Assembly (NCBI GenBank): GCA_965208905.1
Contig: OZ242365.1
Location: forward strand, 1,152,001 to 1,216,000
Source: Nitrosopumilaceae archaeon
Lineage (GTDB): Archaea; Thermoproteota; Nitrososphaeria; Nitrososphaerales; Nitrosopumilaceae
Reading direction: 5' to 3'
Length of the DNA: 64,000 nucleotides
Part shown: positions 1 to 64,000 of the stretch, piece after piece
Layout: every line of letters starts with the position of its first letter
How positions within the stretch are numbered: the first letter of the stretch is position 1
Notes under the pieces: model-generated
What the model was told of the DNA's origin: nothing
Database searches by the model: none
Seen by the model: the letters and a program-made list of their open reading frames with translations, nothing else
Translations under genes and position numbers: made by a program

Positions 1-99
1 TACTGTGACAAAGTCTTTCTTTCCCATAAGCATAGTTTTACGCTTCCTGTAGTTGGTCTTTTCCTCTCGTAACCGACGTAATATTTTTGAGTAAGTCAT
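1..99 (-). CDS. rpl18: 50S ribosomal protein uL18, 5' part (runs off the window)
   Basis: Manual translation from ATG at 99: MTYSKILRRLREEKTNYRKRKTMLMGKKDFVTV, the archaeal L18 N-terminus (RRxREEKTNY); too short for the ORF track. Confidence 0.85.
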   Translation of the reverse strand, partial: MTYSKILRRLREEKTNYRKRKTMLMGKKDFVTV

Positions 100-211
100 G
101 TATTGCACATAATTTACTATATGTTTTATATACGTTGGTGCTTTTGGAAGCCCGCCCCGTATTCGTGACTATGATGCATGGATACATATCTGTGATTTTA
201 CTATATCTGTT

Positions 212-1126
212 CTAGTCCGTTAAGAGACGCAACAATAATGTTTTTTGTGAGTGTAGACGATTTTCAGCCTCATCCCAGACAACGGATCTGGGCCCATCAA
301 TGACAGATGATGTAACCTCACTACCACGTGTGGCAGGCAGACAATGCAGAAATATTGCATCATCCTTTGCTAGAGACATTAAAGAGTCGTTCACCTGATA
401 CTTTGGGAATAGTTTTGCCATGCGCGCACCATCAGCATCATGTATCGACTTGAATGTATCGGTTACTACCACATCGGCGTTCTTGGCAGCTTCTGCAGCG
501 TTGCTGGTCAGATGTATTTCTGTATGGTTGTTGGCATACTGTACAGCTGATGATATGGGTTGATACTCTTTAGGTGTGGCAACATAGATGGTGGCTTCTG
601 ATAGGGCAGCACCGTAAATTAACGAATTACAGACATTGTTTCCATCACCCACCCACGCTATGCGCAGATCTTGCAAACTGCCTTTATGCTCTAGTATGGT
701 GGTAAAGTCTGCTAACGTTTGGCATGGATGGAAAGAATTAGAAAGGCCGTTTATCACCGGGACTGTGGAGTGTTTTGCCAACCTCTGTATTGACTCATGA
801 TCATACACTCTGGCCATTATGCAGTCGACATATCGGGATAGTGTACGAGCAGTATCTTCTATAGTCTCTCCTCTATCTAGTTGCATTTCAGATGAGGCTA
901 GATTTAATGCATATCCACCTAGTTGGTACATTCCTACCTCAAAACTTATTCGTGTTCGTGTGGATGGCTTTTGGAATATCATTGCCAGTGTTTTGTTTTG
1001 TAGTGGTTTCGACTGTAGTGTACTGTTCCTATTCTCTTTCATTTTAATGGTTGTCTTTAACAGATCATTGAACTCATCGGCTGTAAGTTCACCCAATGTT
1101 AGTATGTCCTTTGTTTTTAGTGTCAT
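212..1126 (-). CDS. argF: Ornithine carbamoyltransferase
   Basis: FQKPSTRTR, HPCQ and FLHCLP motifs. Confidence 0.97.
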   Translation of the reverse strand: MTLKTKDILTLGELTADEFNDLLKTTIKMKENRNSTLQSKPLQNKTLAMIFQKPSTRTRISFEVGMYQLGGYALNLASSEMQLDRGETIEDTARTLSRYVDCIMARVYDHESIQRLAKHSTVPVINGLSNSFHPCQTLADFTTILEHKGSLQDLRIAWVGDGNNVCNSLIYGAALSEATIYVATPKEYQPISSAVQYANNHTEIHLTSNAAEAAKNADVVVTDTFKSIHDADGARMAKLFPKYQVNDSLMSLAKDDAIFLHCLPATRGSEVTSSVIDGPRSVVWDEAENRLHSQKTLLLRLLTD

Positions 1127-3435
1127 TTTTTACCAAAGAATCCAAATAAGCCGCGCTTCTTTTTGTGTTTGCTTTTGGTCTTCTCTTCCGACTCTGACAT
1201 GTCTTTGACCTTGGGCTCTACTTTTTCTTTTGGTGGCGCCTTCTGAGTCTCATCATCTTTATCCTCTGCTGTATCATCGGACTGATCTGTAACATCCCTC
1301 TCATGTTTCACACTCTTTTCACTGATGGATGGCCCATCTGATATCGGACGGCCCTGAGATATCCACTCTTTGATCTCTGCGGCTAACACCCGTGCTGTAT
1401 TATCAGATTCCGGAGGCGGTACATCATGTATATCTGAATATGTTGCAATATCAGAGTCATCTATTCCCTCGAATGGATCTATATCTGCGTCTTCTGACTC
1501 CTGCACACCCTCCGGTACTTGCACACCTTCACTCTTGACCTCTACTGTATCATAAAGCTCTTGCTTGACCTCATCTGTTGTATCTATTGTGATATCTCGA
1601 GGCTTTTGTTCAGTATCTTGGTCATCTTCATGCTTGGTGGGCTGCCCATCCTCAATCTCTACGACAACCTCTTGACCTTTGGTTTCTGCTGTATCATCGG
1701 ACTGATCTGTAACATCCCTCTCATGTTTCACACTCTTTTCACTGATGGACGGCCCATCTGATATCGGACGGCCCTGAGATATCCACTCTTTGATCTCTGC
1801 GGCTAACACCCGTGCTGTATTATCAGATTCCGGAGGTGGTACATCATGTATATCTGAATATGCCGCAATATCTGCATCATCTATCCCCTCGAATGGATCT
1901 ATATCTACGTCTTCTGACTCCTGCACACCCTCCGGTACTTGCACACCTTCACTCTTGACCTCTACTGTATCATAAAGCTCTTGCTTGACCTCATCTGTTG
2001 TATCTATTGTGATATCTCGAGGCTTTTGTTCAGTATCTTGGTCATCTTCATGCTTGGTGGGCTGCCCATCCTCAATCTCTACGACAACCTCTTGACCTTT
2101 GGTTTCTGCTGTATCATCGGACTGATCTGTAACATCCCTCTCATGTTTCACACTCTTTTCACTGATGGACGGCCCATCTGATATCGGACGGCCCTGAGAT
2201 ATCCACTCTTTGATCTCTGCGGCTAACACCCGTGCTGTATTATCAGATTCCGGAGGTGGTACATCATGTATATCTGAATATGCCGCAATATCTGCATCAT
2301 CTATCCCCTCGAATGGATCTATATCTACGTCTTCTGACTCTTGTATCTCCTCTGACTCCTCTTTTACAATATCTTCATCTATCTCTCCTTTTGCCTCTGA
2401 CTCTAAAACATCAGCTGACTCTGGTGATGTAACTACCTCTGGTGCTGTATCATGCGTGCTTGTGTTTACAGCGGGTGGGGTCTCTAATACTGTCTGTATT
2501 TTTGCTGCAAGCTCACCATCCATACTATCACGTTCGCCCAATACTGATTCAACAAACGACTCCCATCTGAACTCTTTCAAATCCGGATATTCTTGACCTA
2601 CTCCTAGATAGAGTATAGGTTTAGATGTGATCTTTACAATTGATAAAGCAGAGCCGCCTTTGGTATCGGCATCACTTTTGGTAAGTATGGAACAATCAAA
2701 GTCAGTATATTCATGAAACTCACGAGCCTGACTGATGGCATCATTTCCTGCTAGAGAGTCGCCTACAAATATTTTTAGATCAGGATTTACTACCTTTGTA
2801 ATCTTTTCTATCTGTTGCATTAGGTTGGTGCTAGTCTGTATACGACCCGCCGTATCAATCAGCACGCAGTTTATACGGTGTGATTTTGCATACAATGTCG
2901 CATCCCGACAGACGGCAGCGGGATCTGAGTTGTAATTCTGCGCAATAATCTTGACTTGCAGTCTTTCTCCATGCTTGCGTATTTGTTCTATGGCGCCAGC
3001 CCGAAAGGTGTCGGCGGCAGCTATGACCACTGTGAGTTTGTTCTTCTTCAACATATGTGCAAACTTTGCTAGCGTAGTGGTTTTACCCGTGCCATTAATA
3101 CCTAGAAATACAATGGTGTATGGTTCATCATTCTCATTTTTTTCACGTATGCGTTCAAGCAAGTCCAAACTACCGGTCTTTTGAAATAACTGTGATACGG
3201 ATTCTGACAGGGCCCCCTTTACAAAAGACTCCAACTGTTTTTTGTTCACAGATACTCCTACCAGTTGTCTCTTTAGATCTGAGCTTATGTCCTCGACAAC
3301 CTCTAATGCCACATCGGATTGTAAAAGCGACATCTCTAAATCTTCTAGAATCTCTTCAATGTCAGACTCACTTAGATCTTTTTCTGCTAACGTTTTTGAA
3401 AATCGGGTAAAAGACTTACGTAGACTATCAAACAT
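1123..3435 (-). CDS. ftsY: Signal recognition particle receptor FtsY with long acidic, repeat-expanded C-terminal tail
   Basis: NG domain motifs GINGTGKTTT, DTFRAGA, DTAGR, TKSD; basic/aromatic C-terminus KKKRGLFGFFGKK. Confidence 0.95.
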   Translation of the reverse strand: MFDSLRKSFTRFSKTLAEKDLSESDIEEILEDLEMSLLQSDVALEVVEDISSDLKRQLVGVSVNKKQLESFVKGALSESVSQLFQKTGSLDLLERIREKNENDEPYTIVFLGINGTGKTTTLAKFAHMLKKNKLTVVIAAADTFRAGAIEQIRKHGERLQVKIIAQNYNSDPAAVCRDATLYAKSHRINCVLIDTAGRIQTSTNLMQQIEKITKVVNPDLKIFVGDSLAGNDAISQAREFHEYTDFDCSILTKSDADTKGGSALSIVKITSKPILYLGVGQEYPDLKEFRWESFVESVLGERDSMDGELAAKIQTVLETPPAVNTSTHDTAPEVVTSPESADVLESEAKGEIDEDIVKEESEEIQESEDVDIDPFEGIDDADIAAYSDIHDVPPPESDNTARVLAAEIKEWISQGRPISDGPSISEKSVKHERDVTDQSDDTAETKGQEVVVEIEDGQPTKHEDDQDTEQKPRDITIDTTDEVKQELYDTVEVKSEGVQVPEGVQESEDVDIDPFEGIDDADIAAYSDIHDVPPPESDNTARVLAAEIKEWISQGRPISDGPSISEKSVKHERDVTDQSDDTAETKGQEVVVEIEDGQPTKHEDDQDTEQKPRDITIDTTDEVKQELYDTVEVKSEGVQVPEGVQESEDADIDPFEGIDDSDIATYSDIHDVPPPESDNTARVLAAEIKEWISQGRPISDGPSISEKSVKHERDVTDQSDDTAEDKDDETQKAPPKEKVEPKVKDMSESEEKTKSKHKKKRGLFGFFGKK
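1265..2341. repeat. 420-bp (140-aa) near-perfect tandem repeat, about 2.6 copies, inside ftsY
   Basis: Near-identical text recurs at 1265, 1685 and 2105 (offset 420). Confidence 0.95.
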
Positions 3436-3436
3436 G

Positions 3437-3859
3437 TCAATTACCAGAGGAATGTCCTTCTGACTCGATTAACTTATTCAAACTATCATTTACAAAATTC
3501 AATCTATCAGTGGCATTCTTTTGAAAAGCAACAATGTTGTTCAGTGTTGCATTTTTTTCAGATATCTGAGTCTCTAGGTAACTTGTCGCAGTATCAATAC
3601 TCATCTCTATGGCGGTCTCCCCTCCAACGAACATCAACAATGTACTATCTGTTTGAATATTGGCTTTTACCATAACGCCTGCACCTAGTGATATCATGGA
3701 ACTTGAACTCTCTCCATTCTTTATTGCAGTTATGGCACGTATTGTACTATGGGCGCCTGTAATGTATGTTCGAACATCCAGTTCTTGTTTACGAACATCA
3801 ACAAGTATTCTCTCTAACTGCATCTTTTCGTATTGTAGTTTGGCACCTTCCTCACTCAT
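3437..3859 (-). CDS. pfdA: Prefoldin alpha subunit
   Basis: Coiled coil / beta-hairpins (SLGAGVMVKA...LLMFVGGETAIE) / coiled coil; pfdA-ftsY synteny typical of archaea. Confidence 0.8.
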   Translation of the reverse strand: MSEEGAKLQYEKMQLERILVDVRKQELDVRTYITGAHSTIRAITAIKNGESSSSMISLGAGVMVKANIQTDSTLLMFVGGETAIEMSIDTATSYLETQISEKNATLNNIVAFQKNATDRLNFVNDSLNKLIESEGHSSGN

Positions 3860-4041
3860 AATATGTTTGATAAGGTTGGCGGTTATAAACTAAATTGACG
3901 TATTGGATACGTCCCAGAAGCATGTGTCTCCAAACAACCCTGACTCCAGATAATTTGCAGGCGTATTCGCCAGTATAATCTCTAACATATAACACAACTA
4001 TCTTCCACAAAAGACATAATACCATAAATCCTACTTGATAC

Positions 4042-5133
4042 ATGAGCGAGATTACGCGAGAACAAGTTGAAGCGATGGTACGCTCTAAATTTTTTGTAGC
4101 CGACTCTCAGATGAATATGTACTCACAAGAATTTCGTATACTGGACTCGGATTGCACAGATAGATTTGCAGATTTGGCAAGAATACTGGAAGGTGGTAAA
4201 TACGTATGCCGCCTACTAGAGCGAGATGGAGACCGATACATTGTGATACAAAAATTCACTCCGTCCAAACCCGGTAGAATACTGGGCTCTTCAATCACTC
4301 CTAGAGTACTCTTTGCTGTAGTATGCGCCTTTGTGATGATAGATGGATACTATCGCACTGTGCAGACTAATCAAATTACATACATAGGGGACCCAATACA
4401 GATGGCGATAATATACACTATTGCATTATTGGGTATATTGGGCATACATGAGATGGGTCATTTGGTGGCCGCCAAGATTCATCGCCTCAAGACGACATGG
4501 CCATTCTTTATTCCCGGACTCCCAATAATTGGAATTCCGACTTTGGGCGCCTTTATACAGTCCAGCGGCTTGACAATAAATCGTAAAATATTATTTGATG
4601 TGGCTGTCGCTGGGCCTCTGGCTGGAGCAGTGGTGGCCGTTATTGTGGTTGTAATTGGTGCATGGACCGCACCGGTGATTGACGAGGAGACTGCTGAAAT
4701 ACTGGGATCTCAGGGCATACTATCTGAGTTCCAGTTTGGCGAATCGATACTGATGTATGGCTCCTTGGAGCTATTTGGAAAGTCTTCCTCGGGAGTGGTG
4801 ATATTGACACCAATACTATGGGCATCTTGGATTGGGTTTTTAATCACATTTCTAAATCTCTTACCTGCCTGGCAACTGGATGGGGGACATATGGCTAGAA
4901 CCATACTGGGAAGATCTGCGCATCAGTACGCAACATATGCCAGCATAGTGGTACTGGTACTCTTGAACTATTGGATAATGGCCATGTTGATATTGGTTCT
5001 TAGCTGGAGAAACTTGGCAGCTACACCTTTAGATGACGTCTCACCTCTGCCCTCCAACAGAAAGATGGTATATCTGGGAGTGGTGGGCCTAGCCATTGTC
5101 TGTGCCCCCATCCCGGCTGGAATACTCCCCTAA
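4042..5133 (+). CDS. Site-2 protease (M50) membrane metallopeptidase
   Basis: HEMGH, AGPLAG and NLLPAWQLDGGH motifs; multiple TM segments. Confidence 0.92.
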   Translation: MSEITREQVEAMVRSKFFVADSQMNMYSQEFRILDSDCTDRFADLARILEGGKYVCRLLERDGDRYIVIQKFTPSKPGRILGSSITPRVLFAVVCAFVMIDGYYRTVQTNQITYIGDPIQMAIIYTIALLGILGIHEMGHLVAAKIHRLKTTWPFFIPGLPIIGIPTLGAFIQSSGLTINRKILFDVAVAGPLAGAVVAVIVVVIGAWTAPVIDEETAEILGSQGILSEFQFGESILMYGSLELFGKSSSGVVILTPILWASWIGFLITFLNLLPAWQLDGGHMARTILGRSAHQYATYASIVVLVLLNYWIMAMLILVLSWRNLAATPLDDVSPLPSNRKMVYLGVVGLAIVCAPIPAGILP

Positions 5134-6189
5134 TGATATTCGGGCTGCATCGGGAATTATGGTGATTTTGTGGCGCGGACTATTTTTTACAATGTCGTTT
5201 ATGACCTGCTGCGACATGCGCGCAAACTTCATCTTGAGAGGCGATTCGTACATCTTTGGCAGCGCCGATACTAATGTTATGTCTATTGTATGGTTTATGG
5301 ACTCTAAAAACAACAACTCTTCCATACCGTAGACATATTGGGATGGTTGGCGTAGATATTCTAATGTCAGTCGTCCATCTATATATTGACGCAATGCCTC
5401 TGAACCCAAACCCATCCCGCACTCGGCCAGCAGTATTGCTCGACCTTTGGACTTTAAAGATGACCACACATTCCATAAAGATGACAGTGATCCTGACAAT
5501 GTACTTCCTGCAAATACATCCCCCACACTCCCGACCACAGTAGAGAATCTATGTGCACCCTGTTGTATGCGCCGACTTGCCAACTGTCTTATCTCTGATG
5601 ATGCGGGATGTCCCATATGTAGGTCCTCGACACCCCCCTGCCACCCTAATATGTCGATGGACTGTATCTCAAAGTTATCTGCAAATTTTTGGGCTATCTG
5701 GTAGGACGGTGTATTGCCATTGGGTGATGGCGTATCTGCCACTCTTCTGTTGTATGCCTTTAACATCATATCTTCTCCAAATCTACGTAGTAACCTTGTA
5801 CATGCACTCTCATATCCGAACAGGCCATCGGGCATTATCTCGGATACAAAGATCATATTGGTATCCGGAGAGTCTGTACCTTGAAATGAGTCCACACGGC
5901 ACCCTTCGGGCAAACCCTCCTTTAAAGACGGTATCATGTATTTGTCAGATAATATAGCTGGAAATGGTGAGGACCTCTGCTCACACATACTGTGTATGTG
6001 AGATATAGCTTGACGTACTGCTGGAGTGTTCTGTAGTATGACTAACGTACCTGATATGTTTGATAACATCTCATCTAACCTCTCTTCTGAGATGGGTTTG
6101 GAGTCTGCCTCAAACACAGTCCCCAAATTCTCTGATTTGATGTCTAGAATCGAATGACCGGGACCATAACTCAACCATACTTCGGGCAT
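5089..6189 (-). CDS. LarA/DUF2088-like (lactate racemase-domain) protein, divergent
   Basis: N-terminal VWLSYG..ILDI and C-terminal ILLAECGMGLGS / ITIIPDA resemble LarA-family segments; start taken at MPEVW. Confidence 0.55.
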   Translation of the reverse strand: MPEVWLSYGPGHSILDIKSENLGTVFEADSKPISEERLDEMLSNISGTLVILQNTPAVRQAISHIHSMCEQRSSPFPAILSDKYMIPSLKEGLPEGCRVDSFQGTDSPDTNMIFVSEIMPDGLFGYESACTRLLRRFGEDMMLKAYNRRVADTPSPNGNTPSYQIAQKFADNFEIQSIDILGWQGGVEDLHMGHPASSEIRQLASRRIQQGAHRFSTVVGSVGDVFAGSTLSGSLSSLWNVWSSLKSKGRAILLAECGMGLGSEALRQYIDGRLTLEYLRQPSQYVYGMEELLFLESINHTIDITLVSALPKMYESPLKMKFARMSQQVINDIVKNSPRHKITIIPDAARISLGEYSSRDGGTDNG

Positions 6190-6305
6190 GACATACCTTG
6201 AAACAGATACCATAAGGGTTTTACACTGGGCGTTGTGTCAATTCAATTAACTTGTACATTATTGCCATTATATGGCCAAAGAATGAAGACGCACGGTATT
6301 CGATA

Positions 6306-7349
6306 TGTATTATGTCGAAATTATTTCGCCTAGTCATCGGTGTCCCTCTCCATCCATTCTAAGTCACTCTTCCTGACATCATCTGGTACTTTTTTGTTGT
6401 GAAATGCCTGTAGCGGGGTCTCGCCATTGTTTATGTCTAAAGACCAGTGCAGTCGCACCTCGTTGTAGTACGCGACAAACTCCGCTAGGCTGCCAAAATG
6501 ACATAGTTCTTCTTCCAAGGTGCGGTGGAACCGTTCAAGCTTGCCGTTTGTTTGTGGGTGGTAGGGGCGGGTGTTGATCAACTCAATACCCCGGTCAAGC
6601 AGCTCTGCCTCAAATATAGTGGGGGTCCATGATTTTGCAGGAATCTTTCTTCTCACACCCACAAAGCACGATCCGTTGTCGGAGAGTATGGTGGCCGGGG
6701 TTCCAAACTCAACAATGCTATTTTGCAGGACTGTTACCGCGTTCTCGGATGTGGCCCCCTTGAATATCATGGCTCCAACCACACATCTTGACGCATCATC
6801 AAGATATGTGATTAATTGGTAGCCTTGAAAACGTGGATCTTTCATCGCATGCCAGTCCGTATGCCACATCGCATTGGAGTATCTGCGCTCATAGCGTATC
6901 CATTTACGCCTGCGCGATTTTGCTGCAGATGGAGTGACCATATTGTTTTCTTTCATGATTGTGTATACCGTTTTTTCACTTATTTGTATGCCCTTGTGAT
7001 TTAAGTACTTGGTGATCCTTGTGACGCCTGCTGGCATTATACGATGTGCTGCTAGTACGACGTTGGTTTGCTCCTCGGTGGGAGGAATCTTGGGTCTGCC
7101 TGGCATTTGTAGTGTGGGAATCTTGCCCGTTGCACGATACATTGCCCAGAGTTGTTGTACGCGTCTCTGGCTAATCTTCATCTCTGTAGCAATGTGTGAT
7201 GTACTACTACCTTTCCTGCATTGTCGAATGATATAATCTATCTGCTTCTGTGTCAGATTGACTCTCATGGGTTTGCGTGATCTATATAGACTAAAATATT
7301 CTTTGGTTGGCAGTCTAAAGTTAGGGCGAACTAATTTCCGCACAATAGA
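6306..7349 (-). mobile_element. IS481-family insertion sequence (1,044 bp)
   Basis: Imperfect 25-bp TIRs (TGTATTATGTCGAAATTATTTCGCC vs TCTATTGTGCGGAAATTAGTTCGCC, 20/25) flanked by the 15-bp direct repeat GCACGGTATTCGATA at 6291-6305 and 7350-7364. Confidence 0.92.
6330..7268 (-). CDS. IS481-family DDE (rve integrase core) transposase
   Basis: N-terminal HTH; WHTDW, LDDASR, SDNGS, PYHPQTNGKLERFH; start taken at MRVNL. Confidence 0.92.
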   Translation of the reverse strand: MRVNLTQKQIDYIIRQCRKGSSTSHIATEMKISQRRVQQLWAMYRATGKIPTLQMPGRPKIPPTEEQTNVVLAAHRIMPAGVTRITKYLNHKGIQISEKTVYTIMKENNMVTPSAAKSRRRKWIRYERRYSNAMWHTDWHAMKDPRFQGYQLITYLDDASRCVVGAMIFKGATSENAVTVLQNSIVEFGTPATILSDNGSCFVGVRRKIPAKSWTPTIFEAELLDRGIELINTRPYHPQTNGKLERFHRTLEEELCHFGSLAEFVAYYNEVRLHWSLDINNGETPLQAFHNKKVPDDVRKSDLEWMERDTDD

Positions 7350-7400
7350 GCACGGTATTCGATATAAAAAGAATATATTATTGATTATAAAATTTTCTAC

Positions 7401-7703
7401 ATGATCAGCATAGCAGAAGCGAAATCAAGACGCGACAACATAGACGTAGAGGGTATAATTAAAGAACTCTCCGAACCACGAACGGTAAGAACAAAGTATG
7501 GCGAAGCTCAGGTATGCGATGCATATCTGACCGACGATCAGGATCGAATAAAACTCACATTGTGGGGTGATGACATTAAAAAAGTCAATGATGGTGACAA
7601 AGTCCAAATTCGTGGCGGATACACCAGTGAATTTCGTAACGAGATACAACTCAGTGTACCACGAAAGAATGGCGAGATTACAGTTGTAAAGAGTGACTCG
7701 TAA
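7401..7703 (+). CDS. ssb: Single OB-fold ssDNA-binding protein (crenarchaeal/thaumarchaeal SSB type)
   Basis: PRTVRTKYG...IKLTLWG...GGYTSEFRNEIQLSV pattern; T-rich terminator follows. Confidence 0.85.
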   Translation: MISIAEAKSRRDNIDVEGIIKELSEPRTVRTKYGEAQVCDAYLTDDQDRIKLTLWGDDIKKVNDGDKVQIRGGYTSEFRNEIQLSVPRKNGEITVVKSDS

Positions 7704-7889
7704 CTTTTTTGATTTTTTACATAATGTGGGCTTTCCCACAAATATTCATAGTATTACATACTTTGTAGTTGTACCGACAACGTTTCATAATTCGTGACCT
7801 GACGCGACCTGAACAGTCTGGCCGCCGGATTGTCTTGCTATGTCGTGTATGATGGTGGCGGTGGGTTCTTCTTCTGGTCAGGTTCCACT

Positions 7890-9566
7890 CTACTCGCCCT
7901 GAATCCGCTCCAGCGCGGATGCAGGGATGGTGTAGAGCGCCTTCTGCAGGATGGCCCCCAAGACGGGCTGGTCGCTGCGATATCCGACGGACAAATCGTA
8001 CGAGTACCCGGTGGGCCCGGCGTTGTAGACTGTCATTCCCTCTCGCTCTGCGATGGCCTGGACCACCGACCAGACACCCGCGAAGGCATCGGCCTCGCCC
8101 TGCTGAAGCAAGGCCAACCCCTCTTCAAAACTGTCCACTGATACGTACCCGACGTCTGGGTGGTTCTCGTCCAGCCAGTCCTCTATGGCATAGTCGCGGA
8201 TGGTGATCACCTGTAGCCCGGGCTCGTCCATGGCCAACTGCATCTCCTGGGCGGTCACCAGGACAGACTCGATGGTGTAGTGGGGGGTGGTGAATCCCAT
8301 GTACTCGGACCTGGAGTCGGTTTCGACAGCCAGAAAGACCAGGTCGGCATCCCTCGCCCGAACGGACTCTAAGGCATGTGACCAGTCATCTATGGGAACC
8401 TGTTGAAAGTCGACACCGATGATCCTCTCAAACTCTGACATGTATCTGCCAGCGGCGCCGGCCAGCATGCCTGACTCGTCAAGATACTCTATCGGAAACC
8501 ATCCTGGGTCGTATGCCACCCGGATCACCGGGTGCTCTGCCAACCACGTCTTCTCTTCGGCGGTCAGCATCAGGCCCGGCGTACCCTCAAAGATCTCCAA
8601 CAGGGGCGGGGAGGCATCCAGCGCCTTCTGCAGGATGGCCCCCAGGACGGGCTGGTCGCCGCGGTACCCCACCGAGAGCGGGTACGAGTGGCCGGTGGGC
8701 CCGGCGTTGTAGACGGTCATCCCCTCCTGCTCGGCGGTGGCGCGGACCACCGGCCAAGTGGCGGCGAAGGCATCGGCCTCGCCCTGCTGTAGCAGGGCCA
8801 ACCCCTCTTCAAAACTGTCCACTGATACGTACCCGACGTCTGGGTGGTTCTCGTCCAGCCAGTCCTCTATCTCGTAGTTACGGATGGTGATCACCTGTAG
8901 CCCGGGCTCGTCCAGACTCATCTGTCTGTCTTCGGCGGCCACCAGCCTGGTCTCCAGGGTGTGGTGGGGGCTGGTGAACCCCATGTACTCGGACCGCTCG
9001 GGCGTGTGCGCCACCATGAACATGGCATCAGCATCCCTATCCCGGATGGCCTCCAAGGCACCCGTCCAGTCATCCGTCAGAACCGGCTGGAGGTCGGCCC
9101 CGGTGAGCTCCTCAAACTTGATTATATAGTGCAGAGTGACCCCGGCTATCTGGCCGTGCTCGTCGGCGTACTCTATCGGAAACCATCCCGGGTCGTGTGC
9201 CACCCGGATCACCGGGCGCTCTGCCAACCACGCCTGCTCTTCAGGGGTCAGCCCCAGGATTGCGGCGGGTGGCTGCATAGGACCTCTCTCCAGATCAATC
9301 CCGCGGGACATCAGAATATCGGCGGTACCAGGGAATAGACAGAGGGGCCGCGAGTCGTCCAGGTATAACTCCCTGGGCTCGTTGCACTGCACCCCGGAGG
9401 ACGGTACCCCCTGTTGGTGTGCCGGCGGTGCATGCGAGCCGTATCCGTCCGGGGATGCCGCCTGGGCAACCGCCACCACCATCATAGCTACCACTATCCC
9501 CAATACGGCGCACGCCATCACGTCGGATTGCCGGTTCCACGTACGGATGGGCGGCTTCATATGCAA
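7890..9566 (-). CDS. Secreted/anchored protein with two tandem family-3 (BvgS/HisK-type PBP2) solute-binding domains, GC-rich
   Basis: Signal/TM segment; two copies of LTxEEx(A/T)WLAExPVIRVAxDPGWFPIEY...ILQKAL at a 228-aa offset; markedly higher GC than the flanks. Confidence 0.85.
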   Translation of the reverse strand: MHMKPPIRTWNRQSDVMACAVLGIVVAMMVVAVAQAASPDGYGSHAPPAHQQGVPSSGVQCNEPRELYLDDSRPLCLFPGTADILMSRGIDLERGPMQPPAAILGLTPEEQAWLAERPVIRVAHDPGWFPIEYADEHGQIAGVTLHYIIKFEELTGADLQPVLTDDWTGALEAIRDRDADAMFMVAHTPERSEYMGFTSPHHTLETRLVAAEDRQMSLDEPGLQVITIRNYEIEDWLDENHPDVGYVSVDSFEEGLALLQQGEADAFAATWPVVRATAEQEGMTVYNAGPTGHSYPLSVGYRGDQPVLGAILQKALDASPPLLEIFEGTPGLMLTAEEKTWLAEHPVIRVAYDPGWFPIEYLDESGMLAGAAGRYMSEFERIIGVDFQQVPIDDWSHALESVRARDADLVFLAVETDSRSEYMGFTTPHYTIESVLVTAQEMQLAMDEPGLQVITIRDYAIEDWLDENHPDVGYVSVDSFEEGLALLQQGEADAFAGVWSVVQAIAEREGMTVYNAGPTGYSYDLSVGYRSDQPVLGAILQKALYTIPASALERIQGE

Positions 9567-9671
9567 GTAGTATTCTTGATTATATTTAACAATATCTTGG
9601 GGAACTTATCCCTGTGAGATACGCCCCCGCTGGCGGTTTCAGATATATAACATAATATGTCAAACTATATT

Positions 9672-9769
9672 GCAGAGGTATCGAAGCCCGGTCAACCGAG
9701 AAGGACTCAAGATCATCATAAGAAATCCTTTCCTTTAGGGGTTCGTGGGTTCAAATCCCACCTTCTGCA
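9672..9769 (+). tRNA. tRNA-Leu(CAA) with ~13-nt intron at the 37/38 position (about 9712-9724)
   Basis: Acceptor GCAGAGG/CTTCTGC-A73, anticodon stem AAGGA/TCCTT interrupted after CTCAAG, long V-arm, GGTTCAAATCCC; TATA about 28 nt upstream. Confidence 0.9.
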
Positions 9770-9846
9770 CTACATCTTATTTGGTACGAATCAAATCATA
9801 GACTAAAAAATATAGATTCAATCTAACATATGATCATAATGTCATG

Positions 9847-10173
9847 TTATAGTACACGACTACCGGATGGAACCTCTTCTGGCACACTCAGCCAAAAAGG
9901 CTTATCGTCTACATCTGCTGCCAACAGCATCCCCTCGGATGTCACACCTGATATCGTTCTAGGCTCTAAATTAAGCAACACCACGACGGTCTTGCCTATG
10001 AGGCTGTCGGGTGTGTAATATTGAGCTCCGCCAACTATTATGGTTCTTGTCTGACCTCCCACATCTATGACCGCCTGACATATTCTACTCTTTCCTGGCA
10101 TTGTATCTGCAGATACTATGCGGGCTACTCGTATGTCTAGTCGGGCAAAGTCGTCGTATGATATCTCTTCCAT
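9847..10173 (-). CDS. tRNA-binding OB-fold protein (Trbp111/CsaA, MetRS C-domain-like)
   Basis: ISYDDFARLDIRVARI...NLEPRTISGVTSEGMLLAA; start taken at MEEIS. Confidence 0.88.
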   Translation of the reverse strand: MEEISYDDFARLDIRVARIVSADTMPGKSRICQAVIDVGGQTRTIIVGGAQYYTPDSLIGKTVVVLLNLEPRTISGVTSEGMLLAADVDDKPFWLSVPEEVPSGSRVL

Positions 10174-10339
10174 GAGTATATGAAATACAAGGGACAATAT
10201 AATCTGCCGTGACGGAAGAATGGCACGTGCCATTGAAACTGGAGTTACGGTTCCGGATTTTAAGCACAATGCCCATCACGGGTGATATGAGTACAAGTAA
10301 GCGCAATTTATGTATGACGTTTACATCATACATCTAACA

Positions 10340-10765
10340 ATGGCGGTAATTAATGTGGTCATGCCTATTAGGGCTCCATCTGAAACTGTCTGGGAGATTG
10401 TCTCGGATTTGGATGCCGAACCTAAATTCTGGAAGGGAACAAAAAGTATTAGAAATATATCTAAAGATGGAGACCGGGTGCATCGCGAGATAACCATAGC
10501 TTTCAGAGATCAAAAATGCATACAAGATGTAACACTGTATCCTCCCAACAGAATAGATGCTCAATTTGTAAAAGGGATAATTAAAGGCAACAAGGAGATT
10601 GTGGTTGCTGGCGATGAACAGGCCACCACACTGAGCGTAACATGGAACATAGAGTTGTCGGGTATGATGAAGATGTTTACTAAAATGATAGCTGGTCATA
10701 TAGAGAATGGCACAAGGCAGGCGCTATCTTCAATAAAACATGAGGCTGAGGGAAATACAGAGTGA
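10340..10765 (+). CDS. SRPBCC/START-fold (polyketide cyclase-like) protein
   Basis: IRAPSETVWEIVSD...PKFW pattern and C-terminal helix. Confidence 0.75.
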   Translation: MAVINVVMPIRAPSETVWEIVSDLDAEPKFWKGTKSIRNISKDGDRVHREITIAFRDQKCIQDVTLYPPNRIDAQFVKGIIKGNKEIVVAGDEQATTLSVTWNIELSGMMKMFTKMIAGHIENGTRQALSSIKHEAEGNTE

Positions 10766-11958
10766 TGTTGGAAGTACTGCACGGTATCTTGGCAGGTATA
10801 ATGGTGATGGTGACCATAGCCTGGCTTGTACTACTCCGTGGAATTATACGAACATTTCGTCTTACGCCACATATTCGTATGTATTCACAGAGTTCCCAGG
10901 TAAGACCCAAAGTATCGGTCATCTTACCTGCGCGGAACGAGGAGAAGTACATTGGACGCTGTCTAGACAGTCTGGTAAAACAAGACTATGACGAATACGA
11001 AGTTATTGCTGTTAATGATTCGTCTGATGACTCCACAGAGAGTATAATCTCTGACTATGCAAACAAACACACCAAAATACGATTGGTAAATGCACGGCCC
11101 AAACCAGAGGGGTGGATGGGAAAGAACTGGGCTTGCATGGAGGGGTATGACAACGCCACCGGTCAAATACTGCTATTTACAGACTCAGATACCGTATTTT
11201 CGCCTAATATGATATCCGTGGCGATAGATCATTTAAATGCAGAGAGTCTTGACGCATTAACGGCGATTCCATTAATTCGAACCAATGAATTTTGGACACG
11301 TATAACGCTACCCATGATATCGACATTTTTACATACACGCTTCTCTGCACTAAACGTAAATGATCCAAATAAAAAAACCGGCTACTTTTTTGGCAGCTTC
11401 TTTGTAATGCCAAAGGATGTGTATGAATCGGTGGGGACACACAAAGGTGTTCGTCAAGAGATAATCGAAGATGGCTCTCTGGGACGAAAAGTAAAAGATA
11501 TGGGGTATAACCTCAAAATGGTCCTGGCCGATGATATGTTTGAGGCCATATGGGCGCGGGATGGCTCAACATTGTGGCATGCTCTTAAAAGACTCATGAT
11601 ACCACTATACCTGCAGTGCTCCAAGACCGCTGTTGGCATATTTGTGGCAGTACTGTCTCTGTTATTTTTACCATTTCCCACACTTCTCTACTCTGTTACA
11701 CTGGACAGTAATATACTATCAGAAGTATTGTGGTGGAGCTCCCTTGCTGCATCTTTTATGATACTATGTGGGGCAATAATAGAGTCTCGCGTGTTAAAGA
11801 TAAATCTGTACAATGCCTTGGCTTGTCCTCTGGGTGGAGCCGTAATAGTCGCAGGGTTTTTTGCAGGCATATTGAGCGTGGGCAAGCAAAACTCTGTATC
11901 TTGGCGGGGCAGAGAATATACGCTAAGACACACCTCTCAAAACCCAATGGACGTTTAG
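10762..11958 (+). CDS. Membrane glycosyltransferase family 2 (HpnB/CrtQ-like)
   Basis: VSVILPARNEE, DDST, GWMGKNWAC, FTDSD, IIEDG, WRGREY. Confidence 0.9.
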   Translation: MMLEVLHGILAGIMVMVTIAWLVLLRGIIRTFRLTPHIRMYSQSSQVRPKVSVILPARNEEKYIGRCLDSLVKQDYDEYEVIAVNDSSDDSTESIISDYANKHTKIRLVNARPKPEGWMGKNWACMEGYDNATGQILLFTDSDTVFSPNMISVAIDHLNAESLDALTAIPLIRTNEFWTRITLPMISTFLHTRFSALNVNDPNKKTGYFFGSFFVMPKDVYESVGTHKGVRQEIIEDGSLGRKVKDMGYNLKMVLADDMFEAIWARDGSTLWHALKRLMIPLYLQCSKTAVGIFVAVLSLLFLPFPTLLYSVTLDSNILSEVLWWSSLAASFMILCGAIIESRVLKINLYNALACPLGGAVIVAGFFAGILSVGKQNSVSWRGREYTLRHTSQNPMDV

Positions 11959-12206
11959 GGTTTCTGCAGATACAATACTCCTGCAAAGACAGACAACAAA
12001 CATGACTATGACTCATGAAATCTATGATGTTTTATTGGTGGTATCCTGAGACGATAACTATTCTGGAATGTCTATATCTTGGTTTAATATGACCACACAT
12101 TGCTTTGGGAGCATACATACGGGTTCACTCTTGGCCTATACATCATTAATACTCACAGAAGTCAAATTTCGTAAGATTTTTAGATATTGTAATTTGGTTA
12201 TACTAT

Positions 12207-13340
12207 GTGATGAATGGTGCAGTCTACATAGGTGGCGGAATGGCCGCTTTGGCAGTGGCAATACTGGTGGCTGCATATGTCTTTACTACAGATGTGCCCG
12301 AAGAGGTCGTATCTGCTAATATAACACTGACTCCTGCAGATGCGATTGAGTTTGAAGATCTCACACTAGTGGAGATATTTGAAAACACAGAAGCCAGTGT
12401 GGTCCGAATAATTGTGGACAGAAACTCCACTGATGTGTTGGACCCTAATCGTGACAGCCTAGGTTCAGGAATTGTCTTTGATAGGATGGGTAATATAGTT
12501 ACCAATGCACACGTTGTCGAAGATTCCTTAAAGACTGAGGTGACATTTTTGGATGGACGAACATATGAGGCCAAGATAGTGGGTGTTGATGTGCACACTG
12601 ACTTGGCGGTGGTCAATGTGGATGTGGACCCGGAGCTATTGCAACCAATAATGGTTGGTGATTCTGGTATGCTAAAGGTGGGACAGTCGGTGGCCGCCAT
12701 AGGCAACCCCTTTGGGCTGTCCGGCTCCATGACCTCGGGTATAGTTAGCCAGATTGATAGACTACTGGCTACTGAATCTACGGGCTTCTCCATACCTGAT
12801 GTGATACAGACAGATGCCGCTATAAATCCCGGAAACTCGGGCGGCCCACTCTTGAATATGCGGGGGGAGCTGATAGGCGTAAATACCGCCATACAGACAA
12901 ACACAGGCAACTTTAATGGTGTGGGGTTTGCCGTACCATCTCAAACTGTTGTAAAGATAATTCCCACCCTAATATCTGAAGGAAAGTATGATCATCCTTG
13001 GATTGGCGTATCTGGATTGGATATTAATCCCACACTGGTTCGTATATTGAACCTCACTGACAGTCGTGGTTTCCTGATAATAGGTGTAGTCGAAAACAGC
13101 CCTGCTAGTCGCGCAGGCCTGATAGGCTCAAACACCACTGTTATTCATGATGGCAATGAGATTCTGATAGGTGGAGACATTGTCATGCGTGTTGATGATG
13201 TTGAAGTTCGCAAGATATCTGATATACTGATATACTTACAGCGCTCAAAGACTGTGGGTGATGAATTGGTGATTCAACTGTTACGTGATGGTGACTTGAT
13301 TGAAAAGGTACTGATTCTTGATAAGAGACCTGCTGAATAA
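12207..13340 (+). CDS. HtrA/DegP trypsin-like serine protease with PDZ domain
   Basis: TNAHVV, TDLAV, AINPGNSGGPL triad motifs; N-terminal TM. Confidence 0.95.
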   Translation: MMNGAVYIGGGMAALAVAILVAAYVFTTDVPEEVVSANITLTPADAIEFEDLTLVEIFENTEASVVRIIVDRNSTDVLDPNRDSLGSGIVFDRMGNIVTNAHVVEDSLKTEVTFLDGRTYEAKIVGVDVHTDLAVVNVDVDPELLQPIMVGDSGMLKVGQSVAAIGNPFGLSGSMTSGIVSQIDRLLATESTGFSIPDVIQTDAAINPGNSGGPLLNMRGELIGVNTAIQTNTGNFNGVGFAVPSQTVVKIIPTLISEGKYDHPWIGVSGLDINPTLVRILNLTDSRGFLIIGVVENSPASRAGLIGSNTTVIHDGNEILIGGDIVMRVDDVEVRKISDILIYLQRSKTVGDELVIQLLRDGDLIEKVLILDKRPAE

Positions 13341-13403
13341 TAGTAATTTAAAACCCACCCAGCCTCCGCAGGATTAAATATGTACTACTACGCGTAAGAC
13401 ATA

Positions 13404-14570
13404 TTGAGTAATCTTGTATTTGATTCAGAGATCTTAAATCGTATTGTACAGGGTCGTACTTACAAAACAGACTATCTTCAAGCATACTATGATGCATTGC
13501 AGAACCCCGCCGATATATTTGCGGCTGCAACTAAACTTCGAGACGAATACAAGGGTAACACAATTACATTCTCAAAGAAAGTGTTTTTGAATGTGATAAA
13601 CCTGTGCCGAGACACATGTTCGTACTGTACTTACAAGGCGCAACTGACACAATCCAAACTTTCTATGATGAGTACTGATACAGCAAAACAGATTATACGA
13701 TTGGCTAAAAGATACAGGTGTGTGGAAGCACTGTTGGTGACCGGTGAACGGCCTGAGGAGGCGTACCCTGAAGCCAAAGAGTGGTTAAGAGGCGAGGGAT
13801 ACTCTTCTACACCCGAATATCTAGCACATATATCTGAGATATGTCTGAAAGGCGGGCTCTTTCCTCACACAAATGCTGGCAATCTGGAGAGAGATGAGAT
13901 TCGCATGTTATCTGATACAAACGTCTCGGTGGGACTGATGCTGGAGAGCTCCAGTGAACGACTCACCGGGAGTGGCATGCCGCATCATTTGGCTCCTAGT
14001 AAGAGGCCCAAAGAACGCATAAGAGTTCTAGAAGATATGGGAAGAGAGAAAATTCCCACTACTACTGGTGTGCTGGTGGGCATAGGGGAGAGTATCGAGG
14101 AGTATATTGACTCTATAATTACAATACGTGACATACATCGCCGATACGGACACATACAAGAGATAATACTGCAGAACTTTCACCCAAAGAACGACACTGC
14201 GATGAGGAATAATGCTGCAGCAGACATGACACAATTTATGATACTGGTGGCCCTAACACGAATCATGATTCCGGCTATGAATATACAGATACCCCCAAAT
14301 CTATCACCGGATATATACCCATCATATATCAATTCAGGTATAAACGACTGGGGTGGAATATCACCACTCACCCAAGACTATGTAAATCCAGAATTCTCAT
14401 GGCCGCATATACAGGATGTCTCGCAGAGATGTAGTGATTTTGGTTATAACTTAAAGTGTAGGTTCCCTGTATATCCTGAATTTGCACAGATGGTATCGCC
14501 ACATCTCAAAGAAAGAATGTCTACAATCGCGGATTCAGAGATGCTTGTGGAGGCGTCATATTGGCGTTGA
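13404..14570 (+). CDS. cofG: FO synthase subunit CofG
   Basis: CRDTCSYC radical SAM motif, PHTNAG, QIPPNL, DWGGISP. Confidence 0.93.
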   Translation: MSNLVFDSEILNRIVQGRTYKTDYLQAYYDALQNPADIFAAATKLRDEYKGNTITFSKKVFLNVINLCRDTCSYCTYKAQLTQSKLSMMSTDTAKQIIRLAKRYRCVEALLVTGERPEEAYPEAKEWLRGEGYSSTPEYLAHISEICLKGGLFPHTNAGNLERDEIRMLSDTNVSVGLMLESSSERLTGSGMPHHLAPSKRPKERIRVLEDMGREKIPTTTGVLVGIGESIEEYIDSIITIRDIHRRYGHIQEIILQNFHPKNDTAMRNNAAADMTQFMILVALTRIMIPAMNIQIPPNLSPDIYPSYINSGINDWGGISPLTQDYVNPEFSWPHIQDVSQRCSDFGYNLKCRFPVYPEFAQMVSPHLKERMSTIADSEMLVEASYWR

Positions 14571-15814
14571 ATGCTCGTACAGACTCAATGTTTAGAGAGG
14601 CAGATCCAATAATTGCCTCAATACTAGATGGCGCCCTATCTGGAAGAGAAGTCACAACCTCTGAAGGTATCCAATTGTATTCTGCTAAAGATGTAGACAT
14701 TCATCTGGTGGGAATGGTGGCAGACAAACTGCGACACGACAGAGTGGGTGATGTTGTTACATACGTGGTAAATCGTAACATCAATTTTACTAACGTCTGC
14801 ATCAGGCAGTGTGGTTTTTGTGCATTTAGCAGAGATTTTAGAGAGACCGAGGGCTATATGCTCCCTGTCCCCGAGATAGTGCGCCGTGCAACCGAAGCTC
14901 ACAATTTAGGGGCGACCGAGGTGTGCATACAGGCAGGACTGCCGCCAGACATGGCTCCAGACACATACGAGAGTATATGCCTCGCCATAAAGTCTGAACT
15001 ACCTGATATACACATACATGGTTTCTCACCAGAAGAGGTGCAGTATGGTGCCCAGAGATCTAACACCACAATCCGTGAATATCTTTTACGGCTCAAGGAA
15101 GCGGGCGTTGACACACTGCCGGGAACCTCAGCAGAGATTCTTGATCAAAAACTTCGAGATAAGATATCCCCCGGACGTATCACCGTCGAATCCTGGAAAG
15201 AGGTGATCCGGACTGCCCACTCACTGGGAATTCGCACAACATCGACCATGATGTTTGGCCACATGGAGACTATGGCGCAGCGTGTACAACACATGGCACT
15301 GATACGTGATATTCAAAGAGAGACTGGTGGATTTACCGAGTTTGTTCCACTGGACTTTATAGCACAGGAGGCTCCCATGTACAAAAACAGACTACATGAT
15401 TCTATGAGGGCCGGAGCTGGCGGCGTAGATGTACTACTGACCCATGCCATATCCCGTATTATGCTACACAATATAGACAACATACAGATGTCATGGGTCA
15501 AGGAAGGTGGCAAAATGGCTCAACTGTTGTTGTTGTGGGGGGCAAACGACTTTGGCGGTACGCTGATAAACGAGAGCATATCCACAGCAGCGGGAGCTGC
15601 ACACGGTCAAATTCTTCGACCATCATATATACGCAGATTAATTTTGGATATGAATCGTATACCGGCCGAACGCACCACCTTATACAAGATAAAGAGACGT
15701 TTTGATACTGAAACCAGCGAGGATAAATTGGACATGGTAGACTCATCTAAATTCGGCTCATACGCTGAACTAGTAAAGATAGACAAGTACAGATACAAAA
15801 ATCCAAGAGAGTGA
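14561..15814 (+). CDS. cofH: FO synthase subunit CofH
   Basis: VVNRNINFTNVCIRQCGFCAF, PGTSAEIL, NDFGGTLINESIS; adjacent to cofG. Confidence 0.93.
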   Translation: MALNARTDSMFREADPIIASILDGALSGREVTTSEGIQLYSAKDVDIHLVGMVADKLRHDRVGDVVTYVVNRNINFTNVCIRQCGFCAFSRDFRETEGYMLPVPEIVRRATEAHNLGATEVCIQAGLPPDMAPDTYESICLAIKSELPDIHIHGFSPEEVQYGAQRSNTTIREYLLRLKEAGVDTLPGTSAEILDQKLRDKISPGRITVESWKEVIRTAHSLGIRTTSTMMFGHMETMAQRVQHMALIRDIQRETGGFTEFVPLDFIAQEAPMYKNRLHDSMRAGAGGVDVLLTHAISRIMLHNIDNIQMSWVKEGGKMAQLLLLWGANDFGGTLINESISTAAGAAHGQILRPSYIRRLILDMNRIPAERTTLYKIKRRFDTETSEDKLDMVDSSKFGSYAELVKIDKYRYKNPRE

Positions 15815-15870
15815 TGTATGATGGGGAGTGTGCGTAATCAAGATAACTCTGTTCTCTACATCCCTAGACG

Positions 15871-15975
15871 GGTTCTGTCGCAAACGCGGTTGATGTGACA
15901 TCTTACACATCATCCCAAAGTCGAACGACGTGCTCCATGCGTAAAATAACCATCAACTGTACTTTCTAGAGAGCC
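15871..15975. mobile_element. 105-bp MITE/remnant with IS6-like end and 8-bp TSD
   Basis: CCTAGACG duplicated at 15863-15870 and 15976-15983; left end GGTTCTGTCGCAAA, right end (reverse complement) GGCTCTCTAGAAAG. Confidence 0.65.
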
Positions 15976-16012
15976 CCTAGACGTATAATATGGACTTTGT
16001 ATACGTAAAGGC

Positions 16013-16945
16013 ATGATGGATTTACTGATAAATGTAGCACTAACGGTGGTGGGAATATTGATGCTGTGTTATGGCGGTAACTGTCTTGTCAATGGTGGCG
16101 AAAGTATTGCTAGGCGCATGGGCATATCGAGTTTGGTGATTGGTATGACCGTAGTTGCATATGGTACATCGACCCCTGAACTTGCTGCCAGTATTGCTGC
16201 AGCAGGAGACCATGGCGATATAATACTGGGAAATATTGTGGGGAGCAATATTGCCAATATAGGACTGGTGATAGGTGTATCTACATTGCTGGTGACACTG
16301 GTAATAAGTCGCCAGACAATCCTGCGGGAAGTACCAATAATGGTGGGCTTTTCGGTTTTGTTGGTTGTACTGTCTATAGATGGTGAGATATCACAAGTTG
16401 ACGGCATAATATTGATATTGACACTGGGTGGATTTACGATATATACGATCAGGAGATCTCGTCGTGATGTACAACCTGATACTGATTCCTCAAAACCAAA
16501 ACAGTCCAATCTCAAGTCTTTTGGCTTACTGGGCATTGGGGTGGGTCTGTTATATGTTGGAGCCATACTGACTGTGGATAATGCAGTGACCATCGCCGAA
16601 GCGTTCCAGATCCCTGAAATGATCATAGGAGTAACTGTAATTGCAATTGGAACGTCATTACCTGAACTAATCACATCAATACTGGCAATACGAAAAGGCC
16701 AAATCGATATTGGAGTGGGTAATATAATCGGGAGCAACATATACAATATATTGATGATCATGGGTGTTTCTGCCACCATTGCAGGTATACATGTGGCCCC
16801 TACAATATTTCAGGATTATGTGATAATGATCATGTTTAGCATGGCGTTGTTCGTGTCTATAAAGTCTGGCAAGTTAGATTATAGGGTAGGTATGGGCTTG
16901 GTGGCCGGTTACGTGGTGTATATTGCAAGTAGTTTGGTTCTATAG
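16013..16945 (+). CDS. Ca2+/Na+ antiporter (CaCA/YrbG family)
   Basis: Two alpha repeats GTS(T/L)PEL and GNI(V/I)GSNI. Confidence 0.93.
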   Translation: MMDLLINVALTVVGILMLCYGGNCLVNGGESIARRMGISSLVIGMTVVAYGTSTPELAASIAAAGDHGDIILGNIVGSNIANIGLVIGVSTLLVTLVISRQTILREVPIMVGFSVLLVVLSIDGEISQVDGIILILTLGGFTIYTIRRSRRDVQPDTDSSKPKQSNLKSFGLLGIGVGLLYVGAILTVDNAVTIAEAFQIPEMIIGVTVIAIGTSLPELITSILAIRKGQIDIGVGNIIGSNIYNILMIMGVSATIAGIHVAPTIFQDYVIMIMFSMALFVSIKSGKLDYRVGMGLVAGYVVYIASSLVL

Positions 16946-16983
16946 AAGATTAGGCATTTAAACGGGTTAAGAGAAAATATATT

Positions 16984-18192
16984 GTGAAAGTTCGCACACT
17001 TGACGACTTTGATCTGGCGGGCAAGACAATATATCTTCGAGTCGACATGAACTGCCCCATAGATCCACTTACAGGTGATATAATTGGTACCAAAAGAATC
17101 GAGGAGGTGGCAGAGACACTCCATACCATGAAAGACTCAAAAGTGGTTCTGGTATCACATCAAGGCCGTGTGGGAAATAGTGACTATATTGGAATGAACA
17201 AACATGCCGTTGTTCTAGAGCGTATGCTTAATCGAAAGGTCAAATATGTACAAGATGTTATTGGCGTGGCCGCTCATAACACAATAAAAGACCTAGAAGA
17301 TGGAGACATTCTATTACTGGACAATCTAAGATTGTGTGCCGAAGAGAATTACGAGTTTACTCCACACAACGCTGCCAAAACTATTATGGTGCAACGTTTG
17401 GCAAAACTATTCGACCTGTGCGTATTGGACTCGTTTCCCAGCGCCCACAGGTCCCACCCGTCCATAGTGGGCTTTCCGCAAGTAATGCCTGCATGCGCAG
17501 GTCGCATAGCTGAAAGAGAGATAAGAAATCTCAACGAGATAATGACCGTTGCAAAGGCTCCCCACGTTGTAGTACTGGGTGGAGCTAAAGTTCCAGACAG
17601 ACTTGAGGCAATTCGATTACTCATACAAAATGGTCGTGCCGATCATATATTACTGACCGGCGTTATTGGAAATGTCTTCATGCGGGCGCAGGGACGTATA
17701 CGATACCCCCTGGGAATAAAGTTTGAGGATGATGTGGTGCGAAAAGCCCATCGTTTGATTGGTGAATATCCTGATGTCTTCTCAACACCCGTAGATGTGG
17801 CAGTACGTGAGAATGACACACGCCTGGAGATGGATGTCCGCAAACTTGTGGAGGGTGAACAGATAGTCGATGTCGGCCCCAAAACTGTAGAGCATTATTC
17901 AAAGATAATTTCTAGTGCGGGAACTGTATTTATCAGTGGACCTGCCGGGAACTTTGAGATGGAGGGCTTTGATGTGGGAACAAGGGATCTCTTACGGGCC
18001 GTCTCCAAATCCATGGCCACCACAATAGTCTCCGGGGGGCATCTAACTGCCGCTCTAAAAAAATATGGCATGGATGCACACATAAATCATATCAGCACTG
18101 CGGGCGGGGCTTTGGTGTTGTATCTTACCGGCGCCAAACTGCCCATGATACAGGCACTTGAGAGTGCAAGTGAACGATTATCTACTGCGTAA
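16984..18192 (+). CDS. pgk: Phosphoglycerate kinase
   Basis: LRVDMNCP, SHQGR, AHRSH, VLGGAK, HISTAGGA. Confidence 0.95.
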   Translation: MKVRTLDDFDLAGKTIYLRVDMNCPIDPLTGDIIGTKRIEEVAETLHTMKDSKVVLVSHQGRVGNSDYIGMNKHAVVLERMLNRKVKYVQDVIGVAAHNTIKDLEDGDILLLDNLRLCAEENYEFTPHNAAKTIMVQRLAKLFDLCVLDSFPSAHRSHPSIVGFPQVMPACAGRIAEREIRNLNEIMTVAKAPHVVVLGGAKVPDRLEAIRLLIQNGRADHILLTGVIGNVFMRAQGRIRYPLGIKFEDDVVRKAHRLIGEYPDVFSTPVDVAVRENDTRLEMDVRKLVEGEQIVDVGPKTVEHYSKIISSAGTVFISGPAGNFEMEGFDVGTRDLLRAVSKSMATTIVSGGHLTAALKKYGMDAHINHISTAGGALVLYLTGAKLPMIQALESASERLSTA

Positions 18193-18505
18193 CAGAAACG
18201 CCGCAGATTATACAGACGCGAGGCTCTTCTGAATGTAGTGGAATCTGACCACACTCTTTGCACTGTACTAGTTGCAGAGGTGTAAACAGTTTCAGATACA
18301 TGGTAGTAAAATTTTGAGCGATATTTCGAACTACTCCTGCCCTGCACAAGTTTTGAAAGTCGTCTTCCACATCATCTACTGAGCATGCTGCTTCAACCAT
18401 GTCATCTTTTATCATGATGTCTAAAACTTGATCGTTGGTAAACGTCAGATCAGGATCATTAAAGTGTTTATATATCACGTGCCGTATGGCCAGCGAAGCA
18501 TCCAT
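18182..18505 (-). CDS. Hypothetical protein, wHTH-like N-terminus plus C-terminal CxxC...CxxC Zn ribbon
   Basis: CKEC and CIIC pairs; coupled to sufU. Confidence 0.7.
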   Translation of the reverse strand: MDASLAIRHVIYKHFNDPDLTFTNDQVLDIMIKDDMVEAACSVDDVEDDFQNLCRAGVVRNIAQNFTTMYLKLFTPLQLVQCKECGQIPLHSEEPRVCIICGVSVTQ

Positions 18506-18939
18506 CAGTATAATCCTGCAGCTTCTTCTTTGAGTGACTCTACAGAATCATGATTATGTTTGGCTAGATACGTATACAGAGCAAACTTTAACGTTTTTAG
18601 TGGTAGCAAGGCACACTTTATCCTGACGGCCTGTAGATGTTCAAGTCCCAACTCGCCAAGTAAATCATGTTTTGATATGTCACGCGCCTCATCTAGACTC
18701 TTACCCTTTGTAATCTCTGTTAGTACAGACGAGCAGGCCATACATATGGCGCACCCCTTGCCATGAAATTTGATGTCTGATATTTTGGAGTCGTCTATCT
18801 TTAGATCTATATCTACACTGTCGCCGCAGAGTGGATTGGCATCATGATGCGTTGCATCCGGATTATCCATCTTGCCAAAGTTTACAGGATTTCGAGAATA
18901 GTCTATAATCATCTCATGATATATGTCTCGACTACTCAA
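18505..18939 (-). CDS. sufU: Fe-S scaffold/sulfur-transfer protein SufU/IscU
   Basis: NPLCGD, GCAIC, RIKCA. Confidence 0.92.
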   Translation of the reverse strand: MSSRDIYHEMIIDYSRNPVNFGKMDNPDATHHDANPLCGDSVDIDLKIDDSKISDIKFHGKGCAICMACSSVLTEITKGKSLDEARDISKHDLLGELGLEHLQAVRIKCALLPLKTLKFALYTYLAKHNHDSVESLKEEAAGLY

Positions 18940-20170
18940 GTTTGAACACCCTTGCTACCTTTTGTAGTGCGTCAATTAGTACATCTATCTCATCGGTGGT
19001 GTTGTATATGTAGAAACTGGCTCGGGAAGTGGCGGCCACATCTAACTCTTCCATCAATACCTGAGCGCAATGGTGTCCTGATCTGATGGCTACTCCCTCC
19101 TCATCCATTATGTGTGCTACATCATGAGGATGTACATCTGCAAAGTTGAATGATATGACTCCTCCCCGTTCTTTTATATCTGTAGGACCGTATATGGTAA
19201 TTCCTGGAATTTTGCGCATACGATTTAGTGCGTAGGATGTAAGCTCCATCTCATGCATTCTTACATTGTCCATACCTATGCCTTCAAGATAGTCCACGGC
19301 CGCACCTAACCCTATTACATCTGCTATGTTGGGAGTTCCTGCTTCAAATTTATACGGCAAGTCATTCCATGTGGACTCTTGCTTGTGGACCTCACGAATC
19401 ATATCTCCGCCCCCATGGAACGGACTCATCTTCTCCAACATATTGTGACTTGCATATAAAACACCTACTCCAGTAGGTCCCATCATTTTGTGTCCACTAA
19501 ATGTAAAAAAGTCACACCCAAGCGAACTCACATCCACTCTCATGTGTGGTACTGCCTGTGCCGCATCAACTAGCGTGTGTATGCCTGCCTCCTTACATTT
19601 GGACATTATTGCAGGAGCGTCTGTAATTGTGCCCAAAACGTTGGACATCAAACTAAATGTTACCATCTTTACATTGCCTTCTGCTATGTAGTCGTCTAAC
19701 TTATCTAATATGAGTCGACCTTGGTCATCTATGGGTATGTACTTTAGTGTGGCGCCTTTCTCTTTGCACAGTAGCTGCCATGGCACTATATTGGAGTGGT
19801 GTTCATACTCTGTAGTTACAATGGTGTCTCCTTTAGCGATGTTGGGCCGACCCCATGCGTACGCCACTAGGTTGATCCCCTCAGTTGTACCTCTTACAAA
19901 TATTACCTGCCTTCTGTCTTGTATGTTTAAGAATCTGGCAATGCGGTCCCTAACTGACTCGTACTTTTCAGTTGCTTCTTCGGCCAAAGCGTATACGGCT
20001 CTGTGTATATTGGCGTTGTAACCTTTATAGTAATTTGAGATGGCATCCACCACATAGTTTGGCTTTTGAGTCGTGGCCGCATTGTCTAGGTATACTAGCG
20101 GCTTGCCATCTCGAACAGTTCTGGCTAGTATGGGGAAATCCTTTCGTATATTAAGCAGACTGATTTGCAT
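18932..20170 (-). CDS. sufS: Cysteine desulfurase SufS
   Basis: YLDNAATTQKP, SGHKM, RSGHHCA. Confidence 0.96.
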   Translation of the reverse strand: MQISLLNIRKDFPILARTVRDGKPLVYLDNAATTQKPNYVVDAISNYYKGYNANIHRAVYALAEEATEKYESVRDRIARFLNIQDRRQVIFVRGTTEGINLVAYAWGRPNIAKGDTIVTTEYEHHSNIVPWQLLCKEKGATLKYIPIDDQGRLILDKLDDYIAEGNVKMVTFSLMSNVLGTITDAPAIMSKCKEAGIHTLVDAAQAVPHMRVDVSSLGCDFFTFSGHKMMGPTGVGVLYASHNMLEKMSPFHGGGDMIREVHKQESTWNDLPYKFEAGTPNIADVIGLGAAVDYLEGIGMDNVRMHEMELTSYALNRMRKIPGITIYGPTDIKERGGVISFNFADVHPHDVAHIMDEEGVAIRSGHHCAQVLMEELDVAATSRASFYIYNTTDEIDVLIDALQKVARVFKLE

Positions 20171-20472
20171 TATACCTCCACATATACCTCCCCATACTCT
20201 ATTTTAACGTTAAATACTGATATTGGCTCTATAGCTGGAGGGTTTAAAGGCTCACCCGTATTCACATCAAAGACAGATAGATGCAGGGGGCAACGTACGC
20301 CATCTGGTGAGACAAAACCACAACTAAGGTCCGCATCTTCGTGTGTGCATATACGATCTGTAACGGATATAGTATCTGATATGCGACATACCATCAACTG
20401 ACGACCTGCAATGTCCTTTGCTAGAACACTGTTGTCACTAATCTCATCTTGGTTACATATCTTTTCCCACAT
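20170..20472 (-). CDS. Rieske-type [2Fe-2S] ferredoxin
   Basis: CTH...CPLH ligands; start taken at MWEKI. Confidence 0.9.
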   Translation of the reverse strand: MWEKICNQDEISDNSVLAKDIAGRQLMVCRISDTISVTDRICTHEDADLSCGFVSPDGVRCPLHLSVFDVNTGEPLNPPAIEPISVFNVKIEYGEVYVEV

Positions 20473-20473
20473 G

Positions 20474-21865
20474 TCATCTCCTATACTTGTAATGTTGTTC
20501 GATTTCGGCATTTTCATTGTAGCGGACCTCTTCCACCTCTACAAACTTTCTCAACTCCTCATCGGTGTTTATGGATAAGCTGCGACCCTTCCATTTTGAC
20601 TCTATAAGATGAGAAATCCAAGCACGAATTTGTGTGGACATACGACGAGATAGTGGCTCTAAGAACCCCTCCACAATAACCCTCTCGGCGCCCTCACGAC
20701 TCAAACATCTGGACATTAGATAGAATATTTGTTCTTCATCTATCTGGGCCACAGATGCAGAGTGGGTGGCCTTCACATCGTTGGTCAGTATCTCTAGGCC
20801 AGGTATGGCGTCCGACTTGGCATCACGACTAAGTAATATTGATCTGCCTGACAGATACGAATTCGACTTTGTTGCATCCGGATTTATTCTTATCATCCCC
20901 TTGAATAAAGACCGAGACTTGTCTCGCAGTATGGATTTTTCGGTAATACGACCTTCCGTATGTGGCTGGCTGTGTATCATCTCCGACTGTATGTCAAATG
21001 ACTGAGAACTATTGCCAAATACAACTTCTGAGTCATTGGCAGAGGCACCACTGCCGTTTAGATGATGCGCTACTCTGTATCTGGATAATTGTGATCCAAA
21101 CAGTCCTAAATACGAATTTGTTTTGGAGTCCCGTGCCAACTCAGTTCTCCGCGTAGAAAAATTGTATGACTCTAGATTCATCATCTGTAATGTGGTGATA
21201 TCCATCTGGGTACCTTCACCTATTATGCAGTTTAGAAGTTCTAGATATGCTTGATTGGTGTCGCCCCCGTATAACTCCTGTACTACCTTGACATCACTGT
21301 TCGCCCCTGTTGATATGACATTTCGTGATATTACTGATATGCCATCATCAGTAAGTGCCGATACTATATGGATTGGTTCTGATATTATTGTGTTGTCTGG
21401 TATATGAACAAAAACACCTGTATTGAAGGCCGCATTATTCAAAGCAGTGAACCTATCTTCGGACGATGATGATGATTTTAAAGCTGACTGGAGGATCTCT
21501 GAATACTTTGATACTGCTTCTGATATGGGTAATATGGTAACTCCTTTTGATAACATATCTTCGGTCAGTTGTACTTGTACCTGAGTGCCGGTCTGCAACG
21601 CATACGACTCTGTCTTTAAATCTTCAAGACGCCGTACTAGTATGGGCGGCCTGCCTTCATTTGTATCGTTTGATACGGATATATCTTGAGGGTTCATCTT
21701 TGCCGCATCTGTATATTTGTTGTACAACGGTGATGTTTCCAACGGCAGATTGTCGTATGTGGCAAGAGAGTCTTGACGGTACTTGCGCAACCACTGAGGC
21801 TCGTTTGATAGGGCTGATATTGATTTTATATGTTGCACATCCAGCAGCGATAACGATTTTGTCAT
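20474..21865 (-). CDS. sufD: Fe-S assembly protein SufD
   Basis: PGLEILTNDVKATHSASV, FYLMSR. Confidence 0.92.
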   Translation of the reverse strand: MTKSLSLLDVQHIKSISALSNEPQWLRKYRQDSLATYDNLPLETSPLYNKYTDAAKMNPQDISVSNDTNEGRPPILVRRLEDLKTESYALQTGTQVQVQLTEDMLSKGVTILPISEAVSKYSEILQSALKSSSSSEDRFTALNNAAFNTGVFVHIPDNTIISEPIHIVSALTDDGISVISRNVISTGANSDVKVVQELYGGDTNQAYLELLNCIIGEGTQMDITTLQMMNLESYNFSTRRTELARDSKTNSYLGLFGSQLSRYRVAHHLNGSGASANDSEVVFGNSSQSFDIQSEMIHSQPHTEGRITEKSILRDKSRSLFKGMIRINPDATKSNSYLSGRSILLSRDAKSDAIPGLEILTNDVKATHSASVAQIDEEQIFYLMSRCLSREGAERVIVEGFLEPLSRRMSTQIRAWISHLIESKWKGRSLSINTDEELRKFVEVEEVRYNENAEIEQHYKYRR

Positions 21866-21871
21866 GTAGGC

Positions 21872-23272
21872 CTAGCCCACCGCGTCATCCATCTCTAGTT
21901 TTATCAGACGATTTAATTCTACGGCATATTCCATAGGGAGTTCTTTTGTGAACGGCTCCATGAATCCATTTACTATAAGTGATAATGCATCCTCTTCACT
22001 AAATCCTCGTGTCATTAGATAGAATATCTGCTCATCTCCAATCTTACCGACCGTGGCCTCATGTGTGATGGTGGCATCGTTTTCATTTATCTCCATGTAT
22101 GGGTAGGTATCTGTCTTTGATGTGTCATCTAAAAGGAGCGCATCACAACGTACGGTGGACTTGACACCAGTGGCTCCACGAGCTACATTGAGTAGTCCCC
22201 TGTATGTTGCGCGACCATCTAAACGACTTACCGACTTTGATGTTATCTTGGAGGTGGTATTGGGTGCTAAATGAACCATCTTTGCACCTGTATCCTGATG
22301 TTGGCCTTTACCTGCAAAGGCTATGGATAGCGTCTCACCATATGCACGCTCGCCTAGCATGTATACTCCAGGATACTTCATAGTTATCTTACTACCTATA
22401 TTACCATCAATCCACTCTACGGTGGCACCATCATACGCATATGCGCGTTTTGTCACCAAATTATACACGTCGTTGCTCCAGTTTTGTATTGTGGTGTAAC
22501 GCAGACGGGCATCTTTAAGCGCCACCAACTCTACCACTGCTGAGTGTAATGACTCAGATGAGTATACTGGCGCAGTACACCCTTCAATGTAATGCACTTC
22601 GGCACCCTCATCCACTATAATTAATGTTCTCTCAAACTGTCCTATATTCTCCGCATTAATTCTAAAGTATGCTTGGAGGGGCATGTCGACCTTTACGCCT
22701 GGAGGCACATATATGAAAGACCCACCACTCCATACTGCACTGTTTAGAGCAGCAAACTTGTTGTCCTCTGGGGGAATAATCTTGCCAAAGTACTTTCTAA
22801 ATATATCTGGTTTCTCTTTTAGGGCAGTGTCTGTGTCTAGAAATATTACTCCCTGCTTCTCTAAATCTTCGCGCAGATTGTGGTATACCACCTCGGATTC
22901 GTACTGTGCACCCACGCCCGCCAAAAACTTCTTCTCGGCTTCGGGTATGCCCAACTTGTCGAATGTATTCTTTACATCTTCGGGTACGTCATCCCAATTT
23001 TTTTCTGTCTTATCAGCAGCCTTTGCATAGTAGTATATGTTTTGAAAGTCTATACTTGAGAGATCTGCTCCCCAACTTGGCATTGACTTCTTCATGAATA
23101 TATCAAAGGATCTCAATCTAAAATCTAACATCCACTGTGGCTCTTCCTTCATCTTGCTGATTCCTATTACGGTATCTCGCGACAATCCCCTCTTGCTTAG
23201 ATGTACATACATCTCGGTGGAGTCTTTAAAGTCATACTTCGAATAATCCATCTCAAAGTTTTCAGTAGCCAT
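21872..23272 (-). CDS. sufB: Fe-S assembly protein SufB
   Basis: [22 protein letters not shown]; start taken at MATEN. Confidence 0.96.
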
Positions 23273-23371
23273 ACTCTTTGATACCACATACCATAATAAA
23301 AATACTAGCAAAAATAGGTTTAGCTAAATATATTATGAAACTATTTTTATAGCGAAAAACATATCTATTAT

Positions 23372-24691
23372 ATGCAGAGTTTTTTTCTTCAAGAATCTAA
23401 TTTTGGTAATACCGTATCTCAAACTGCTACACGCATAATGAATGAGCTCACCCCCGAACTACCTCATTCAGACTTTATTACAGATATGGCTTTTATTATG
23501 ATTGTTGGCGCCATAGTGACCCTCGCATTCTTCAAGATAAATCAACCTATCATTATTGGGTACCTGTTTGCCGGAATGCTTTTGGGACCCATATCGCCAC
23601 TGTGGACTTTGATATTTCAAGAGTTTGGTGTGTCATGGACACTGAGTGAGGGCGGTAGTATTCTAGGTGATCTCACTACATTACACATCTTTGCGGATAT
23701 AGGTGTTATACTATTACTGTTTGTTATAGGAATTGAGTTTCCATATGCAAAGATTCGTCGTATAGGTGGTGTGGCTATAGGGGCAGGTTCCATTGGGCTG
23801 TTCTCTGCATTAGGGGCGGTCTTTTATGTGGCCAGCGCCTTGGGTCTGAGTTTTATGGACTCTTTGTTTATTGCTGCGGCATTGTCGATATCAAGTACCG
23901 CCGTAATAGTAAAGATGCTGGAAGATATGGGTCGTATAGAAAACAAATCTTCGCTGATGATCTTGGGTATTCTAATCGTTGAGGATGTCATAGCAGTTAT
24001 ACTAATATCAACACTCCAGTCAGTGGGACTGGCCGGAACAATATCTGTCGAAGGGCTGATTGTGGTGGTTGTAGTAGGTGTGGGTTTGATTGTGGGTACC
24101 TTTACGATAGGTATGCGCATAATCCCATCACTCATAGACCGCGTGGCATCCACTGAACATCGTGAGATACTGTTACTGTCCGTGTTGGGACTATGCTTTG
24201 GCTATGCTCTACTGGCTAATATGGTAGGCCTGTCTGTTGCTATAGGTGCGTTTCTAGCTGGCGTGTTGGTGGCCGAGTCAAAATCTGCCAACGTATCCAA
24301 GATATTGACACGTCCGATCAAAGATATGTTTGTGGCAATATTCTTCATCTCGACAGGGGCCCTTATGGACATGTCACAACTAGGTGACTACATATGGTTG
24401 ATTGCAGCTTTGATCGGTGTGGCTACGTTTATGAAGTTTGGAGGAAGTATTGTTGGAAACCTACTATTCAAACAGAGTCGTTCATCATCCATACGTGTGT
24501 CTACTGCACTTGCCGCACCCAGAGGTGAGTTTTCAATTGTCATAGTAAAGGCGGGTGTGGAGATTGGTGCTGCAAGTGCATTTTTGTTCCCATTGATTGG
24601 TGTCATATCTATAATTACATCATTCATGACACCATTTGTCATGAAAGCCGGAGATAAGGTTGTCTCAACAAAAGAGGTTGAAAATGCGTAG
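23372..24691 (+). CDS. Cation:proton antiporter CPA2 (KefB-like)
   Basis: SISSTAVIVK, ILIVED, GAFLAG, RGEFS; about 12-13 TM segments. Confidence 0.9.
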   Translation: MQSFFLQESNFGNTVSQTATRIMNELTPELPHSDFITDMAFIMIVGAIVTLAFFKINQPIIIGYLFAGMLLGPISPLWTLIFQEFGVSWTLSEGGSILGDLTTLHIFADIGVILLLFVIGIEFPYAKIRRIGGVAIGAGSIGLFSALGAVFYVASALGLSFMDSLFIAAALSISSTAVIVKMLEDMGRIENKSSLMILGILIVEDVIAVILISTLQSVGLAGTISVEGLIVVVVVGVGLIVGTFTIGMRIIPSLIDRVASTEHREILLLSVLGLCFGYALLANMVGLSVAIGAFLAGVLVAESKSANVSKILTRPIKDMFVAIFFISTGALMDMSQLGDYIWLIAALIGVATFMKFGGSIVGNLLFKQSRSSSIRVSTALAAPRGEFSIVIVKAGVEIGAASAFLFPLIGVISIITSFMTPFVMKAGDKVVSTKEVENA

Positions 24692-25151
24692 GTGGTTTGG
24701 GGGTTTACGTAAAAAGAACGACCCACATAATCTTGCTCTGGAGGAGTTGTTGAGTTTGGCACATGATGATGTTGGCTCTTTTGATATGGATGGCATTCCC
24801 ATATCACTTATAACATTTGATAGAGATAGGTTCGCCAAGACGATGGGGTGGTATGAAGAGTCTGGCTCCATGTCCTCAAGTATAGATACCAATTTGAATA
24901 TACTCTCTGATGGATTGGGGCATACATTTGTATGGCTATACCTGTCCTTTAGAAATGGCAAGACTGAACGTATACTGATTGATGCCAGCAAGCATTTGTC
25001 ATTCTTTGAGATATTGGCAGAATCAGGAATATTGGCCATCCATACAGATGGCGACCCTACATTACAAGACAAAATGATGACGATCCAGATTCCACAAAGA
25101 CAGAGGGCTGAAGACGCCTTGGAGCTAATAAAAAAAGGACTGCAGTTATAA
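24684..25151 (+). CDS. Hypothetical protein
   Basis: ORF overlapping the antiporter stop; typical codon composition. Confidence 0.65.
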   Translation: MRRWFGGLRKKNDPHNLALEELLSLAHDDVGSFDMDGIPISLITFDRDRFAKTMGWYEESGSMSSSIDTNLNILSDGLGHTFVWLYLSFRNGKTERILIDASKHLSFFEILAESGILAIHTDGDPTLQDKMMTIQIPQRQRAEDALELIKKGLQL

Positions 25152-25225
25152 TGCAGTCGCCGGGATTTGAACCCGGGCCGCGAACTTGGCAAGCTCGCAT
25201 AATAACCAAACTATACTACGACTGC
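25152..25225 (-). tRNA. tRNA-Gly(GCC)
   Basis: GCAGTCG/CGACTGC-A acceptor, CGAGC-TTGCCAA-GTTCG anticodon arm, GGTTCAAATCCC. Confidence 0.95.
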
Positions 25226-25282
25226 TCTGACTTCATGCGGGGAATGGGGTATAATTGTTTTTAGTGTCCATATTATGATGTA

Positions 25283-25537
25283 ATGTATATGAATCCTATA
25301 CTGTACGAAAAGATGTCTCAAAAGGTCAAAGAGATCACTGAACAAGTATCGCAGATGCGCGTGCTTGCAGAGATGCTGGGCTATGATCCCACCGAAGAAT
25401 TCATACGCGGAATGATAACAGGCAGGTTATATAACTCGTTTATATATCAAAGTCGAAGACTACAAAAACGCAATCCCACCAACGATGAAATGGACGAGTT
25501 TTCTGATCTGATCAAATCCGTTTGGCGTATATACTAA
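25283..25537 (+). CDS. Small hypothetical protein
   Basis: 84-aa ORF with TATA upstream; GRLYNSFxYQSRR motif looks conserved. Confidence 0.65.
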   Translation: MYMNPILYEKMSQKVKEITEQVSQMRVLAEMLGYDPTEEFIRGMITGRLYNSFIYQSRRLQKRNPTNDEMDEFSDLIKSVWRIY

Positions 25538-25691
25538 AAAGTACTTCTACAAGGATAAAACATCATACATCACACACTAACCCATAATCTAGTGGGATGT
25601 TGTTGCTATGTCTTTAGACAAAAATGTCTAAGAGCTAACTCTGATTTTTTCATAACTAAACGCTGCTGGAGGGACCTGTGAAGATAATACG

Positions 25692-26189
25692 CTATGGTTT
25701 TAGCGGCACAACACGAATAGTGGGAGTACCTGGTAATTTTACACAGGCATTCTTGAGTGCTCTTTTGGCAGCCTCAATGTGAGGTTCATTTACATGCATC
25801 TCCATGATTATCTGGCCTCGCTTTACCCGAGCTGCTAGGCTTACCGCCTTGCCCCAGGCGCGTCGCATTCCTTCTTGAAGCCTGTCGGCACCTGCAGTAG
25901 CAATCATCTTGTTCTCCCGTAGTAGATTGTGTGGATATATGCGTAGTCTGGAGAAGTAGGCCGATTCGCCAGTGGTCTTCTCTAGAGCCTTATTTGCAGT
26001 AAGACGGCATGCCTCAATGGCCATATGTCGGATTTGGACCTTCTCATTTATGAGCAATTGTACCGAGTACTTGTAGTCGCCCCGTTTGCCACCATGGAAT
26101 TTGGCTATCTTGGGCTGCGGCTTTCCCTTGATGTACTCCTTGCGTGTGAAAGGCTGCCCTGACCACTTTCTATAGTTAGCACCATGCAT
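25692..26189 (-). CDS. rpl10e: 50S ribosomal protein uL16 (L10e)
   Basis: LRENKM...AGADRLQEGMRRAWGK; start taken at MHGANYRK. Confidence 0.95.
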   Translation of the reverse strand: MHGANYRKWSGQPFTRKEYIKGKPQPKIAKFHGGKRGDYKYSVQLLINEKVQIRHMAIEACRLTANKALEKTTGESAYFSRLRIYPHNLLRENKMIATAGADRLQEGMRRAWGKAVSLAARVKRGQIIMEMHVNEPHIEAAKRALKNACVKLPGTPTIRVVPLKP

Positions 26190-26798
26190 ATCATTTGTAG
26201 CAATATGGGTGTATTTTAATGGTTGGCTGAATCTCTGGGATACTTTTTGTATATGCGCCACAAAATCACTGAACCTACCACTAATGTGACAATCCAGAAT
26301 ATTCGTTCCAATTGAGGATCAATCTCCACATTGGTGGATTGTTATGGTGGTAAATATACCACTCGAATTCTGATCTTGGCAAACCTGCAGTATGTGCCTC
26401 TGTGTTGTCATGATTACTTGCCGTGTAACGTAGCAACAGAATGTACTGAAGCCTACTCCAAAATACACAGTTAGTGGTGAGAATTGATTCTTCAAAAATG
26501 GATACATACTATGTGTTGTCAAAAGCATCTCTGTCTACACATATGTGAGGCTTTCCTGTGAATTGATGGACTATGTGTTATTGGACCTGTCTTGGAGAAC
26601 TGTTGGCAGAGTGTATTATATGATAAAATCATTCTACAGTCAAAAGCCACTACAAGAGTCATAACATATCTGCAGATAATTTGACAGATTTCGTTCTTCA
26701 GAGCCCACCCTATTACATGATGCTAGATCCTAGTCCTTTGGATTATTCTGCATATTTGAAAGAACCTTATAGTGTAATAGTATTTTGACATCGAGAAG

Positions 26799-27335
26799 TT
26801 GGACAGTATTGTAATTCAAGGTGTACTGATGGGAGACTGTATTCGTGTAAGTGATAAATCCTCCGCCCAAAAGTTGAGCCTAGATGGATACGGCGATGAT
26901 GAGGATGGGGGTTATAATCTAAAACCGTTTGAGGCACTATATCTTATGGCCATGAATAAAATGTCGATTACACAGGATGATGTTTTGCTGGGATTTGATG
27001 ACCTGTTAGAGTTTTGTCAAGAAGAGGATCCTGATATACTCTCCAAGTATCTAATATATCGAGATCTGCGCACCCGGGGCTATGTGGCAAAGGACGGGTT
27101 TGGCTTTGGTGTGGACTTTCGTGTGTATGATCGGGGTGACTTTGGAGTAAGGGGTGCACAATTCTTGGTATTTGGTTTGGATCAGGGCGATCGTGAGCGG
27201 GCCGGAAAGTTTTGTGATTCAATAGATGAGATAACAAAGATGGGAAAGGAGCCTGTAGTTGCTGTCATTGAGAGCAGGGGAGAAATAATCTATTACAAAA
27301 CAAACAGGATTACCTTTGAGAATAACAAGCCTTAA
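26799..27335 (+). CDS. endA: tRNA-splicing endonuclease subunit, probably the structural subunit
   Basis: FEALYL, YRDLRTRGY, GFGFGVDFRVY; the usual catalytic His after DFRVY is not visible. Confidence 0.85.
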   Translation: MDSIVIQGVLMGDCIRVSDKSSAQKLSLDGYGDDEDGGYNLKPFEALYLMAMNKMSITQDDVLLGFDDLLEFCQEEDPDILSKYLIYRDLRTRGYVAKDGFGFGVDFRVYDRGDFGVRGAQFLVFGLDQGDRERAGKFCDSIDEITKMGKEPVVAVIESRGEIIYYKTNRITFENNKP

Positions 27336-27970
27336 CCATCTATGGCCCACCCAAATGAGTATTTTATTAACCCATTTTCAGATGCATCTGCAAAGTCATA
27401 AACGTCAAACCGCCTTACATTATTCTCCCACAAATCTTGAAAATAACTCTTCTTTCTTTGTAATCTCTTCTCGTCTTCCCATGAAGTAAATACATTCACA
27501 CTCTCGAATTTTTTCCGTCTCTTTAAAAACGATTTTGATATAATTCCATCATACAGTACAACGTTCCCACTATTGTCCTCAAAGAATCCCATCTCCTCCA
27601 ATGTATTATCTGAATCCTCGTCTTCGTGCGGTGTGGCTATACGAATTATTATCTGCTGATTTCGTAACATCTTCTCTACATGGTATAACTCTTTTGATGT
27701 TTGATTTCGTGTTTGGCCCTGGCTTAAAAGTACATTGGATACCATCTCAGAATCTTTAACACGAAATGTACGACCTACGACTATGTTCATAGTAAAGTCT
27801 ATTGGTGCGCCTCCACGCGCACCTATGATTGATGTTAATGTCTCCAAAGAGAAAGAGTTTGTGGATTTAGAAAGCATTGTGCAGTTCTGTATGCATGGAA
27901 TAAAAAAATCCTGTATGATGTCATCAGATTCGCTGTCATATCCTATCTTTAAGTCTAGATTGCGCAGCAT
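27332..27970 (-). CDS. Stand-alone degenerate PLD-like domain resembling the N-terminus of PLD-SF2 helicase fusions
   Basis: LRNLDLKIGYDS..DIIQDFFIPC and FESVNVFTSW...YFQDLWEN patterns; no HKD motif. Confidence 0.55.
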   Translation of the reverse strand: MLRNLDLKIGYDSESDDIIQDFFIPCIQNCTMLSKSTNSFSLETLTSIIGARGGAPIDFTMNIVVGRTFRVKDSEMVSNVLLSQGQTRNQTSKELYHVEKMLRNQQIIIRIATPHEDEDSDNTLEEMGFFEDNSGNVVLYDGIISKSFLKRRKKFESVNVFTSWEDEKRLQRKKSYFQDLWENNVRRFDVYDFADASENGLIKYSFGWAIDG

Positions 27971-28448
27971 ACTATGATTATGTAATAAAATGTGATAAAA
28001 ACATATTCACAAAACCCCTGTGTTATGCCACCCTACAGCAACATACTTGTACCAATGGTGATTTATTTAAAGTTGAAAGATAGATCGAGTTTAATCTATA
28101 TGATGCAGTATAAACTATTTTTTTGTATTTTTTTATATGACCTAAATAACCCACACTTATACCAAAATAATTATTTTAAATACAGTTAATTTTATTAATA
28201 ATAATTTATTTACAACTTTAAATTTACAGAATTATGTCATTACTAAGTATGTTAGTATACATATGTCTACACTAGTAACTTATTATTATGATGCTGAGGC
28301 AACAGATTCCTTCTTGAGTCTTGAATATGTGTATGTCTTTGCGTTTGGTTGATATATCCTATAATTTGTAGTAAGCATGTGGATTGCAAAGAGATAATAA
28401 GGAATATTTCACCGAATCGTATTATCTAAGATGGAGTGGATGTGCTAG

Positions 28449-30074
28449 ATGACAGATACCGATGGAGATCACACAAAGTCTCAAAAGCTTATGTCACAGA
28501 TAGAGGCGTTTGGCCTGAAGCCTCGTAAAGTGTTTCGTAACATATCTGCTGAACGTCTTACCGAGATTTCGATAAAAAACGACAATGGTGTTCGTACCAC
28601 AACCGGAGCTGTGGCAGTAAGGACCGATAGATTCACCGGACGCGCCCCCAACGATCGATTTATAGTGTATGATGATGTCACCAAAGACACAGTAAATTGG
28701 AACAAAATAAATCACAAATTTTCAACTGAAGCGTTTAACAAAATACTGAACAGGATGAAATCTCATATAACTGATAAAGATGTGTATGTCTTTGATGGGT
28801 TTGTTGGTGCGGATACTCAGCATCGCCTTAAAATTCGTGCAATAACTGACCATGCGTGGCAGAGCCTCTTTTCCAGCAGGCTGTTTGTTGGGCCTACCAA
28901 AGAGGAGTTGGAAGGTCATGAACCCGAATTTACCATAATCTCACTAAATGACTTTAAGGTAGTTCCTGAAATTGATGGTACCAAAAAAGATGTATTTATT
29001 TTGATAAATTTAGCCCAAAGAGTAGTGCTTATTGCTGGCACTAAATATGCTGGCGAACTAAAAAAATCAATGTTTTCTGTAATGAACTTTTTGTTGCCTG
29101 CTAGAGATGTCTTTCCCATGCACTGCTCAGCCAACACCGATGCAAAGAATCACACAGCTCTATTTTTTGGACTGTCTGGAACCGGAAAGACTACTTTGTC
29201 TGCAGACAACAATCGCATGCTCATAGGAGATGATGAACATGGTTGGTCTGAGAGCGGAGTGTTCAATTTTGAGGGTGGCTGTTATGCAAAGTGTATCAAT
29301 CTAACGTACGAAAATGAACCTCAAATATGGAATGCTATTAGGGATGGTGCCATACTTGAAAATGTAATTGTAGACTCAGATGGTAATCCGGACTTTAATG
29401 ACAGCTCCATTACGGAGAATACTCGAGTTGCATACCCATTACATCATATACCCAGAGCAGTAATACCTAGTGTCGGATCTCATCCATCTGTCGTGATATT
29501 TCTAACCGCCGACGCCAAGGGTGTGCTGCCGCCTATATCTAAACTTACTCGGGAGGGCGCAATGTATCACTTTATGTCTGGATATACCAGCAAGCTGGCG
29601 GGCACCGAGCAGGGTGTAAAGAAGCCCAGATCTGTATTTTCAGAATGTTTTGGTGCTCCCTTTATGCCTCGTCCTGCTGAATTATACGCCAATATGTTGG
29701 CTAAAAAAATAACAGAACATAATACCGAGGTGTACTTGATAAACACCGGATGGTCTGGAGGGCCATACGGAGTAGGACATAGAATCTCTATAAAGTATAG
29801 TAGGGCTATGGTTACTGCTGCACTAAACGGAGATTTAAAATGCGTGGAATATCGTCACGACTCCATATTTAATCTCGATGTCCCAATGACATGTCCTGGA
29901 GTCCCTGATGAACTCTTGGATCCTAAAAATACGTGGACGGATAAAGATGCATACTATGCGCAGGCAAACCGTTTGGCAGATAAATTTTTGACTAACTTTG
30001 CAAAATTCAAAGATGTATCATCAGATATCCGTAACGCGGGCCCTTCTAGGAACAAACACCGCAAAAACTCCTAA
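28449..30074 (+). CDS. pckA: PEP carboxykinase (ATP)
   Basis: YAGELKK, PMHCSAN, GLSGTGKTTLS, IGDDEHGW, FEGGCYAK. Confidence 0.97.
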   Translation: MTDTDGDHTKSQKLMSQIEAFGLKPRKVFRNISAERLTEISIKNDNGVRTTTGAVAVRTDRFTGRAPNDRFIVYDDVTKDTVNWNKINHKFSTEAFNKILNRMKSHITDKDVYVFDGFVGADTQHRLKIRAITDHAWQSLFSSRLFVGPTKEELEGHEPEFTIISLNDFKVVPEIDGTKKDVFILINLAQRVVLIAGTKYAGELKKSMFSVMNFLLPARDVFPMHCSANTDAKNHTALFFGLSGTGKTTLSADNNRMLIGDDEHGWSESGVFNFEGGCYAKCINLTYENEPQIWNAIRDGAILENVIVDSDGNPDFNDSSITENTRVAYPLHHIPRAVIPSVGSHPSVVIFLTADAKGVLPPISKLTREGAMYHFMSGYTSKLAGTEQGVKKPRSVFSECFGAPFMPRPAELYANMLAKKITEHNTEVYLINTGWSGGPYGVGHRISIKYSRAMVTAALNGDLKCVEYRHDSIFNLDVPMTCPGVPDELLDPKNTWTDKDAYYAQANRLADKFLTNFAKFKDVSSDIRNAGPSRNKHRKNS

Positions 30075-32045
30075 CATTCCAGATATGATGGCTACTATGA
30101 TCACCTGCCGCCACGGCATAATTATGTCAGACCATATTGATCTCTCTTCGGTAACGGTATCGACTATTATAGAGTCGTAGGTGGTGTAACTCTGTGTACC
30201 TATGGATATATCTACTTGTATCTGGTATACGCCATTTTCATAAACCCTCACAGATGCACTCTTACTCGGAGTTACTGATGACTCATAAGTGTGACCACTG
30301 CGACTACTGAGCGTTATCTTTGCAAAGTCCCATCTGTCTATATATGATACCTCTAGATGTAGTATGCCATTCTCTTGATTCACGTGTATGGTCCCATTAC
30401 TGTGTCGAACTTTTATGGGTACAGTGTGTGTTATGTCGTCATATGTTAAGATCATACGGGCATCGGCTGTCATCTCACCCTCTACTGTTACCAATATTGT
30501 ATCATCTATAATTTTATGTGCAATGTAATCACTGTTTGGTTCAAAATGTATTGATATATCCTCCAACGCATTACCAGATATGGTTCGAAGGTGTATGGGT
30601 ATGATGTCTGATGATTGTAGTGGTGTTATACTAGCAGATAATATGGACGGATATGTGATTAAATCTGTAGTCAGCACAGAGTAGACATCAAGACGCCCAG
30701 AGCCTGCATTGTGGGGGTCTTCCCATGATCCCTTTTGGTCGATTACAGCATCTGCAGTACTGGTCAATATAGACCGTATATCTTCTATGGTTAGTGATGG
30801 GTGTTGTTGAAGTAACAGTGCGACGGCGCCAGTGACATGAGGTGTGGCATAGCTAGTTCCAGAAACTATCTCGTATCCGCCAGATATTGCAGTGGTGTTG
30901 ATATGTACTCCCGGAGCCATTATGTCTGGTTTGATGAATGGTAATGTCGGCCCTCGGGAACTAAACGGTGCTACATGATCCGGATCATGTAAAAACAGCA
31001 GGCGGGCTTGCGCATCGGGCAGCATCTCTATTATATCTCGCCCATCTTCTTGGCTTATAGATATTGTTGGTATTCGAGGCATATAATCTGGTTCTGTAAA
31101 ATTATGTATCAACTCACCATAAAACATACCTTCTTTATTGTTGAATATCATTATTGCCGCTGCTCCTGCATTTGCAGCATTATTCTCTTTTATGGAAAAG
31201 TATAACAATTCACCTGGCATGTCACTACCACGCTCTGCCAATACCACTGCACCGGTTACATTCAACTCTGTAAAGTCACTCTCCCTTGCATACCCGGCGT
31301 ACACGATGTGGGACTCGACAGGGCTTGGAGGTACTGCCGAACCAACCATGGGTATGGCTACATATGGAATATTGTTAATCTGCAGTATGGCTACACTACT
31401 AGATGTTAGATTATTGTATGTGGCGCCTACTGTTATTGCTGGCGGACTACGTCCAGGACTGCCAATTGTACTCTGCTGAGAACCATCATTGCCTGCAGCA
31501 ACGATTACTATTACGCCTTTGTCTACCGCCTCGGCTATTGCTTTATCTATGGCATTATTAGTCTTATTTACGCCTAGACTGATATTGATGATGTCTGCAC
31601 CATCTTCAATGGCCCTCTGTATTGATCTGGTGATCAAGTCAGATCTTACCCCTTCACCATCCTCGGATACCTTATATGCTAATAACCGCACGGCTGGAGC
31701 CACACCGTTTATACCTCCTTCTGCAGCAATTATGCCTGCAACCTGGGTTCCATGCCCGTTGGTGTCTAGGGGTAATTGATTTGGGTCGACAAAGTTAAAA
31801 CCACCCACAACCTTACCATTCGGTCCAAATCCTAGCATATCTGGATGCGTATAATCAATACCCGTATCTATGACTGCTACTAGAATACCCTCCCCATCTA
31901 ATCCTCCTATTGTGGGAACCGCACCGATATACGGAACACTCTTTTCAAGGTATGGCATTAGAGGTGTCTCTACTTCAAATTGTATTGTGCTGTATAGTAA
32001 TACTGTAAATATTAGACCAATAACCATCAAAAAATATAGTCGCAT
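30021..32045 (-). CDS. S8 subtilisin-like protease with PA domain and C-terminal TM anchor
   Basis: VAVIDTG, HGTQVAG, GTSYATPHV. Confidence 0.93.
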   Translation of the reverse strand: MRLYFLMVIGLIFTVLLYSTIQFEVETPLMPYLEKSVPYIGAVPTIGGLDGEGILVAVIDTGIDYTHPDMLGFGPNGKVVGGFNFVDPNQLPLDTNGHGTQVAGIIAAEGGINGVAPAVRLLAYKVSEDGEGVRSDLITRSIQRAIEDGADIINISLGVNKTNNAIDKAIAEAVDKGVIVIVAAGNDGSQQSTIGSPGRSPPAITVGATYNNLTSSSVAILQINNIPYVAIPMVGSAVPPSPVESHIVYAGYARESDFTELNVTGAVVLAERGSDMPGELLYFSIKENNAANAGAAAIMIFNNKEGMFYGELIHNFTEPDYMPRIPTISISQEDGRDIIEMLPDAQARLLFLHDPDHVAPFSSRGPTLPFIKPDIMAPGVHINTTAISGGYEIVSGTSYATPHVTGAVALLLQQHPSLTIEDIRSILTSTADAVIDQKGSWEDPHNAGSGRLDVYSVLTTDLITYPSILSASITPLQSSDIIPIHLRTISGNALEDISIHFEPNSDYIAHKIIDDTILVTVEGEMTADARMILTYDDITHTVPIKVRHSNGTIHVNQENGILHLEVSYIDRWDFAKITLSSRSGHTYESSVTPSKSASVRVYENGVYQIQVDISIGTQSYTTYDSIIVDTVTEERSIWSDIIMPWRQVIIVAIISGMLGVFAVFVPRRARVTDI

Positions 32046-32617
32046 AGTATTGGTAATGTAAACTATCTAAAAATTGTTGGGACTTGCACAATAGGTTATG
32101 TGTGAATATTTTGTATTTTGTGTCAGGCACCAAAAAGTAGATTGCATTATGAGTTACGTGTAGTACCGCGTCTTTTGACTTGAATTTTGCCAGTTTAAAG
32201 ATATGTGTAGTGCACTCTTCGATTAGATGTGTGTTGATCAAAAAGTATACCTCTTAATGTCTTCTGTTCAGCGGGCCTTGGCGACTATGTGCCTGATATA
32301 ATCACACCAGAGATGAGCCGGCGTGGCGCGGTGGTAGGACCACAACCAAAGTCGACAACATACTGATGCATAGTGGTTTATGTTGATACAATGAGTCGCG
32401 CTGGCACTAGATTTTGCCCGTCATGTATGAATTTGCTCAAAAAACATACTCAAAATCACACCGTATTTGTGGTCGGACTTTATCAACAAAACTGCTCTTG
32501 TAGGATTGTGTGAACCCGTTCCAGCCATCAATCGTGCAATTTAGATCATTATATAATGTTGTATAAAGAAATTTCATCGAACAACGTATAAATTGACAAC
32601 ATCATACCTTCTGATGC

Positions 32618-33238
32618 ATGGTAGAATATACACTTCCAGAGGTGCCATATGCATATGACGCTCTGGAACCACACATTGATGCCCAAACCATGGAGATACA
32701 CCACACAAAACATCATCAGGCATATACGAACAACCTAAATGCCGCATTGGGAAAATGCTCTACAGATATTCAGGATATGGATATACTGGATATATTGTCT
32801 GACTTGGACAAGGTGCCAGATGCGCAACGAAGAGCTATAAACTTTAACGGTGGCGGATACGACAATCACCGTCTATTCTGGAACAGCATGAGCGGTTCTG
32901 GTGGAGGGGAACCCGGCGGTGCTGTTGCTGACGCTATATCAAAATCCTTTGGTGGATTTAGCCAGTTCAAGGAAAAGTTTTCATCTACTACTGCTGTGAT
33001 ACAGGGTAGTGGTTGGGGATGGTTAGTATACAATCCAACCTCAAAACTTGTTGAGTATACGTCGATGCCAAATCAAACCAGTCCTAGAACCGAGGGTCTA
33101 GTACCACTATTGGGTTGTGATGTATGGGAACACGCATACTATCTCAAATATCAAAATCGTCGTCCAGACTATATCTCCTCTTGGTGGAATGTAGTGGATT
33201 GGAACGAAGTTGAAAAGAGACTAGCAGATGCTACTTGA
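32618..33238 (+). CDS. sod: Fe/Mn superoxide dismutase
   Basis: HHTKHHQAY, NHRLFW, DVWEHAYY. Confidence 0.97.
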   Translation: MVEYTLPEVPYAYDALEPHIDAQTMEIHHTKHHQAYTNNLNAALGKCSTDIQDMDILDILSDLDKVPDAQRRAINFNGGGYDNHRLFWNSMSGSGGGEPGGAVADAISKSFGGFSQFKEKFSSTTAVIQGSGWGWLVYNPTSKLVEYTSMPNQTSPRTEGLVPLLGCDVWEHAYYLKYQNRRPDYISSWWNVVDWNEVEKRLADAT

Positions 33239-33281
33239 TTACAATATTGTAGTTTTTTATTATGTATGATTTACTCTCTCT

Positions 33282-33413
33282 GTGTTGCCAAACTGTGCAG
33301 TTTGTGGAAAGTCATGTAGGGATGATATACAGTTTCTGAACCATATGATGGAAAAACACGGATTTAGAAACCCCAATGTGGGAAAACCCGATAGAAATAG
33401 TCGTGGATACTGA
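33282..33413 (+). CDS. 43-aa C2H2 zinc-finger microprotein
   Basis: Manual translation MLPNCAVCGKSCRDDIQFLNHMMEKHGFRNPNVGKPDRNSRGY = C-x2-C-x12-H-x4-H; TTTATTA about 25 nt upstream; T-run after the stop. Confidence 0.7.
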   Translation: MLPNCAVCGKSCRDDIQFLNHMMEKHGFRNPNVGKPDRNSRGY

Positions 33414-33449
33414 ATTTTGATTTTTTTTGTACGTATGGTTTTATCTACT

Positions 33450-34901
33450 CTATATGTTGCGCAGGTAATCCAACAGCAATCTGACACCGAATCCCGTGGC
33501 TCCTGGCACATTGTAGGAACGCTTCTTTGATGGAGACTGCATCCATGCTGTACCTGCAATGTCTAAATGTAGCCATGGTGTACTCTTTACTGCACTTTTG
33601 AGAAATGCGGCCGCTACTATGGTCCCAGCAGCTTTTCCTAACCCTAGATTTCTAATGTCCGCAACCTTTGATTTGATCATCTCCATGTAATCTGAATTTA
33701 GGGGTAAACGCCATACATTCTCGGCAGTCCGTATACCAGACTCGTACACATCCGAAGCCAAATCATCATTATCGGACAACATCCCTGCAGTATCACATCC
33801 TAGTGCTATTATGCTTGCACCAGTCAATGTGGCCAAGTCTATTATACATCTGGGAGAGAACTGCTCTTCTGCATATGCTATAGCATCAGCAAGAATTAAC
33901 CTTCCTTCAGCATCAGTGTTTAGTATCTCGGCAGTCTTGCCTCCATACAAGCGTATTATGTCTCCTGGGCGATACGATTGACCTCCAGGCATATTCTCAA
34001 CTGCGGGTATTAATCCTACTACATTAATCGGTAGACCAATCTCCGATATGGCCTTTATAGTTCCAAGCACTGCGCAGCCACCACATTTGTCAAACTTCAT
34101 CTCATCCATCCGTTCGCCGGGCTTTAGTGATATGCCACCAGTATCGAATGTGACTGCCTTGCCTACTAAGGCTACGGGAGGTCCATCTCCACCGTTATAC
34201 TCTAAAACTATGAGGCGTGGAGTGTTGGCACTACCCTGTCCTACCGCACTGATTCCGCCAAAACCCCCCTCTGTCAGATCAGAGCCGGACAGTACGGTGC
34301 ACTTTACATTCTCATTTTGTGATATGGCATCCGCAAATTCAACTAACTTTGCTGGTGGGCACAAATTGGGAGGCTGATTTGCTATGTTTCGAGTAAATAT
34401 TACTCCTTCCGCCGTTAATTTGGCCATTCTTACGGCCTCCTCTACATCTTGTTTACATATTATGGTGAGATCCGGCTTTGGATCAGCTTTTTCGATTTTG
34501 TAGTCATCAAAATCGTACAGTGCAAGCATAACTCCCTCTACAATCTGTGATACTACATTATGATGGCCTTTTGTATCTGGACACACAATGGCAAACTGTT
34601 TTACCTTTAGTTCCCGAGCTCTTTTTGATATAACCCCCGCAATGTCACGTATAGTATCCGGAGTAATGTTGGAACCTGACCCCGCAAACAAAAGTCGAGG
34701 AGTGTCTTCTAGATGAGTTGTGGTGGTTACAACCTTGCCTAATCTTCCGTCCAAATCACCAATGCACTGATCTACAATAGATTTTATGTCATATGTGGCA
34801 GACTTTAACTCCAATGCGTCATTGGACTCTGGGTTTATGATATGACACAGTAGGTCTGTCTTTACATCTAGAGGGTTTGCTACAACCGACGATACATTCA
34901 C
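33450..34901 (-). CDS. pepA: Leucyl aminopeptidase (M17)
   Basis: GKAVTFDTGG, MKFD, NTDAEGRL, HLDIAG. Confidence 0.96.
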   Translation of the reverse strand: MNVSSVVANPLDVKTDLLCHIINPESNDALELKSATYDIKSIVDQCIGDLDGRLGKVVTTTTHLEDTPRLLFAGSGSNITPDTIRDIAGVISKRARELKVKQFAIVCPDTKGHHNVVSQIVEGVMLALYDFDDYKIEKADPKPDLTIICKQDVEEAVRMAKLTAEGVIFTRNIANQPPNLCPPAKLVEFADAISQNENVKCTVLSGSDLTEGGFGGISAVGQGSANTPRLIVLEYNGGDGPPVALVGKAVTFDTGGISLKPGERMDEMKFDKCGGCAVLGTIKAISEIGLPINVVGLIPAVENMPGGQSYRPGDIIRLYGGKTAEILNTDAEGRLILADAIAYAEEQFSPRCIIDLATLTGASIIALGCDTAGMLSDNDDLASDVYESGIRTAENVWRLPLNSDYMEMIKSKVADIRNLGLGKAAGTIVAAAFLKSAVKSTPWLHLDIAGTAWMQSPSKKRSYNVPGATGFGVRLLLDYLRNI

Positions 34902-35237
34902 AACAATGCGACGTTGCCAGTATATTTAGATGTCACTGATCCTGCTAACTGATTTGTAGAGTCATAAAAGCATGAAAAATATCGGCATGGGACGATATAG
35001 ATAATACCAGGTAGGCCACTGCATATGCAATAATCTGTATTTATGTAGACTTCAGAGTTTATACATAATCAAAATAATTTGATGTCAATGTGTGACGTCC
35101 CACAAATATAGAGAATTTCATAATTTATGCTCCATGGAACAAGTTCTTTATCACATACGTACCTTTATCGCTATACATTGGCCTTAAAATGAGGTGTATC
35201 AGGTCACATATATAATTCAGAATTATATGGAAGACTC

Positions 35238-36152
35238 ATGGAATCAGTAAACTTTTCTCTACTAGCCAATCAAAAAATTGCAAATACACTGGGTAAGAGA
35301 GGTACCCAATCAGATATTACATTATATGATAGAAAGGAGCGTGATACAATACGAACATGGGTGCGCCCCCATGGATTTCCTGACAAGATACAACCCCTTA
35401 TGCAGGCGATAAATTTGGGCGAATATGCTATACTCTGTCTTGATGCTCTGGACAAGTTTGCGGGGGAGCAGATATTGGCCCTGGACCTGTTGAGTGTAAA
35501 AGATGGTATACTGAGTCATACACATGATGTGGACCACAATTCATTACTCCGAGCGATACGCGGTACAGTTCTGGAAAACTATAGGTATGTTGAACCTGAT
35601 GATATACGCCGTGCAACAATGGACTTTGAACCATTACATTCTGCTGGAGATACCAACATTGTTGTGGATCATTGCTTTGATGTGCAGGGAGCGGGGACAA
35701 TAATACTGGGCAAGGTGATGTCTGGAACTGTCTCAAAGTATGATGAACTCACACTGTATCCTGCTGACACTTCGGTGTTGGTCAAGTCTATACAGATGCA
35801 TGATGATCCCGTTGATACCGCATCTTCGCCAGCCCGAGTAGGACTTGCTATAAAAGGTGTAAAGCCAGATGATGTTCGTCGGGGTGATATGCTGTGCAAT
35901 TACAAATGCCCTGTGACATCTACACTAAGCGTTGACTTTACAAAGACTCCATACTATGATGGCGATGTGATACGTGGTCAGATGTGCCTTGTCAATCTGG
36001 GATTGCAGGTGGTATCTGGCAAGTTTGTCTCCACAAATCCAGTGTCAATAAAAACAGATAGACCGGTATCTTATGGTGTATACTCAAACTGTATTATACT
36101 GAAACCAGAATATAAAATTCGTATAATGGGTGGAGGTACAGTATCCAACTAA
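35238..36152 (+). CDS. EF-Tu/SelB-like protein with degenerate G-domain (archaeal SelB-like)
   Basis: VDHCFDVQGAGTIILG, VKSIQMHD, RVGLAIKGV...RGD; no intact P-loop. Confidence 0.8.
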   Translation: MESVNFSLLANQKIANTLGKRGTQSDITLYDRKERDTIRTWVRPHGFPDKIQPLMQAINLGEYAILCLDALDKFAGEQILALDLLSVKDGILSHTHDVDHNSLLRAIRGTVLENYRYVEPDDIRRATMDFEPLHSAGDTNIVVDHCFDVQGAGTIILGKVMSGTVSKYDELTLYPADTSVLVKSIQMHDDPVDTASSPARVGLAIKGVKPDDVRRGDMLCNYKCPVTSTLSVDFTKTPYYDGDVIRGQMCLVNLGLQVVSGKFVSTNPVSIKTDRPVSYGVYSNCIILKPEYKIRIMGGGTVSN

Positions 36153-36765
36153 TTGTGTCAAAAAACTGTTATAATATTTTTAAACATGTCAAATATTCGA
36201 GCCCATACCAGGTTCCCCAGCCACAAATACCTACAAAATATGAGTGTAATTACAAATTCGACTGATATATAATAAACTTGACTAAAGCCCATACATTGTA
36301 GATGTAATTTCGGCTAAAATTGGTACAAAAATCACTTAAACGTAGTATATGATCAATAGAACAACCCTCTGCTTTATACAAAAGTCATTTAAGAAATGAC
36401 TACGTAATATACTACAAGATCAAACAGGTTATGTTATTGTTGTTGTACATATTAATATGTGCAAATGGCGTTGTACGTGTATCGTCGTAGTGTGATGGTG
36501 ATGAAATATCATGCCTGAATAATTTTTCGATTAATAGACTATACGTTTACATCTAATATGCAAGAGGATTTATGATGCTGTAAATATGAGGCTAATCAAA
36601 AACTAATTAGAATAAACAAAACCATGACGTCACTACTGATGATAATTTGGATGTAAGTAGGGATGTCTTGGTCTGGCATAAAACGTCTAGTGGATTATGA
36701 TGATAGTGCTAAACCTGCACCACAGGAATAGCATTTTAACTTGTAGCATTATACATGTATGTGTA

Positions 36766-37140
36766 ATGAAGTTGTTTGGTGGCGGTGACCCACAAAAGAA
36801 AAAAAACGTTCAAAAAATCAAAGAGATAAAAAAATTAATCAAAAAAAAAGATTACGATGAAGCACTAAATGTGGGAATCAAATATTTGCACAATGTACCC
36901 GAGAATCCTGATGTTCTTTTTATAGTAGGTAGCATATATTACATGAAAAATAAACACAAATCAGCAGTGCCATACTTTGAAAAGGCCTTACAGATAGGCC
37001 GCTATGATACTGAGGTGTTGCTACTAAAGGGTAGATGCCACAAGCGTCTAGGCGAGACTAAAAAAGCCAATAACTGTTGGCAAGACATATTGGAGGTAGA
37101 TCCTAAAAACGACGAGGCGAGGCGCGAATTAAACCTCTAA
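36766..37140 (+). CDS. TPR-repeat protein
   Basis: Repeated TPR helices (A..YFEKALQI; A..CWQDILEVDPKN). Confidence 0.8.
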   Translation: MKLFGGGDPQKKKNVQKIKEIKKLIKKKDYDEALNVGIKYLHNVPENPDVLFIVGSIYYMKNKHKSAVPYFEKALQIGRYDTEVLLLKGRCHKRLGETKKANNCWQDILEVDPKNDEARRELNL

Positions 37141-37938
37141 ACTCATATCCAGAGATGGCGCCGAATTTGTAATATATCCTAATGATATATAATCTACTCC
37201 TGTTGCACCATATAATGTAATATTTTCAGCAGTAATGCCGCCAGAGGCTTCAAGTTTTACAGAGTTTCGTAGGCCTACTCTTTCTAACTCTAGTATGGCA
37301 TTCTGTATCTGGTCTGGGGTAAAGTTATCTAATAGAATGATGGGGGCTCCTAGCGTGGCGGCCAACATGCAGTCTGATGGTGTGTCCACCTCTACCTCGA
37401 ACTGCCTTTTTTGTAGTTGGGCCTTTTTTATAAGACACTCCAAAGATCCTTCTACAGATATGTGGTTGTCTTTTATCATGATCATCTCGCCTAGATTCAT
37501 ACGGTGACGCATACCTCCACCATCCTCTACTGCCTCCTTATCGAATATTCGTAGTCCCGGAGCAGTCTTGCGTGTAGCCAACAACCGCACGTCTTTTGGT
37601 ATGTTTGATACCAGCTGTTTTGTCAGTGTAGCAATACCACTCATGCGGGACATTAGGTTCAGGGCAGTACGTTCTAGTGACAGTATGTCGGCAGCATTAC
37701 CCTGTATACCCATTATGGTATCTCCACTATGTGCATACTCTCTATCCTGTATGATTACATGGGTCTGACAGTCTCTCATGTCGAATATGGTTGATACATA
37801 CTTCGTCCCAGATATGATGCCATCTTGTCTTGTTATTATGCGTGCCTGAATTGTAGTTTTGTCTAAAAGGGCACTTGTAGAATCCCCATCTACAAGATCC
37901 TCATGTATGAACGACTCTAATATTGCGCGTATGTTCAT
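37129..37938 (-). CDS. nadC: Quinolinate phosphoribosyltransferase
   Basis: ERTALN, TRKTAPG, HR, IKDNH, EVEVD, LDN, EASGGI. Confidence 0.96.
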   Translation of the reverse strand: MNIRAILESFIHEDLVDGDSTSALLDKTTIQARIITRQDGIISGTKYVSTIFDMRDCQTHVIIQDREYAHSGDTIMGIQGNAADILSLERTALNLMSRMSGIATLTKQLVSNIPKDVRLLATRKTAPGLRIFDKEAVEDGGGMRHRMNLGEMIMIKDNHISVEGSLECLIKKAQLQKRQFEVEVDTPSDCMLAATLGAPIILLDNFTPDQIQNAILELERVGLRNSVKLEASGGITAENITLYGATGVDYISLGYITNSAPSLDMSLEV

Positions 37939-38123
37939 GTTACCTTAAGAGCATACTTGCCTTTGCGGCTAACCCCGAGAGTCTGCGCTATCTGGGATAT
38001 TTCGGGTTCTACAACTAGAACTATGCCAGCCCAATCTGGCGTCAAGTCCGATGACTTGCATGCAGGACATACTTTACCAGGAGTTACGAATTTGCATCGA
38101 CGACAAGCCATCTCTCGCACCAA
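37935..38123 (-). CDS. spt4: Transcription elongation factor Spt4 (RpoE'')
   Basis: ACRRC...CPAC Zn ribbon, SQIA..LG...GKYALKV; follows rpo7. Confidence 0.93.
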   Translation of the reverse strand: MVREMACRRCKFVTPGKVCPACKSSDLTPDWAGIVLVVEPEISQIAQTLGVSRKGKYALKVT

Positions 38124-38696
38124 TTATTTTTTCACCTCTGATTGATCAGAAGATTTGTCTATCTCTTCTTTGATCCATTCATCTGTTCCCAAGAATGGCT
38201 GCCTACACGTAATTCCTATCTTACCCATGGCTGCACCCTTGCTTAGTGATACGGCAGTTATACGAGACCTGAGTGTGGATCCTACGCGGAGTGTGCGACC
38301 ACTTTGATTGGCTATTATCATACCTGCTTTAACATCACTCTTTAGGTAGTCATCCATTACTTGAGAGAGGTGTAGTAAGGCATCGGTAGGCCCTATTCTG
38401 ACAAATGCACCAAAGTCGGTAATATCCACTATTTCGCCGTGTACTATTTCGTTTATCTTTGGCAGAAACGTGAGCGCTTCAAACTCTACTTTGTGAAATG
38501 TGCCCGCATCGCCAGATACCATCTTGCCCATTCCGTCTACATTTGCGTCTAATATCATAATGATGTATCCCAACTCCTGTGTTATGACGAACTCGTACTT
38601 GTTCTTGAGCGTGCTTATGGCTGCATTTCGTAGCGCAGATCCAAATAGGTTCGGAGGTATTCTTACCACATCAACCATTGTAGATATCGAAAACAA
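38124..38696 (-). CDS. rpo7: RNA polymerase subunit Rpo7 (E')
   Basis: DVVRIPP, FGAFVRIGPTDALLHLSQ, CRQPFLG; TTG start assumed. Confidence 0.95.
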   Translation of the reverse strand: MFSISTMVDVVRIPPNLFGSALRNAAISTLKNKYEFVITQELGYIIMILDANVDGMGKMVSGDAGTFHKVEFEALTFLPKINEIVHGEIVDITDFGAFVRIGPTDALLHLSQVMDDYLKSDVKAGMIIANQSGRTLRVGSTLRSRITAVSLSKGAAMGKIGITCRQPFLGTDEWIKEEIDKSSDQSEVKK

Positions 38697-38864
38697 CTGT
38701 GATAGCTTTGTCAAAGTTTTATTTTATGAACCTTTCGGGATGTATGGCCTTGTCCAAAAACCCTAAAAATCACTAGTGATGTTTAATTACCAAATCTGGA
38801 TGTTCGTCAAACAACGGCCAGTCTACCGAAAAGTATTTTGATCTGAGGATCGTAACATCAACAA

Positions 38865-39429
38865 ATGAGCAAAAAATATGTAAAGACAAGGCAGACTAGC
38901 CCCAACCGAACCAGAAGCGAGAACAATCCCAACAGGATAAAAAACGACCCACAGATGGACTGGACCGAGTACAACAAGGGCCGTCATTCGAAAGGTCAAA
39001 GATTCGTCCGGCGGATGTGTCGGATAGCCGACATTACACGTGATATACTGGGTACAGCGCCAGGCACGCGCGATCGGCGCGTGTCAACCATATTGATGTC
39101 CATACTCAAAAGCGAAGAGAATCTCTCCTACTGGAGTCTAATCAAACACTTTGATAGGCACCCCGATGACCGGGGCTGTGCGAGCTGCCGGGCCGTATTA
39201 TACATCATGGTATCAGCTCCGCATATCGGATATAGATCCAGCAGTACTGCAGAAGCTTATCGCCCGGATGGCCGGCGATGCAGTCCACAGTACCCCACTG
39301 GTCGACTCCAGCGGTTTTCAGCATAACCAAATACATGGACTGGCAGAATGCAAAGTACGGCACGCTTAGCATGAAACTGTTCTGCAAACTGCACACCATG
39401 CACACACTGCACGGCATGGCGTGCGCCGT
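38865..39429 (+). pseudogene. Frameshifted, 3'-truncated IS5-type (DDE_Tnp_1-like) transposase
   Basis: Three consecutive frames join to ...DWTEYN...SILKSEENLSY...LVDSSGFSITKYMDWQNAKYG...FCKLH; interrupted at 39430 by a MITE. Confidence 0.7.
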
Positions 39430-39748
39430 GGTTCTCGGGCAAACACTGTGGATTAGGTAAATTACATACTTCATTCGTATTGTACAATCTGTTTTATTGC
39501 GAAACGGAGTATCTAGGCCAAGGACGCGACCAAATTTGTCGCATCCATGTCGTTCGTAATCGGGGCCGAGAATAGCCACAATTGCGTACCCAAGCCCATA
39601 CTGACCAAGATGGGCAGTTCCAAAAGAGTCAGATACACCATACAAAACGATCAGATTCTGGTCAGCAACACCGATTCGCAATAGAGTAAATCACGCAATA
39701 CGCATAAAGTACGTAATTTACCTGATCCACAGTGTTTGTCCGAGAACC
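39430..39748. mobile_element. 319-bp MITE-like element with ~81-bp imperfect TIRs
   Basis: 39430-39510 GGTTCTCGGGCAAACACTGTGGATTAGGTAAATTAC... matches the reverse complement of 39668-39748 at about 66/81 positions; no TSD seen. Confidence 0.8.
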
Positions 39749-39946
39749 GAACTTTGCGGCGTGATGTATCTTACCATGTGTCATCGATACTACCATGGTC
39801 TCTCCTACGCCTCATGTAGTACTGTATAATGTATGACGTTTGAACTACCGCCGTCGGACGAACTACATCACTGTTGTGGTGTATACTTGTGGGACACAGC
39901 CGTGAAAACCTTCAATTATAAATAACGTGATTGTATCTAAAACACC

Positions 39947-41026
39947 ATGGTGGGCGTAGATCAGGTTTTGGAAAAATTAAGTACTGTGATTGATCCCGAC
40001 CTCAAAAAGGATATTGTGTCCATGGGGATGATCAAAGATATGGAATTAGACGCGGGCAACTTACGTTTCACATTGGAGTTGACCACCCCCGCCTGTCCAT
40101 TCAATGTAGAAATTGAAGAAGATGTACGTAAGGCTATAGGCGAGCTAGATGGCATTAACAATTTTGATCTGAGTGTAACGGCAAAGGTAATGGAGGGTAG
40201 ATCTCTAGAGGATGATACAACCATGAAGACAGTCAAAAATATAATCGGAGTGGCTAGTGGAAAGGGAGGCGTGGGAAAGTCCACGGTCTCTCTTAATTTG
40301 GCACTGGCACTACAACAAAGTGGAGCTAAAGTAGGTCTATTGGATGCGGACATTTATGGTCCTAGCATACCTCTAATGCTGGGTATGGCTGATGGCGATT
40401 TGGAGGTTGAAGACAACAAACTGCAGCCTGCTACATCCCACGGACTTCGTGTAATCTCGTTTGGATTCTTCTCTCAACAGTCTCATCAAGCGGCCATATA
40501 TAGAGGACCTATAATATCTGGAGTCCTAAGACAATTTCTTGTGGATACGAACTGGTCCAATCTGGACTATCTGATAGTAGACTTGCCTCCGGGCACAGGC
40601 GATATTCCACTGACATTGGCACAAACGATACCTATTACGGGCATATTGGTAGTCACCACACCTCAGGATGTGGCGAGTAATGTGGCTGTCAAGGCTATTG
40701 GTATGTTTGAAAAACTAAATGTTCCTATTCTGGGGGTTGTGGAAAATATGAGCCAATTTATATGCCCAACCTGTTCTAGCTCGCATTACATATTTGGTCA
40801 GGGCGGTGCTCAAAAAATTGCTGAGCAATTTAGCATACCATTTCTGGGTGAGATTCCACTAAATTCGGGTATAATGTCTGGTTCTGATCTGGGAAAACCT
40901 ATCATGATAACCAGTCCAAAGTCAGAAGGTGCTGCCGCATTTAAAAACGCTGCACAGAACATTGCAGCACAGTGTAGCATTGTCGCAGCCAAATTACGTG
41001 AGGAAGTAGACGCTGAGGCATCTTGA
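39947..41026 (+). CDS. mrp: Mrp/ApbC/Nbp35 Fe-S carrier ATPase with N-terminal DUF59
   Basis: TTPACP, SGKGGVGKST, DLPPGTGD, ENMS..CPTC. Confidence 0.95.
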   Translation: MVGVDQVLEKLSTVIDPDLKKDIVSMGMIKDMELDAGNLRFTLELTTPACPFNVEIEEDVRKAIGELDGINNFDLSVTAKVMEGRSLEDDTTMKTVKNIIGVASGKGGVGKSTVSLNLALALQQSGAKVGLLDADIYGPSIPLMLGMADGDLEVEDNKLQPATSHGLRVISFGFFSQQSHQAAIYRGPIISGVLRQFLVDTNWSNLDYLIVDLPPGTGDIPLTLAQTIPITGILVVTTPQDVASNVAVKAIGMFEKLNVPILGVVENMSQFICPTCSSSHYIFGQGGAQKIAEQFSIPFLGEIPLNSGIMSGSDLGKPIMITSPKSEGAAAFKNAAQNIAAQCSIVAAKLREEVDAEAS

Positions 41027-41538
41027 TACTGCCCGAGAAGCACAGGCATCTTTTTACAAACCCGATGGGTGAGTTGATTGATGATTCTAAAGTAAGTCGT
41101 GACTACATCATAAAAAAGATTGATAACGCTCCCCATGTAATTACCGTGGGTGACCGAACTACTGAGAGGCTGCTATCGTTTGGTATAATTCCAGACTTGC
41201 AGATAGTGGATGGCCTAGAAAAGAGACGAGCCCGCCCTCTCCCGCAGAGCTCGGCTTATATTGTAACGTGTAAAAATCCCCCATCCCACATCACTGATGA
41301 TGCTATATCTACAATAATCGAAGCATATGCGTCTGAGCGCCCAATCTGTATACGGGTGCACGGTGAGGAAGACTTGTTGTTGATCCCCGCATTAATTCAT
41401 GCACCGGATCACTCTTTGTTGATGTATGGCCAACCAAATCACGGCCTAGTGTTGGTGCGGGCAGATCCGGTAACTAGGAACCGGGCTCAACAATTATTGG
41501 AATTGCTGGAGAGGGATGATGAGACGGTGGCTGTATGA
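41023..41538 (+). CDS. GTP-dependent dephospho-CoA kinase (DUF359)
   Basis: ITVGDRTT, IVDGLEKR, NPP, GEEDLL, YGQP. Confidence 0.88.
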   Translation: MILPEKHRHLFTNPMGELIDDSKVSRDYIIKKIDNAPHVITVGDRTTERLLSFGIIPDLQIVDGLEKRRARPLPQSSAYIVTCKNPPSHITDDAISTIIEAYASERPICIRVHGEEDLLLIPALIHAPDHSLLMYGQPNHGLVLVRADPVTRNRAQQLLELLERDDETVAV

Positions 41539-41634
41539 TGCGATGATGAAAAAAGCACAGCGGATCTGACCCTCAGCAATCTGTATGCTATCGGCAAAAC
41601 GATATTTAGCCACGTACCTCCATTGTGTTTACGC

Positions 41635-42018
41635 ATGAAGATTACGCCGAACCTTCGGGCATCTGTATTGGAGATGGTGGAGACGTATGCTACCAGATTT
41701 AGTGTGCCAGCTCCACGCATACTACTTAGTACCCGGGAGGTCTTGAACATGCCAAAACATGTGACTGCTGGTCGAAGGACTACTGCCTACAAGTACTATG
41801 GTGTCGCATATATGCAGTATAACGTAGTGTTTCTCAATATAAGAAAAATTTCAGATATGAAGGTACTGGAGAAGACAATAGTCCATGAGATTGCCCACCT
41901 GAGATTTCCGTATCTGGCACACGGTAAACGATTCAATAATATTGTGAAGAAGGGGTTGAGGGGGTCCACTTTTAGGCCATATGTAAGACGGAGCATAAAA
42001 TATCAATACATCAGATGA
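41635..42018 (+). CDS. Small HExxH metallo-hydrolase (YgjP/SprT-like)
   Basis: TIVHEIAHLRF...HGKRF. Confidence 0.75.
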   Translation: MKITPNLRASVLEMVETYATRFSVPAPRILLSTREVLNMPKHVTAGRRTTAYKYYGVAYMQYNVVFLNIRKISDMKVLEKTIVHEIAHLRFPYLAHGKRFNNIVKKGLRGSTFRPYVRRSIKYQYIR

Positions 42019-42136
42019 TAAAATTACAGACTCAGACTTGTCTTACGTGGCGGTCTATGAAAATAAGATCAAACTATGACAACCCATCACTGTATAGTCT
42101 CTAAAACCATTTATTTGGGCGAGGTGGCAAATTGAT

Positions 42137-42589
42137 ATGGAAGGCGAAGATGTTCCTACCTTTGAATGCAAAAGTAATGATGGCAGTGTTATAAGTTCAA
42201 CTGATCTATTAGGCAAAAAACATGTCATATACTTTTACCCGAGAGATTTTACATCTGGTTGTACTACAGAAGCTGATGAATTCACCAAAGCACATGCTGA
42301 ATTTATCGATGCGGGCATACAGATAATTGGCGTCAGTCCCGACACGGTTGAATCCCACGCAAAATTTTGCAGTAAATTGAGTATACCATATCCCTTACTC
42401 GCAGATACTGACAAGACCATGGCAAATGCCTTTGGTGTGTGGGGGCAGAAGAAGTTTATGGGTAGAGAGTATATGGGAGTCCAACGAAGCACATTTTTGG
42501 TAGATGAGTCTGGCAAAATATTCAAAGCATATAAAAACGTAAGACCAAAAGGACATGCGCAAAAAGTCTTGGAAGCATTCATAAAATAA
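42137..42589 (+). CDS. bcp: Peroxiredoxin BCP/PrxQ
   Basis: YFYPRDFTSGCTTEA, RSTFLVD. Confidence 0.93.
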   Translation: MEGEDVPTFECKSNDGSVISSTDLLGKKHVIYFYPRDFTSGCTTEADEFTKAHAEFIDAGIQIIGVSPDTVESHAKFCSKLSIPYPLLADTDKTMANAFGVWGQKKFMGREYMGVQRSTFLVDESGKIFKAYKNVRPKGHAQKVLEAFIK

Positions 42590-42600
42590 AGAAAAATTTA

Positions 42601-43650
42601 TCAAAAGCCCTTTGGAAGTAGACCTGCACTCTTCTTTGGAGGTGCTACCTCCTTCTCCACAACTGGCTGGTCGAACCCTTTTGGAAGTAGACCTGCACTC
42701 TTCTTTGGAGGTGCTACCTCCTTCTCCACAACTGGCTGGTCGAACCCTTTTGGAAGTAGACCTGCCTTTTTTACAGTGGGTGGTGGAGGTGGTGCCTCTT
42801 TGGCTTTGCGTTGTTCTTCAACACGTTTTACATATTCGGCTTCATACTGTTCTAATTCACTCTTACGAGATTTGGTCTCCGGAGAAGTAGTTTGCGGTTT
42901 TGGTGGCTCAACAGATTTTTCTGGTGGAGGTGGTGATCTTGAACTAGTAGTTGCAGCGGCTAGGTTGTATCCGCCAAAGGTTTTGTCTGCAGGATGGTAT
43001 GCCAAACGAGCGCGAGTGGCAAAGTATTGATTTGACGGCTGTGTATATCCGGTTACGTTAACTTTTTGTTCATTCCAGCTAGGTTCTTTAGGAACTCGCC
43101 CTGTAGGGGCAGTTCTACGTACAAAGTATCTGTTTGGAGCAGGCGAATAACCTGTCACCATGGCTCGATAATCGTGAAAGCTAGTCATTGGTGAGTTGTA
43201 GTAAGATTCTTCAAGTGCATCGGCTATATTTGCTGGTGGTGCTGGTTTTTGGGATGGTTTAGGTGCCGAAGTTGTGTCTGGTTTTGGTGCTGGTTTCGGC
43301 TCAGGCTTGTCCATACCCTTTGGTAGCAATCCTGGCTTGGCTGCTGGTGCTGGTTTCGGCTCAGGCTTAGGTTCCGGTTTCGGCTCAGGCTTGTCCATAC
43401 CCTTTGGTAGCAATCCTGGCTTGGCTGCTGGTGCTGGTTTCGGCTCAGGCTTAGGTTCCGGTTTCGGCTCAGGCTTGTCCATACCCTTTGGTAGCAATCC
43501 TGGCTTGGCTGCTGGTGCTGGTTTCGGCTCAGGCTTGGTATCTGTCACAGGTTCTAAAACTGCAGCAAGTTTTGCTAATCTCTCACTTAACTCGTCTATT
43601 CTCTTTTGAACGTCTTCCCTAGTTGGCGTATCGGTTTTTTTAGTTGCCAT
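42601..43650 (-). CDS. Pro/Lys-rich low-complexity protein with six GLLPKG motifs
   Basis: 349-aa ORF with TTTAAA promoter upstream; N-terminal coiled coil, central TGY...N.YF duplicated motif, terminal repeats. Confidence 0.8.
   Translation of the reverse strand: MATKKTDTPTREDVQKRIDELSERLAKLAAVLEPVTDTKPEPKPAPAAKPGLLPKGMDKPEPKPEPKPEPKPAPAAKPGLLPKGMDKPEPKPEPKPEPKPAPAAKPGLLPKGMDKPEPKPAPKPDTTSAPKPSQKPAPPANIADALEESYYNSPMTSFHDYRAMVTGYSPAPNRYFVRRTAPTGRVPKEPSWNEQKVNVTGYTQPSNQYFATRARLAYHPADKTFGGYNLAAATTSSRSPPPPEKSVEPPKPQTTSPETKSRKSELEQYEAEYVKRVEEQRKAKEAPPPPPTVKKAGLLPKGFDQPVVEKEVAPPKKSAGLLPKGFDQPVVEKEVAPPKKSAGLLPKGF
42608..42765. repeat. 69-bp (23-aa) tandem repeat, about 2.3 copies
   Basis: GGAAGTAGACCTGC recurs at 42614, 42683 and 42752. 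Confidence 0.9.
43285..43536. repeat. 84-bp (28-aa) tandem repeat, about 3 copies
   Basis: TTGTCCATACCC recurs at 43307, 43391 and 43475. Confidence 0.9.
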
Positions 43651-44193
43651 TATACTAATGCAATTTGCTTTTTATTTAAATTTTTGAATTTTAGTGTGTC
43701 TTATCAACTTAGATTACCTCAAAGTTGTATGATGACTGGGGTTATTCTGGCCGATGCCGCCAACATACAGATATACAGAGGCTTACGTTGATACAACGGG
43801 GCTGTAATGGCACCAGATTTCATGCTGTTATCTATGGTCCGACCAGATTTTGCCTAAAAAAGTTACCCAGAATCATACCAGACATGATGTATTAGGGCTG
43901 GACTTTGTCAAAAGCACATCCTAATATGGGCTCAATCCATCCAGTATTGTTACATAATTTCAAGGCATTTAGGTCATCGCCCAACTTTGGAAACGAAACC
44001 GTTCATTGTATGTCTGTGGCTAGCTTCTCGACTGCTGCTTATTGGGGAGTTGAGTATGCATGGCTGTATATCTTCTAATTTTTATAGCGCGTCTGGAATG
44101 TTGGTTATTTGCTAGTGCCTAGATATGTACTTCGGCATTCAGGATGTTATCAAGGAATAAATATCAACTGGTCAGTAATAATATGAGTAGGTT

Positions 44194-45306
44194 TTGAGTC
44201 GAGTCGTGGAACAAGTGTTGACCAGTCAGATTGGAAACATACTTGAAAAATCTCTACAAGGGCATAGGCCCACAAAGAGTGAGTGTGTAGAATTACTCCA
44301 GTCTGATGACATACATGCAATAGGGGAGGCGGCAGGCATACTGGTCCGTCGACGGTTTGGAAAGGCAGCATCATTCGTAAACAACATCATATTAAATTAC
44401 ACAAATGTCTGTGTTACTGATTGTAAGTTTTGCGCATTTTATAGACCTCCAAAACACGATGAAGCGTATACTCTTACCATTCCACAGATACGAGCTAGAG
44501 TAAAATCTGCATGGGAGATGTTTAAAATACGCCAGGTGCTTATACAAGGAGGGCACAACCCAAAATTAAACATAGAGTACTATGAGGAAGCGTTTAATAC
44601 AATCCGCAGCGAGTTTCCCAAAGTTGGCATACATGGACTTTCGGCTTCAGAGGTAGATACTATAGCCAGAGTCGAAAAGACATCCACCAAAGAAGTATTG
44701 TCTAGATTAAAGCAAGCTGGATTGCAGTCAGTACCTGGTGCTGGAGCAGAGATTCTCGTAGATCGAGTCAAGGACATAATTAGTCCTAAAAAGACATCTA
44801 GTAAAGATTGGCTTCGTATCATGGAGGAGGCACACAAAACAGGATTACCTGCATCGGCCACTCTGATGTATGGACACGTAGAATCATATCAGGATATTGC
44901 CGAACACATGTACCGTATAGTCGAACTACAAGAAAAGACAGGTGGATTCATGGCATTTATACCTTGGAATTTTGAGCCAAACAATACACTACTTCAAAAA
45001 CAAGGCACTGTAACACAGGGAAGTGGTGGACTTCGTTTACTAAAAATGATCGCAATATCCCGTCTCTTATACGACAACATCATACCACACATACAATCAT
45101 CGTGGCTTACCAATGGTGTGGGGATGGCACAGATAGCATTATCCTATGGGGCAGATGATTTTGGCGGTACTTTGATAGGAGAAGAGGTTGTATCGTGTAC
45201 GGGAGCTCGTTCCACTGAATTGACCGATGCTAAGATTCGAGGAGCTATACGACAGGCAGGATACACTCCAATTGAGCGGGATAATTTTTACAACCCTATA
45301 TCATAA
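44194..45306 (+). CDS. mqnC: Cyclic dehypoxanthine futalosine synthase (MqnC-like radical SAM)
   Basis: NYTNVCVTDCKFCAFYR, LIQGGHNP, PGAGAEIL, AFIPW, GADDFGGT; next to ubiD. Confidence 0.8.
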   Translation: MSRVVEQVLTSQIGNILEKSLQGHRPTKSECVELLQSDDIHAIGEAAGILVRRRFGKAASFVNNIILNYTNVCVTDCKFCAFYRPPKHDEAYTLTIPQIRARVKSAWEMFKIRQVLIQGGHNPKLNIEYYEEAFNTIRSEFPKVGIHGLSASEVDTIARVEKTSTKEVLSRLKQAGLQSVPGAGAEILVDRVKDIISPKKTSSKDWLRIMEEAHKTGLPASATLMYGHVESYQDIAEHMYRIVELQEKTGGFMAFIPWNFEPNNTLLQKQGTVTQGSGGLRLLKMIAISRLLYDNIIPHIQSSWLTNGVGMAQIALSYGADDFGGTLIGEEVVSCTGARSTELTDAKIRGAIRQAGYTPIERDNFYNPIS

Positions 45307-46743
45307 GTTGTAGTCTCCCCAACGTGAGTCAACCATCTTAACAGTCTCCTCGTCGGGCATAACTTGTTCCTGTACGGGTCTATTGAATCCCTCTAAGTGT
45401 GTCTTTTGGGTGGCATCTATGCCCATCTTTGAGCCCAGATTCACCAAGGGAGATGCAGGATCCAAATTATCTGTAGGTGTATTAGGTATAATCATTGTGT
45501 CTCTAGCAGCATCAGCTCGAGTAGTTATTGCCCAAATTACATCATTGATGTCATGTACGTTGATATCATCGTCCACAACAACAAATATCTTTGTAAGTGA
45601 AAGCTGTCCGGTCCCCCACAACCCCATCATGACTTTTCTAGCTTGACCGGGGTATCGTTTTTTTATTGAAATTATTCCAAATCCCTGAAACCAACCAGAT
45701 GGAGGCATTGCAAAGTCGACTATTTCCGGATGAAACATCTTCATGAGTGGTAAAAATGATCTCTCAATAACCTTGCCAATATATGCATCCTCCAAAACAG
45801 GTTTACCTACTATAGTGGTCAAATATATTGGACTTGTACGACATGTAACACCTGTCAATGTAAAGACCGGATATGGCTCTGGAGGTGTATAATATCCGGT
45901 GTGGTCACCAAACGGACCTTCAGGCCGTACATCTGTAGGGTCTACATGCCCTTCCAATATTATCTCTGCTTGAGCGGGAACATCCAAATCGACTGTCTTA
46001 CATGGAACTGTCTCTATCCCTTTTTTCCTTGTTATTCCAGCAAATAGATACTTGTCAAGCCCCTCTGGCACAGGCGCAATTCCAGCAAAGACCGTAGCCG
46101 GATCCCCCCCAATAATTACAGCAGCGGGTATATTCTCCCCTCTCTCTTCGGCGATATCCCCATAGTGCGCACCACGTTTGTGTTTCTGCCAGTGCATGAG
46201 GGCGTGCGTATCATCAAGTATCTGCATTCTGTACACTCCTAGATTTCGAGTTCCAGTTTCAGGGTGTCGTGTTGCTATCAGACCCAATGTAATAAAACGA
46301 CCAGCATCTTTTGGCCATGTTTTCAGTATAGGTAATTGTGAGAACGATGGCTTACCCATAACTACATCCTGTACAGGACCATCCTTCTTTGACTTTGGAA
46401 ATGATGCAGTCATCTTTTTGAGCTGAGGAATATTCTTTATCTGACCTAAAAGACCAGAAGGCATATCCATCTTTGTCATGGATGCTATGCGTTCTCCAAT
46501 CTCTGTAAAGTCAGACATCTCCAGGCCTAATTCGAGCCTTTTCATGGATCCAAAAGCATTACCCAACACGGGCATATTGGAATCTTTTACATCTTCAAAG
46601 AGTATGGCAGGTCCGCCCTCGTACATTGTACGCCGAAGTATCTCTGCTATCTCCAAATTGGTATCCACTTGAGTGGTAACTCTTTTCAACTCACCGTTCT
46701 CCTCCAAAATTTTGACAAAGTCTTTCAGGTTATCCATGGTCAT
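45301..46743 (-). CDS. ubiD: UbiD-family (menaquinone pathway) decarboxylase
   Basis: NLGVYRMQ, EGPFGDHTGYY, LDPASP...SKMGIDAT. Confidence 0.92.
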   Translation of the reverse strand: MTMDNLKDFVKILEENGELKRVTTQVDTNLEIAEILRRTMYEGGPAILFEDVKDSNMPVLGNAFGSMKRLELGLEMSDFTEIGERIASMTKMDMPSGLLGQIKNIPQLKKMTASFPKSKKDGPVQDVVMGKPSFSQLPILKTWPKDAGRFITLGLIATRHPETGTRNLGVYRMQILDDTHALMHWQKHKRGAHYGDIAEERGENIPAAVIIGGDPATVFAGIAPVPEGLDKYLFAGITRKKGIETVPCKTVDLDVPAQAEIILEGHVDPTDVRPEGPFGDHTGYYTPPEPYPVFTLTGVTCRTSPIYLTTIVGKPVLEDAYIGKVIERSFLPLMKMFHPEIVDFAMPPSGWFQGFGIISIKKRYPGQARKVMMGLWGTGQLSLTKIFVVVDDDINVHDINDVIWAITTRADAARDTMIIPNTPTDNLDPASPLVNLGSKMGIDATQKTHLEGFNRPVQEQVMPDEETVKMVDSRWGDYNL

Positions 46744-46856
46744 TACAGTCTAGCTGTAAAGCACTTGCTATATGTATATTGAAACGTCCGTTAGTATTCT
46801 GATCAAAATACTATAATGCCAAAAAACTCTTTATTTATGATGTAATATTCTCATAT

Positions 46857-47084
46857 ATGACCAATAAATGCCCTATATGTAAGGGAACGGGTGTAATAGT
46901 ACTGCTAAACTCTTCATGTTCGTTCTGCAATGGGACTGGTGAGTACACAAAGTTAGCCGACTTGTACTTTAAAACACACACCTGCCAATGTGTGTTATTG
47001 GATCGTAAAACATGTCCCCTATGCGGTAAAAAATGTCATCATGACACACCAAACAAGCCAAAGATAGAACTAAACCCAATGTGA
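46857..47084 (+). CDS. Small Cys-rich Zn-finger protein (DnaJ-like CxxCxGxG repeats)
   Basis: CPICKGTG, CSFCNGTG, then HTCQC...CPLC..KCHH. Confidence 0.75.
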   Translation: MTNKCPICKGTGVIVLLNSSCSFCNGTGEYTKLADLYFKTHTCQCVLLDRKTCPLCGKKCHHDTPNKPKIELNPM

Positions 47085-47102
47085 CCGTGCTAGACCAACT
47101 TA

Positions 47103-47480
47103 TTATGAGAATGTAGGTGGGAGTTCCGTCTTTTTATCATAACCACCACTGCCAAATTTACAGTAAAAGCACAAATCCGACTGCATATGAGTGAGTTGGA
47201 CTACCTTTATGGCCCCTAGACGTAGTGCTATCTTTGTTAATATACGATATTTTATGGGCATGGATGGGATTACCTCTTCATTGTACACCTTGTAATGGGA
47301 GGGACAAAAGCGCAATGTCACATTTGCCTTTTCACGATTGTTGTTCATCTGTCGGGCGTAGTTGATCTGCTCCCGAATATACTCATGTTTTGGGCAAGGA
47401 CAGTCTTTACCGCCGGGATGCTTATATGCAGGAGTATTCTTCCAGTCGAATCCCGGATACTCTTTTTCAAAATCGTCCAT
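47103..47480 (-). CDS. Hypothetical Cys/His-containing protein
   Basis: CPCPKH, FCPSH, CFYC; promoter-like TTTATA upstream. Confidence 0.7.
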   Translation of the reverse strand: MDDFEKEYPGFDWKNTPAYKHPGGKDCPCPKHEYIREQINYARQMNNNREKANVTLRFCPSHYKVYNEEVIPSMPIKYRILTKIALRLGAIKVVQLTHMQSDLCFYCKFGSGGYDKKTELPPTFS

Positions 47481-47621
47481 AATGTACTATAATGCCAATA
47501 CTATAAAAATGTGCCAAACAATATTGGGCATGAGAAGATGTCTATTGATATACAATAACTAGTTAGTTTATGATTTGTATATGAAACACACTATATATAC
47601 GACCCTACCGTCTATTGTAAA

Positions 47622-49229
47622 TTGACTGATGAATTCACAAGTACTGAACGTAATCAACTAAAAGGACATTTCTCGAACCCAGACAAGGCCGTCTTTGCAA
47701 TAATCACTCCCAGCCAGGTTGATAGGGGGGCTCTCATGTCTAGATATAGCAGAAGTAGCAACAGTATGAGACGCATATTCCTTGATGAATTTCTTACTAA
47801 TCCGAATCGTGGTGAAAGATTCTACGAACGTGTACTCTCCGAATATGGGGATGATTCAGTGGCCGAGCTGGGCCTTGTGCAGATTGGCGTTGAAGGCCTC
47901 TCGAATATTGCCATACAAACCGTAGAAGACCGTCGACTAGGACTATCTTTTTTAGAGAAATCCAGTCGATACGTGTTTTGGGACAAAAAAATAGACGGCC
48001 ACTTTGCATACTATAAAGGCAAGGATGTGATGGAGTCTCGACATGAAAAAGCATACACTAGCTCATGTGAATTGTCGTTTGAAACATACTCAAAACTTAC
48101 AGCTCCGATGCTAAAGTATATGGAGGAGGTTACTCCGATTGAGTCGCATACATTCTTTGACTCCGAGAGTAATACTGAAAAACCATTCTCCCAACTGACA
48201 CAGCGCCAAGATGTACAGGCCGCCCAACGAATTTACAAAGGCACACTTAAGGCTCGGACATCTGATGCACTGCGAAGTCTACTTCCTGCCTCAACACTCA
48301 CCAATGTGGGTATTGCCGGAAATGGAAGGGCATTTGAATATTTAATTAGCGTATTAAAATCATCCCCACTCAACGAAGTACAAAAATTGGGGAGTGATAT
48401 ATACAACGAATTAACGGCTACCGCTCGTGCATTTGTAAAACGTGCTGGTGATAAATATGGATTGGCATTACAAGAATATATGGTAAAATTATCCAAACAG
48501 TCTGATAAAATTAGTCTAAATACTGATGTCCCTCTACAACACTGTACAAAGATGCCGTTTTATACTCCTCCTGAAGATGCATTAAATCTTGTTATATCTG
48601 GACTACTCTATGAAAATTCTCATCGAACATTTGGTTCACTATACGGTATAGTTAAAGATATGCCTAAATCAGAAAAGCGTAAAATAATAAAGTCATTTAC
48701 TAATCTGCGCCAAAATCGGCGACACCGACCTCCTCGGGCATTTGAGTTAGTCTCTTATACATTTGATCTGATAAACAACTATGGAATGTTTAGAGATATG
48801 CATAGACATCGTGTTTTAACAATGCAGCGTCAGCCTCTTAGTACTCGTCACGGCTTTACCATACCTGATGATATAATACAGGCAGGTTTCTCCCAAGACT
48901 TTCATGAATGTATGAATGCATCAAAAGAAGCTTACAACACAATACACACTGACGCGCCCTCTCTATCACAGTATGTTGTAAATTTTGCATATAACTATCC
49001 CTATATGTTAAAGGTCAACTTACGTGAATTGTGTCATATTATTGAGCTGAGAACTTTACCTCAGGGACATTCTGATTACCGGGACGTGACGCAAGAGATG
49101 TACAGGTGCCTTCAAAAAGTTCATCCGGATTTGGTTGAGATTATAAAATTTGTTAACTTAGATAGATATGGTATGGGTCGTATGGGCTCTGAGAAGCGCT
49201 CTGAGATTAAACGTAAAAAACTTGCATAA
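47622..49229 (+). CDS. thyX: FAD-dependent thymidylate synthase (long, two-domain ThyX)
   Basis: YGDDSVAEL, EKSSRY, RDMHRHR, NLRELCHIIELRT..QGH. Confidence 0.9.
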   Translation: MTDEFTSTERNQLKGHFSNPDKAVFAIITPSQVDRGALMSRYSRSSNSMRRIFLDEFLTNPNRGERFYERVLSEYGDDSVAELGLVQIGVEGLSNIAIQTVEDRRLGLSFLEKSSRYVFWDKKIDGHFAYYKGKDVMESRHEKAYTSSCELSFETYSKLTAPMLKYMEEVTPIESHTFFDSESNTEKPFSQLTQRQDVQAAQRIYKGTLKARTSDALRSLLPASTLTNVGIAGNGRAFEYLISVLKSSPLNEVQKLGSDIYNELTATARAFVKRAGDKYGLALQEYMVKLSKQSDKISLNTDVPLQHCTKMPFYTPPEDALNLVISGLLYENSHRTFGSLYGIVKDMPKSEKRKIIKSFTNLRQNRRHRPPRAFELVSYTFDLINNYGMFRDMHRHRVLTMQRQPLSTRHGFTIPDDIIQAGFSQDFHECMNASKEAYNTIHTDAPSLSQYVVNFAYNYPYMLKVNLRELCHIIELRTLPQGHSDYRDVTQEMYRCLQKVHPDLVEIIKFVNLDRYGMGRMGSEKRSEIKRKKLA

Positions 49230-49269
49230 TTACTGACATTAATAATATTACTACATAACGCTTTAAATT

Positions 49270-50385
49270 GTGCCAAATAATTTGTATATCGTGAAAAACA
49301 CCCTTGATCCATTGGGTGATTTAGCCAGAGATCTGAATAAGACACTGACTGAACTGCCTCATGATGATGTACTCTTACCATCCAAATATCAGAAAGCCTA
49401 CGAATTAAAACCCTCAAACTTTATAGAAGTTTTAACAACAGATACTCCCAACAAAATTGCATTTATTGATGGTGGTAATGGAACAATCGTAAAATCTCCT
49501 AATTTTACAATATCTCTAAACCGCATATATTACTCTGTTTTTCAAGGCAAGAAGAGGGTATACACTATGCCCAACTTTAGGGTGGAGTTTCTTTCGTGTA
49601 TACGACAAAAAATAAAGTCTACCTCAGAACAAAGTCAAATTACCCACGATGTAACACTATTTCCGTCCAAAAACTCCCATAAATCTTACATTCCGGACGT
49701 AAATGATATTGTTGCTGGAATAAGTAATGTAACTGCCGATGATCCGCGCATCTATACATTGCCACGTAGTCTTGGAGAGTGGCGTTTAGCATTGACCGCC
49801 CTGGATGCACTGTCCAGCGGTGATATTATTGTGATGGATGGCTCATTGACCACATTTAATAAAATAGAAGCCAAATATGCCCATTTACTGTTTGAAAAAG
49901 CTCAAATAAAAGATGTGACAGTATGCGCAATATCCAAGACCACTCATCTATTGACCAGGGGTGGCGAACCATTACTCAACAGGGTAAGTGACATCTCGCG
50001 GCAGACTACATATGGCCGATGGCGCATCAATGTGGTCAGTGGCGTCTCGCCACACGATCCTGGTTTTGTTATGGCAATAAAATTGCACCCAAATGCTCAA
50101 TTTCCATTTAGGTTTGAGATACTACAGACACAGCATGAGCAGATGAGCAATACACGAATAAACAGTATATTAGCAAGTCTGGCTGTAAATTCTGAGGATA
50201 TGTCATTTTTAGGATACCCGTACGGTCTAATTGACGCTGATAGGTTTGCGCAAGTGAGAAGAGATGAGATCAAACTCCACGCTGGTCTTTTGGAGTCAAA
50301 AATGCGAATTTTGCACTTGTCTAAAATAATGCAACAGATACGAGGTTTTCAGGCTCATGATCGACTTAACGAGGTGACAAGTTGA
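49270..50385 (+). CDS. nurA: NurA 5'-3' nuclease
   Basis: [26 protein letters not shown]; operon context. Confidence 0.88.
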
Positions 50386-51941
50386 ACATAGGCCAGGTTG
50401 TTGGTGGATCATTTGGAAACATAATGCTGCGCCAAAAGTCAGGATCCTGTCTAGAGATTGGAGACTTGTTAGTCTCTGAGGAAGATGATCATATCTTAAT
50501 TTTACAGATATTTGACTTAGAGTATGGTTCACAGATGAATGGCAAGGTACAGGAGATGATGTCTGGTGTAATACTTGAAGAACAGCTTGCAAGCTCAGAA
50601 TTTTATGAGCCTGACTTTGTAAATTATATACTGGCTAGAGTCAAAATACTTGCACGAATAAACACCAACGATACGGTTGTACTTCCCAAAGGCATGCCTA
50701 AATTCTTTAATAAACTGCGAATGGTCACCACACAAGATCTAAAATTTCTTCAAAAAGAAGATACAAATAAAATATTTGTTGGTAATATACGCAGTGGCAG
50801 TAAGGTGCTTTATGATGCTGAGGTATGGCTGGACGCATTTGAAATATTTTCACACCATGTACTAATACCTGCCACCACTGGTAGAGGTAAATCTAATCTA
50901 GTAAAGACAATATTGTACTATTTACTATATTCTAATAATGTGGGAGCATTAGTACTTGATGCACATAATGAGTATTATGGACAAAAAGAAATAGGCTTAA
51001 AGGACCACCCGAATTCAAGAAATAATCTCGTATATTACACACCCATGAATCCGCCTCCTGGATCCCCCACTTTCATAATTAATCTAAACGCCATACGGCC
51101 TGATCACTTTGATGGCATTATAGATTTTTCAGAACCGCAAGATCGTAAAATGCGTGAATTTTACTCAAAATACAAGGGAGAGTGGATATCTGAGTTAATG
51201 TTGTACCAATACTCGACACCGGACTCCGACAACCCAGCCGAGGCCAGTAAGAGCGCGGTCACAATCAATGTTTTACAGCAAAAGTTACGCCAAGCATTAG
51301 ACTTGAAAGTAAACTATGATGAAAATATTGTACTGTCGAAACACAATGTATTTGATAAAGATCGTGGCGATAAAACAATTAATCAGATCGTAAACCATAT
51401 TGAATCTGGGAAAGTTGTAGTCCTAGATACGTCCAATCTTAGTGACGATGCTGAATTAATTGTCGGTTCAATAATTGCCTCAAGTATTTTAGATCGATAT
51501 AAATCTGCGCGTGCCGAAGGACGCTTACATGAAAAGCCTGTAGCCACAATAGTGATTGAAGAAGCCCCCCGAGTTATAGGTGATGATATTTTAAAATCTG
51601 GCATCAACAACATATACTCTACAATTGCTAGAGAGGGACGAAAGTTTCAGGTAGGTCTTACTGCTATAACTCAATTAACCAGTGTTATTCCAAAGGTGAT
51701 ACTAGCAAACATGAATACAAAAATAATACTTGGAAATGAGATGAAGTTAGAACGTCAGGCAATAATAGAGTCGGCATCTCAAGATCTGTCGGAAGACGAT
51801 CATAATATTGCTAGCTTAGATTTGGGCGAAGCCATAATTAGTAGTATATATGTTCCATTTGCCTTACCAATTAAAATACCAAATTTTAAAGATGTAATTA
51901 AAAAACCCCCTGACAATAAACCAAAGATGAGGGTATTTTAG
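50382..51941 (+). CDS. herA: HerA helicase/translocase
   Basis: HAS barrel, [20 protein letters not shown]. Confidence 0.9.
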
Positions 51942-53179
51942 TGAAGTTTGCCCACTTTGCTGATGTTCATTTGGGATATCACAAATCTGACGCACTTAAA
52001 AGATTAGAGAAATATGCCTTTACACATTCCATTGACAGATGCATATCTGACAATGTAGACTTTGTACTAATGTGTGGTGACATATTTCATAATAACATCC
52101 CAGATATGCGTGTACAAAAAATGGCTATGGAGCAGTTCCGCCGTTTATACGATTCTGGTATACCTGTCTATGTTGTATACGGAAGCCATGATTTTTCACC
52201 GATAAGCAACTCTGTTATCGACTTGTTTGTGGCTGCCGGTTACATGATAAAACCTCGGGGAGTTGCACTTGAGTCTGGAAACATTGGCCTGGACTTTATC
52301 ACTGATCCAAAAACCGGCGCAAAAATTGCTGGCTTGGGTGGCCTAAAGGTGGGCCGCGATAGAGACTATTATGAGAATTTAGAACGTACACCCTTGGAGT
52401 CTGAATCTGGTTTTAAGATATTTCTGTTTCATGGTGGAATCACCGAAATGATGGACACTATTGCCGATGATGGTATGCCTGTATCGTTACTACCAAAGGG
52501 GTTCGCCTACTATGCTGGCGGCCATATGCATGAACATCAAAACGAACATTTTTCTGGATATAATCATGTGGTATACCCGGGAACGCTTTTTGCAGGACAT
52601 TCTAGTGATATGGAGAACAGTGCGAAGGGGCAACGTAGGGGATTTGTAATTGTGGAGTTTGATAGTACAGTAAAATCTATAGATTTTATAGATGTGCCCA
52701 CATGTGACTATGTTTTGATAGTTGTAGATGCGGATATGCAAACATCTGATCACGTGCAAGATGAAATTACAACAAAAATCACAAGTATTTCTACTAATGA
52801 TAAAGTTGTAATCCTTAGAATATTTGGAGAATTACTTCGTGGCCGTACAACAGATGTTGATCTAAGAGCGGTACGACAACAACTACTGGATAATGGCGCC
52901 ATTGATGTCATAATACATAGACGCGAGTTTACATCTAAGGAGTATGATATTCGTGGAGAACCTGCTGGTACCATGGAGGAGGTAGAGATTAAAACATTTC
53001 AAGATAATATAAAGCAGATTAGCATGAAACGGGATCATCTAATCGGTGATCGTGGAGTTACACTTGCGCAATCCATACTCTCATCAACCCGTATAAAGCA
53101 ACCCGATAATGAGACATCTGCGGACTATGCGCATAGAATTTCCTCTGATGTAATATCCCGTATGGAACTTGATGTGTAA
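51941..53179 (+). CDS. mre11: Mre11 nuclease
   Basis: DVHLG, GDIFH, GSHD, GGHMH, VYPG. Confidence 0.92.
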   Translation: MKFAHFADVHLGYHKSDALKRLEKYAFTHSIDRCISDNVDFVLMCGDIFHNNIPDMRVQKMAMEQFRRLYDSGIPVYVVYGSHDFSPISNSVIDLFVAAGYMIKPRGVALESGNIGLDFITDPKTGAKIAGLGGLKVGRDRDYYENLERTPLESESGFKIFLFHGGITEMMDTIADDGMPVSLLPKGFAYYAGGHMHEHQNEHFSGYNHVVYPGTLFAGHSSDMENSAKGQRRGFVIVEFDSTVKSIDFIDVPTCDYVLIVVDADMQTSDHVQDEITTKITSISTNDKVVILRIFGELLRGRTTDVDLRAVRQQLLDNGAIDVIIHRREFTSKEYDIRGEPAGTMEEVEIKTFQDNIKQISMKRDHLIGDRGVTLAQSILSSTRIKQPDNETSADYAHRISSDVISRMELDV

Positions 53180-55596
53180 TGAAGCTGCTATCCTTGGAGC
53201 TGGAGAATATACGAAGTTATCGTAAGCTCAATATATTATTTCCCAGTGGAAGCATACTATTTCGTGGAGATATGGGATCAGGCAAGTCCACGATATTAAT
53301 GGCTGTAGAATTTGCCTTGTTTGGAAACTCTTATTTATTGAAACATTTAGTGTCAAAAAAAGAACAAAAGGGCGAGGTGGTACTGCGCTTTGATGTTGAT
53401 GGCATCACGTACGAGATAGGGCGTGTCATATACATAAAAAACAATAGACCCAGCCAGAGCTCCAAAGAGTCGTATATAATGGTGGATGGAGTAAAAGAAC
53501 CGTTGGCCATCTCAGATTTAAGATCAAGAGTGTTAGAAATTTTGGGATTTAATGAACTTACCAATTCTCGTGCCGACAGCCGGGTCTACCGATATGCTGT
53601 ATATGTTCCTCAAGAAGAGATAAAGTCTATCATAGAAAGCAAGGACCGTGAAGAGATAATTCGACAAGCATTCAGTATGGAGGATTATAATACATCAATA
53701 GATAACATCAAAAAAATTGTAAAAAATATGAAACATACTAACGAAAAAACTGCCATTAGATTTGAAAGGCTAGATGAGTATGTGACCAAAGTACAAGAGA
53801 AGCATACATTACTTGCAGAATTAAACAACGAAATATCTCAGTATGTTAACAGTGAATCAAAGTTAACTGAACAACAAAAATCTATTCAACTAAATATGAA
53901 CAAAAACCGTTCAAAAATGGATGAGATAATAGGACTCCGAAAAGAGAGGGATCAATTAAAGACTACCATATCTGATGACGAAGAAACAAAAATATCATAC
54001 TATGATGATATTAATAAACAGAGATTAGAGTTAGACAAATTAGATGCCACCCTAGTGCAGTATGACGACATAAAACCCCCTACCACCAAGTCCGTGTCCG
54101 ATATTAACACTGAGATGACCCTAGTGCGTAAAAGAGAATCTATTCGCAATACTGCAGTTGAAAAATCTAAGGATATACAACAAAAACTCAAAACAATACG
54201 GGACCAATTAAAAGATCACAGCATGGCAGATATTTCTAATATGATATTAAATTTAGAGTCTAAAATAGACTCAAACAATTTACAATTATCCAACATTAGG
54301 GACACCCGTACTACTATGAATCATGAGTTAGGCGCCCTGAATCAGCAGGCCAGAACACTTACTGAAAGTCTAAGACGTGCATCTACCTTGGGGTCCCGAT
54401 GTGATGTATGTGAGAGTGAGCTTGATCCTGCACGTATACTCACATTAAAGACCACCCGCCAGTCTAAACTCGATGATATTAAAAGCAAGATTGCAGCAGC
54501 AGACAACTCCATTAAAGAGGCGCAATCACAGATATCTGCTATCACCGAACAAATCCAGTACGATACAGAATGTCTATCTAAATACAAAATAATGAAACAG
54601 ACCGCAATAGAGGAGGCACGTCTAGAGAGTGAGCTAAAAACAGTCTCTGCAAATCTAAACCTTATCACTCCTGATGATTATGTTGTGGATGGTTTTTTGG
54701 TAGAGTCTGGCGAGAGCGCCTATGAGTATTTGCATCGACTCTATAATGCCTTACTAAAGTATAATCGTGATATGGACATTCTTGCAGAAAAATACAAGAT
54801 AAAGGCTACATTGGAGACCAACCTTGAAAATACACAAAGATCATACAAAGAGATAACATCAAAGATTAAGTTAAAGCAGAACCGCCTAGACACTGTTATA
54901 TCAAAAATATCCGAGTCTGATATGGTGGAGGAACAGTACAATTCAATGTATCAGCAAAAGTTGGAACTTGACAATAAAATAAAGACAATTGTAGAAAAAA
55001 AATCCGCAACGAATGAGCGTATAATATTAACCACAAACGAGATCAATACACTAGACTCTGACATCATAACAGCCAAAGGATACAAAACTCAGTATGACTT
55101 GTATAACGATAGTATCGAATGGTTGGAGAGATACTACATCCGTTCAGTTATGACTATTGATAGAAAAACCAAACTCTCTCTGCGACATGATTTTGATCAA
55201 TTTTACAGAAAGTGGTACACTATGCTAATCGATGATCCTACTAAATCGTCTATAATAGATGAACAATTTGGCCCCATCATATATCAAGATGACTACGATA
55301 TACCCATAGATGGCCTGAGTGGGGGCGAGAAGACTAGTGTGGCATTAGCGTATCGCTTAGCATTAAACAGTACTATAAGACGACAAACCAACATACTAAA
55401 ATCTAACTTATTGATACTTGATGAGCCTACCGATGGTTTTTCACGTCATCAGATGGAGAATGTCCGTACCATATTCGAATCTCTACGTTGTGAACAGATC
55501 ATAATGGTCTCTCATGAGGCTGAGATGGAAGGCTACGTAGATCATGTCTTTAGGGTGACAAAGACCGAGGGATTGTCTTCCATTCAGCAGATGTGA
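53179..55596 (+). CDS. rad50: Rad50 SMC-like ATPase
   Basis: GDMGSGKST, coiled coils with CDVC hook, LSGGE, ILDEPT. Confidence 0.93.
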   Translation: MKLLSLELENIRSYRKLNILFPSGSILFRGDMGSGKSTILMAVEFALFGNSYLLKHLVSKKEQKGEVVLRFDVDGITYEIGRVIYIKNNRPSQSSKESYIMVDGVKEPLAISDLRSRVLEILGFNELTNSRADSRVYRYAVYVPQEEIKSIIESKDREEIIRQAFSMEDYNTSIDNIKKIVKNMKHTNEKTAIRFERLDEYVTKVQEKHTLLAELNNEISQYVNSESKLTEQQKSIQLNMNKNRSKMDEIIGLRKERDQLKTTISDDEETKISYYDDINKQRLELDKLDATLVQYDDIKPPTTKSVSDINTEMTLVRKRESIRNTAVEKSKDIQQKLKTIRDQLKDHSMADISNMILNLESKIDSNNLQLSNIRDTRTTMNHELGALNQQARTLTESLRRASTLGSRCDVCESELDPARILTLKTTRQSKLDDIKSKIAAADNSIKEAQSQISAITEQIQYDTECLSKYKIMKQTAIEEARLESELKTVSANLNLITPDDYVVDGFLVESGESAYEYLHRLYNALLKYNRDMDILAEKYKIKATLETNLENTQRSYKEITSKIKLKQNRLDTVISKISESDMVEEQYNSMYQQKLELDNKIKTIVEKKSATNERIILTTNEINTLDSDIITAKGYKTQYDLYNDSIEWLERYYIRSVMTIDRKTKLSLRHDFDQFYRKWYTMLIDDPTKSSIIDEQFGPIIYQDDYDIPIDGLSGGEKTSVALAYRLALNSTIRRQTNILKSNLLILDEPTDGFSRHQMENVRTIFESLRCEQIIMVSHEAEMEGYVDHVFRVTKTEGLSSIQQM

Positions 55597-55598
55597 TA

Positions 55599-56039
55599 CT
55601 AGTTGACTTGTATGCTGCTGGCCATCCACGGATGTACTATACAAAAGTAGTCATATGTCCCTGACTCTTCAAATGTATACTCAAATGAGGCATCAATCAT
55701 TATTAAACCAGAATCAAACAATCCGTCAGGAACCATGTCTGTTACACTAGTTATGGTATGTGCGGCAGCATCTGGATTATCCCATCGTATTGTATCTCCA
55801 CTGTTTATTGTGAGTGTGTGGGGAATATAGCATGAGTCATCCTCTTCACATCCTACAACACTGGACCCCTCTGCAATTAGTATTGTATGCGTCTGGGGTC
55901 CCATTACAATCTCTACCTCGGGTTCGGCGACTTCGACTATTATGGGTTCGGGCAGATATCCAGGGTCGAGCCCAATCAAGCCTAGTATGCCTGCTACTAA
56001 AACTCCCATTGCTATGATTACTCCTACAGCAAACTTCAT
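55599..56039 (-). CDS. Membrane-anchored blue copper (plastocyanin/azurin-like) protein
   Basis: N-terminal TM; HTITS and YFCIVHPWM type-1 Cu ligands. Confidence 0.92.
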   Translation of the reverse strand: MKFAVGVIIAMGVLVAGILGLIGLDPGYLPEPIIVEVAEPEVEIVMGPQTHTILIAEGSSVVGCEEDDSCYIPHTLTINSGDTIRWDNPDAAAHTITSVTDMVPDGLFDSGLIMIDASFEYTFEESGTYDYFCIVHPWMASSIQVN

Positions 56040-56040
56040 T

Positions 56041-56529
56041 TTAACCTCCGGTCAATCTCGCAAACTTTTCATTACGACTTAATCCGTCCATAAATTCGAT
56101 ATTGGCGAGAGCCACTACGGCCGACTCAGATACGGGTTTATCCGGATCATCCAATGCCCGCTGTAAAGTCTCTTTTGCTTGTGATGAGCCAATGACACCC
56201 AACGCAATGGCTGCTTCGTGACGGACAAACATACTGGGGTCGTTTAATGTGGCATCTGCCAGTGGCTCTATCCCTTGCGAGTCACACATCTGACCTAAAG
56301 AGAAGGCTGCCTCGTGCCGTACTAACTCATTATCATCATCCTTTAGAACTCGCGCAATATGCTTAATCTTGTCCTCGCCCCCAAAGTCTACCAGTATACA
56401 GGTGGCTCTGGTGCGCACCACATAATCGGAGTGATTCAATAACTCAACAAAGTAGCCGACATCCATATCTTCATATCTCTTCTCCATCTCGGTGAATATC
56501 TGCATACGATCTTGTATTATATCTTCCAA
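56041..56529 (-). CDS. HEAT/PBS-lyase repeat protein with two DOHH-like His-Glu motifs
   Basis: LVRHEAAFSLGQ and FVRHEAAIALGVIG. Confidence 0.85.
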   Translation of the reverse strand: MEDIIQDRMQIFTEMEKRYEDMDVGYFVELLNHSDYVVRTRATCILVDFGGEDKIKHIARVLKDDDNELVRHEAAFSLGQMCDSQGIEPLADATLNDPSMFVRHEAAIALGVIGSSQAKETLQRALDDPDKPVSESAVVALANIEFMDGLSRNEKFARLTGG

Positions 56530-56935
56530 TATAACGGCATTTTTTTGTCACCTATATTTAGGTTCATAAAGAAAGTTGTACACTAGCGTAACGCCTGCTT
56601 GGTGGGGAGATGGGCAGACACAAGATTATAGATGTGTTGGAGCCATTCGAACTATCAAAAAAGAAGTCCGACGTGATGTCTGGTATTCTGGCTCTCTACA
56701 TCCGACATATGACTTCAACTGGCCTGCGCGAGGTTCCCGTTGTATGTAGCATCTAAAAACACCATACACGCGTCAAGGATGGGAGTATATGGTGTACGTT
56801 TGCATGAATTTGTACGGTAGCATAATGATGCTGGTCAAAACATTGTGATCCGTGTATATGGATGGTATCTGGCATCCTTGCAGATTGGCTGAATGATGTT
56901 CAATTTACACTAGGTATTATATATCCGAAGATAAT

Positions 56936-58477
56936 TTGCCAATTATGATGGACTCAAATATTGATGAGACACTGTTGAAAGAGTTTGAACAAAAGATGTG
57001 GTCTTCTATGCCACACATGGAGAATGACTCTAGTATAGTAAACGCCACACCATTGGTGAATATTACAGCTGATCTAAGAGAGTGTGCAAGACAGGTATAC
57101 AAAATTAATCTACCTGATGGTATAGATCTATGGGGAAAATTTGACTCTAAACTTCCGACTGGCTCCATAAAGGTCAGACCTGCAGCATATATAATTCGGG
57201 AGGCCATACGGTCTGGAGATCTTAAAGCTGGACAGACAATAATTGAGGCTACCTCTGGAAATTTTGGTATTGCACTGGGCCGAGTCTCTGATATGGACAT
57301 CAATGTGATATCTTTAGTATCACGAAGATTACAGGAAGGAGTCTTTGAGGAGCTAAAAGAAGGAAATGTAAGTACAATAGATCTCGATATGGACATTTGC
57401 CCAGCCCCGGGGATGAAAGATAGTGCCGATACAATAGCCGCTAAAGCCACCGCCATAAACATCAGATCTCAACTGTCGTCTATGGGATTTGATCCAAAAA
57501 TCTTTGATGATGCATATCAAGAGATCGAGTCACTTTTGGTGGAACAAGATATTATAAACTTGGCAAAGTTACTAGGACGCATATATGGTATGTTTTGTAC
57601 TGAACAGTATGACAATCAGCTGAATATAGAGACACACAAAACTATTACGGCACCTGAAATAGATCAACAACTTCATGAACATAACAAATCCCTCGGAGAT
57701 TACAAGGTGTTCTGTACCTTTGGAACAGGCGGTACATCTGGAGGCATCAGTGAATACATACAAGAGAAGTATGGAAAAAAATCAGTACATGTAGTATTTC
57801 CTCCCGCTGGTCAAGATGTTGCAGGCATACGAACTTTGGACAAGGCTGATGGTTTAGGCCTATATGCTCCTCAAGACTATGCTGAGCAGCATGTGGTTGA
57901 CTTTGAGAACGCACGGCATCTTTTAAAGTTCCTTGTTCAAAGAGGTTATGATATTGGTGAGAGTAGTGCTTTGGCATTATACGCGGCACTGGAACTGGCA
58001 GCCTTCAACAAAGGTAAGAAGTTTGTGGTGATAGTTGCTGATGGTATACAGAAATACAAAAAAGCACTAGAGTCTGGCACACAAGACCTACAGGTCTCAT
58101 TAGAAGATGTATCTTCACATTCGGACGACTATGACAAGATAATTTGGGTGCATCCACAATATACGCCACGTGAGCACGGTGTTGATATTATAGCACGATC
58201 CTTGGGAGTTGACAAATCAAAGATATTCATACCAAAAGCAAGTACTGTAGGGGAGATGTTAACGACACAAAATATCCCTGAACATCTTAAGAACGAAATA
58301 CAGACTTCCAATGGAAAGGCATTACTGGTCTGCATGGCAGGAAAGACATCACTTATGGCTTCCAAGGTACTTGCCAAAAACGGCATAGCGACTCAGAGTC
58401 TTAATGGTGGTATAACTGGTCTACCAGAGAGTCAGAGTAAAAGTCCTGCAGAATATATTCGTCCTGCCACAGATTAG
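56936..58477 (+). CDS. PLP-dependent cysteine synthase-like enzyme with C-terminal rhodanese-like domain
   Basis: PTGSIKVR, EATSGNFG, FGTGGT; C-terminal LVCMAGKTS...SLNGGI. Confidence 0.8.
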   Translation: MPIMMDSNIDETLLKEFEQKMWSSMPHMENDSSIVNATPLVNITADLRECARQVYKINLPDGIDLWGKFDSKLPTGSIKVRPAAYIIREAIRSGDLKAGQTIIEATSGNFGIALGRVSDMDINVISLVSRRLQEGVFEELKEGNVSTIDLDMDICPAPGMKDSADTIAAKATAINIRSQLSSMGFDPKIFDDAYQEIESLLVEQDIINLAKLLGRIYGMFCTEQYDNQLNIETHKTITAPEIDQQLHEHNKSLGDYKVFCTFGTGGTSGGISEYIQEKYGKKSVHVVFPPAGQDVAGIRTLDKADGLGLYAPQDYAEQHVVDFENARHLLKFLVQRGYDIGESSALALYAALELAAFNKGKKFVVIVADGIQKYKKALESGTQDLQVSLEDVSSHSDDYDKIIWVHPQYTPREHGVDIIARSLGVDKSKIFIPKASTVGEMLTTQNIPEHLKNEIQTSNGKALLVCMAGKTSLMASKVLAKNGIATQSLNGGITGLPESQSKSPAEYIRPATD

Positions 58478-58619
58478 GTAGTTAATATACTGTGGAATGT
58501 TCCACTTTGGCATTTATTGATGTATAAATCGATTATAAATTATTAAATTACAAGGCGTATCCTTAAAAAATACACCATTCGCAAGGTTTTTGAAACCGTA
58601 TTGTAACATGGTATGTAAT

Positions 58620-59846
58620 ATGCCTGATGAGATAATTGAGATGCGAGGCCATCTTATTGATTCAATGACATTGACTCGTGTAATGAACAAGATAATTGCT
58701 CGTGGCGGAAGCTATGAATTTTTACAGTTCGATGTGGGTCTCAAAGATACCGACACAAGCTACTTGAAACTTCAGGTAACTGCAGACACCACGACACTCT
58801 TGGATGAAATATTAGACGACATACATAGTGAAGGTGCAATTGAAGTATCGCCAAAGACTGTTATGATAAAACCCGCCCCCAAAGACATGACACTTCCCAT
58901 GGACTTTTACAGCACTACAAACAACGAGACTAGAGTATTCTACGATGACCACTGGATTACGGCACAGAGACAGATGATGGACAAATGTATAGTTGTTCAA
59001 GATAAGACTGCTGTATGCACAGCCATTCGTGATGTTCGTAAGGGTGATGGAATAGTTTGTGGTGAGAATGGGGTTCGTGTAGTTGTACCACACCGCCCTC
59101 GAAAGACATCTGATACATTTACGTTCATGAATAGTGGCAGCTCTAGCGAACGTCCTACTCTGAATATTGCTCGTCGGGTAGCTCAGGATATATACAATAC
59201 AAAAAAAAGTCATGGCCGTGTTATACTGGTGGGCGGACCGGCAATTGTACATACTGGAGGCTCGCCATCTGTAGCTGGCATGATTCGTAATGGATACATA
59301 AATGGGATTTTGGCAGGAAACGCCTTGGCCGTACATGATATAGAAAGCTCCATTTATGGCACTTCATTGGGTATGCGCATAAAGGATGCTACACCCGCCA
59401 GCAAAGGCCATAGAAACCATATGGATACTGTAAATGAAGTGTTCACATATGGCTCAATATATGATATGGTTGATGCTGGCAGATTAAACAAGGGAATATT
59501 TTATGAGTGTGTTAAACATGACACACCGTTTGTATTAGCCGGCTCCATACGTGATGATGGCCCGCTCCCTGACGTTGTAACTGATGTGGTTGAGGCCCAA
59601 AAAGAGTACAAAAAGATGTTGGATGGCGCTACACTAGTTCTGATGATATCCACAATGCTTCACTCTATTGCTGTTGGCAATATGCTTCCCTCTACGGTAA
59701 AGATAATTGCTGTTGACATAAATCAATCCACTGTAACAAAATTAATTGATCGTGGTACGTGGCAGGCTATGGGTATAGTTACAGATGTCGGGGCATTTTT
59801 ACCATTGGTGGTACAGGAGCTTGAGAATCAAGAGTCTACTGTGTAG
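58620..59846 (+). CDS. LOR/SDH-domain (TIGR00300-type) ornithine cyclodeaminase-like protein
   Basis: GHLIDS, DFYSTTN, SSERP, GPAIVHTG, GNALAVHDIE, AGSIRDDGPLP, MLHSIAVGN. Confidence 0.88.
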   Translation: MPDEIIEMRGHLIDSMTLTRVMNKIIARGGSYEFLQFDVGLKDTDTSYLKLQVTADTTTLLDEILDDIHSEGAIEVSPKTVMIKPAPKDMTLPMDFYSTTNNETRVFYDDHWITAQRQMMDKCIVVQDKTAVCTAIRDVRKGDGIVCGENGVRVVVPHRPRKTSDTFTFMNSGSSSERPTLNIARRVAQDIYNTKKSHGRVILVGGPAIVHTGGSPSVAGMIRNGYINGILAGNALAVHDIESSIYGTSLGMRIKDATPASKGHRNHMDTVNEVFTYGSIYDMVDAGRLNKGIFYECVKHDTPFVLAGSIRDDGPLPDVVTDVVEAQKEYKKMLDGATLVLMISTMLHSIAVGNMLPSTVKIIAVDINQSTVTKLIDRGTWQAMGIVTDVGAFLPLVVQELENQESTV

Positions 59847-59962
59847 AAAAAAAATGGGAATTATAGTGATGGGTAGGATCATTTAATAATCCCAAACGGT
59901 GTAGTATAGCAAATTCAGATCCAAGGAGGTGAACGGGTAAACAGGATGCAAAAAATGCGGTT

Positions 59963-60112
59963 TCATATGCAAGTGTGCGATTTAATCATCAACCGAGGTG
60001 TCATGAATGTAAAAGGGAATGAAACCAATAGAATACACGATAGACACAGCCCGTGTATTTGAGGACATGCAGAATCAAACAGATGACATCCACACAGCCC
60101 TACAAGTTTCAT
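59963..60112 (-). CDS. Possible 49-aa Cys-rich hydrophobic cargo peptide
   Basis: MKLVGLCGCHLFDSACPQIHGLCLSCILLVSFPFTFMTPRLMIKSHTCI, preceded by AAGGAAGGTGA 6 nt before ATG; could be a by-product of RNA structure. Confidence 0.3.
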   Translation of the reverse strand: MKLVGLCGCHLFDSACPQIHGLCLSCILLVSFPFTFMTPRLMIKSHTCI

Positions 60113-60199
60113 GACACCTCACCTTCCTTTATATTGTATATAGTGGTTTTGATCATTTAGATACCGTAGCATTATATGTCGCGTATCGTATTGTACAAT

Positions 60200-60273
60200 G
60201 CCATGCGGGTTTAGTAGAAACTTTCACTCGTAAATTCATTAACGATATCCGTATCATGGCCTCTGCGGGTATC
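60200..60273 (+). ncRNA. Cargo pseudoknot RNA, copy 1
   Basis: TTATA at 60172; 5' GCCATG pairs with loop CATGGC (60255-60260); stems CGGGT/ACTCG and GATATCCGTA/TGCGGGTATC; G-U pairs favour the + strand. Confidence 0.7.
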
Positions 60274-60276
60274 ATA

Positions 60277-60558
60277 TCATGTCTTATAACGCATGTCCAA
60301 AACTCGCACTATACTATGTGTTATGTGCAGCATGGTTATCTTGCGTGGAGGCCGTGACTCAAATAAGGCCCTCTCAGACTCTAAATCTTTGACTTTCTGC
60401 AACAATTCCTTCAAGTATGACATGGTTATATCGTCTGCCCGTAATTGATGTGTGTCTTTTGCCTTGTTGTATGTTGTCCCTCTGAATGATGTTACTGTTT
60501 CTATGTTGTCCCTGGGATATTCTGGCAAATTCTCTAGTATGTCCCGTTCCAATGTCAT
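60277..60558 (-). CDS. 93-aa hypothetical cargo protein
   Basis: TTTATAC about 25 nt upstream of ATG (leaderless archaeal promoter geometry); amphipathic helix YLKELLQKVKDLESE. Confidence 0.6.
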   Translation of the reverse strand: MTLERDILENLPEYPRDNIETVTSFRGTTYNKAKDTHQLRADDITMSYLKELLQKVKDLESERALFESRPPRKITMLHITHSIVRVLDMRYKT

Positions 60559-60628
60559 AATGCGAGTTGTATGACAGTCTGTATAAACTCTATCAATGTT
60601 TATAATACAACCACAAGGGCAATGATAT

Positions 60629-60696
60629 GTCGCACGGGTTCATTAATGCTCGTTAAATCGTTGCTGCCGTCCATATTGCGACCTCTGTGGACGGCA
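60629..60696 (+). ncRNA. Cargo pseudoknot RNA, copy 2
   Basis: TTATA at 60600; 5' GTCGCA pairs with loop TGCGAC (60677-60682); stems CGGGT/GCTCG and TGCCGTCCATA/TGTGGACGGCA. Confidence 0.7.
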
Positions 60697-60813
60697 AAAT
60701 CTAAGATATAGCATTACATTTTTGTGATAAAGTTGGTTTACTATGTATTAACTTTGTACAACTAAATGCAAGTAAACATAGAGTTATAACCATAATCTAA
60801 GTATATACAAACA

Positions 60814-60897
60814 ATGGTATAACAGTTCCATGTTACTGCTTCAGATACCATGAGCGGTAACTGTCGCTGCCCCTGTAGATTGTGAGCTAGGGGCAGC
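60814..60897 (+). ncRNA. Two-hairpin structured leader of the cargo tRNA
   Basis: Stems GTTACTGCT/AGCGGTAAC (60832-60861) and GCTGCCCCT/AGGGGCAGC (60866-60897); ATGGTAT (60814-60820) is complementary to loop ATACCAT (60845-60851). Confidence 0.55.
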
Positions 60898-60907
60898 ATC
60901 ATCCTTT

Positions 60908-60990
60908 GTCGTGGTGGTCTAGTCTGGTAGGGCGGCGGTCTCAAAAATCGCTCATTCACAATGGCGCAGGTTCAAATCCTGTCCACGGCG
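60908..60990 (+). tRNA. IS-borne class II tRNA with anticodon CAA on a tRNA-Ser-like body (G73)
   Basis: GTCGTGG/CCACGGC-G acceptor; D-arm GTCTAGTCTGGTAGGGC; GCGGT-CTCAAAA-ATCGC; V-arm CATT-CAC-AATG; GCAGG-TTCAAAT-CCTGT. Confidence 0.88.
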
Positions 60991-61000
60991 CACTAAACAT

Positions 61001-61933
61001 CTAACTTATCAGTTGCTCATATGTCAACCGCTTGCCAATCATGCCCCTTGCCAAACTTATCATCATGTCTTCAGTGTCTAGATTTCGTATGTTTAAACGG
61101 CCAGCAAACTCATTGACATACCTGTGCAGGTGCTTTGCCGACACATGATGGAATGTACCGTAATAGCCACGCTTTAACAAAGCCCAAAAGGATTCTATGC
61201 CGTTAGTGTGCGCCATGCCGTTGACATATTGACTTACCGAATGATTAACCACTTCGTGATTTGGTAAACTCTTGTATGCTCTATGCTCATCCGTATAATG
61301 GGTACTGCCCGACTTGACATTGTCTTTAATAAATTTGCCAAGTCGAGCAGATGTGGTCTCATTTACGGGTTCGGCTCTTATATCACCTGTCTTTCTATCT
61401 TTGATACCTACAACTGCGGTTTTGTTTGCACCGCCTTGACTGTGGGGTTGTTTCTTTGTACTGTGTTTGTTCTTTTCCTTGCCACCGATATAGGTCTCAT
61501 CTATTTCGACTGGACCTTCCAGTTTGTCAATACCTGCCAATGTTTGCCATGATTCACGCAAACGCTGAACCATGAACCATGCTGAACTTTGGGATATGCC
61601 TAAGTCTCTGTGTAGTTTCATTGATGATATACCCTTGACATTAGTCATAAACTGGTATGTTGCGATTGCCCAATGCTGGTATGATATTTTGGATTGTTGC
61701 ATTACAGTGCCGACTTTGACTGAAAAATACGTTTTGCACTTACTACAATAGTATGGCATCTTTGGATGTTTACATTCTATGGTATCATCATGTTTGCAGT
61801 TGGGACATTTACGGCCATCTCTCCATATGTGGCTTTCAAACCACTTCATGGATGTATGATTGTCTGGAAACATCTTTAGTAAATCTATTAGTGTGATTCC
61901 TTCCCTGTGTGATTTGCCTGGTGCTTGTTGCAT
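61001..61933 (-). CDS. IS1595-family (ISXO2-like) DDE transposase
   Basis: CPNC...YYCSKC Zn finger, GISSMKLHRDLG HTH, EIDETYIGG, TDE, HTNGIESFW; TTTATAT about 25 nt before the ATG at 61933. Confidence 0.95.
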   Translation of the reverse strand: MQQAPGKSHREGITLIDLLKMFPDNHTSMKWFESHIWRDGRKCPNCKHDDTIECKHPKMPYYCSKCKTYFSVKVGTVMQQSKISYQHWAIATYQFMTNVKGISSMKLHRDLGISQSSAWFMVQRLRESWQTLAGIDKLEGPVEIDETYIGGKEKNKHSTKKQPHSQGGANKTAVVGIKDRKTGDIRAEPVNETTSARLGKFIKDNVKSGSTHYTDEHRAYKSLPNHEVVNHSVSQYVNGMAHTNGIESFWALLKRGYYGTFHHVSAKHLHRYVNEFAGRLNIRNLDTEDMMISLARGMIGKRLTYEQLIS

Positions 61934-62033
61934 GTAATACCTTAGATTCATAGGGCATATAAATCCTACCCATCACTATAATTCCCAAAAAAATCCTCAA
62001 CACCAACGATATAATTTGAACATAGATGCAATT

Positions 62034-63425
62034 TTACTCTTTTAATAACTCTCCAAGTATGCGTAAAACCTCCTGTGGGTCGGCAGCACCACGAGTCTCT
62101 CTCATTATGATGCCTACTAAATAATTGATGGCCGGCGGATTTATACGAGCCTCATGCGCAGCCTGAGGCTCCTTCTGTAATGTGTCTGATATTATATCGT
62201 ATAATTTGGAGGTATCATAACTACTCGCGTCAAGTATGTCATCTATGTCTCCACCTTTTTTTGCTATTTTGTATAATACATCCTTGGCTACGGCCCTTGT
62301 AATTTTATTACTCTTTATCAACGTGGCAATCTTTGATAGATGCTCTGCAGTAATCTGTGAGGCGGCACGTTTCTCCCGAGTATCCATAACCCCCATAAAA
62401 TCAGTGGTTAGAATATTGGCTATTATTAAAGCCGTCTCCGGCGTTAGAGCCTCTTCGAATAAGCGACAACAACGTGTATCTGATATGAGCACATTGGCTA
62501 CCTGCGGTTTTATATTATACTGTTTGATGTATCGCTCCCGACGCGCTGTGGTACTCTCGGGCATATTGGCGGATATCTCTTTTATTGTATCATCATCTAA
62601 ATCCACCCAAGGAATATCTGCCTCTAAAAAGTACCTATAGTCAAGCTCTGCCTCCTTTGTACGAGACGATATTGTAATTCGACGGCGCTCGTCCCAATGC
62701 CGTGTCTCTTGTTGTATTGTAATGTTGTTCTCGTATAGACTGCTCTGTCGTGTTAGTTCATAATGTAGGGCTTTTTCCAGATCGTGGAATGAGTTGATGT
62801 TTTTAATCTCTACTTTGTTTCCGTCATGCACTGAAACATTTCCATCGGCGCGCATAGCACCATCCAGATACGGGTCTGCTATGTCTAGATTCTTTATGGT
62901 GTCTGCCAGCATATTCATAAAACTGCGTGCCTGTCGCGGACTGTCAAAGTCCGGCTCAGTTACAATCTCTACTAGTGGAACACCTGCCCTGTTGTAATCC
63001 ACAAGCGTTGTCTGGCGACCATCGTTGCCTCCTTCATATGTGAGCCTACCGGGATCCTCCTCCAACTGTATACGTCTGATGCGAATCTCTGTACCATCAT
63101 CTGTATTTACTGTGCCGTTACCGCCTATACTGGTGTGACCATATGCATCAAACTGTGTTATTTGATAGTTCTTTGGCAGGTCGGGATAAAAGTAGTTCTT
63201 GCGAAAGAAGGCCAGACTCTCTGGTGTAGTGCAGTTTAGTGACATGGCCAGAGCAACTCCATGTCGTACTGCCTCTGAGTTTAGCAAAGGCAGCGTACCG
63301 GGCAGTCCCAAACATATGGGACATGTATTGGAGTTTGGTGCCATACCTCTGTAGTTGGCCTTGCATGGACAGAACAACTTTGACTGTAATCGGGTCAACT
63401 GACAGTGTATCTCTAGTCCTATTAT
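62034..63425 (-). CDS. gatB: Asp/Glu-tRNA amidotransferase subunit B (probable ATA start)
   Basis: IGLEIHCQL, PGTLP, RKNYFYPDLPKNYQITQ, DYNRAGVPLVEIVTEPD; conserved N-terminus extends upstream of the TTG called in the ORF track. Confidence 0.95.
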   Translation of the reverse strand: MIGLEIHCQLTRLQSKLFCPCKANYRGMAPNSNTCPICLGLPGTLPLLNSEAVRHGVALAMSLNCTTPESLAFFRKNYFYPDLPKNYQITQFDAYGHTSIGGNGTVNTDDGTEIRIRRIQLEEDPGRLTYEGGNDGRQTTLVDYNRAGVPLVEIVTEPDFDSPRQARSFMNMLADTIKNLDIADPYLDGAMRADGNVSVHDGNKVEIKNINSFHDLEKALHYELTRQSSLYENNITIQQETRHWDERRRITISSRTKEAELDYRYFLEADIPWVDLDDDTIKEISANMPESTTARRERYIKQYNIKPQVANVLISDTRCCRLFEEALTPETALIIANILTTDFMGVMDTREKRAASQITAEHLSKIATLIKSNKITRAVAKDVLYKIAKKGGDIDDILDASSYDTSKLYDIISDTLQKEPQAAHEARINPPAINYLVGIIMRETRGAADPQEVLRILGELLKE

Positions 63426-64000
63426 TGCGTATCATCCCCTAATATGTGGCTAAACTGTAGCAGCTTGGCATCCTCCATGGAGTTGGCCATTATCTGTATG
63501 CCCACTGGCAGGCCATCGACTACACCATATGGTATTGATATGGCAGGCTTGCCGGTTAAATTAGCGGTAACTGTATTTATATCAACTAAAAACATGGATA
63601 CCGGATCATCGATCTTTTCACCTATGCGAAATGGCAGTATGGGAACTGTAACTGATATCAAATAATCATACTCCTCAAACGTCCTGTTTATCTCACGCGT
63701 TAATCTACTCTTTACCTTTAGAGCCTTTAAAAAGTACCTACCTGCATATCCTGCCGAAGGAACAAAACCACCCGCTATCATACGACGTTTTACTTCAGCA
63801 CCAAATCTTGCTCGTGCTTTTGTTACATATTGATGATACTCGTACCCTGTATAGTCCATGTCGTATCCGTATCGTATGTTGTCGTATCTTGCTAGATTGC
63901 TGGCCACTTCTGTGGATGTTATTGTATAATATGCAGCGACAGAGTAGTCCACCATCTCTAATGAGACCTCATCACACTGACATCCGTGTGACGACAACTC
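63422..64000 (-). CDS. gatA: Amidotransferase subunit A, 3' part
   Basis: SNLARYD, FGAEVKRR, ANLTGKPAISIP, GLPVGIQI. Confidence 0.93.
   Translation of the reverse strand, partial: ELSSHGCQCDEVSLEMVDYSVAAYYTITSTEVASNLARYDNIRYGYDMDYTGYEYHQYVTKARARFGAEVKRRMIAGGFVPSAGYAGRYFLKALKVKSRLTREINRTFEEYDYLISVTVPILPFRIGEKIDDPVSMFLVDINTVTANLTGKPAISIPYGVVDGLPVGIQIMANSMEDAKLLQFSHILGDDTQ

Follow-up and report, generated by a model that had tools for sequence, protein, structure and literature searches.

Insertion sequences of the IS1595 family typically duplicate 8 bp of target DNA. In toxin-antitoxin systems of type I, which rely on antisense RNA, a short antisense seed is displayed in a hairpin loop, and in those of type III (ToxIN) the antitoxins are RNA pseudoknots. 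IS1595-family insertion sequences with passenger genes are said to have been described by Siguier, Gagnevin and Chandler in 2009. In the thaumarchaeal mobilome, IS-like transposons carry one or two genes (PMC6563490). Natural tRNAs in which body and anticodon disagree are rare, form raw material of genetic-code change and deliberate mistranslation, and have so far been described in nematodes, some bacteria and yeasts. Bacterial allo-tRNAs possess serine identity elements and mostly non-serine anticodons, including UAU and those of leucine (Mukai et al. 2017 via PMC7609411); according to the same source, two of them expressed in E. coli inserted serine at leucine codons, and a link with transposons or toxin-antitoxin systems was suggested for some (PMC7609411). 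Nematode nev-tRNAs are presented as lineage-restricted class II tRNAs, surplus to the normal set, in which the anticodon (Gly CCC, Ile UAU) does not fit the body and charging is decided by the body rather than the anticodon (PMC3333845). A human tRNA-Ser(AGA) with the changed anticodon G35A is reported to place serine at a Phe codon (PMC12993449), and in the CUG-Ser yeasts a serine tRNA with a changed anticodon places serine at a leucine codon (PMC6041473). The locus analysed here adds an archaeal family, one member of which resides on a just-duplicated transposon.

The window, that is the whole stretch of 64,000 nucleotides that was analysed, belongs to a marine archaeon, and coordinates are window positions unless marked as genome, which denotes whole-genome positions. 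Positions 59856-61986 constitute a complete IS1595-family transposon, active or recently active. Its terminal inverted repeats (TIRs) of 24 bp, 59856-59879 on the plus and 61963-61986 on the minus strand, are 100% complementary; the repeat search gave 25 nt (59855-59879 against 61963-61987), comprising the TIR and one base of the target site duplication (TSD). This duplication, AAAAAAAT, was read from the sequence and its flanks at 59848-59855 and 61987-61994. The DDE transposase of 316 aa (61001-61951, minus strand) covers the full PF12762 domain DDE_Tnp_IS1595 (profile 1-153 of 153, E 2.2e-40, 138.6 bits against a cut-off of 27), and the profile of the N-terminal zinc ribbon, PF12760, reaches only 20.1 bits, under its cut-off of 25.4. 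A second full copy at genome 675271-677401, 537 kb away, shows one difference in 2131 bases, located in the right TIR, and is flanked by its own 8-bp TSD, AAAATTAT. Four sequencing runs belong to a single study of a single sample, and in the assembly contigs of three of them the element is covered about 2-2.5 times as deeply as its flanks; no empty-site joint was found in the contigs of these four runs, and the loose ends are the flanks of the two known copies only. The intact transposase, perfect TIRs, 8-bp TSD and nearly identical second copy bear out the claim of an earlier note that the element is complete and recent, and the order of parts described there (TIR, fold-back, RNA1, 93-aa gene, RNA2, leader and tRNA, transposase, TIR) was found again.

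Two sibling elements, A (genome 1043578-1046414, TSD AAAATTAT) and B (genome 1770047-1772736, TSD CAATTTTA), have transposases 75-77% identical to that of this element, and 8-bp TSDs flank both copies as well as both siblings. Because the two siblings hold a DNA methyltransferase, with or without HNH, at the position of the cargo, the slot between the left end and the 3' end of the transposase gene can be regarded as a swappable passenger bay, filled here by a lineage-specific block of RNA genes instead of a protein cargo. An ISXO2-like DDE transposase, short TIRs, an 8-bp TSD and extra genes between one end and the transposase are shared with other IS1595-family elements, but the present element carries chiefly non-coding cargo, namely two small RNAs and a tRNA preceded by a long leader, and no insertion sequence with a cargo of small RNAs and a tRNA was found in the literature searched. 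That the cargo consists mostly of RNA genes with their own putative promoters, a truly chimeric tRNA among them, has been upheld. Promoter-like TATA boxes occur at the expected distance for each RNA unit; as first described, they start at -28 from the first stem base of P1 in RNA1 and lie at -30 to -28 from the first stem base in RNA2, compared with -28 for host tRNA-Leu. The cargo is present in the second copy but not in the siblings, which carry the methyltransferase in its place. Each cargo family (pseudoknot RNA, 93-aa gene, odd tRNA) is also present outside IS1595 elements in the genome or the genus, and the block of 93-aa gene and RNA2 has a chromosomal paralog (about 70% DNA and 66% protein identity), which in part speaks for captured host-lineage DNA. 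The refuting case named in the earlier note, a captured piece of ordinary host chromosome, thus applies in part: chromosomal relatives exist, but the pieces are unusual and several stand in mobile or defence contexts. Among 301 genomes of the archaeal family (best two candidates per genome) only the tRNA part of the cargo DNA was matched, and no related loci were found in metagenome or genome contig collections.

The two small RNAs, both on the plus strand, share a three-helix pseudoknot. In unit 1 (60196-60278, 99.3 bits with model R1) helix P1 is formed by 60200-60205/60255-60260, hairpin P3 by 60206-60210/60226-60230 and P2 by 60244-60251/60266-60273; in unit 2 (60625-60701, 83.8 bits) the respective pairs are 60629-60634/60677-60682, 60635-60639/60648-60652 and 60666-60673/60688-60695, with a run of five T on the 3' side at 60719-60723. 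They are related to each other and retain every pair of the pseudoknot; the alignment shows pairing in 56 of 56 pair cells and compensatory changes at 8 of 19 pairs, so both are real structured RNAs, as had been proposed. A cmscan of 59000-63000 against Rfam (E up to 1) returned the tRNA alone. Other members in the genus adjoin transposases and toxin-antitoxin or restriction genes, and it can be said that this is a new pseudoknotted small-RNA family marking mobile and defence islands in these archaea. For the unit in genome G135, a role as TnpB guide RNA was rejected, since tnpB is 1.6 kb away and the unit lies on its wrong, upstream side. Targets of the loops searched genome-wide were, besides the loops' own antisense loci, chance-level 10-13-mers only, among them a 10-mer that falls on the 5' end of host tRNA-Ser(TGA).

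A 93-aa orphan protein is encoded on the minus strand at 60277-60558, convergent with RNA1 and divergent from RNA2. Its paralog (genome 2111558-2111833, 66% identity, E 5e-47) also lies beside a pseudoknot RNA, and with a dN/dS of 0.185 the gene is conserved under purifying selection relative to this paralog. Only three clusters among 5.8 billion proteins contain it or its relatives, and protein P0002, 89% identical, is encoded on a 658-bp contig. The 301 family genomes gave its own genome and one weak match (E 0.0028, 33% identity), and 1.8 billion representatives gave its own cluster and a 500-aa secretin-N repeat protein, whose E of 6.7e-7 is summed over six repeats and is a weak lead at most. 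Neither Pfam (E up to 1) nor PADLOC was matched, and no known toxin-antitoxin or defence family was found by profile match; the PDB profile search gave a best E of 0.58, PHROGs one family of unknown function (E 8.2e-4), the protein atlas a best score of 0.84, under the useful range, and the AlphaFold model has a pLDDT of 52.4 and a pTM of 0.29. RNA1, RNA2 and the 93-aa protein are taken to form a second, co-captured module resembling the chromosomal pair, and a regulatory or defence-linked role is plausible for it because its relatives adjoin toxin-antitoxin, restriction and transposase genes.

The tRNA gene (60908-60990, plus strand), recognised by ARAGORN, Rfam and alignment, is of class II, with anticodon CAA (60942-60944) and discriminator G73 (60990). 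ARAGORN calls it tRNA-Leu(CAA), and against Rfam RF00005 it scores 47.9 bits (gathering score 29, model 1-71 of 71), inside the range of the host canonical class II tRNAs (39.9-58.8 bits). It is supernumerary, since the host has a canonical Leu(CAA) with one intron (9672-9770) and a Leu(TAA) with two. The body is that of a serine tRNA: the variable region has a 13-nt insertion, the variable arm has one unpaired base before the stem and two after it, as in host Ser CGA, TGA and GCT (the three intron-less host tRNA-Ser), the D-arm is serine-type, and G73 is shared with four of four aligned host tRNA-Ser, A73 being found in host tRNA-Leu (four aligned and Leu(TAA)). Identity is 74.7-75.0% to Ser(CGA) and Ser(GCT), 64.7% to Ser(TGA) and 60.0-63.5% to the three intron-less host tRNA-Leu, and the anticodon arm differs from that of Ser(CGA) by G35A and C40U. 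The chimeric tRNA announced in the earlier note is therefore genuine and proves to have a leucine anticodon on a serine-type body. The same D-arm pattern is shown by 73 archaeal and viral class II tRNAs, of which 69 are tRNA-Ser; ordinary tRNA-Leu are absent from the set, and three of the four exceptions to tRNA-Ser come from this genus. According to PMC9976931, G73 is a strong SerRS element in bacteria and archaea and an antideterminant for Haloferax LeuRS, the anticodon is unread by SerRS and G30-C40 is a weaker Ser determinant; archaeal SerRS identity rules are only partly known, the archaeal Ser row of the identity table being empty. A73 is given as conserved in tRNA-Leu (PMC3333845). At the weaker determinant the transposon tRNA has G30-U40 and host Ser(CGA) a G-C pair; two further G-U pairs lie in the D-stem and one in the T-stem, and the gene could be decaying.

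Serine identity elements with a non-serine anticodon are shared with allo-tRNAs, but those described in PMC7609411 are bacterial and have an 8/4 or 9/3 acceptor/T-arm, whereas the transposon tRNA is archaeal, aligns to the standard 7/5 model with no acceptor or T-stem insertions and has an antisense leader. The nev-tRNAs are likewise lineage-restricted supernumerary class II tRNAs with a mismatch of body and anticodon; however, as described in PMC3333845 they derive from tRNA-Leu, carry A73 and are leucylated, whereas the archaeal family is serine-type with G73 and has one member on a transposon. At 74.7-75.0% identity, the body of that member is nearer to two intron-less host tRNA-Ser, out of three, than to the three intron-less host tRNA-Leu (60-63.5%). 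With the tRNA-Ser anticodon variants the locus shares the G35A change, relative to host Ser(CGA), but those of PMC12993449 and PMC6041473 are presented as eukaryotic chromosomal alleles or fixed code changes, immobile and without a dedicated leader.

Of the ten genomes of the genus, six contain class II genes with G73 and the anticodons CAA, TAA, TAT, GAT or CCT, which correspond to leucine, isoleucine and arginine. The family with this D-arm pattern occurs in 4 of the 301 family genomes, all of this genus; by itself the pattern is widespread among archaeal tRNA-Ser, Gly and Val and does not define the family outside the genus, and a metagenome scan for the D-arm pattern with A35 gave three matches, all class I tRNA-Met. 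Judged from the sequences searched, the odd tRNA family is found only in this genus, partly beside transposases and defence-type genes. Close paralogs may differ in anticodon (CAA and TAA at 87%, TAA and TAT at 83.5% identity), and a canonical class I tRNA-Ile(GAT), 100% identical to that of the host, was present in four of five genomes checked. In all members the anticodon loop is canonical, 7 nt long, with U33 and purine 37, A35 is found in 10 of 10 genes of alignment A5, and the anticodons over 13 distinct genes (CAA, TAA, TAT and GAT three times each for the last three, AAG, CCT) include none for serine. A second subgroup, comprising the TAT and AAG genes of genome G125 with A73 and the GAT pair of G135, has no antisense loop; upstream of G125 TATc and AAG, two of these four genes, the variable arm recurs as a direct repeat instead.

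The transposon tRNA is preceded by a promoter-like TATATA (60802-60807) and a structured leader of about 75 nt (together 60802-60907, plus strand; folding z -2.5), the box being at -106 from the mature 5' end compared with -28 in host tRNA-Leu. A hairpin of the leader (60866-60874/60889-60897, plus strand) has a 14-nt loop, in which bases 60879-60885 (ATTGTGA) complement the variable arm at 60956-60962; leader positions 60850-60856 complement tRNA positions 60949-60955. Such complementarity runs across the tRNA family. When the 100 nt upstream of a gene are compared with its tRNA, the longest exact complement, or one tied for longest, lies on the variable arm in eight distinct genes (7, 8, 9, 10, 9, 10, 8 and 10 nt); in these genes an upstream hairpin loop carries the 7-10 nt exact complement of the gene's own variable arm. 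The cognate upstream region was the best of eight for seven of the eight variable arms, with a mean duplex energy of -21.0 against -14.6 kcal/mol, in a set made up of seven genes following this rule and G125_TATc, whose match is a direct repeat. The rule also holds for the G065/G135 TAA gene, found by a tRNA-only model. Among canonical controls the best match was in the variable arm in two of eight, at 6 nt and chance level, and one control had a 9-nt match to the anticodon arm. The transposon tRNA is the weakest case: its 7-nt complement was matched by 277 of 1000 shuffled upstream regions, the 1028-nt cargo contains seven such 7-mers against this tRNA, and its cognate variable arm ranks third of eight for its leader. 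In three family members a TATA-like box (-26 or -27) stands between hairpin and tRNA, so the hairpin may lie outside the tRNA transcript. A box C/D or H/ACA guide role of the loops was rejected, since no CUGA box was seen by eye after the complements, which lie in a terminal loop, and no bulges supporting a bulge-helix-bulge splicing motif were seen by eye. Homology between the small RNAs and the tRNA hairpins is an impression only, because model R1 gave no match to the hairpins. Complementarity of a hairpin loop to the gene's own variable arm was not found described in the literature searched; its matched nature suggests a built-in restraint on the feature read by the synthetase.

Among the roles proposed in the earlier note, the anatomy favours translation manipulation. 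With a probability of roughly 0.4, the transposon may be read as the carrier of a mobile, antisense-restrained, serine-inserting tRNA, the tRNA unit presumably being the working part of the cargo. Once transcribed, the tRNA would be recognised by SerRS because of its long variable arm of serine geometry and G73, and rejected by LeuRS because G73 is an antideterminant for that enzyme; serine would therefore be inserted at UUG leucine codons, in competition with the intron-containing host tRNA-Leu(CAA). The leader hairpin loop, antisense to the variable arm as the main synthetase handle, would keep the precursor inactive, and after RNase P cleavage the leader may pair in trans with the mature tRNA and restrict its charging, so that miscoding would be conditional, not constitutive. 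Such a tRNA could be a mobile device altering translation, and the transposon a route by which a codon-reinterpreting tRNA may spread within and between genomes; as a compact system open to experiment, it could help to show how miscoding tRNAs are tolerated, regulated or exploited by cells.

A less probable reading, though one with some weight, is that the transposon merely took up host or other mobile DNA, that this cargo is of no use to it and that the tRNA is inactive or in decay. In favour of it, IS1595 relatives swap cargo freely and every cargo family also exists outside these elements, and it agrees with the several G-U pairs of the tRNA stems and with the chance level of the 7-nt complement taken alone; the two element copies are silent on selection because they are near-identical. 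Against it stand a tRNA score inside the host class II range, the full retention of pseudoknot pairs in both small RNAs, purifying selection on the 93-aa gene relative to its paralog, and promoter-like boxes at the expected spacing for each unit. Quite unlikely is a tRNA-shaped RNA working outside decoding, as a signal for leader release (RNase P/RNase Z), a decoy for anticodon nucleases or a non-ribosomal amino-acid donor. The long, structured leader matched specifically to the tRNA body and the location of part of the family beside transposases and defence-type genes would suit it, and for allo-tRNAs that do not take part in translation, ties to transposons and toxin-antitoxin systems have also been raised (PMC7609411), but the canonical loop with U33 and purine 37 in all members and the non-random anticodons (A35 in 10/10 of alignment A5, 0/13 for serine) point to selection on decoding or anticodon recognition.

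Similarly improbable is a reading in which the tRNA unit is an all-RNA pair akin to toxin-antitoxin systems. The toxin would be a long-lived, serine-charged tRNA miscoding Leu, Ile or Arg codons; the leader, or an upstream hairpin RNA, would act as a less long-lived antitoxin that hides the variable arm from SerRS. If the locus were lost or transcription shut off, e.g. during virus infection, the tRNA would be released and translation poisoned. The pseudoknot RNAs, with their shared design of a GC hairpin and a loop that pairs at another place, could be related regulators. If true, this would be a transposon-borne addiction or abortive-infection device. Like type I and III systems it would have a structured RNA beside a potentially harmful product on mobile DNA, but no protein toxin is identifiable here and the harmful partner would be the tRNA. 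Least of all is a genuine extra leucine tRNA to be expected, which would be leucine-charged and boost UUG decoding, e.g. for the 93-aa gene, where TTG makes up 6 of 11 leucine codons against 20% genome-wide and 2 of 10 in the paralog. The anticodon CAA fits it; G73 in place of A73, an antideterminant for an archaeal LeuRS (PMC9976931), the serine-type D-arm and variable-arm geometry, the low identity to intron-less host tRNA-Leu (60-63.5%) and the host's own tRNA-Leu(CAA) and (TAA) do not.

In the transposase gene TTG accounts for 5 of 19 leucine codons against 20% genome-wide; UUG is not avoided by the element's own genes, which would be odd if the tRNA damages UUG decoding. A fold-back at 59995-60120, found by repeat search and folding, has perfect 13-bp arms (59995-60007/60108-60120) around 100 nt. 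It is overlapped by putative ORFs of 49 aa (59963-60112, minus strand) and 31 aa (60019-60114, plus strand), neither with a family match (Pfam E up to 1, PADLOC, PHROGs), and no relatives of the 49-aa ORF were found. Its folding z is -4.9 on the plus and -5.6 on the minus strand, with 0 of 200 shuffles as good.

The element at 59856-61986 is bounded by a perfect inverted repeat, flanked on both sides by the direct repeat AAAAAAAT, and contains at 61001-61951 on the minus strand an ORF of 316 aa with a whole IS1595-type DDE domain (PF12762, E 2.2e-40). Its genome is one contig of 2,214,775 bases, in which the window takes up bases 1152001-1216000, and a search with the whole element gave 12 matches, two of them full length. 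The second full copy (genome 675271-677401) carries a single base change, which lies in the right inverted repeat, and is flanked by a separate 8-bp duplication, AAAATTAT; the remaining matches are related transposase genes of 75-86% DNA identity and one stretch similar to part of the cargo. In one sample, the contig depth of the element was about 2-2.5 times that of its flanks in three of four runs and equal in the fourth, and no empty-site joint was present among the contigs of these runs. On account of its ends, duplications, transposase, second copy and contig depth, the element is complete and recently moved, as the earlier note had claimed. The end motif GGGAATTATATAC, with one mismatch allowed, has 39 plus-strand occurrences genome-wide and 40 as the complement, many pairs being about 1.47 kb apart with 8-bp-like flanks (e.g. 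33496-34967, 102957-104422, 339644-341109). These units are an abundant IS population which has its termini, not its transposase, in common with the studied element.

Two related elements of the same genome, sibling A (genome 1043578-1046414, transposase protein identity 77%, target duplication AAAATTAT) and sibling B (genome 1770047-1772736, 75%, CAATTTTA), are also full elements; they share the end motif and have duplications of 8 bp. The stretch from one end to the transposase stop codon holds a DNA methyltransferase gene in each, the cargo domains being named from motifs in the translations, without a profile search. In sibling A a 95-aa membrane-like ORF goes with it; the gene of sibling B is joined to an HNH domain, is interrupted at a run of 12 G so that two ORFs result, and may be phase-variable or broken. 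Because the methyltransferase occupies the corresponding position, the slot of the RNA genes in the studied element is the protein-cargo slot of its siblings. Passenger genes can reportedly be carried by IS1595 members, an observation attributed to Siguier and co-workers in 2009. The studied element is mobile DNA and has a cargo bay, in which lie three predicted promoter-equipped RNA units and a small gene. Conservation of this cargo among copies, set as a check in the earlier note, holds for the second full copy with its single difference and fails for siblings A and B, where the methyltransferase is found instead.

The tRNA of the element (60908-60990, plus strand) reached 47.9 bits in Infernal, with a 13-nt insertion in the variable region, and its anticodon was given as CAA by ARAGORN. 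The host set of leucine tRNAs is already full (CAG, TAG, GAG, CAA with one intron, and TAA with two introns near genome 2088745-2088860), and so the IS tRNA is an extra one. The host tRNA-Leu(CAA), at window 9672-9770, has an 18-nt intron beside the anticodon; with the intron option off, ARAGORN returns it as tRNA-??? and assigns an anticodon of 4 bases. By its sequence, the body of the IS tRNA reads as not leucine-like. G73 is found in it and in four host tRNA-Ser, A73 in all aligned host tRNA-Leu and in Leu(TAA). The first three acceptor pairs and the anticodon stem are those of host tRNA-Ser(CGA) save for C40U, with G35A as the anticodon change, and the variable arm, as read from the sequences, has one unpaired base before its stem and two after it, like host tRNA-Ser, host tRNA-Leu having three after it. 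Identity amounts to 74.7-75.0% with host Ser(CGA) and Ser(GCT), 64.7% with Ser(TGA) and 60.0-63.5% with the three intron-less tRNA-Leu. It is thus a sound cloverleaf in which serine-type marks (G73, variable arm) are combined with a leucine anticodon, and the earlier description of it as chimeric was borne out.

A scan for the D-arm pattern through one genome per prokaryote species and viral contigs gave at least 123 loci; among the matches listed there were 128 occurrences, 73 of them in class II tRNAs, and 69 of these 73 were tRNA-Ser. The four exceptions among the matches listed were two genes of G125 and one of G135, both genomes of the element's genus, and one Woesearchaeota contig, which is probably a mis-call. 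The exact pattern was present in 4 of 301 family genomes, all within this genus, and its A35 version in the metagenome collection gave only class I tRNA-Met. According to PMC9976931, SerRS of bacteria and archaea has in G73 a strong identity element, and in a Haloferax tRNA-Ser this base acts as an antideterminant for LeuRS; in the identity table of that review the archaeal row for Ser is empty, so the SerRS identity rule is only partly established for archaea.

The IS tRNA belongs to a family. BLAST with the tRNA, followed by a tRNA-only covariance model (R2), revealed related class II genes in six of ten genomes of the genus (the own genome G000, G018, G065, G113, G125 and G135). Their anticodons are CAA (this element and G135), TAA (G018, G125 and an identical gene in G065 and G135), TAT (three genes of G125), GAT (G113 and an inverted pair in G135), the arginine anticodon CCT (a class II gene with G73, L229, G065:C1:1344738-1344821) and AAG (a class II gene with A73, L255, G125:C1:1908149-1908233). 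None of these variant genes has a serine anticodon, and anticodons switch between close paralogs (CAA and TAA genes share 87% identity, TAA and TAT 83.5%). G73 is found throughout, save for two genes of G125 (TAT and AAG) with A73. Four of five genomes checked also have an ordinary class I tRNA-Ile(GAT), with 100% identity to the own-genome gene; G018 gave partial matches only. In the relatives the variant genes are neighboured by IS5-type transposases, ribosomal protein L2, HemD and SRP RNA; no IS1595 transposase lies beside them, from which it follows that the element captured a member of a pre-existing family. The archaeal SRP RNA (L056 379-689, G125; 96.8 bits against a gathering score of 96.5) is separated by about 800 nt from the class II TAT tRNA that has A73. 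About 160 nt upstream of the G018 tRNA(TAA), at L015 (G018:C24) 307-329 on the minus strand, a 23-nt fragment was noticed that matches the T-arm and acceptor at the 3' side of the IS tRNA with 96% identity; it may be a scar left by recombination or a repeat belonging to an attachment site. Two adjacent tRNA-like genes at genome 1664528-1664679, with low scores of 38.7 and 37.9 bits and odd ARAGORN anticodons (ACT; TCG or CGG depending on the intron setting), may be another mobile tRNA pair.

The family has a further common feature in its leaders. Upstream of the IS tRNA, TATA-like boxes are found at -106 and -124 only, the box of host tRNA-Leu being at -28, and the leader of about 75 nt (box and leader 60802-60907, plus strand) holds a GC-rich 9-bp hairpin at 60866-60897 with a 14-nt loop. 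In every gene of the main subgroup the loop of an upstream hairpin is in part exactly complementary to the variable arm of that gene, over 7 nt in this element, 8 nt in G135 CAA and G113 GAT, 9 nt in G018 TAA and G125 TATa, and 10 nt in G125 TAA, G125 TATb and the TAA gene of G065 and G135. All eight complements are directed at tRNA positions 44-55. No two of the variable arms are alike, and between G125 TAA and TATb two adjacent arm bases are changed and the loops are changed to match. Duplex energies, compared in an 8 by 8 matrix of seven of these genes and G125 TATc, ranked the cognate upstream region first of eight for seven of the arms (means -21.0 for cognate versus -14.6 kcal/mol, sd 3.6). 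The TAA gene of G065 and G135 can be regarded as a small replication, since it was found with R2 after the rule had been stated. Single-gene shuffles are modest, 6-277 of 1000 attaining the observed length, and the rule, read from sequences, rests on position and covariation rather than on them; the 7-nt complement of the element itself is its weakest case. In canonical controls the best match fell in the variable arm in two of eight (6 nt, chance level), and one of eight had a 9-nt match to the anticodon arm; the latter, tRNA-Leu(GAG) at genome 965877-965961, has this exact complement at upstream -40, and 12 of 1000 shuffles were as good. No antisense loop is present in the second subgroup, where two genes of four, G125 TATc and G125 AAG, have upstream direct repeats of the variable arm. 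For the Arg(CCT) gene the only match is an interrupted one of 9 of 10 bases, which lies outside the hairpin. Three members have a TATA-like box at -26 or -27 between hairpin and tRNA, with another about 140 nt upstream in two, and in those three the hairpin RNA and the tRNA may arise from separate starts.

The reading preferred here, tentatively and with a probability of about 0.4, is that the IS tRNA would be transcribed, charged with serine and read UUG, and that the hairpin, in the precursor or in trans, would occupy the variable arm needed by the synthetase and so limit miscoding. UUG makes up 20% of leucine codons and 16.1 per 1000 codons (609 long ORFs). Against this reading, TTG is used for 6 of the 11 leucine codons of the element's own 93-aa gene, the 30-40 pair of the IS tRNA is G-U, and the leader complement is weak in this copy. 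A true leucine tRNA would agree with the anticodon and with that codon usage, yet it would have to carry G73 and a serine-type variable arm. A tRNA-shaped RNA with a non-decoding use is a further rival.

The cargo could also be an inert hitch-hiker, with which the poor complement would be compatible; on the other side stands the selection seen on the 93-aa gene. An all-RNA toxin-antitoxin pair around a miscoding tRNA is considered unlikely. The self-contained RNA-based module suggested in the earlier note is partly supported: the RNA units and the chimeric tRNA on a mobile element are retained; a cargo confined to the element is not, as both the tRNA family and the pseudoknot RNAs also occur outside IS1595 elements.

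The serine-inserting tRNA favoured here has its closest cases in bacterial allo-tRNAs and nematode nev-tRNAs. The former combine serine identity with anticodons that are mostly not those of serine, UAU and Leu among them; in E. coli they inserted serine at Leu codons, and a link to transposons or toxin-antitoxin systems was suggested (PMC7609411). The latter belong to class II, bear Gly or Ile anticodons and are charged with leucine (PMC3333845). In contrast to these cases as described there, the present family is archaeal, has an ordinary 7/5 architecture, is serine-type rather than leucine-type, is provided with a matched upstream hairpin, and has one member that is IS cargo. In a search of the main texts of open-access papers, no description was found of such tRNAs in Thaumarchaeota, of a leader antisense to a variable arm, or of an IS with a cargo of tRNA and small RNAs.

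The other two RNA units, RNA1 (60196-60278) and RNA2 (60625-60701) on the plus strand, were aligned with a third copy which adjoins a paralog of the 93-aa gene in a divergent arrangement, as with RNA2. The three-helix fold, in which P1 and P2 cross and P3 is a hairpin within P1, is fully kept, with 56 of 56 pair cells paired and both sides changed in 8 of 19 pairs; six slid controls gave no such pairs and 31-48% of cells paired. The two pseudoknot RNAs proposed earlier for the cargo are upheld by this alignment. An RNA rather than a DNA structure is favoured, because G-U pairs (three in P2 of the third copy, one conserved in P3) fit the plus strand only. The covariance model of the pseudoknot RNA, R1, found further matches at own-genome 1726929-1727000 (37.9 bits) and in G135 (32.9 bits), and core-only matches in G065 and G135 (20.7 bits). 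At E up to 0.001, two genomes in a sample of 151 from the family had a match (the own genome and G135), and none was found in the 26 other genera of the sample. A TATA-like hexamer begins 26-30 nt ahead of the first P1 base in all seven units, and the Rfam search gave no family. The loop of RNA2 (window 60677-60687) has a 10-nt complement in bases 2-11 of host tRNA-Ser(TGA) (genome 1005033-1005042), and CCUCUG, a conserved part of the small RNAs, is likewise complementary to the GCAGAGG with which host tRNA-Ser(TGA) and tRNA-Leu(CAA) begin; this is a lead only, with the genome count of such 10-mers at chance level.

The 93-aa ORF (60277-60558, minus strand) has a 97-aa paralog at genome 2111558-2111833 (66% identity, E 5e-47), and a dN/dS of 0.185 for the pair marks it as a real gene. 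The protein is nearly an orphan, with three clusters among 5.8 billion proteins and, among 1.8 billion representatives, two matches at E up to 0.001, one of them a repeat protein that was discounted. Pfam, PADLOC and PDB searches gave no match, and structure prediction no usable model. Outside the transposon, pseudoknot units are neighboured in G135 by a Panacea-domain protein, a TnpB-type gene and an IS6-type transposase, and in G065 by an IS66 transposase. The fourth unit, in the own genome, is directly followed downstream by a type II restriction-enzyme-like ORF (L075 1605-2141, genome about 1727033-1727569; PADLOC REase_II, E 4.9e-7), which is truncated by an IS3-type insertion and has two nucleotidyltransferase paralogs upstream. 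The sole exception to such mobile or defence-type neighbourhoods is the third copy, whose locus, that of the 97-aa paralog, is sited among genes for binding proteins and surface proteins.

Follow-up and report, generated by a model that had tools for sequence, protein, structure and literature searches.

Two short, diverged segments in the genome of a sponge-associated ammonia-oxidizing archaeon of the Nitrosopumilaceae raise the question of whether they encode one structured RNA, whether such an RNA is new, and what it does in the mobile DNA that carries it. Few structured RNAs are known from ammonia-oxidizing archaea. An initial annotation of the window (the whole 64,000-nt stretch of DNA analyzed here), made from the letters alone, had described the segments as copies of an unrecognized RNA and proposed a new structured small-RNA family with a pseudoknot between its 5′ end and a hairpin loop; this proposal is supported by the lack of any Rfam match, by further homologues and by covariation.

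Reading of the sequence bears out one layout for both copies: a 6-nt 5′ strand, a hairpin (hairpin 1), a 13-nt spacer, and a 10-bp 3′ hairpin with a 10-nt loop that contains the exact complement of the 5′ strand. In copy 1, the 5′ strand occupies 60200-60205, hairpin 1 60206-60230 and the spacer 60231-60243, and the 3′ stem pairs 60244-60253 with 60264-60273 around a loop (60254-60263) that consists of U, the six-base complement (60255-60260) and CUC. The corresponding elements of copy 2 are the 5′ strand at 60629-60634, hairpin 1 at 60635-60652, the spacer at 60653-60665 (13 nt), and the 3′ stem at 60666-60675 and 60686-60695, with the loop 6-mer at 60677-60682. The 5′ strand and loop 6-mer are perfect complements in each copy (GCCAUG/CAUGGC in copy 1; GUCGCA/UGCGAC in copy 2), and the compensatory change claimed at four of these six positions is present. 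The initial annotation had drawn the terminal stem with 6 bp; it has 10, so that the spacer is 13 nt rather than 17, and copy 2 ends at 60695, not 60696. The two copies lie 429 nt apart and are ~50% identical outside the core. Their joint sequence pattern occurs twice in the window, whereas 100 shuffles averaged 0.02 occurrences and none of them had two or more (0/100). Public collections yielded 97 unrelated matches to the pattern: all three variable pseudoknot positions pair in 7 of them (three distinct sequences), and none has a stem with at least 8 of 10 pairs; all real copies have 6/6 pseudoknot pairs and 9-10 stem pairs.

Table 1. Coordinates of the features discussed, in positions of the window.
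Feature	Position	Strand	Basis or remark
RNA copy 1	60200..60273	+	sequence layout, fold, covariation
RNA copy 2	60629..60695	+	sequence layout, fold, covariation
TATA-like box TTATAT of copy 1	60172..60177	+	starts 28 nt upstream of 5′ strand
TATA-like box TTATAA of copy 2	60600..60605	+	hexamer match
Orphan 93-aa protein gene	60277..60558	-	ORF list; between the two RNA copies
tRNA-Leu(CAA), intron-less	60908..60991	+	transposon cargo, ~210 nt downstream of copy 2
IS1595/ISXO2-type DDE transposase, 316 aa	61001..61951	-	PF12762 E 2.2e-40; PF12760 E 6.4e-4
IS1595-family transposon, 2133 bp	59855..61987	.	carries both RNA copies, 93-aa gene, tRNA-Leu

A covariance model built from the two window copies only (R1) matched two sites elsewhere in the genome of the window (G000), at 2111967-2112045 (copy 3, E 1.7e-11) and 1726931-1727003 (copy 4, E 7e-5). 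In the sister species G001, model R2 found a full-length copy (G001a, 31.7 bits). R1, and again R2, also hit a long form through its 3′ hairpin in G001 and in a further sister species, G006 (G001b/G006b). Hairpin 1 of this form is extended by an insert of ~80 nt, and the 5′ strand and TATA box of the form were recognized by reading the sequence. Further homologues of the window copies thus exist (two more diverged copies in G000, two in G001 and one in G006), and the family totals seven distinct sequences from six independent loci in three related species.

The family was found only in 3 of the 10 species of one Nitrosopumilaceae genus. An architecture-only scan of G000 revealed no members besides the six known loci, and the motif is absent from the syntenic tRNA-Lys locus of that genome. 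R1 run over 61 relatives gave weak matches in G016 and G017 that R2 did not confirm, and a model search of 151 genomes of the family and 151 genomes of the class yielded no accepted member outside the genus. Four matches in genus g25 were rejected, as they have no pseudoknot complement and 2-4 broken stem pairs; the G086 match shares these defects in apparently coding sequence, and the G170 match, likewise in apparently coding sequence, has no pseudoknot complement and a 40-nt loop. Matches to a 16-mer loop pattern in G009 and G003, within the genus, are coding-like, lack the stem and were also rejected. A degenerate two-part pattern returned 49 stretches from metagenome contigs (none with pseudoknot and stem together), 48 from genome contigs (only the known G001 contig passed) and one from viral contigs, which failed the pseudoknot/stem test; the six stretches that a second pattern drew from viral contigs are all coding-like, with stems of 7/10 pairs. 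The transposon cargo had no blastn match in phage and plasmid collections.

Covariation was measured on the five full-length variants (105 cells), in an alignment whose model did not encode the pseudoknot helix. The seven sequences that support the family come from related species, a relatedness that inflates shuffle statistics. In total, 97.1% of the 105 cells pair, as against 80.3% in shuffles, and the observed value was reached in 0 of 500 shuffles; sliding the partner strand left 29-41% paired. All six pairs of the pseudoknot helix are formed throughout (100% paired in five variants from related species), with four of the six changed on both sides, and four different 5′ 6-mers each have their exact complement in the loop. 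The terminal stem covaries as had been proposed, with 7 of its 10 pairs changed on both sides across the five variants, so that covariation is strong in all three helices, the pseudoknot helix included. The same variants contain 15 G.U cells and three non-pairs (2 C.A, 1 A.A), and one position alternates among U.G, C.A and C-G. Because the G.U pairs would be mismatches if read on the other strand, only the plus strand fits; the minus-strand fold of copy 1 is no better than shuffles (z +0.08). The helices keep pairing while their sequence drifts, and the loop residues CCUCU and one G.U are invariant. An antisense guide fits this combination less well than does a compact scaffold that is recognized through its shape, probably by a protein. 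Nested MFE folds of the seven variants are of unremarkable stability (z -1.6, -2.9, -1.7, -0.3, -0.7, -0.1 and +0.6), and that of copy 3 lacks the consensus helices. With a 6-bp helix formed inside it, the 10-nt loop has only 1 and 3 nt left as connectors, probably a tight fit if all 10 bp of the stem are formed; the top two pairs of the stem, of which one is U.G or C.A, may need to open.

No Rfam 15 family matches the motif, whether at gathering score or at E up to 10, in agreement with the annotation's view of it as new. Over the window, the gathering score returned only 3 tRNAs; at E up to 10, nothing was found on copy 1 or copy 2 within 59900-61000, nor on the motif at the loci of copies 3 and 4, G001a and G001b. 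A role for the variable loop as a guide, which had also been suggested, found no backing in a target search with the hairpin-1 loops and the spacer, for which genomic complements are no commoner than for shuffled queries. In the part of the literature that we covered, no paper on such a structured RNA from ammonia-oxidizing archaea was found; the portion covered of the thaumarchaeal mobile-element survey of Krupovic et al. 2019 (PMC6563490) does not contain 'non-coding', 'IS1595' or 'cargo', and its supplementary tables may list insertion sequences.

The TATA elements that the initial annotation placed 28-29 nt upstream of the 5′ strand are present in both window copies (TTATAT and TTATAA), and a TATA-like hexamer starts at -31 to -26 from the 5′ strand in 7/7 variants; the background frequency is 1.05% for random positions of G000 and 0.25% for the GC-rich loci of G001 and G006. 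An oligo-T run is absent after five of the six loci, and T5 occurs only after copy 2 (60719-60723); a common terminator is lacking, so that longer transcripts may begin with some of the copies. From 10 runs on record as RNA, we compared four sponge metatranscriptome runs of one study with 58500-62100: the contigs span the upstream gene and the empty-site junction, and no contig falls within the transposon. At this site the sampled population does not have the insertion, which makes the comparison uninformative on expression.

Both window copies ride in an IS1595-family transposon, which the initial annotation had overlooked; the assignment rests on its transposase, its inverted repeats, its target duplication and the evidence of transposition. 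The terminal inverted repeats are perfect (25 nt, 100% complementary; 59855-59879 and 61963-61987), with an A-rich target duplication of 8 bp on their outer sides (59847-59854 and 61988-61995). A second copy of the element lies at 675262-677405 of G000 with 99.86% identity over 2144 bp, and RNA-library contigs of runs X1 and X2 (one study) represent the empty site, joining 59847 to 61987 with 8 shared letters. The cargo tRNA-Leu(CAA) clearly differs from the tRNA-Leu(CAA) of the chromosome (9672-9770), which contains an intron.

The 93-aa gene between the copies is convergent with copy 1, its stop codon lying 3 nt past the last stem, and divergent from copy 2, whose TATA-like box stands back to back with that of the gene (60582-60587, other strand). 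Its product belongs to no Pfam family and has few relatives in two protein databases: one 89%-identical protein, one 66-67%-identical paralogue, and one weak 500-aa match (E 6.7e-07). Gene and paralogue have diverged with a dN/dS of 0.19. The AlphaFold model has a pLDDT of 52, too low to be of use, and the best ESM Atlas score (0.84, to ISL3 transposase fragments) is below lead level. The paralogue lies divergently beside copy 3, and the gene is absent from G001 and G006, which have the RNA, so that it is no obligate protein partner. RNAduplex pairing of the RNAs with the 5′ regions of the 93-aa gene and its paralogue is no better than that of shuffled RNAs.

Transposase genes surround four of the five loci, three of which also lie among toxin-antitoxin-type genes: copy 4 near NTP_transf_2/HEPN genes and an IS3-type integrase; G001a near SocA_Panacea, TnpB-like, IS240 and IS66 genes; and G001b/G006b near Fic and IS66 genes. 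Copy 3 has no mobile-element gene within 8 kb. The downstream neighbors of the motif are the convergent orphan gene, the tRNA-Leu, a 178-aa protein of unknown function (copy 4), an unknown secreted protein, and ZnuA. The same-strand gene after copy 4 begins ~100 nt away at its listed TTG start, or ~45 nt away at the first ATG; the distances are ~390 nt after G001a and ~670 nt after G001b.

Another reading places the motif at the 5′ end of longer transcripts rather than in a small RNA of its own, as a structured cap with a protective or regulatory role for what lies downstream. Copy 1 would then run antisense across the 93-aa gene, copy 4 would be the leader of the 178-aa gene, and copy 2 a precursor extending into the tRNA-Leu. 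Besides the five loci without an oligo-T run, the same-strand genes downstream of copy 4, G001a, G001b and copy 2 (the tRNA-Leu) favor this reading, as does the end of copy 1 only 3 nt before the convergent stop codon, since any read-through there would be antisense to the 93-aa gene. However, the downstream genes (an unknown gene, a secreted protein, ZnuA, a tRNA) are mutually unrelated, which argues against a riboswitch-like or other cis-regulatory leader; G001b has a second TATA-like box between the motif and the next gene, and copy 3 has no same-strand gene downstream. We regard longer transcripts as unlikely, though with a real chance of being correct. The motif could also be a self-cleaving ribozyme or an exonuclease-blocking RNA of a mobile element, in which the pseudoknot positions or shields the 5′ end. 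The captured 5′ end, the few loop residues and single G.U strictly conserved amid drifting helices, and the association with mobile elements would suit such a role, but no Rfam ribozyme family matches even at E up to 10, in line with the initial failure to match a ribozyme consensus by eye, and the promoter places the RNA start at the pseudoknot, with nothing upstream to cleave. HDV-like ribozymes form a nested double pseudoknot in the order P1-P2-P3-P3′-P1′-P4-P2′, with hairpin P3 between the P2 5′ half and the P1 3′ strand. The strand order here is different, with just 1 nt between the stem 5′ half and the pseudoknot strand, and this, together with the lack of an Rfam match, led us to reject an HDV-like ribozyme. 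The probability that we give to ribozyme or exonuclease-blocking function is low.

It is lower still for a DNA-level element, that is, nested inverted repeats serving as a protein-binding, recombination or single-strand origin site. Inverted repeats in DNA likewise keep their complementarity, and all loci but one are in mobile or variable regions; on the other hand, the excess of G.U over C.A and A.A cells is a strand asymmetry not expected of duplex DNA sites, the TATA-like box keeps its distance in every variant, a 6-mer complementary to a distant hairpin loop has no obvious role in duplex DNA, and the loci have no recombinase or Rep gene in common. Least probable of all, to the point that we reject it, is that the motif begins a leaderless mRNA for a tiny peptide, with its conserved bases acting as codons. 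An AUG does stand at or next to the 5′ strand in copies 1 and 2 and the long form, with in-frame stops after 11 codons (copy 1) and 9 codons (copy 2), but other copies have CUG or UUG, the peptides are conserved neither in length nor in sequence, a 1-nt insertion in G006 relative to G001 breaks the putative frame, and the substitutions keep base pairs, not codons.

We conclude that the motif is genuine and defines a new family of structured RNAs with a narrow distribution, whose members are most probably stand-alone small RNAs belonging to the mobile gene pool. What is observed is the sequence family with its three helices (by covariation) and its strand, along with the promoter-like box and a carrier that is mobile; our best explanation, held with fair but not strong confidence, is a new family of small structured RNAs that have their own TATA promoter and belong to the mobile accessory genome. 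Such an RNA would be ~70-130 nt long, on the plus strand, and would start from its own archaeal TATA promoter at or a few bases from the 5′ strand; we infer both its ends and length and its transcription as a short stand-alone unit. The predicted fold has a variable 5′ hairpin (usually CGGG/CUCG-closed, with the invariant G.U), a short spacer and a 9-10-bp 3′ hairpin, whose loop (U, six variable bases, CUC) would capture the 5′-terminal six bases in an H-type pseudoknot. The 5′ end would thereby be bound to the rest of the RNA, an arrangement that may serve stability or recognition. The RNA genes appear to be an accessory, mobile part of the genome, two diverged copies riding with an orphan 93-aa gene and a tRNA-Leu, and we would guess that the RNA acts in trans for a mobile element or island, in the window's genome possibly with the 93-aa protein. 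A bolder version, which we consider rather improbable, is a new class of archaeal mobile-element RNA whose promoter-proximal pseudoknot swallows its own 5′ end, which has an activity of its own (exonuclease resistance, self-processing, or partnership with the 93-aa protein in an addiction, defense or transposition-control module), and which a DDE transposon spreads, along with a foreign tRNA, as part of its cargo. Covariation for three helices, including a pseudoknot, from a handful of sequences makes the motif a clean candidate for a new Rfam family, and should the 5′-end lock prove to stabilize the RNA or to flag it for a partner protein, archaeal mobile-element biology would gain a new device. 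The narrow distribution, in three species of one genus so far, limits its general importance.

Several known systems resemble the motif in part. Type III antitoxin RNAs are tandem short direct repeats directly upstream of an endoribonuclease toxin gene on the same strand; ToxI-like RNAs are likewise pseudoknotted and small, and lie in mobile or defense regions beside a small protein gene. The present motif is not a tandem array, its window copies being 429 nt apart and flanking an opposite-strand gene without a Pfam family; it also occurs without that gene, and it has no Rfam match. Box C/D guides carry C/C′ and D/D′ boxes, and H/ACA guides an ACA box, a pseudouridylation pocket and a K-turn; no such boxes were seen on reading the motif, and no Rfam snoRNA or sRNA family matches it. 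H-type pseudoknot riboswitches (preQ1-II, SAM-II, fluoride) likewise pair a strand with a hairpin loop to give two stacked helices with few conserved unpaired loop residues. In contrast to these, the motif has its own promoter at the 5′ strand and a variable hairpin in the first connecting loop, its pseudoknot pairs the loop with the very 5′ end instead of with a ribosome-binding region, and it has neither a conserved downstream gene family nor an Rfam match.

The viral xrRNAs, ring-like folds around the 5′ end that halt a 5′-3′ exonuclease in vitro, also hold the 5′ end inside a pseudoknotted fold. The motif, in which pairing between 5′ end and loop is observed, shows no evident three-way junction or ring-closing second pseudoknot, and its host is an archaeon. 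The IS110 bridge RNA and the IS200/605 omega RNA are likewise structured non-coding RNAs of insertion sequences, with loops that covary with another site, whereas here the DDE transposase is of another family, the covarying partner lies within the RNA itself, and the RNA also occurs at loci without the carrier transposon. That carrier is closest to IS1595-family insertion sequences with passengers, with which it shares the transposase, inverted repeats, 8-bp duplication, near-identical pair and empty site. The setting is unusual in that the cargo of this DDE transposon consists mostly of RNA genes, including a tRNA-Leu unlike the host's own: three of the four passengers are RNA genes, and the fourth is an orphan protein gene.

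Copies 1 and 2, the two RNA motifs in the window, belong to a sequence family with three helices, one of them a pseudoknot between the 5' end and a hairpin loop, which lies on the + strand behind a promoter-like box at a fixed distance and is carried by a mobile element. Both copies share five parts in a common order: a 6-nt 5' strand; hairpin 1, in which CGGGU/RCUCG encloses 15 or 8 loop nucleotides; an A/U-rich spacer of 13 nt; and a 3' hairpin with a 10-bp stem and a 10-nt loop (U, a 6-mer and CUC). This 6-mer exactly complements the 5' strand, the pairs being GCCAUG/CAUGGC for copy 1 and GUCGCA/UGCGAC for copy 2. This layout and complementarity, proposed in the initial annotation, were borne out almost to the base on reading 59800-61100; the terminal stem it described is also present, at 10 bp instead of 6 bp. 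The combined sequence pattern of the motif has two matches in the window, where 0.02 would be expected. Nested folding of the + strand recovers both hairpins of copies 1 and 2 with modest z-scores (-1.6 and -2.9), and z-scores across the copies are unremarkable; shuffled sequences fold at least as well as the minus strand of copy 1.

A covariance model built from copies 1 and 2, with the pseudoknot not encoded, retrieved two more diverged members elsewhere in G000, the genome that holds the window: copy 3 (2111967-2112045) and copy 4 (1726931-1727003), in addition to the duplicates in the second transposon copy. G001a, a full-length member in the sister species G001, scores 31.7 bits with a four-sequence model. 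In G001 and a second sister species, G006, both models match the 3' hairpin of a long form that carries an insert of ~80 nt within hairpin 1, and whose 5' strand GCCAUG again complements a loop CAUGGC. The pseudoknot strands are GCCACA/UGUGGC in copy 3 and G001a and GCCGUA/UACGGC in copy 4. Over the five full-length variants (105 cells), 97.1% of cells pair, a value reached in 0 of 500 shuffles and compared with 29-41% in slid controls. The compensatory change seen earlier in two copies holds across these five: in the pseudoknot helix 100% of cells pair and 4 of 6 pairs are altered on both sides, and the 3' stem has 7 of 10 pairs so altered. An independent prediction by RNAalifold gives the two nested helices as well. 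As a control, 97 unrelated matches to a degenerate pattern were drawn from public collections; all three variable pseudoknot positions are paired in 7 of them, which represent three distinct sequences, and none of the 97 has at least 8 stem pairs. The sequences behind the family are few and related.

Across the same five variants G.U cells outnumber non-pairs by 15 to 3, and one position of the 3' stem is U.G, C.A or C-G depending on the variant; this asymmetry and this position argue for a structure of RNA, on the + strand, rather than of duplex DNA. A TATA-like hexamer begins 26-31 nt 5' of the 5' strand in all seven variants, compared with 1.05% of random G000 positions and 0.25% in the GC-rich G001/G006 loci, a contrast somewhat inflated because the hexamer set was picked after inspection of the copies. 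Given the usual spacing of an archaeal TATA box to the transcript start, the predicted start falls on the 5' strand or right beside it, consistent with the start there that had been suggested. The RNA would be short and stand-alone, its 5' end locked in the fold. The main rival reading is that the same fold may be the 5' module of longer transcripts; no terminator common to all loci was found after the 3' hairpin, and a T5 run (60719-60723) lies downstream of copy 2 only.

Features of the transposon and its cargo in the window
Feature	Position	Strand	Remarks
IS1595-family transposon	59855-61987		two near-identical copies in G000
Inverted repeat ends	59855-59879 and 61963-61987		perfect, 25 nt
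RNA copy 1	60200-60273	+	sequence reading of 59800-61100
93-aa gene	60277-60558	-	inside inverted repeats
RNA copy 2	60629-60695	+	sequence reading of 59800-61100
tRNA-Leu(CAA), intron-less	60908-60991		inside inverted repeats
IS1595/ISXO2 DDE transposase	61001-61951		PF12762, E 2.2e-40

The inverted repeat encloses both RNA copies, the 93-aa gene, the tRNA and the transposase, a context absent from the initial annotation. A 2144-bp stretch at G000 675262-677405 is 99.86% identical; the element within it (675270-677402) differs by one base and has different flanks with short target duplications. Contigs of two sponge metatranscriptome runs (one study) represent an empty site, joining 59847 to 61987 with 8 shared letters. 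The inverted ends, the second copy with other flanks and the empty site mark copies 1 and 2 as the cargo of a transposon that is active or was so recently. As a carrier it is a regular member of the IS1595 family; its cargo is unusual, mostly RNA genes. The cargo tRNA-Leu(CAA) differs widely from the chromosomal, intron-containing one (9672-9770) in the acceptor stem and the D and variable arms, and is probably of foreign origin; 10 nt upstream of it lies a G+C-rich hairpin (60866-60897, ~11-bp stem, z -2.6). A 13-bp perfect inverted repeat around ~100 nt (59995-60120), found only in the two transposon copies, folds very stably (z -4.9 on +, -5.6 on -) and may be another structured cargo element. 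Diverged IS1595-type transposase relatives (75-86% identical) occur at G000 1770072-1771027, 1045431-1046418 and 79503-79855; for the second of these, an end-like 14-mer at 1043577 points to a possible ~1.8 kb of cargo as well.

The 93-aa gene has a paralogue placed divergently beside copy 3, as with copy 2, and a dN/dS of 0.19 between them indicates that it encodes a protein. Otherwise the protein is an orphan: no Pfam family was found in it, and searches of 5.8 and 1.8 billion proteins gave, apart from itself and the paralogue, only a protein of 89% identity and a weak match to a protein of 500 aa. Its predicted structure has a pLDDT of 52, too low to be of use. The genus's nine other species gave no match to the gene, so the RNA occurs without it in G001 and G006. 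A 15-nt direct repeat within the gene (60467-60481 and 60499-60513, 32-nt spacing) has its units in different frames and is thus a DNA- or RNA-level repeat, not a protein repeat.

Outside the window the RNA loci lie mostly in variable regions. Copy 4 neighbors two NTP_transf_2/HEPN genes, an IS3-type integrase and a PD-(D/E)XK nuclease; in this locus (L141, G000 1719001-1735000) the two adjacent genes are nucleotidyltransferase-HEPN fusions adjoining the RNA, with the IS3-type transposase just downstream. G001a is surrounded by SocA_Panacea, TnpB-like, IS240 and IS66 genes; the TnpB/Cas12f-like gene (L020 5521-6882, PF07282, E 3.3e-20) is 1.6 kb away, and no link between it and the RNA was found. 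The genes on either side of copy 3 encode solute-binding and secreted proteins, and none within 8 kb is a mobile gene. The long form adjoins tRNA-Lys(CUU), near Fic (G001) or IS66 (G006); in MFE folds (L008 1412-1500 and L007) its 5' strand can instead pair with CCAUGCAUGU, just upstream of the 3' hairpin, which hints at two exclusive conformations. An architecture scan also returned a multi-copy G000 repeat, a hairpin with an upstream loop complement (957375, 1041733, 1329361, 1779060, 1971783, 1974311 and 2155732), which probably forms one end of a different insertion sequence. Of the 10 species in the genus, 3 yielded real members; none was found in the other genomes searched, which came from overlapping sets of 61 relatives, 151 genomes from the family and 151 from the class, and strict patterns and filters returned only the known G001 contig from the metagenome, viral and species-representative genome collections searched.

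Among the drifting helices a few residues stay fixed, namely the CCUCU of the loop and one G.U of hairpin 1, a pattern that a scaffold recognized by its shape would fit better than an antisense guide; the search for targets of the variable loops that the initial annotation had proposed returned none above background. The loop connectors, at 1 and 3 nt, are tight, and formation of the pseudoknot may therefore open the top of the 3' stem. Our guess is that the RNA acts in trans as part of the mobile or accessory gene pool, perhaps together with the 93-aa protein where present. Its interest is moderate to good, its reach limited by the narrow range.

At gathering scores cmscan reports only three tRNAs in the whole window, and permissive scans (E up to 10) of 59900-61000 and of the other copies' loci give no match on the motif, in keeping with the novelty first claimed for it. 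Membership features of any Rfam family were absent, as were the defining features of HDV-like ribozymes, type III antitoxins, riboswitch leaders and C/D or H/ACA guides. In our judgement the RNA, predicted from sequence, is a real and new family whose general kind is already known, and it would work like the small H-type pseudoknot RNAs.

Follow-up and report, generated by a model that had tools for sequence, protein, structure and literature searches.

An intact orphan class II tRNA gene with the anticodon CAA, carried by a recently mobile insertion sequence of a Nitrosopumilaceae archaeon

The locus and the element that carries it

The stretch of DNA analysed here (the window, 64,000 nucleotides) belongs to the genome of a Nitrosopumilaceae archaeon assembled as a single contig of 2.21 Mb, and in it ARAGORN predicts three tRNAs, one of which, with the anticodon CAA, is placed at 60908–60991. 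The same gene is matched over its full length by the Rfam model RF00005 (60908–60990, model positions 1–71; 47.9 bits, where the gathering score is 29, with an E-value of 3.7e-07 for the window as a whole), and it is a passenger of a 2131-bp insertion sequence of the IS1595 family that occupies 59856–61986 and whose parts are collected in Table 1.

Table 1. Features of the insertion sequence and of its borders (positions in the window)
Feature	Positions	Strand	Evidence or remark
Left copy of the target-site duplication, 8 bp, AAAAAAAT	59848–59855		Same 8 bp after the right end
Left terminal inverted repeat, 24 bp	59856–59879	+	100% complementary to 61963–61986
Passenger ORF, 93 aa	60277–60558	−	ORF call; no Pfam family
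5′ leader immediately ahead of the tRNA, predicted to fold into two hairpins	60832–60901	+	Fold prediction
Orphan class II tRNA, anticodon CAA (60942–60944), G73, A37, G30.U40	60908–60990	+	ARAGORN, Rfam, sequence
IS1595-family DDE transposase, 316 aa	61001–61951	−	PF12762
Right terminal inverted repeat, 24 bp	61963–61986	−	One mismatch in the second copy (61969)
Right copy of the target-site duplication, 8 bp, AAAAAAAT	61987–61994		Empty site in G005 and G008

The acceptor stem (GTCGTGG / CCACGGC) contains the wobble pair U2.G71 and is followed by a discriminator G at 60990, with no CCA encoded in the gene; positions 8–26 read TGGTCTAGTCTGGTAGGGCG, the anticodon arm GCGGT-CTCAAAA-ATCGC, the T arm GCAGG-TTCAAAT-CCTGT, and the long variable arm, of class II type, T-CATT-CAC-AATG-GC. 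The four stems, the T loop and the GG of the D loop are intact, and the layout, in this tRNA as in its orphan relatives, is the ordinary 7/5 one, with a 7-bp acceptor and a 5-bp T stem. An earlier note on this DNA had described a complete cloverleaf with this anticodon, this discriminator and the corresponding acceptor, D and variable arms, all of which is correct in its details according to ARAGORN, Rfam and the sequence itself; it had also set the gene against the tRNA-Leu(CAA) of the host, whose A73, G37 and different D loop were rightly given. That canonical gene lies at 9672–9769, contains an intron and has a longer D loop.

A stretch of 2144 bp around the tRNA is present twice in the host genome with 99.86% identity, and within the element the two copies differ at a single base, the tRNA being identical in both. 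The second copy is flanked by a different 8-bp duplication, AAAATTAT, and throughout the genome the 24-bp inverted repeat is found, degenerate matches aside, only at the ends of these two copies; the insertion sequence has transposed at least twice in this genome. In G005, the nearest species in the genus (flanks 95–97% identical), and in G008 the flanks abut and the element is absent; the insertion is therefore recent. The gene is that of an orphan class II tRNA, intact and recently mobile. In the Logan contigs, four runs of one sample reproduce positions 59854–61841 with 0 differences, at a depth over the element about twice that of the flanks and with both sets of junctions seen; this is probably the source sample, and hence the support is not independent. 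The reading of the anticodon in the earlier note holds both in these contigs and in the two known copies of the element, each of which has CAA, and a sequencing error is ruled out by the identical second copy and by the absence of differences in the Logan contigs.

ISfinder and Siguier and co-workers (2009) reportedly characterize the IS1595 family by a transposase of the DDE_Tnp_IS1595 type, by inverted repeats at the ends, by a target duplication of 8 bp and, in some subgroups, by cargo other than the transposase. The element in the window is like that family in each of these respects. Its transposase matches PF12762 (DDE_Tnp_IS1595) with an E-value of 2.2e-40 and 138.6 bits, and the N-terminal zinc ribbon PF12760 reaches 20.1 bits, under the cut-off of 25.4; the stop codon lies 10 nt past the 3′ end of the tRNA, and the two genes converge. 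Upstream of the tRNA the element also has a non-coding stretch of about 350 nt, and no second tRNA-like element was found inside it. Shorter relatives of the transposase gene elsewhere in the host genome (75–79% DNA identity) are without cargo. Among species-representative genomes the collection contains 188 relatives of the transposase, the closest in Cenarchaeum sp. and Nitrosopumilaceae and the next closest (44–57% identity) in MAGs of Binatia, Acidobacteriota, Dehalococcoidia, Poriferihabitaceae and other bacteria.

What sets the element apart from its IS1595 relatives is the tRNA cargo: with ARAGORN, a tRNA was found at the 3′ end of the transposase in 0/60 loci (60 of the 80 loci kept, for the 188 relatives), and the idea of a tRNA as recurrent cargo of this family is rejected. 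BLAST of the passenger part over 60 relatives brought no further copy of the element; what it did bring were weak matches between the tRNA body and orphan tRNAs (G001 and G008) and one partial match, to a tRNA-Trp in G032. Nothing was found, either, by an exact-pattern scan for the tRNA in JGI metagenomes and IMG/VR, or by a scan of JGI metagenomes seeded with the 93-aa protein. The homologues of this last form three clusters among 5.8 billion proteins, namely itself, an 89%-identical protein on a contig of 658 nt, and a 97-aa paralog elsewhere in the host genome, with respect to which its conservation is of the coding type; its profile matches amount to a weak PHROG of unknown function. In the main texts of the open-access literature, no insertion sequence that carries a tRNA gene was found to have been reported.

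At 5 of the 60 related transposase loci some tRNA or tmRNA lies within 2.5 kb.

Serine and leucine identity elements

The host has complete canonical sets for both amino acids, with the anticodons CGA, TGA, GGA and GCT for Ser, all with G73, and CAG, TAG, GAG, CAA and TAA for Leu, all with A73. Across four genomes of the genus, 12/12 canonical Leu tRNAs have A73, G37, a 2-nt insertion in the D loop (..GGYCAAAGGCG) and a variable arm with a 3-bp stem, a loop ending in A-G and TT at its 3′ base; in 12/12 canonical Ser tRNAs of the genus there are G73, a D loop with no insertion and the pair G30-C40, and the variable arm has a 4-bp stem followed by two unpaired bases (T-GTCA-GCAA-TGAC-GC). Compared with these 24 molecules, the window tRNA is Ser-like at the discriminator, in the D loop and in the variable arm, where a 4-bp stem is likewise followed by two unpaired 3′ bases, and on these three points the earlier note, which had called them Ser-type, is borne out. 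It has A37 in place of the G37 of all the canonical Leu tRNAs, G30.U40 in place of the G30-C40 of the Ser tRNAs, and an anticodon that is not of the Ser type (NGA or GCU).

According to a review of these determinants, the LeuRS of H. volcanii requires A73 together with A47c, G47d and U47h, the change of A73 to G73 turns Leu into Ser identity in several systems, and for archaeal SerRS G73 is a strong determinant and the 30–40 pair a weaker one (PMC9976931). The features invariant in the 12 Leu tRNAs of the genus are of just the sort required by this LeuRS, the one archaeal LeuRS studied. Under the Haloferax rule, the variable loop CAC and the 3′ base GC of the window tRNA lack the Leu-type A47c/G47d and U47h, and all three published archaeal LeuRS determinants are absent, bearing in mind that the rules applied here come from work on Haloferax, Methanosarcina, human and E. 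coli, and that their use for this archaeal lineage is an extrapolation. From its G73, its Ser-like variable arm and this absence of any published archaeal LeuRS determinant, it follows that SerRS should charge the molecule. A dedicated second SerRS or LeuRS is rejected, as exactly one of each (in the host at genome positions 208945–210174 and 908352–911138, respectively) is found above the cut-off in 10/10 genomes of the genus; it would be the single SerRS of the cell that charges the window tRNA.

The isotype was further examined with home-made covariance models, built from 12 canonical Ser and 10 canonical Leu tRNAs of the genus and distinct from those of tRNAscan-SE. Held-out tRNAs from two other genera separate cleanly on both: six Ser tRNAs score 87.2–103.9 bits on the Ser model and 45.3–60.4 on the Leu model, and six Leu tRNAs 56.8–68.3 and 95.5–111.8, respectively. 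The window tRNA scores 62.1 bits on the Ser model and 41.3 on the Leu model. The Ser identity proposed in the earlier note therefore stands in relative terms, with Ser ahead by 20.8 bits, and not in absolute ones, since 62.1 is far below every held-out Ser tRNA and falls within the range of genuine Leu tRNAs on the same model. With 41.3 bits on the Leu model, it is less Leu-like than genuine Ser tRNAs. On these scores the window tRNA is a third kind of class II tRNA, poor as a Ser tRNA in absolute terms.

The earlier note had remarked that CAA is one substitution away from the Ser anticodon CGA, and there are resemblances that could be cited for a tRNA-Ser(CGA) changed at a single position: in the anticodon arm 15/17 positions agree with the host tRNA-Ser(CGA), which also shares the first three acceptor pairs, U2.G71 among them. 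Such an origin does not survive the comparison of the whole molecules, as identity to the host tRNA-Ser(CGA), a normal copy of which is retained, is only 64%, the orphans with TAA or CAA anticodons are more closely related to it than any other tRNA, and the tree described below places the tRNA outside the Ser group, in a separate clade. The point mutant is ruled out by this identity and this clade and, with two identical copies and the Logan contigs also in view, the probability that we are dealing with a one-off mutation of tRNA-Ser(CGA) or with an error of sequencing or assembly is close to nil.

A family of orphan class II tRNAs in the genus

The window tRNA is not alone. Besides the canonical nine, at least 27 orphan class II loci are present in at least six of the ten genomes of the genus, which were surveyed both with the tRNA model of Rfam and with our own class II model (lowest score among the matches listed, 58.5 bits); every class II match was fetched for G001 and G008, and all suspects for G002, G006 and G009. 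Among the matches listed, G001 has 10 orphan loci, G009 has 8, G006 has 4, G008 has 2 and G002 has 1, and the genome of the window (G000) has 2, which are both copies of the insertion sequence; G003, G004, G005 and G007 have 8 class II matches each among those listed, a number in which low-scoring orphans have possibly been missed. In three complete genomes of three other genera of the family there are 8–9 class II matches each, that is, the canonical number (15 of these matches were fetched and checked, 6 in G012, 7 in G010 and 2 in G019). Within this genus, whose members are sponge-associated archaea of the ammonia-oxidiser type, the orphan clade has a patchy distribution, and it forms a previously undescribed tRNA family of which the window tRNA is a member.

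The anticodons of these tRNAs are diverse. At the 25 loci outside the host they are TAA (7), CAA (2), TAT (3), GAT (3), GAA (2), ACC (2) and CGG, GAG, AAG and CCT (1 each), and at the remaining two (L053, L054) the anticodon loop has 8 nt; thus the types are those of Leu, Ile, Phe, Gly, Pro and Arg, and a Ser anticodon occurs in 0/27 of the orphan loci listed. The discriminator is G73 in 25/27 (23/25 outside the host) and A73 in L051 and L056. In a first BLAST of the tRNA body over 60 relatives, class II tRNAs had been found in two genomes of the genus, G001 and G008, with the anticodons CAA and TAA (one each), G73, TATA-like boxes of their own and no insertion sequence nearby.

In G006 and G009, transposase-family ORFs (20 ORFs chosen by GC3 and position) were seen near 6/12 of the orphan loci examined, an observation with no background rate for comparison.

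In a structural alignment, fitted to the model in a way that favours the structure, of 24 orphans from outside the host, the window tRNA and one stray class I tRNA-Phe, 95.5% of the cells are paired and 19/23 pairs have changed on both sides, and no shuffle or slid register approaches the pairing observed. These figures point to genes that are maintained as tRNAs and are not decaying copies; a structure that is maintained together with an anticodon that varies is, moreover, what would be expected if the charging enzyme ignores the anticodon. In a tree from which the anticodon and discriminator columns had been removed, leaving 80 columns and a weak resolution, the window tRNA falls into a group of 16 orphans (SH-aLRT 89) that is separate from both Ser and Leu, and its nearest relative is a TAA orphan of G001 with 76% identity.

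This separate position of the 16 orphans, the level of about 60 bits on the Ser model, far under that of the canonical tRNAs, and the 8-nt anticodon loops of L053 and L054 could be taken to mean that the clade has an identity of its own, in the form of another amino acid, of a tRNA-dependent modification or of a non-ribosomal use of the charged tRNA. We consider this quite improbable, as the fold is that of an ordinary 7/5 cloverleaf and the orphan-rich genomes contain no extra paralog of SerRS or LeuRS, the two synthetase families surveyed.

The anticodons themselves suggest another possibility, namely that the window tRNA is an extra, mobile tRNA-Leu(CAA) charged with leucine by a LeuRS that tolerates G73 and a foreign variable arm, in which case the orphans would be mostly harmless. 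The anticodon is after all of the Leu type, as are those of 11/25 listed orphans outside the host (TAA 7, CAA 2, GAG 1, AAG 1), and at eight more loci it is that of Ile or Phe, where leucine would be a mild change; the A73 of L051 and L056, the near-equal scores of several orphans on the Ser and Leu models and the normal use of TTG in the genes of the element could be added to these, as could those class II tRNAs of nematodes that take leucine although their anticodon is that of Gly or Ile (PMC3333845). Yet G73 is opposed to the A73 of 12/12 canonical Leu tRNAs and A37 to their invariant G37, the variable-arm bases needed by the one archaeal LeuRS studied are all absent, and on the Leu model the window tRNA scores below genuine Ser tRNAs. 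We regard leucylation as unlikely.

Expression, decoding and relation to known systems

In the DNA ahead of it, the gene of the window tRNA differs from most other tRNA genes of the host. A run of at least 6 A/T at −48 to −19 precedes 43/46 other predicted tRNA genes of the host, vs 26% of random windows, and is absent upstream of the window tRNA, where the longest A/T run in that interval is 3; the nearest TATATA lies at about 60802–60807, some 100 nt upstream. The fold of 60830–60995 has a z of −2.1, in which the two leader hairpins are a prediction only. On the + strand no T run was found after the tRNA, and the complement of the anticodon loop reads ATTTTT. A look for RNA data sets that contain the element returned none, a result that is neutral as to its expression.

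These features might be those of a tRNA that is not used in decoding, either a tRNA-shaped element serving the insertion sequence or a mere hitch-hiker. It could be (i) a signal for RNase P or RNase Z that frees either the upstream leader or, downstream, an RNA antisense to the mRNA of the convergent transposase; (ii) the source, on the opposite strand, of a T5 terminator some 50 nt past the stop codon of the transposase; or (iii) a neutral passenger. The first of these, as a processing tag for the upstream RNA, had been raised in the earlier note. The missing promoter box and the TATATA, which implies a leader with two predicted hairpins, would fit such roles, as would the convergence of the transposase stop upon the tRNA 3′ end, the lack of a + strand T run and the ATTTTT of the opposite strand, and to these may be added the transposase-family ORFs close to half of the 12 orphan loci of G006 and G009, again with no background rate. 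The leader, however, is without comparative support, the two copies of the element being identical there; the stems, the T loop and the D-loop GG remain intact, and compensatory change across the 23 pairs, those of the anticodon stem included, fits a working tRNA better than a cleavage tag. The relatives in G001 and G008, furthermore, stand alone with their own TATA-like boxes and without an insertion sequence. We hold a purely non-decoding role to be somewhat doubtful.

If the tRNA is used in decoding, the codon that it would read is a common one. In ORFs of 300 aa or more, taken as a rough proxy, TTG accounts for 20% of the Leu codons of the host, at about 16 per 1000 codons, and the host has its canonical tRNA-Leu(CAA) and tRNA-Leu(UAA) as competitors. 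Since TTG is common, the efficient insertion of serine should be costly. In the transposase 5/19 Leu codons are TTG and in the 93-aa ORF 6/11, all of them at Leu/hydrophobic columns, one of those of the transposase at a column with Leu in 70/76 homologues; the columns of these 5 + 6 TTG codons are never mainly Ser, and a recoding of TTG as Ser in the genes of the element is rejected.

The explanation that we favour, with a probability of about 0.4, is that the window tRNA is a SerRS-type, weakly expressed reader of UUG. Once serylated, a tRNA with the anticodon CAA would put serine at UUG. Its expression would be weak or conditional, as is to be expected from a codon that is common and from a gene without a normal tRNA promoter, and it would probably proceed from a longer transcript whose structured leader of about 70 nt is removed by RNase P. 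The outcome would be a low-level Leu-to-Ser ambiguity, and not a reassignment. The insertion of Ser at UUG proposed in the earlier note is thus supported in part: the Ser-type body is retained, whereas the missing A/T box and the Leu/hydrophobic columns at which TTG stands in the element's genes speak against it.

A wider proposal, which we advance as rather unlikely, extends this UUG reader to the whole family: the genus would maintain class II tRNAs charged by SerRS as a mobile pool, in which drift has carried the anticodons to codons for Leu, Ile, Phe, Gly, Pro and Arg, and the element in the window would be a code-ambiguity device borne by an insertion sequence (UUG = Leu or Ser). Insertion sequences would pick up such tRNAs and spread them, the ambiguity at UUG would arise whenever the element is transcribed, and the whole would be an archaeal counterpart of the allo-tRNAs with an ordinary cloverleaf.

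Natural tRNAs in which body and anticodon are mismatched are rare, and it is from them that changes of the genetic code can arise; the cases known so far are the tRNA-Ser(CAG) of yeasts, the bacterial allo-tRNAs and the nev-tRNAs of nematodes. In the yeasts of the CUG clade, a tRNA with a Ser-type body and a Leu anticodon delivers serine at a Leu codon, and this is a fixed chromosomal reassignment in which the competing tRNA-Leu has been lost and the proteome has adapted. The window tRNA is like it in pairing a Ser-type body with a Leu anticodon, and unlike it in that the host keeps its tRNA-Leu(CAA) and tRNA-Leu(UAA), its use of TTG is normal, and the gene is mobile and absent from the nearest species.

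Among the known systems, it is probably the bacterial allo-tRNAs that the window tRNA most resembles in its way of working. These are class II tRNAs with Ser identity elements and with Leu (UUA/UUG), Ile (UAU), Arg and other anticodons, patchily distributed and near transposon-related genes and toxin-antitoxin loci, some of which insert serine at Leu codons and others of which seem to be translationally inactive (Mukai et al., 2017, PMC5389517). The allo-tRNAs, reported from bacteria, are defined by an 8/4 or 9/3 layout of acceptor and T stem (PMC5389517), whereas the window tRNA and its relatives are 7/5 and archaeal, and the gene lies inside the inverted repeats of an active insertion sequence. 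The nev-tRNAs of nematodes are class II tRNAs, specific to their lineage, that have anticodons of neither Ser nor Leu (Gly, Ile), are charged with leucine, are weakly expressed and are aimed at the rarer codons (PMC3333845); the orphan family is likewise a lineage-specific class II expansion, but unlike these eukaryotic molecules its members mostly have G73 and not a Leu-type discriminator. In the main texts of the open-access literature, no case was found of an archaeal tRNA with mismatched body and anticodon, nor of a mismatched tRNA as cargo of a defined, recently active insertion sequence.

In summary, what the window tRNA adds to these systems is the context of an insertion sequence and a family of at least 27 loci. 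If it is serylated, it would offer a direct test of the tolerance of a cell to a mobile Leu-to-Ser ambiguity at a common codon, and would show whether selfish elements exploit mistranslation. Even if it is inactive in decoding, the presence in one genus of at least 27 structurally maintained orphan loci, some of them near transposases, would need to be explained.

Surroundings of the orphan tRNAs

The orphan tRNAs, that is, the class II tRNAs of this genus outside the canonical serine and leucine sets, mostly with G73 and none with a serine anticodon, include two in genome G009 (L053 and L054) for which ARAGORN reads a four-base anticodon, "tgat"; the flanks of these two are 84% identical over approximately 400 nt, and their neighbors are an IS6-type transposase at one and, at the other, an IS110-type transposase together with the LeuRS gene. 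A small element of 70–75 nt, carrying repeated CCCAACTCAC...TTGACA-like motifs, lies at distances of between a few dozen and a few hundred nucleotides from orphan tRNAs at three loci; it is 96% identical between G009 and a second genome of the genus, G002, and comparison of its copies with Rfam gave no match.

The passenger ORF of the IS1595-family element, which also carries the orphan tRNA(CAA) of the window, forms with its chromosomal paralog a tiny orphan protein family, with three clusters among 5.8 billion proteins. The paralog adjoins a repeat protein with DITDP-type repeats, and a similar repeat protein is also found beside the CAA orphan tRNA of another genome of the genus (G001).

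Features discussed in this part, with their locations
Feature	Location	Strand	Remarks
Orphan class II tRNAs (n = 2)	L053 3001-3082; L054 3001-3082		G009; 8-nt anticodon loop
Small element, 70-75 nt	L049 3575-3649; L060 1091-1165; L051 3292-3360
Passenger ORF, 93 aa	window 60277-60558	-
Chromosomal paralog, 97 aa	L008 1462-1755	-
ORF, 558 aa	window 7890-9566	-	bacterial solute-binding-protein family 3 domain (PF00497)
Two neighboring tRNA-like genes	G000:C1:1664528-1664679		outside window; ARAGORN: Ser-ACT and Pro-CGG with 3-nt "intron"
tRNA-Val(CAC), 92 nt	G000:C1:1830088-1830179; also L039		~17 additional nt in variable region
tRNA (TAT), 95 nt	L096 4288-4382		Acidobacteriota MAG; ~860 nt downstream of related IS1595-family transposase

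Base composition and unusual tRNA genes

The regions fetched from same-genus genomes (L004, L045-L060) have a G+C content of 54–66%, against about 42% in the window, a spread that is unusually wide for a single genus; despite this gap, the canonical tRNAs are almost identical between the genome of the window and these relatives. Immediately upstream of the canonical tRNA-Leu(CAA), within an island of 58% G+C, lies the PF00497 ORF, which may have been acquired horizontally.

Elsewhere in the same genome, the usual upstream A/T box is absent from both of the neighboring tRNA-like genes, and the pair may be foreign or degenerate. The excess in the variable region of tRNA-Val(CAC), which is conserved in two genomes, is probably a non-canonical intron.

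Relatives of the transposase

Among the 80 loci listed of the 188 relatives of the IS1595-family transposase (L071-L150), three archaeal records come first, followed by bacterial MAGs, at 44–57% identity. The MAGs with the closest transposases among these matches belong to many phyla, including Poriferihabitaceae, Binatia, Acidobacteriota and Dehalococcoidia, and their names suggest sponge microbiomes. The tRNA with anticodon TAT in one of them is possibly a bacterial allo-tRNA(UAU) adjoining the same IS family as the element of the window. The range of hosts of these transposase relatives hints that the IS family has been exchanged between domains within one habitat.
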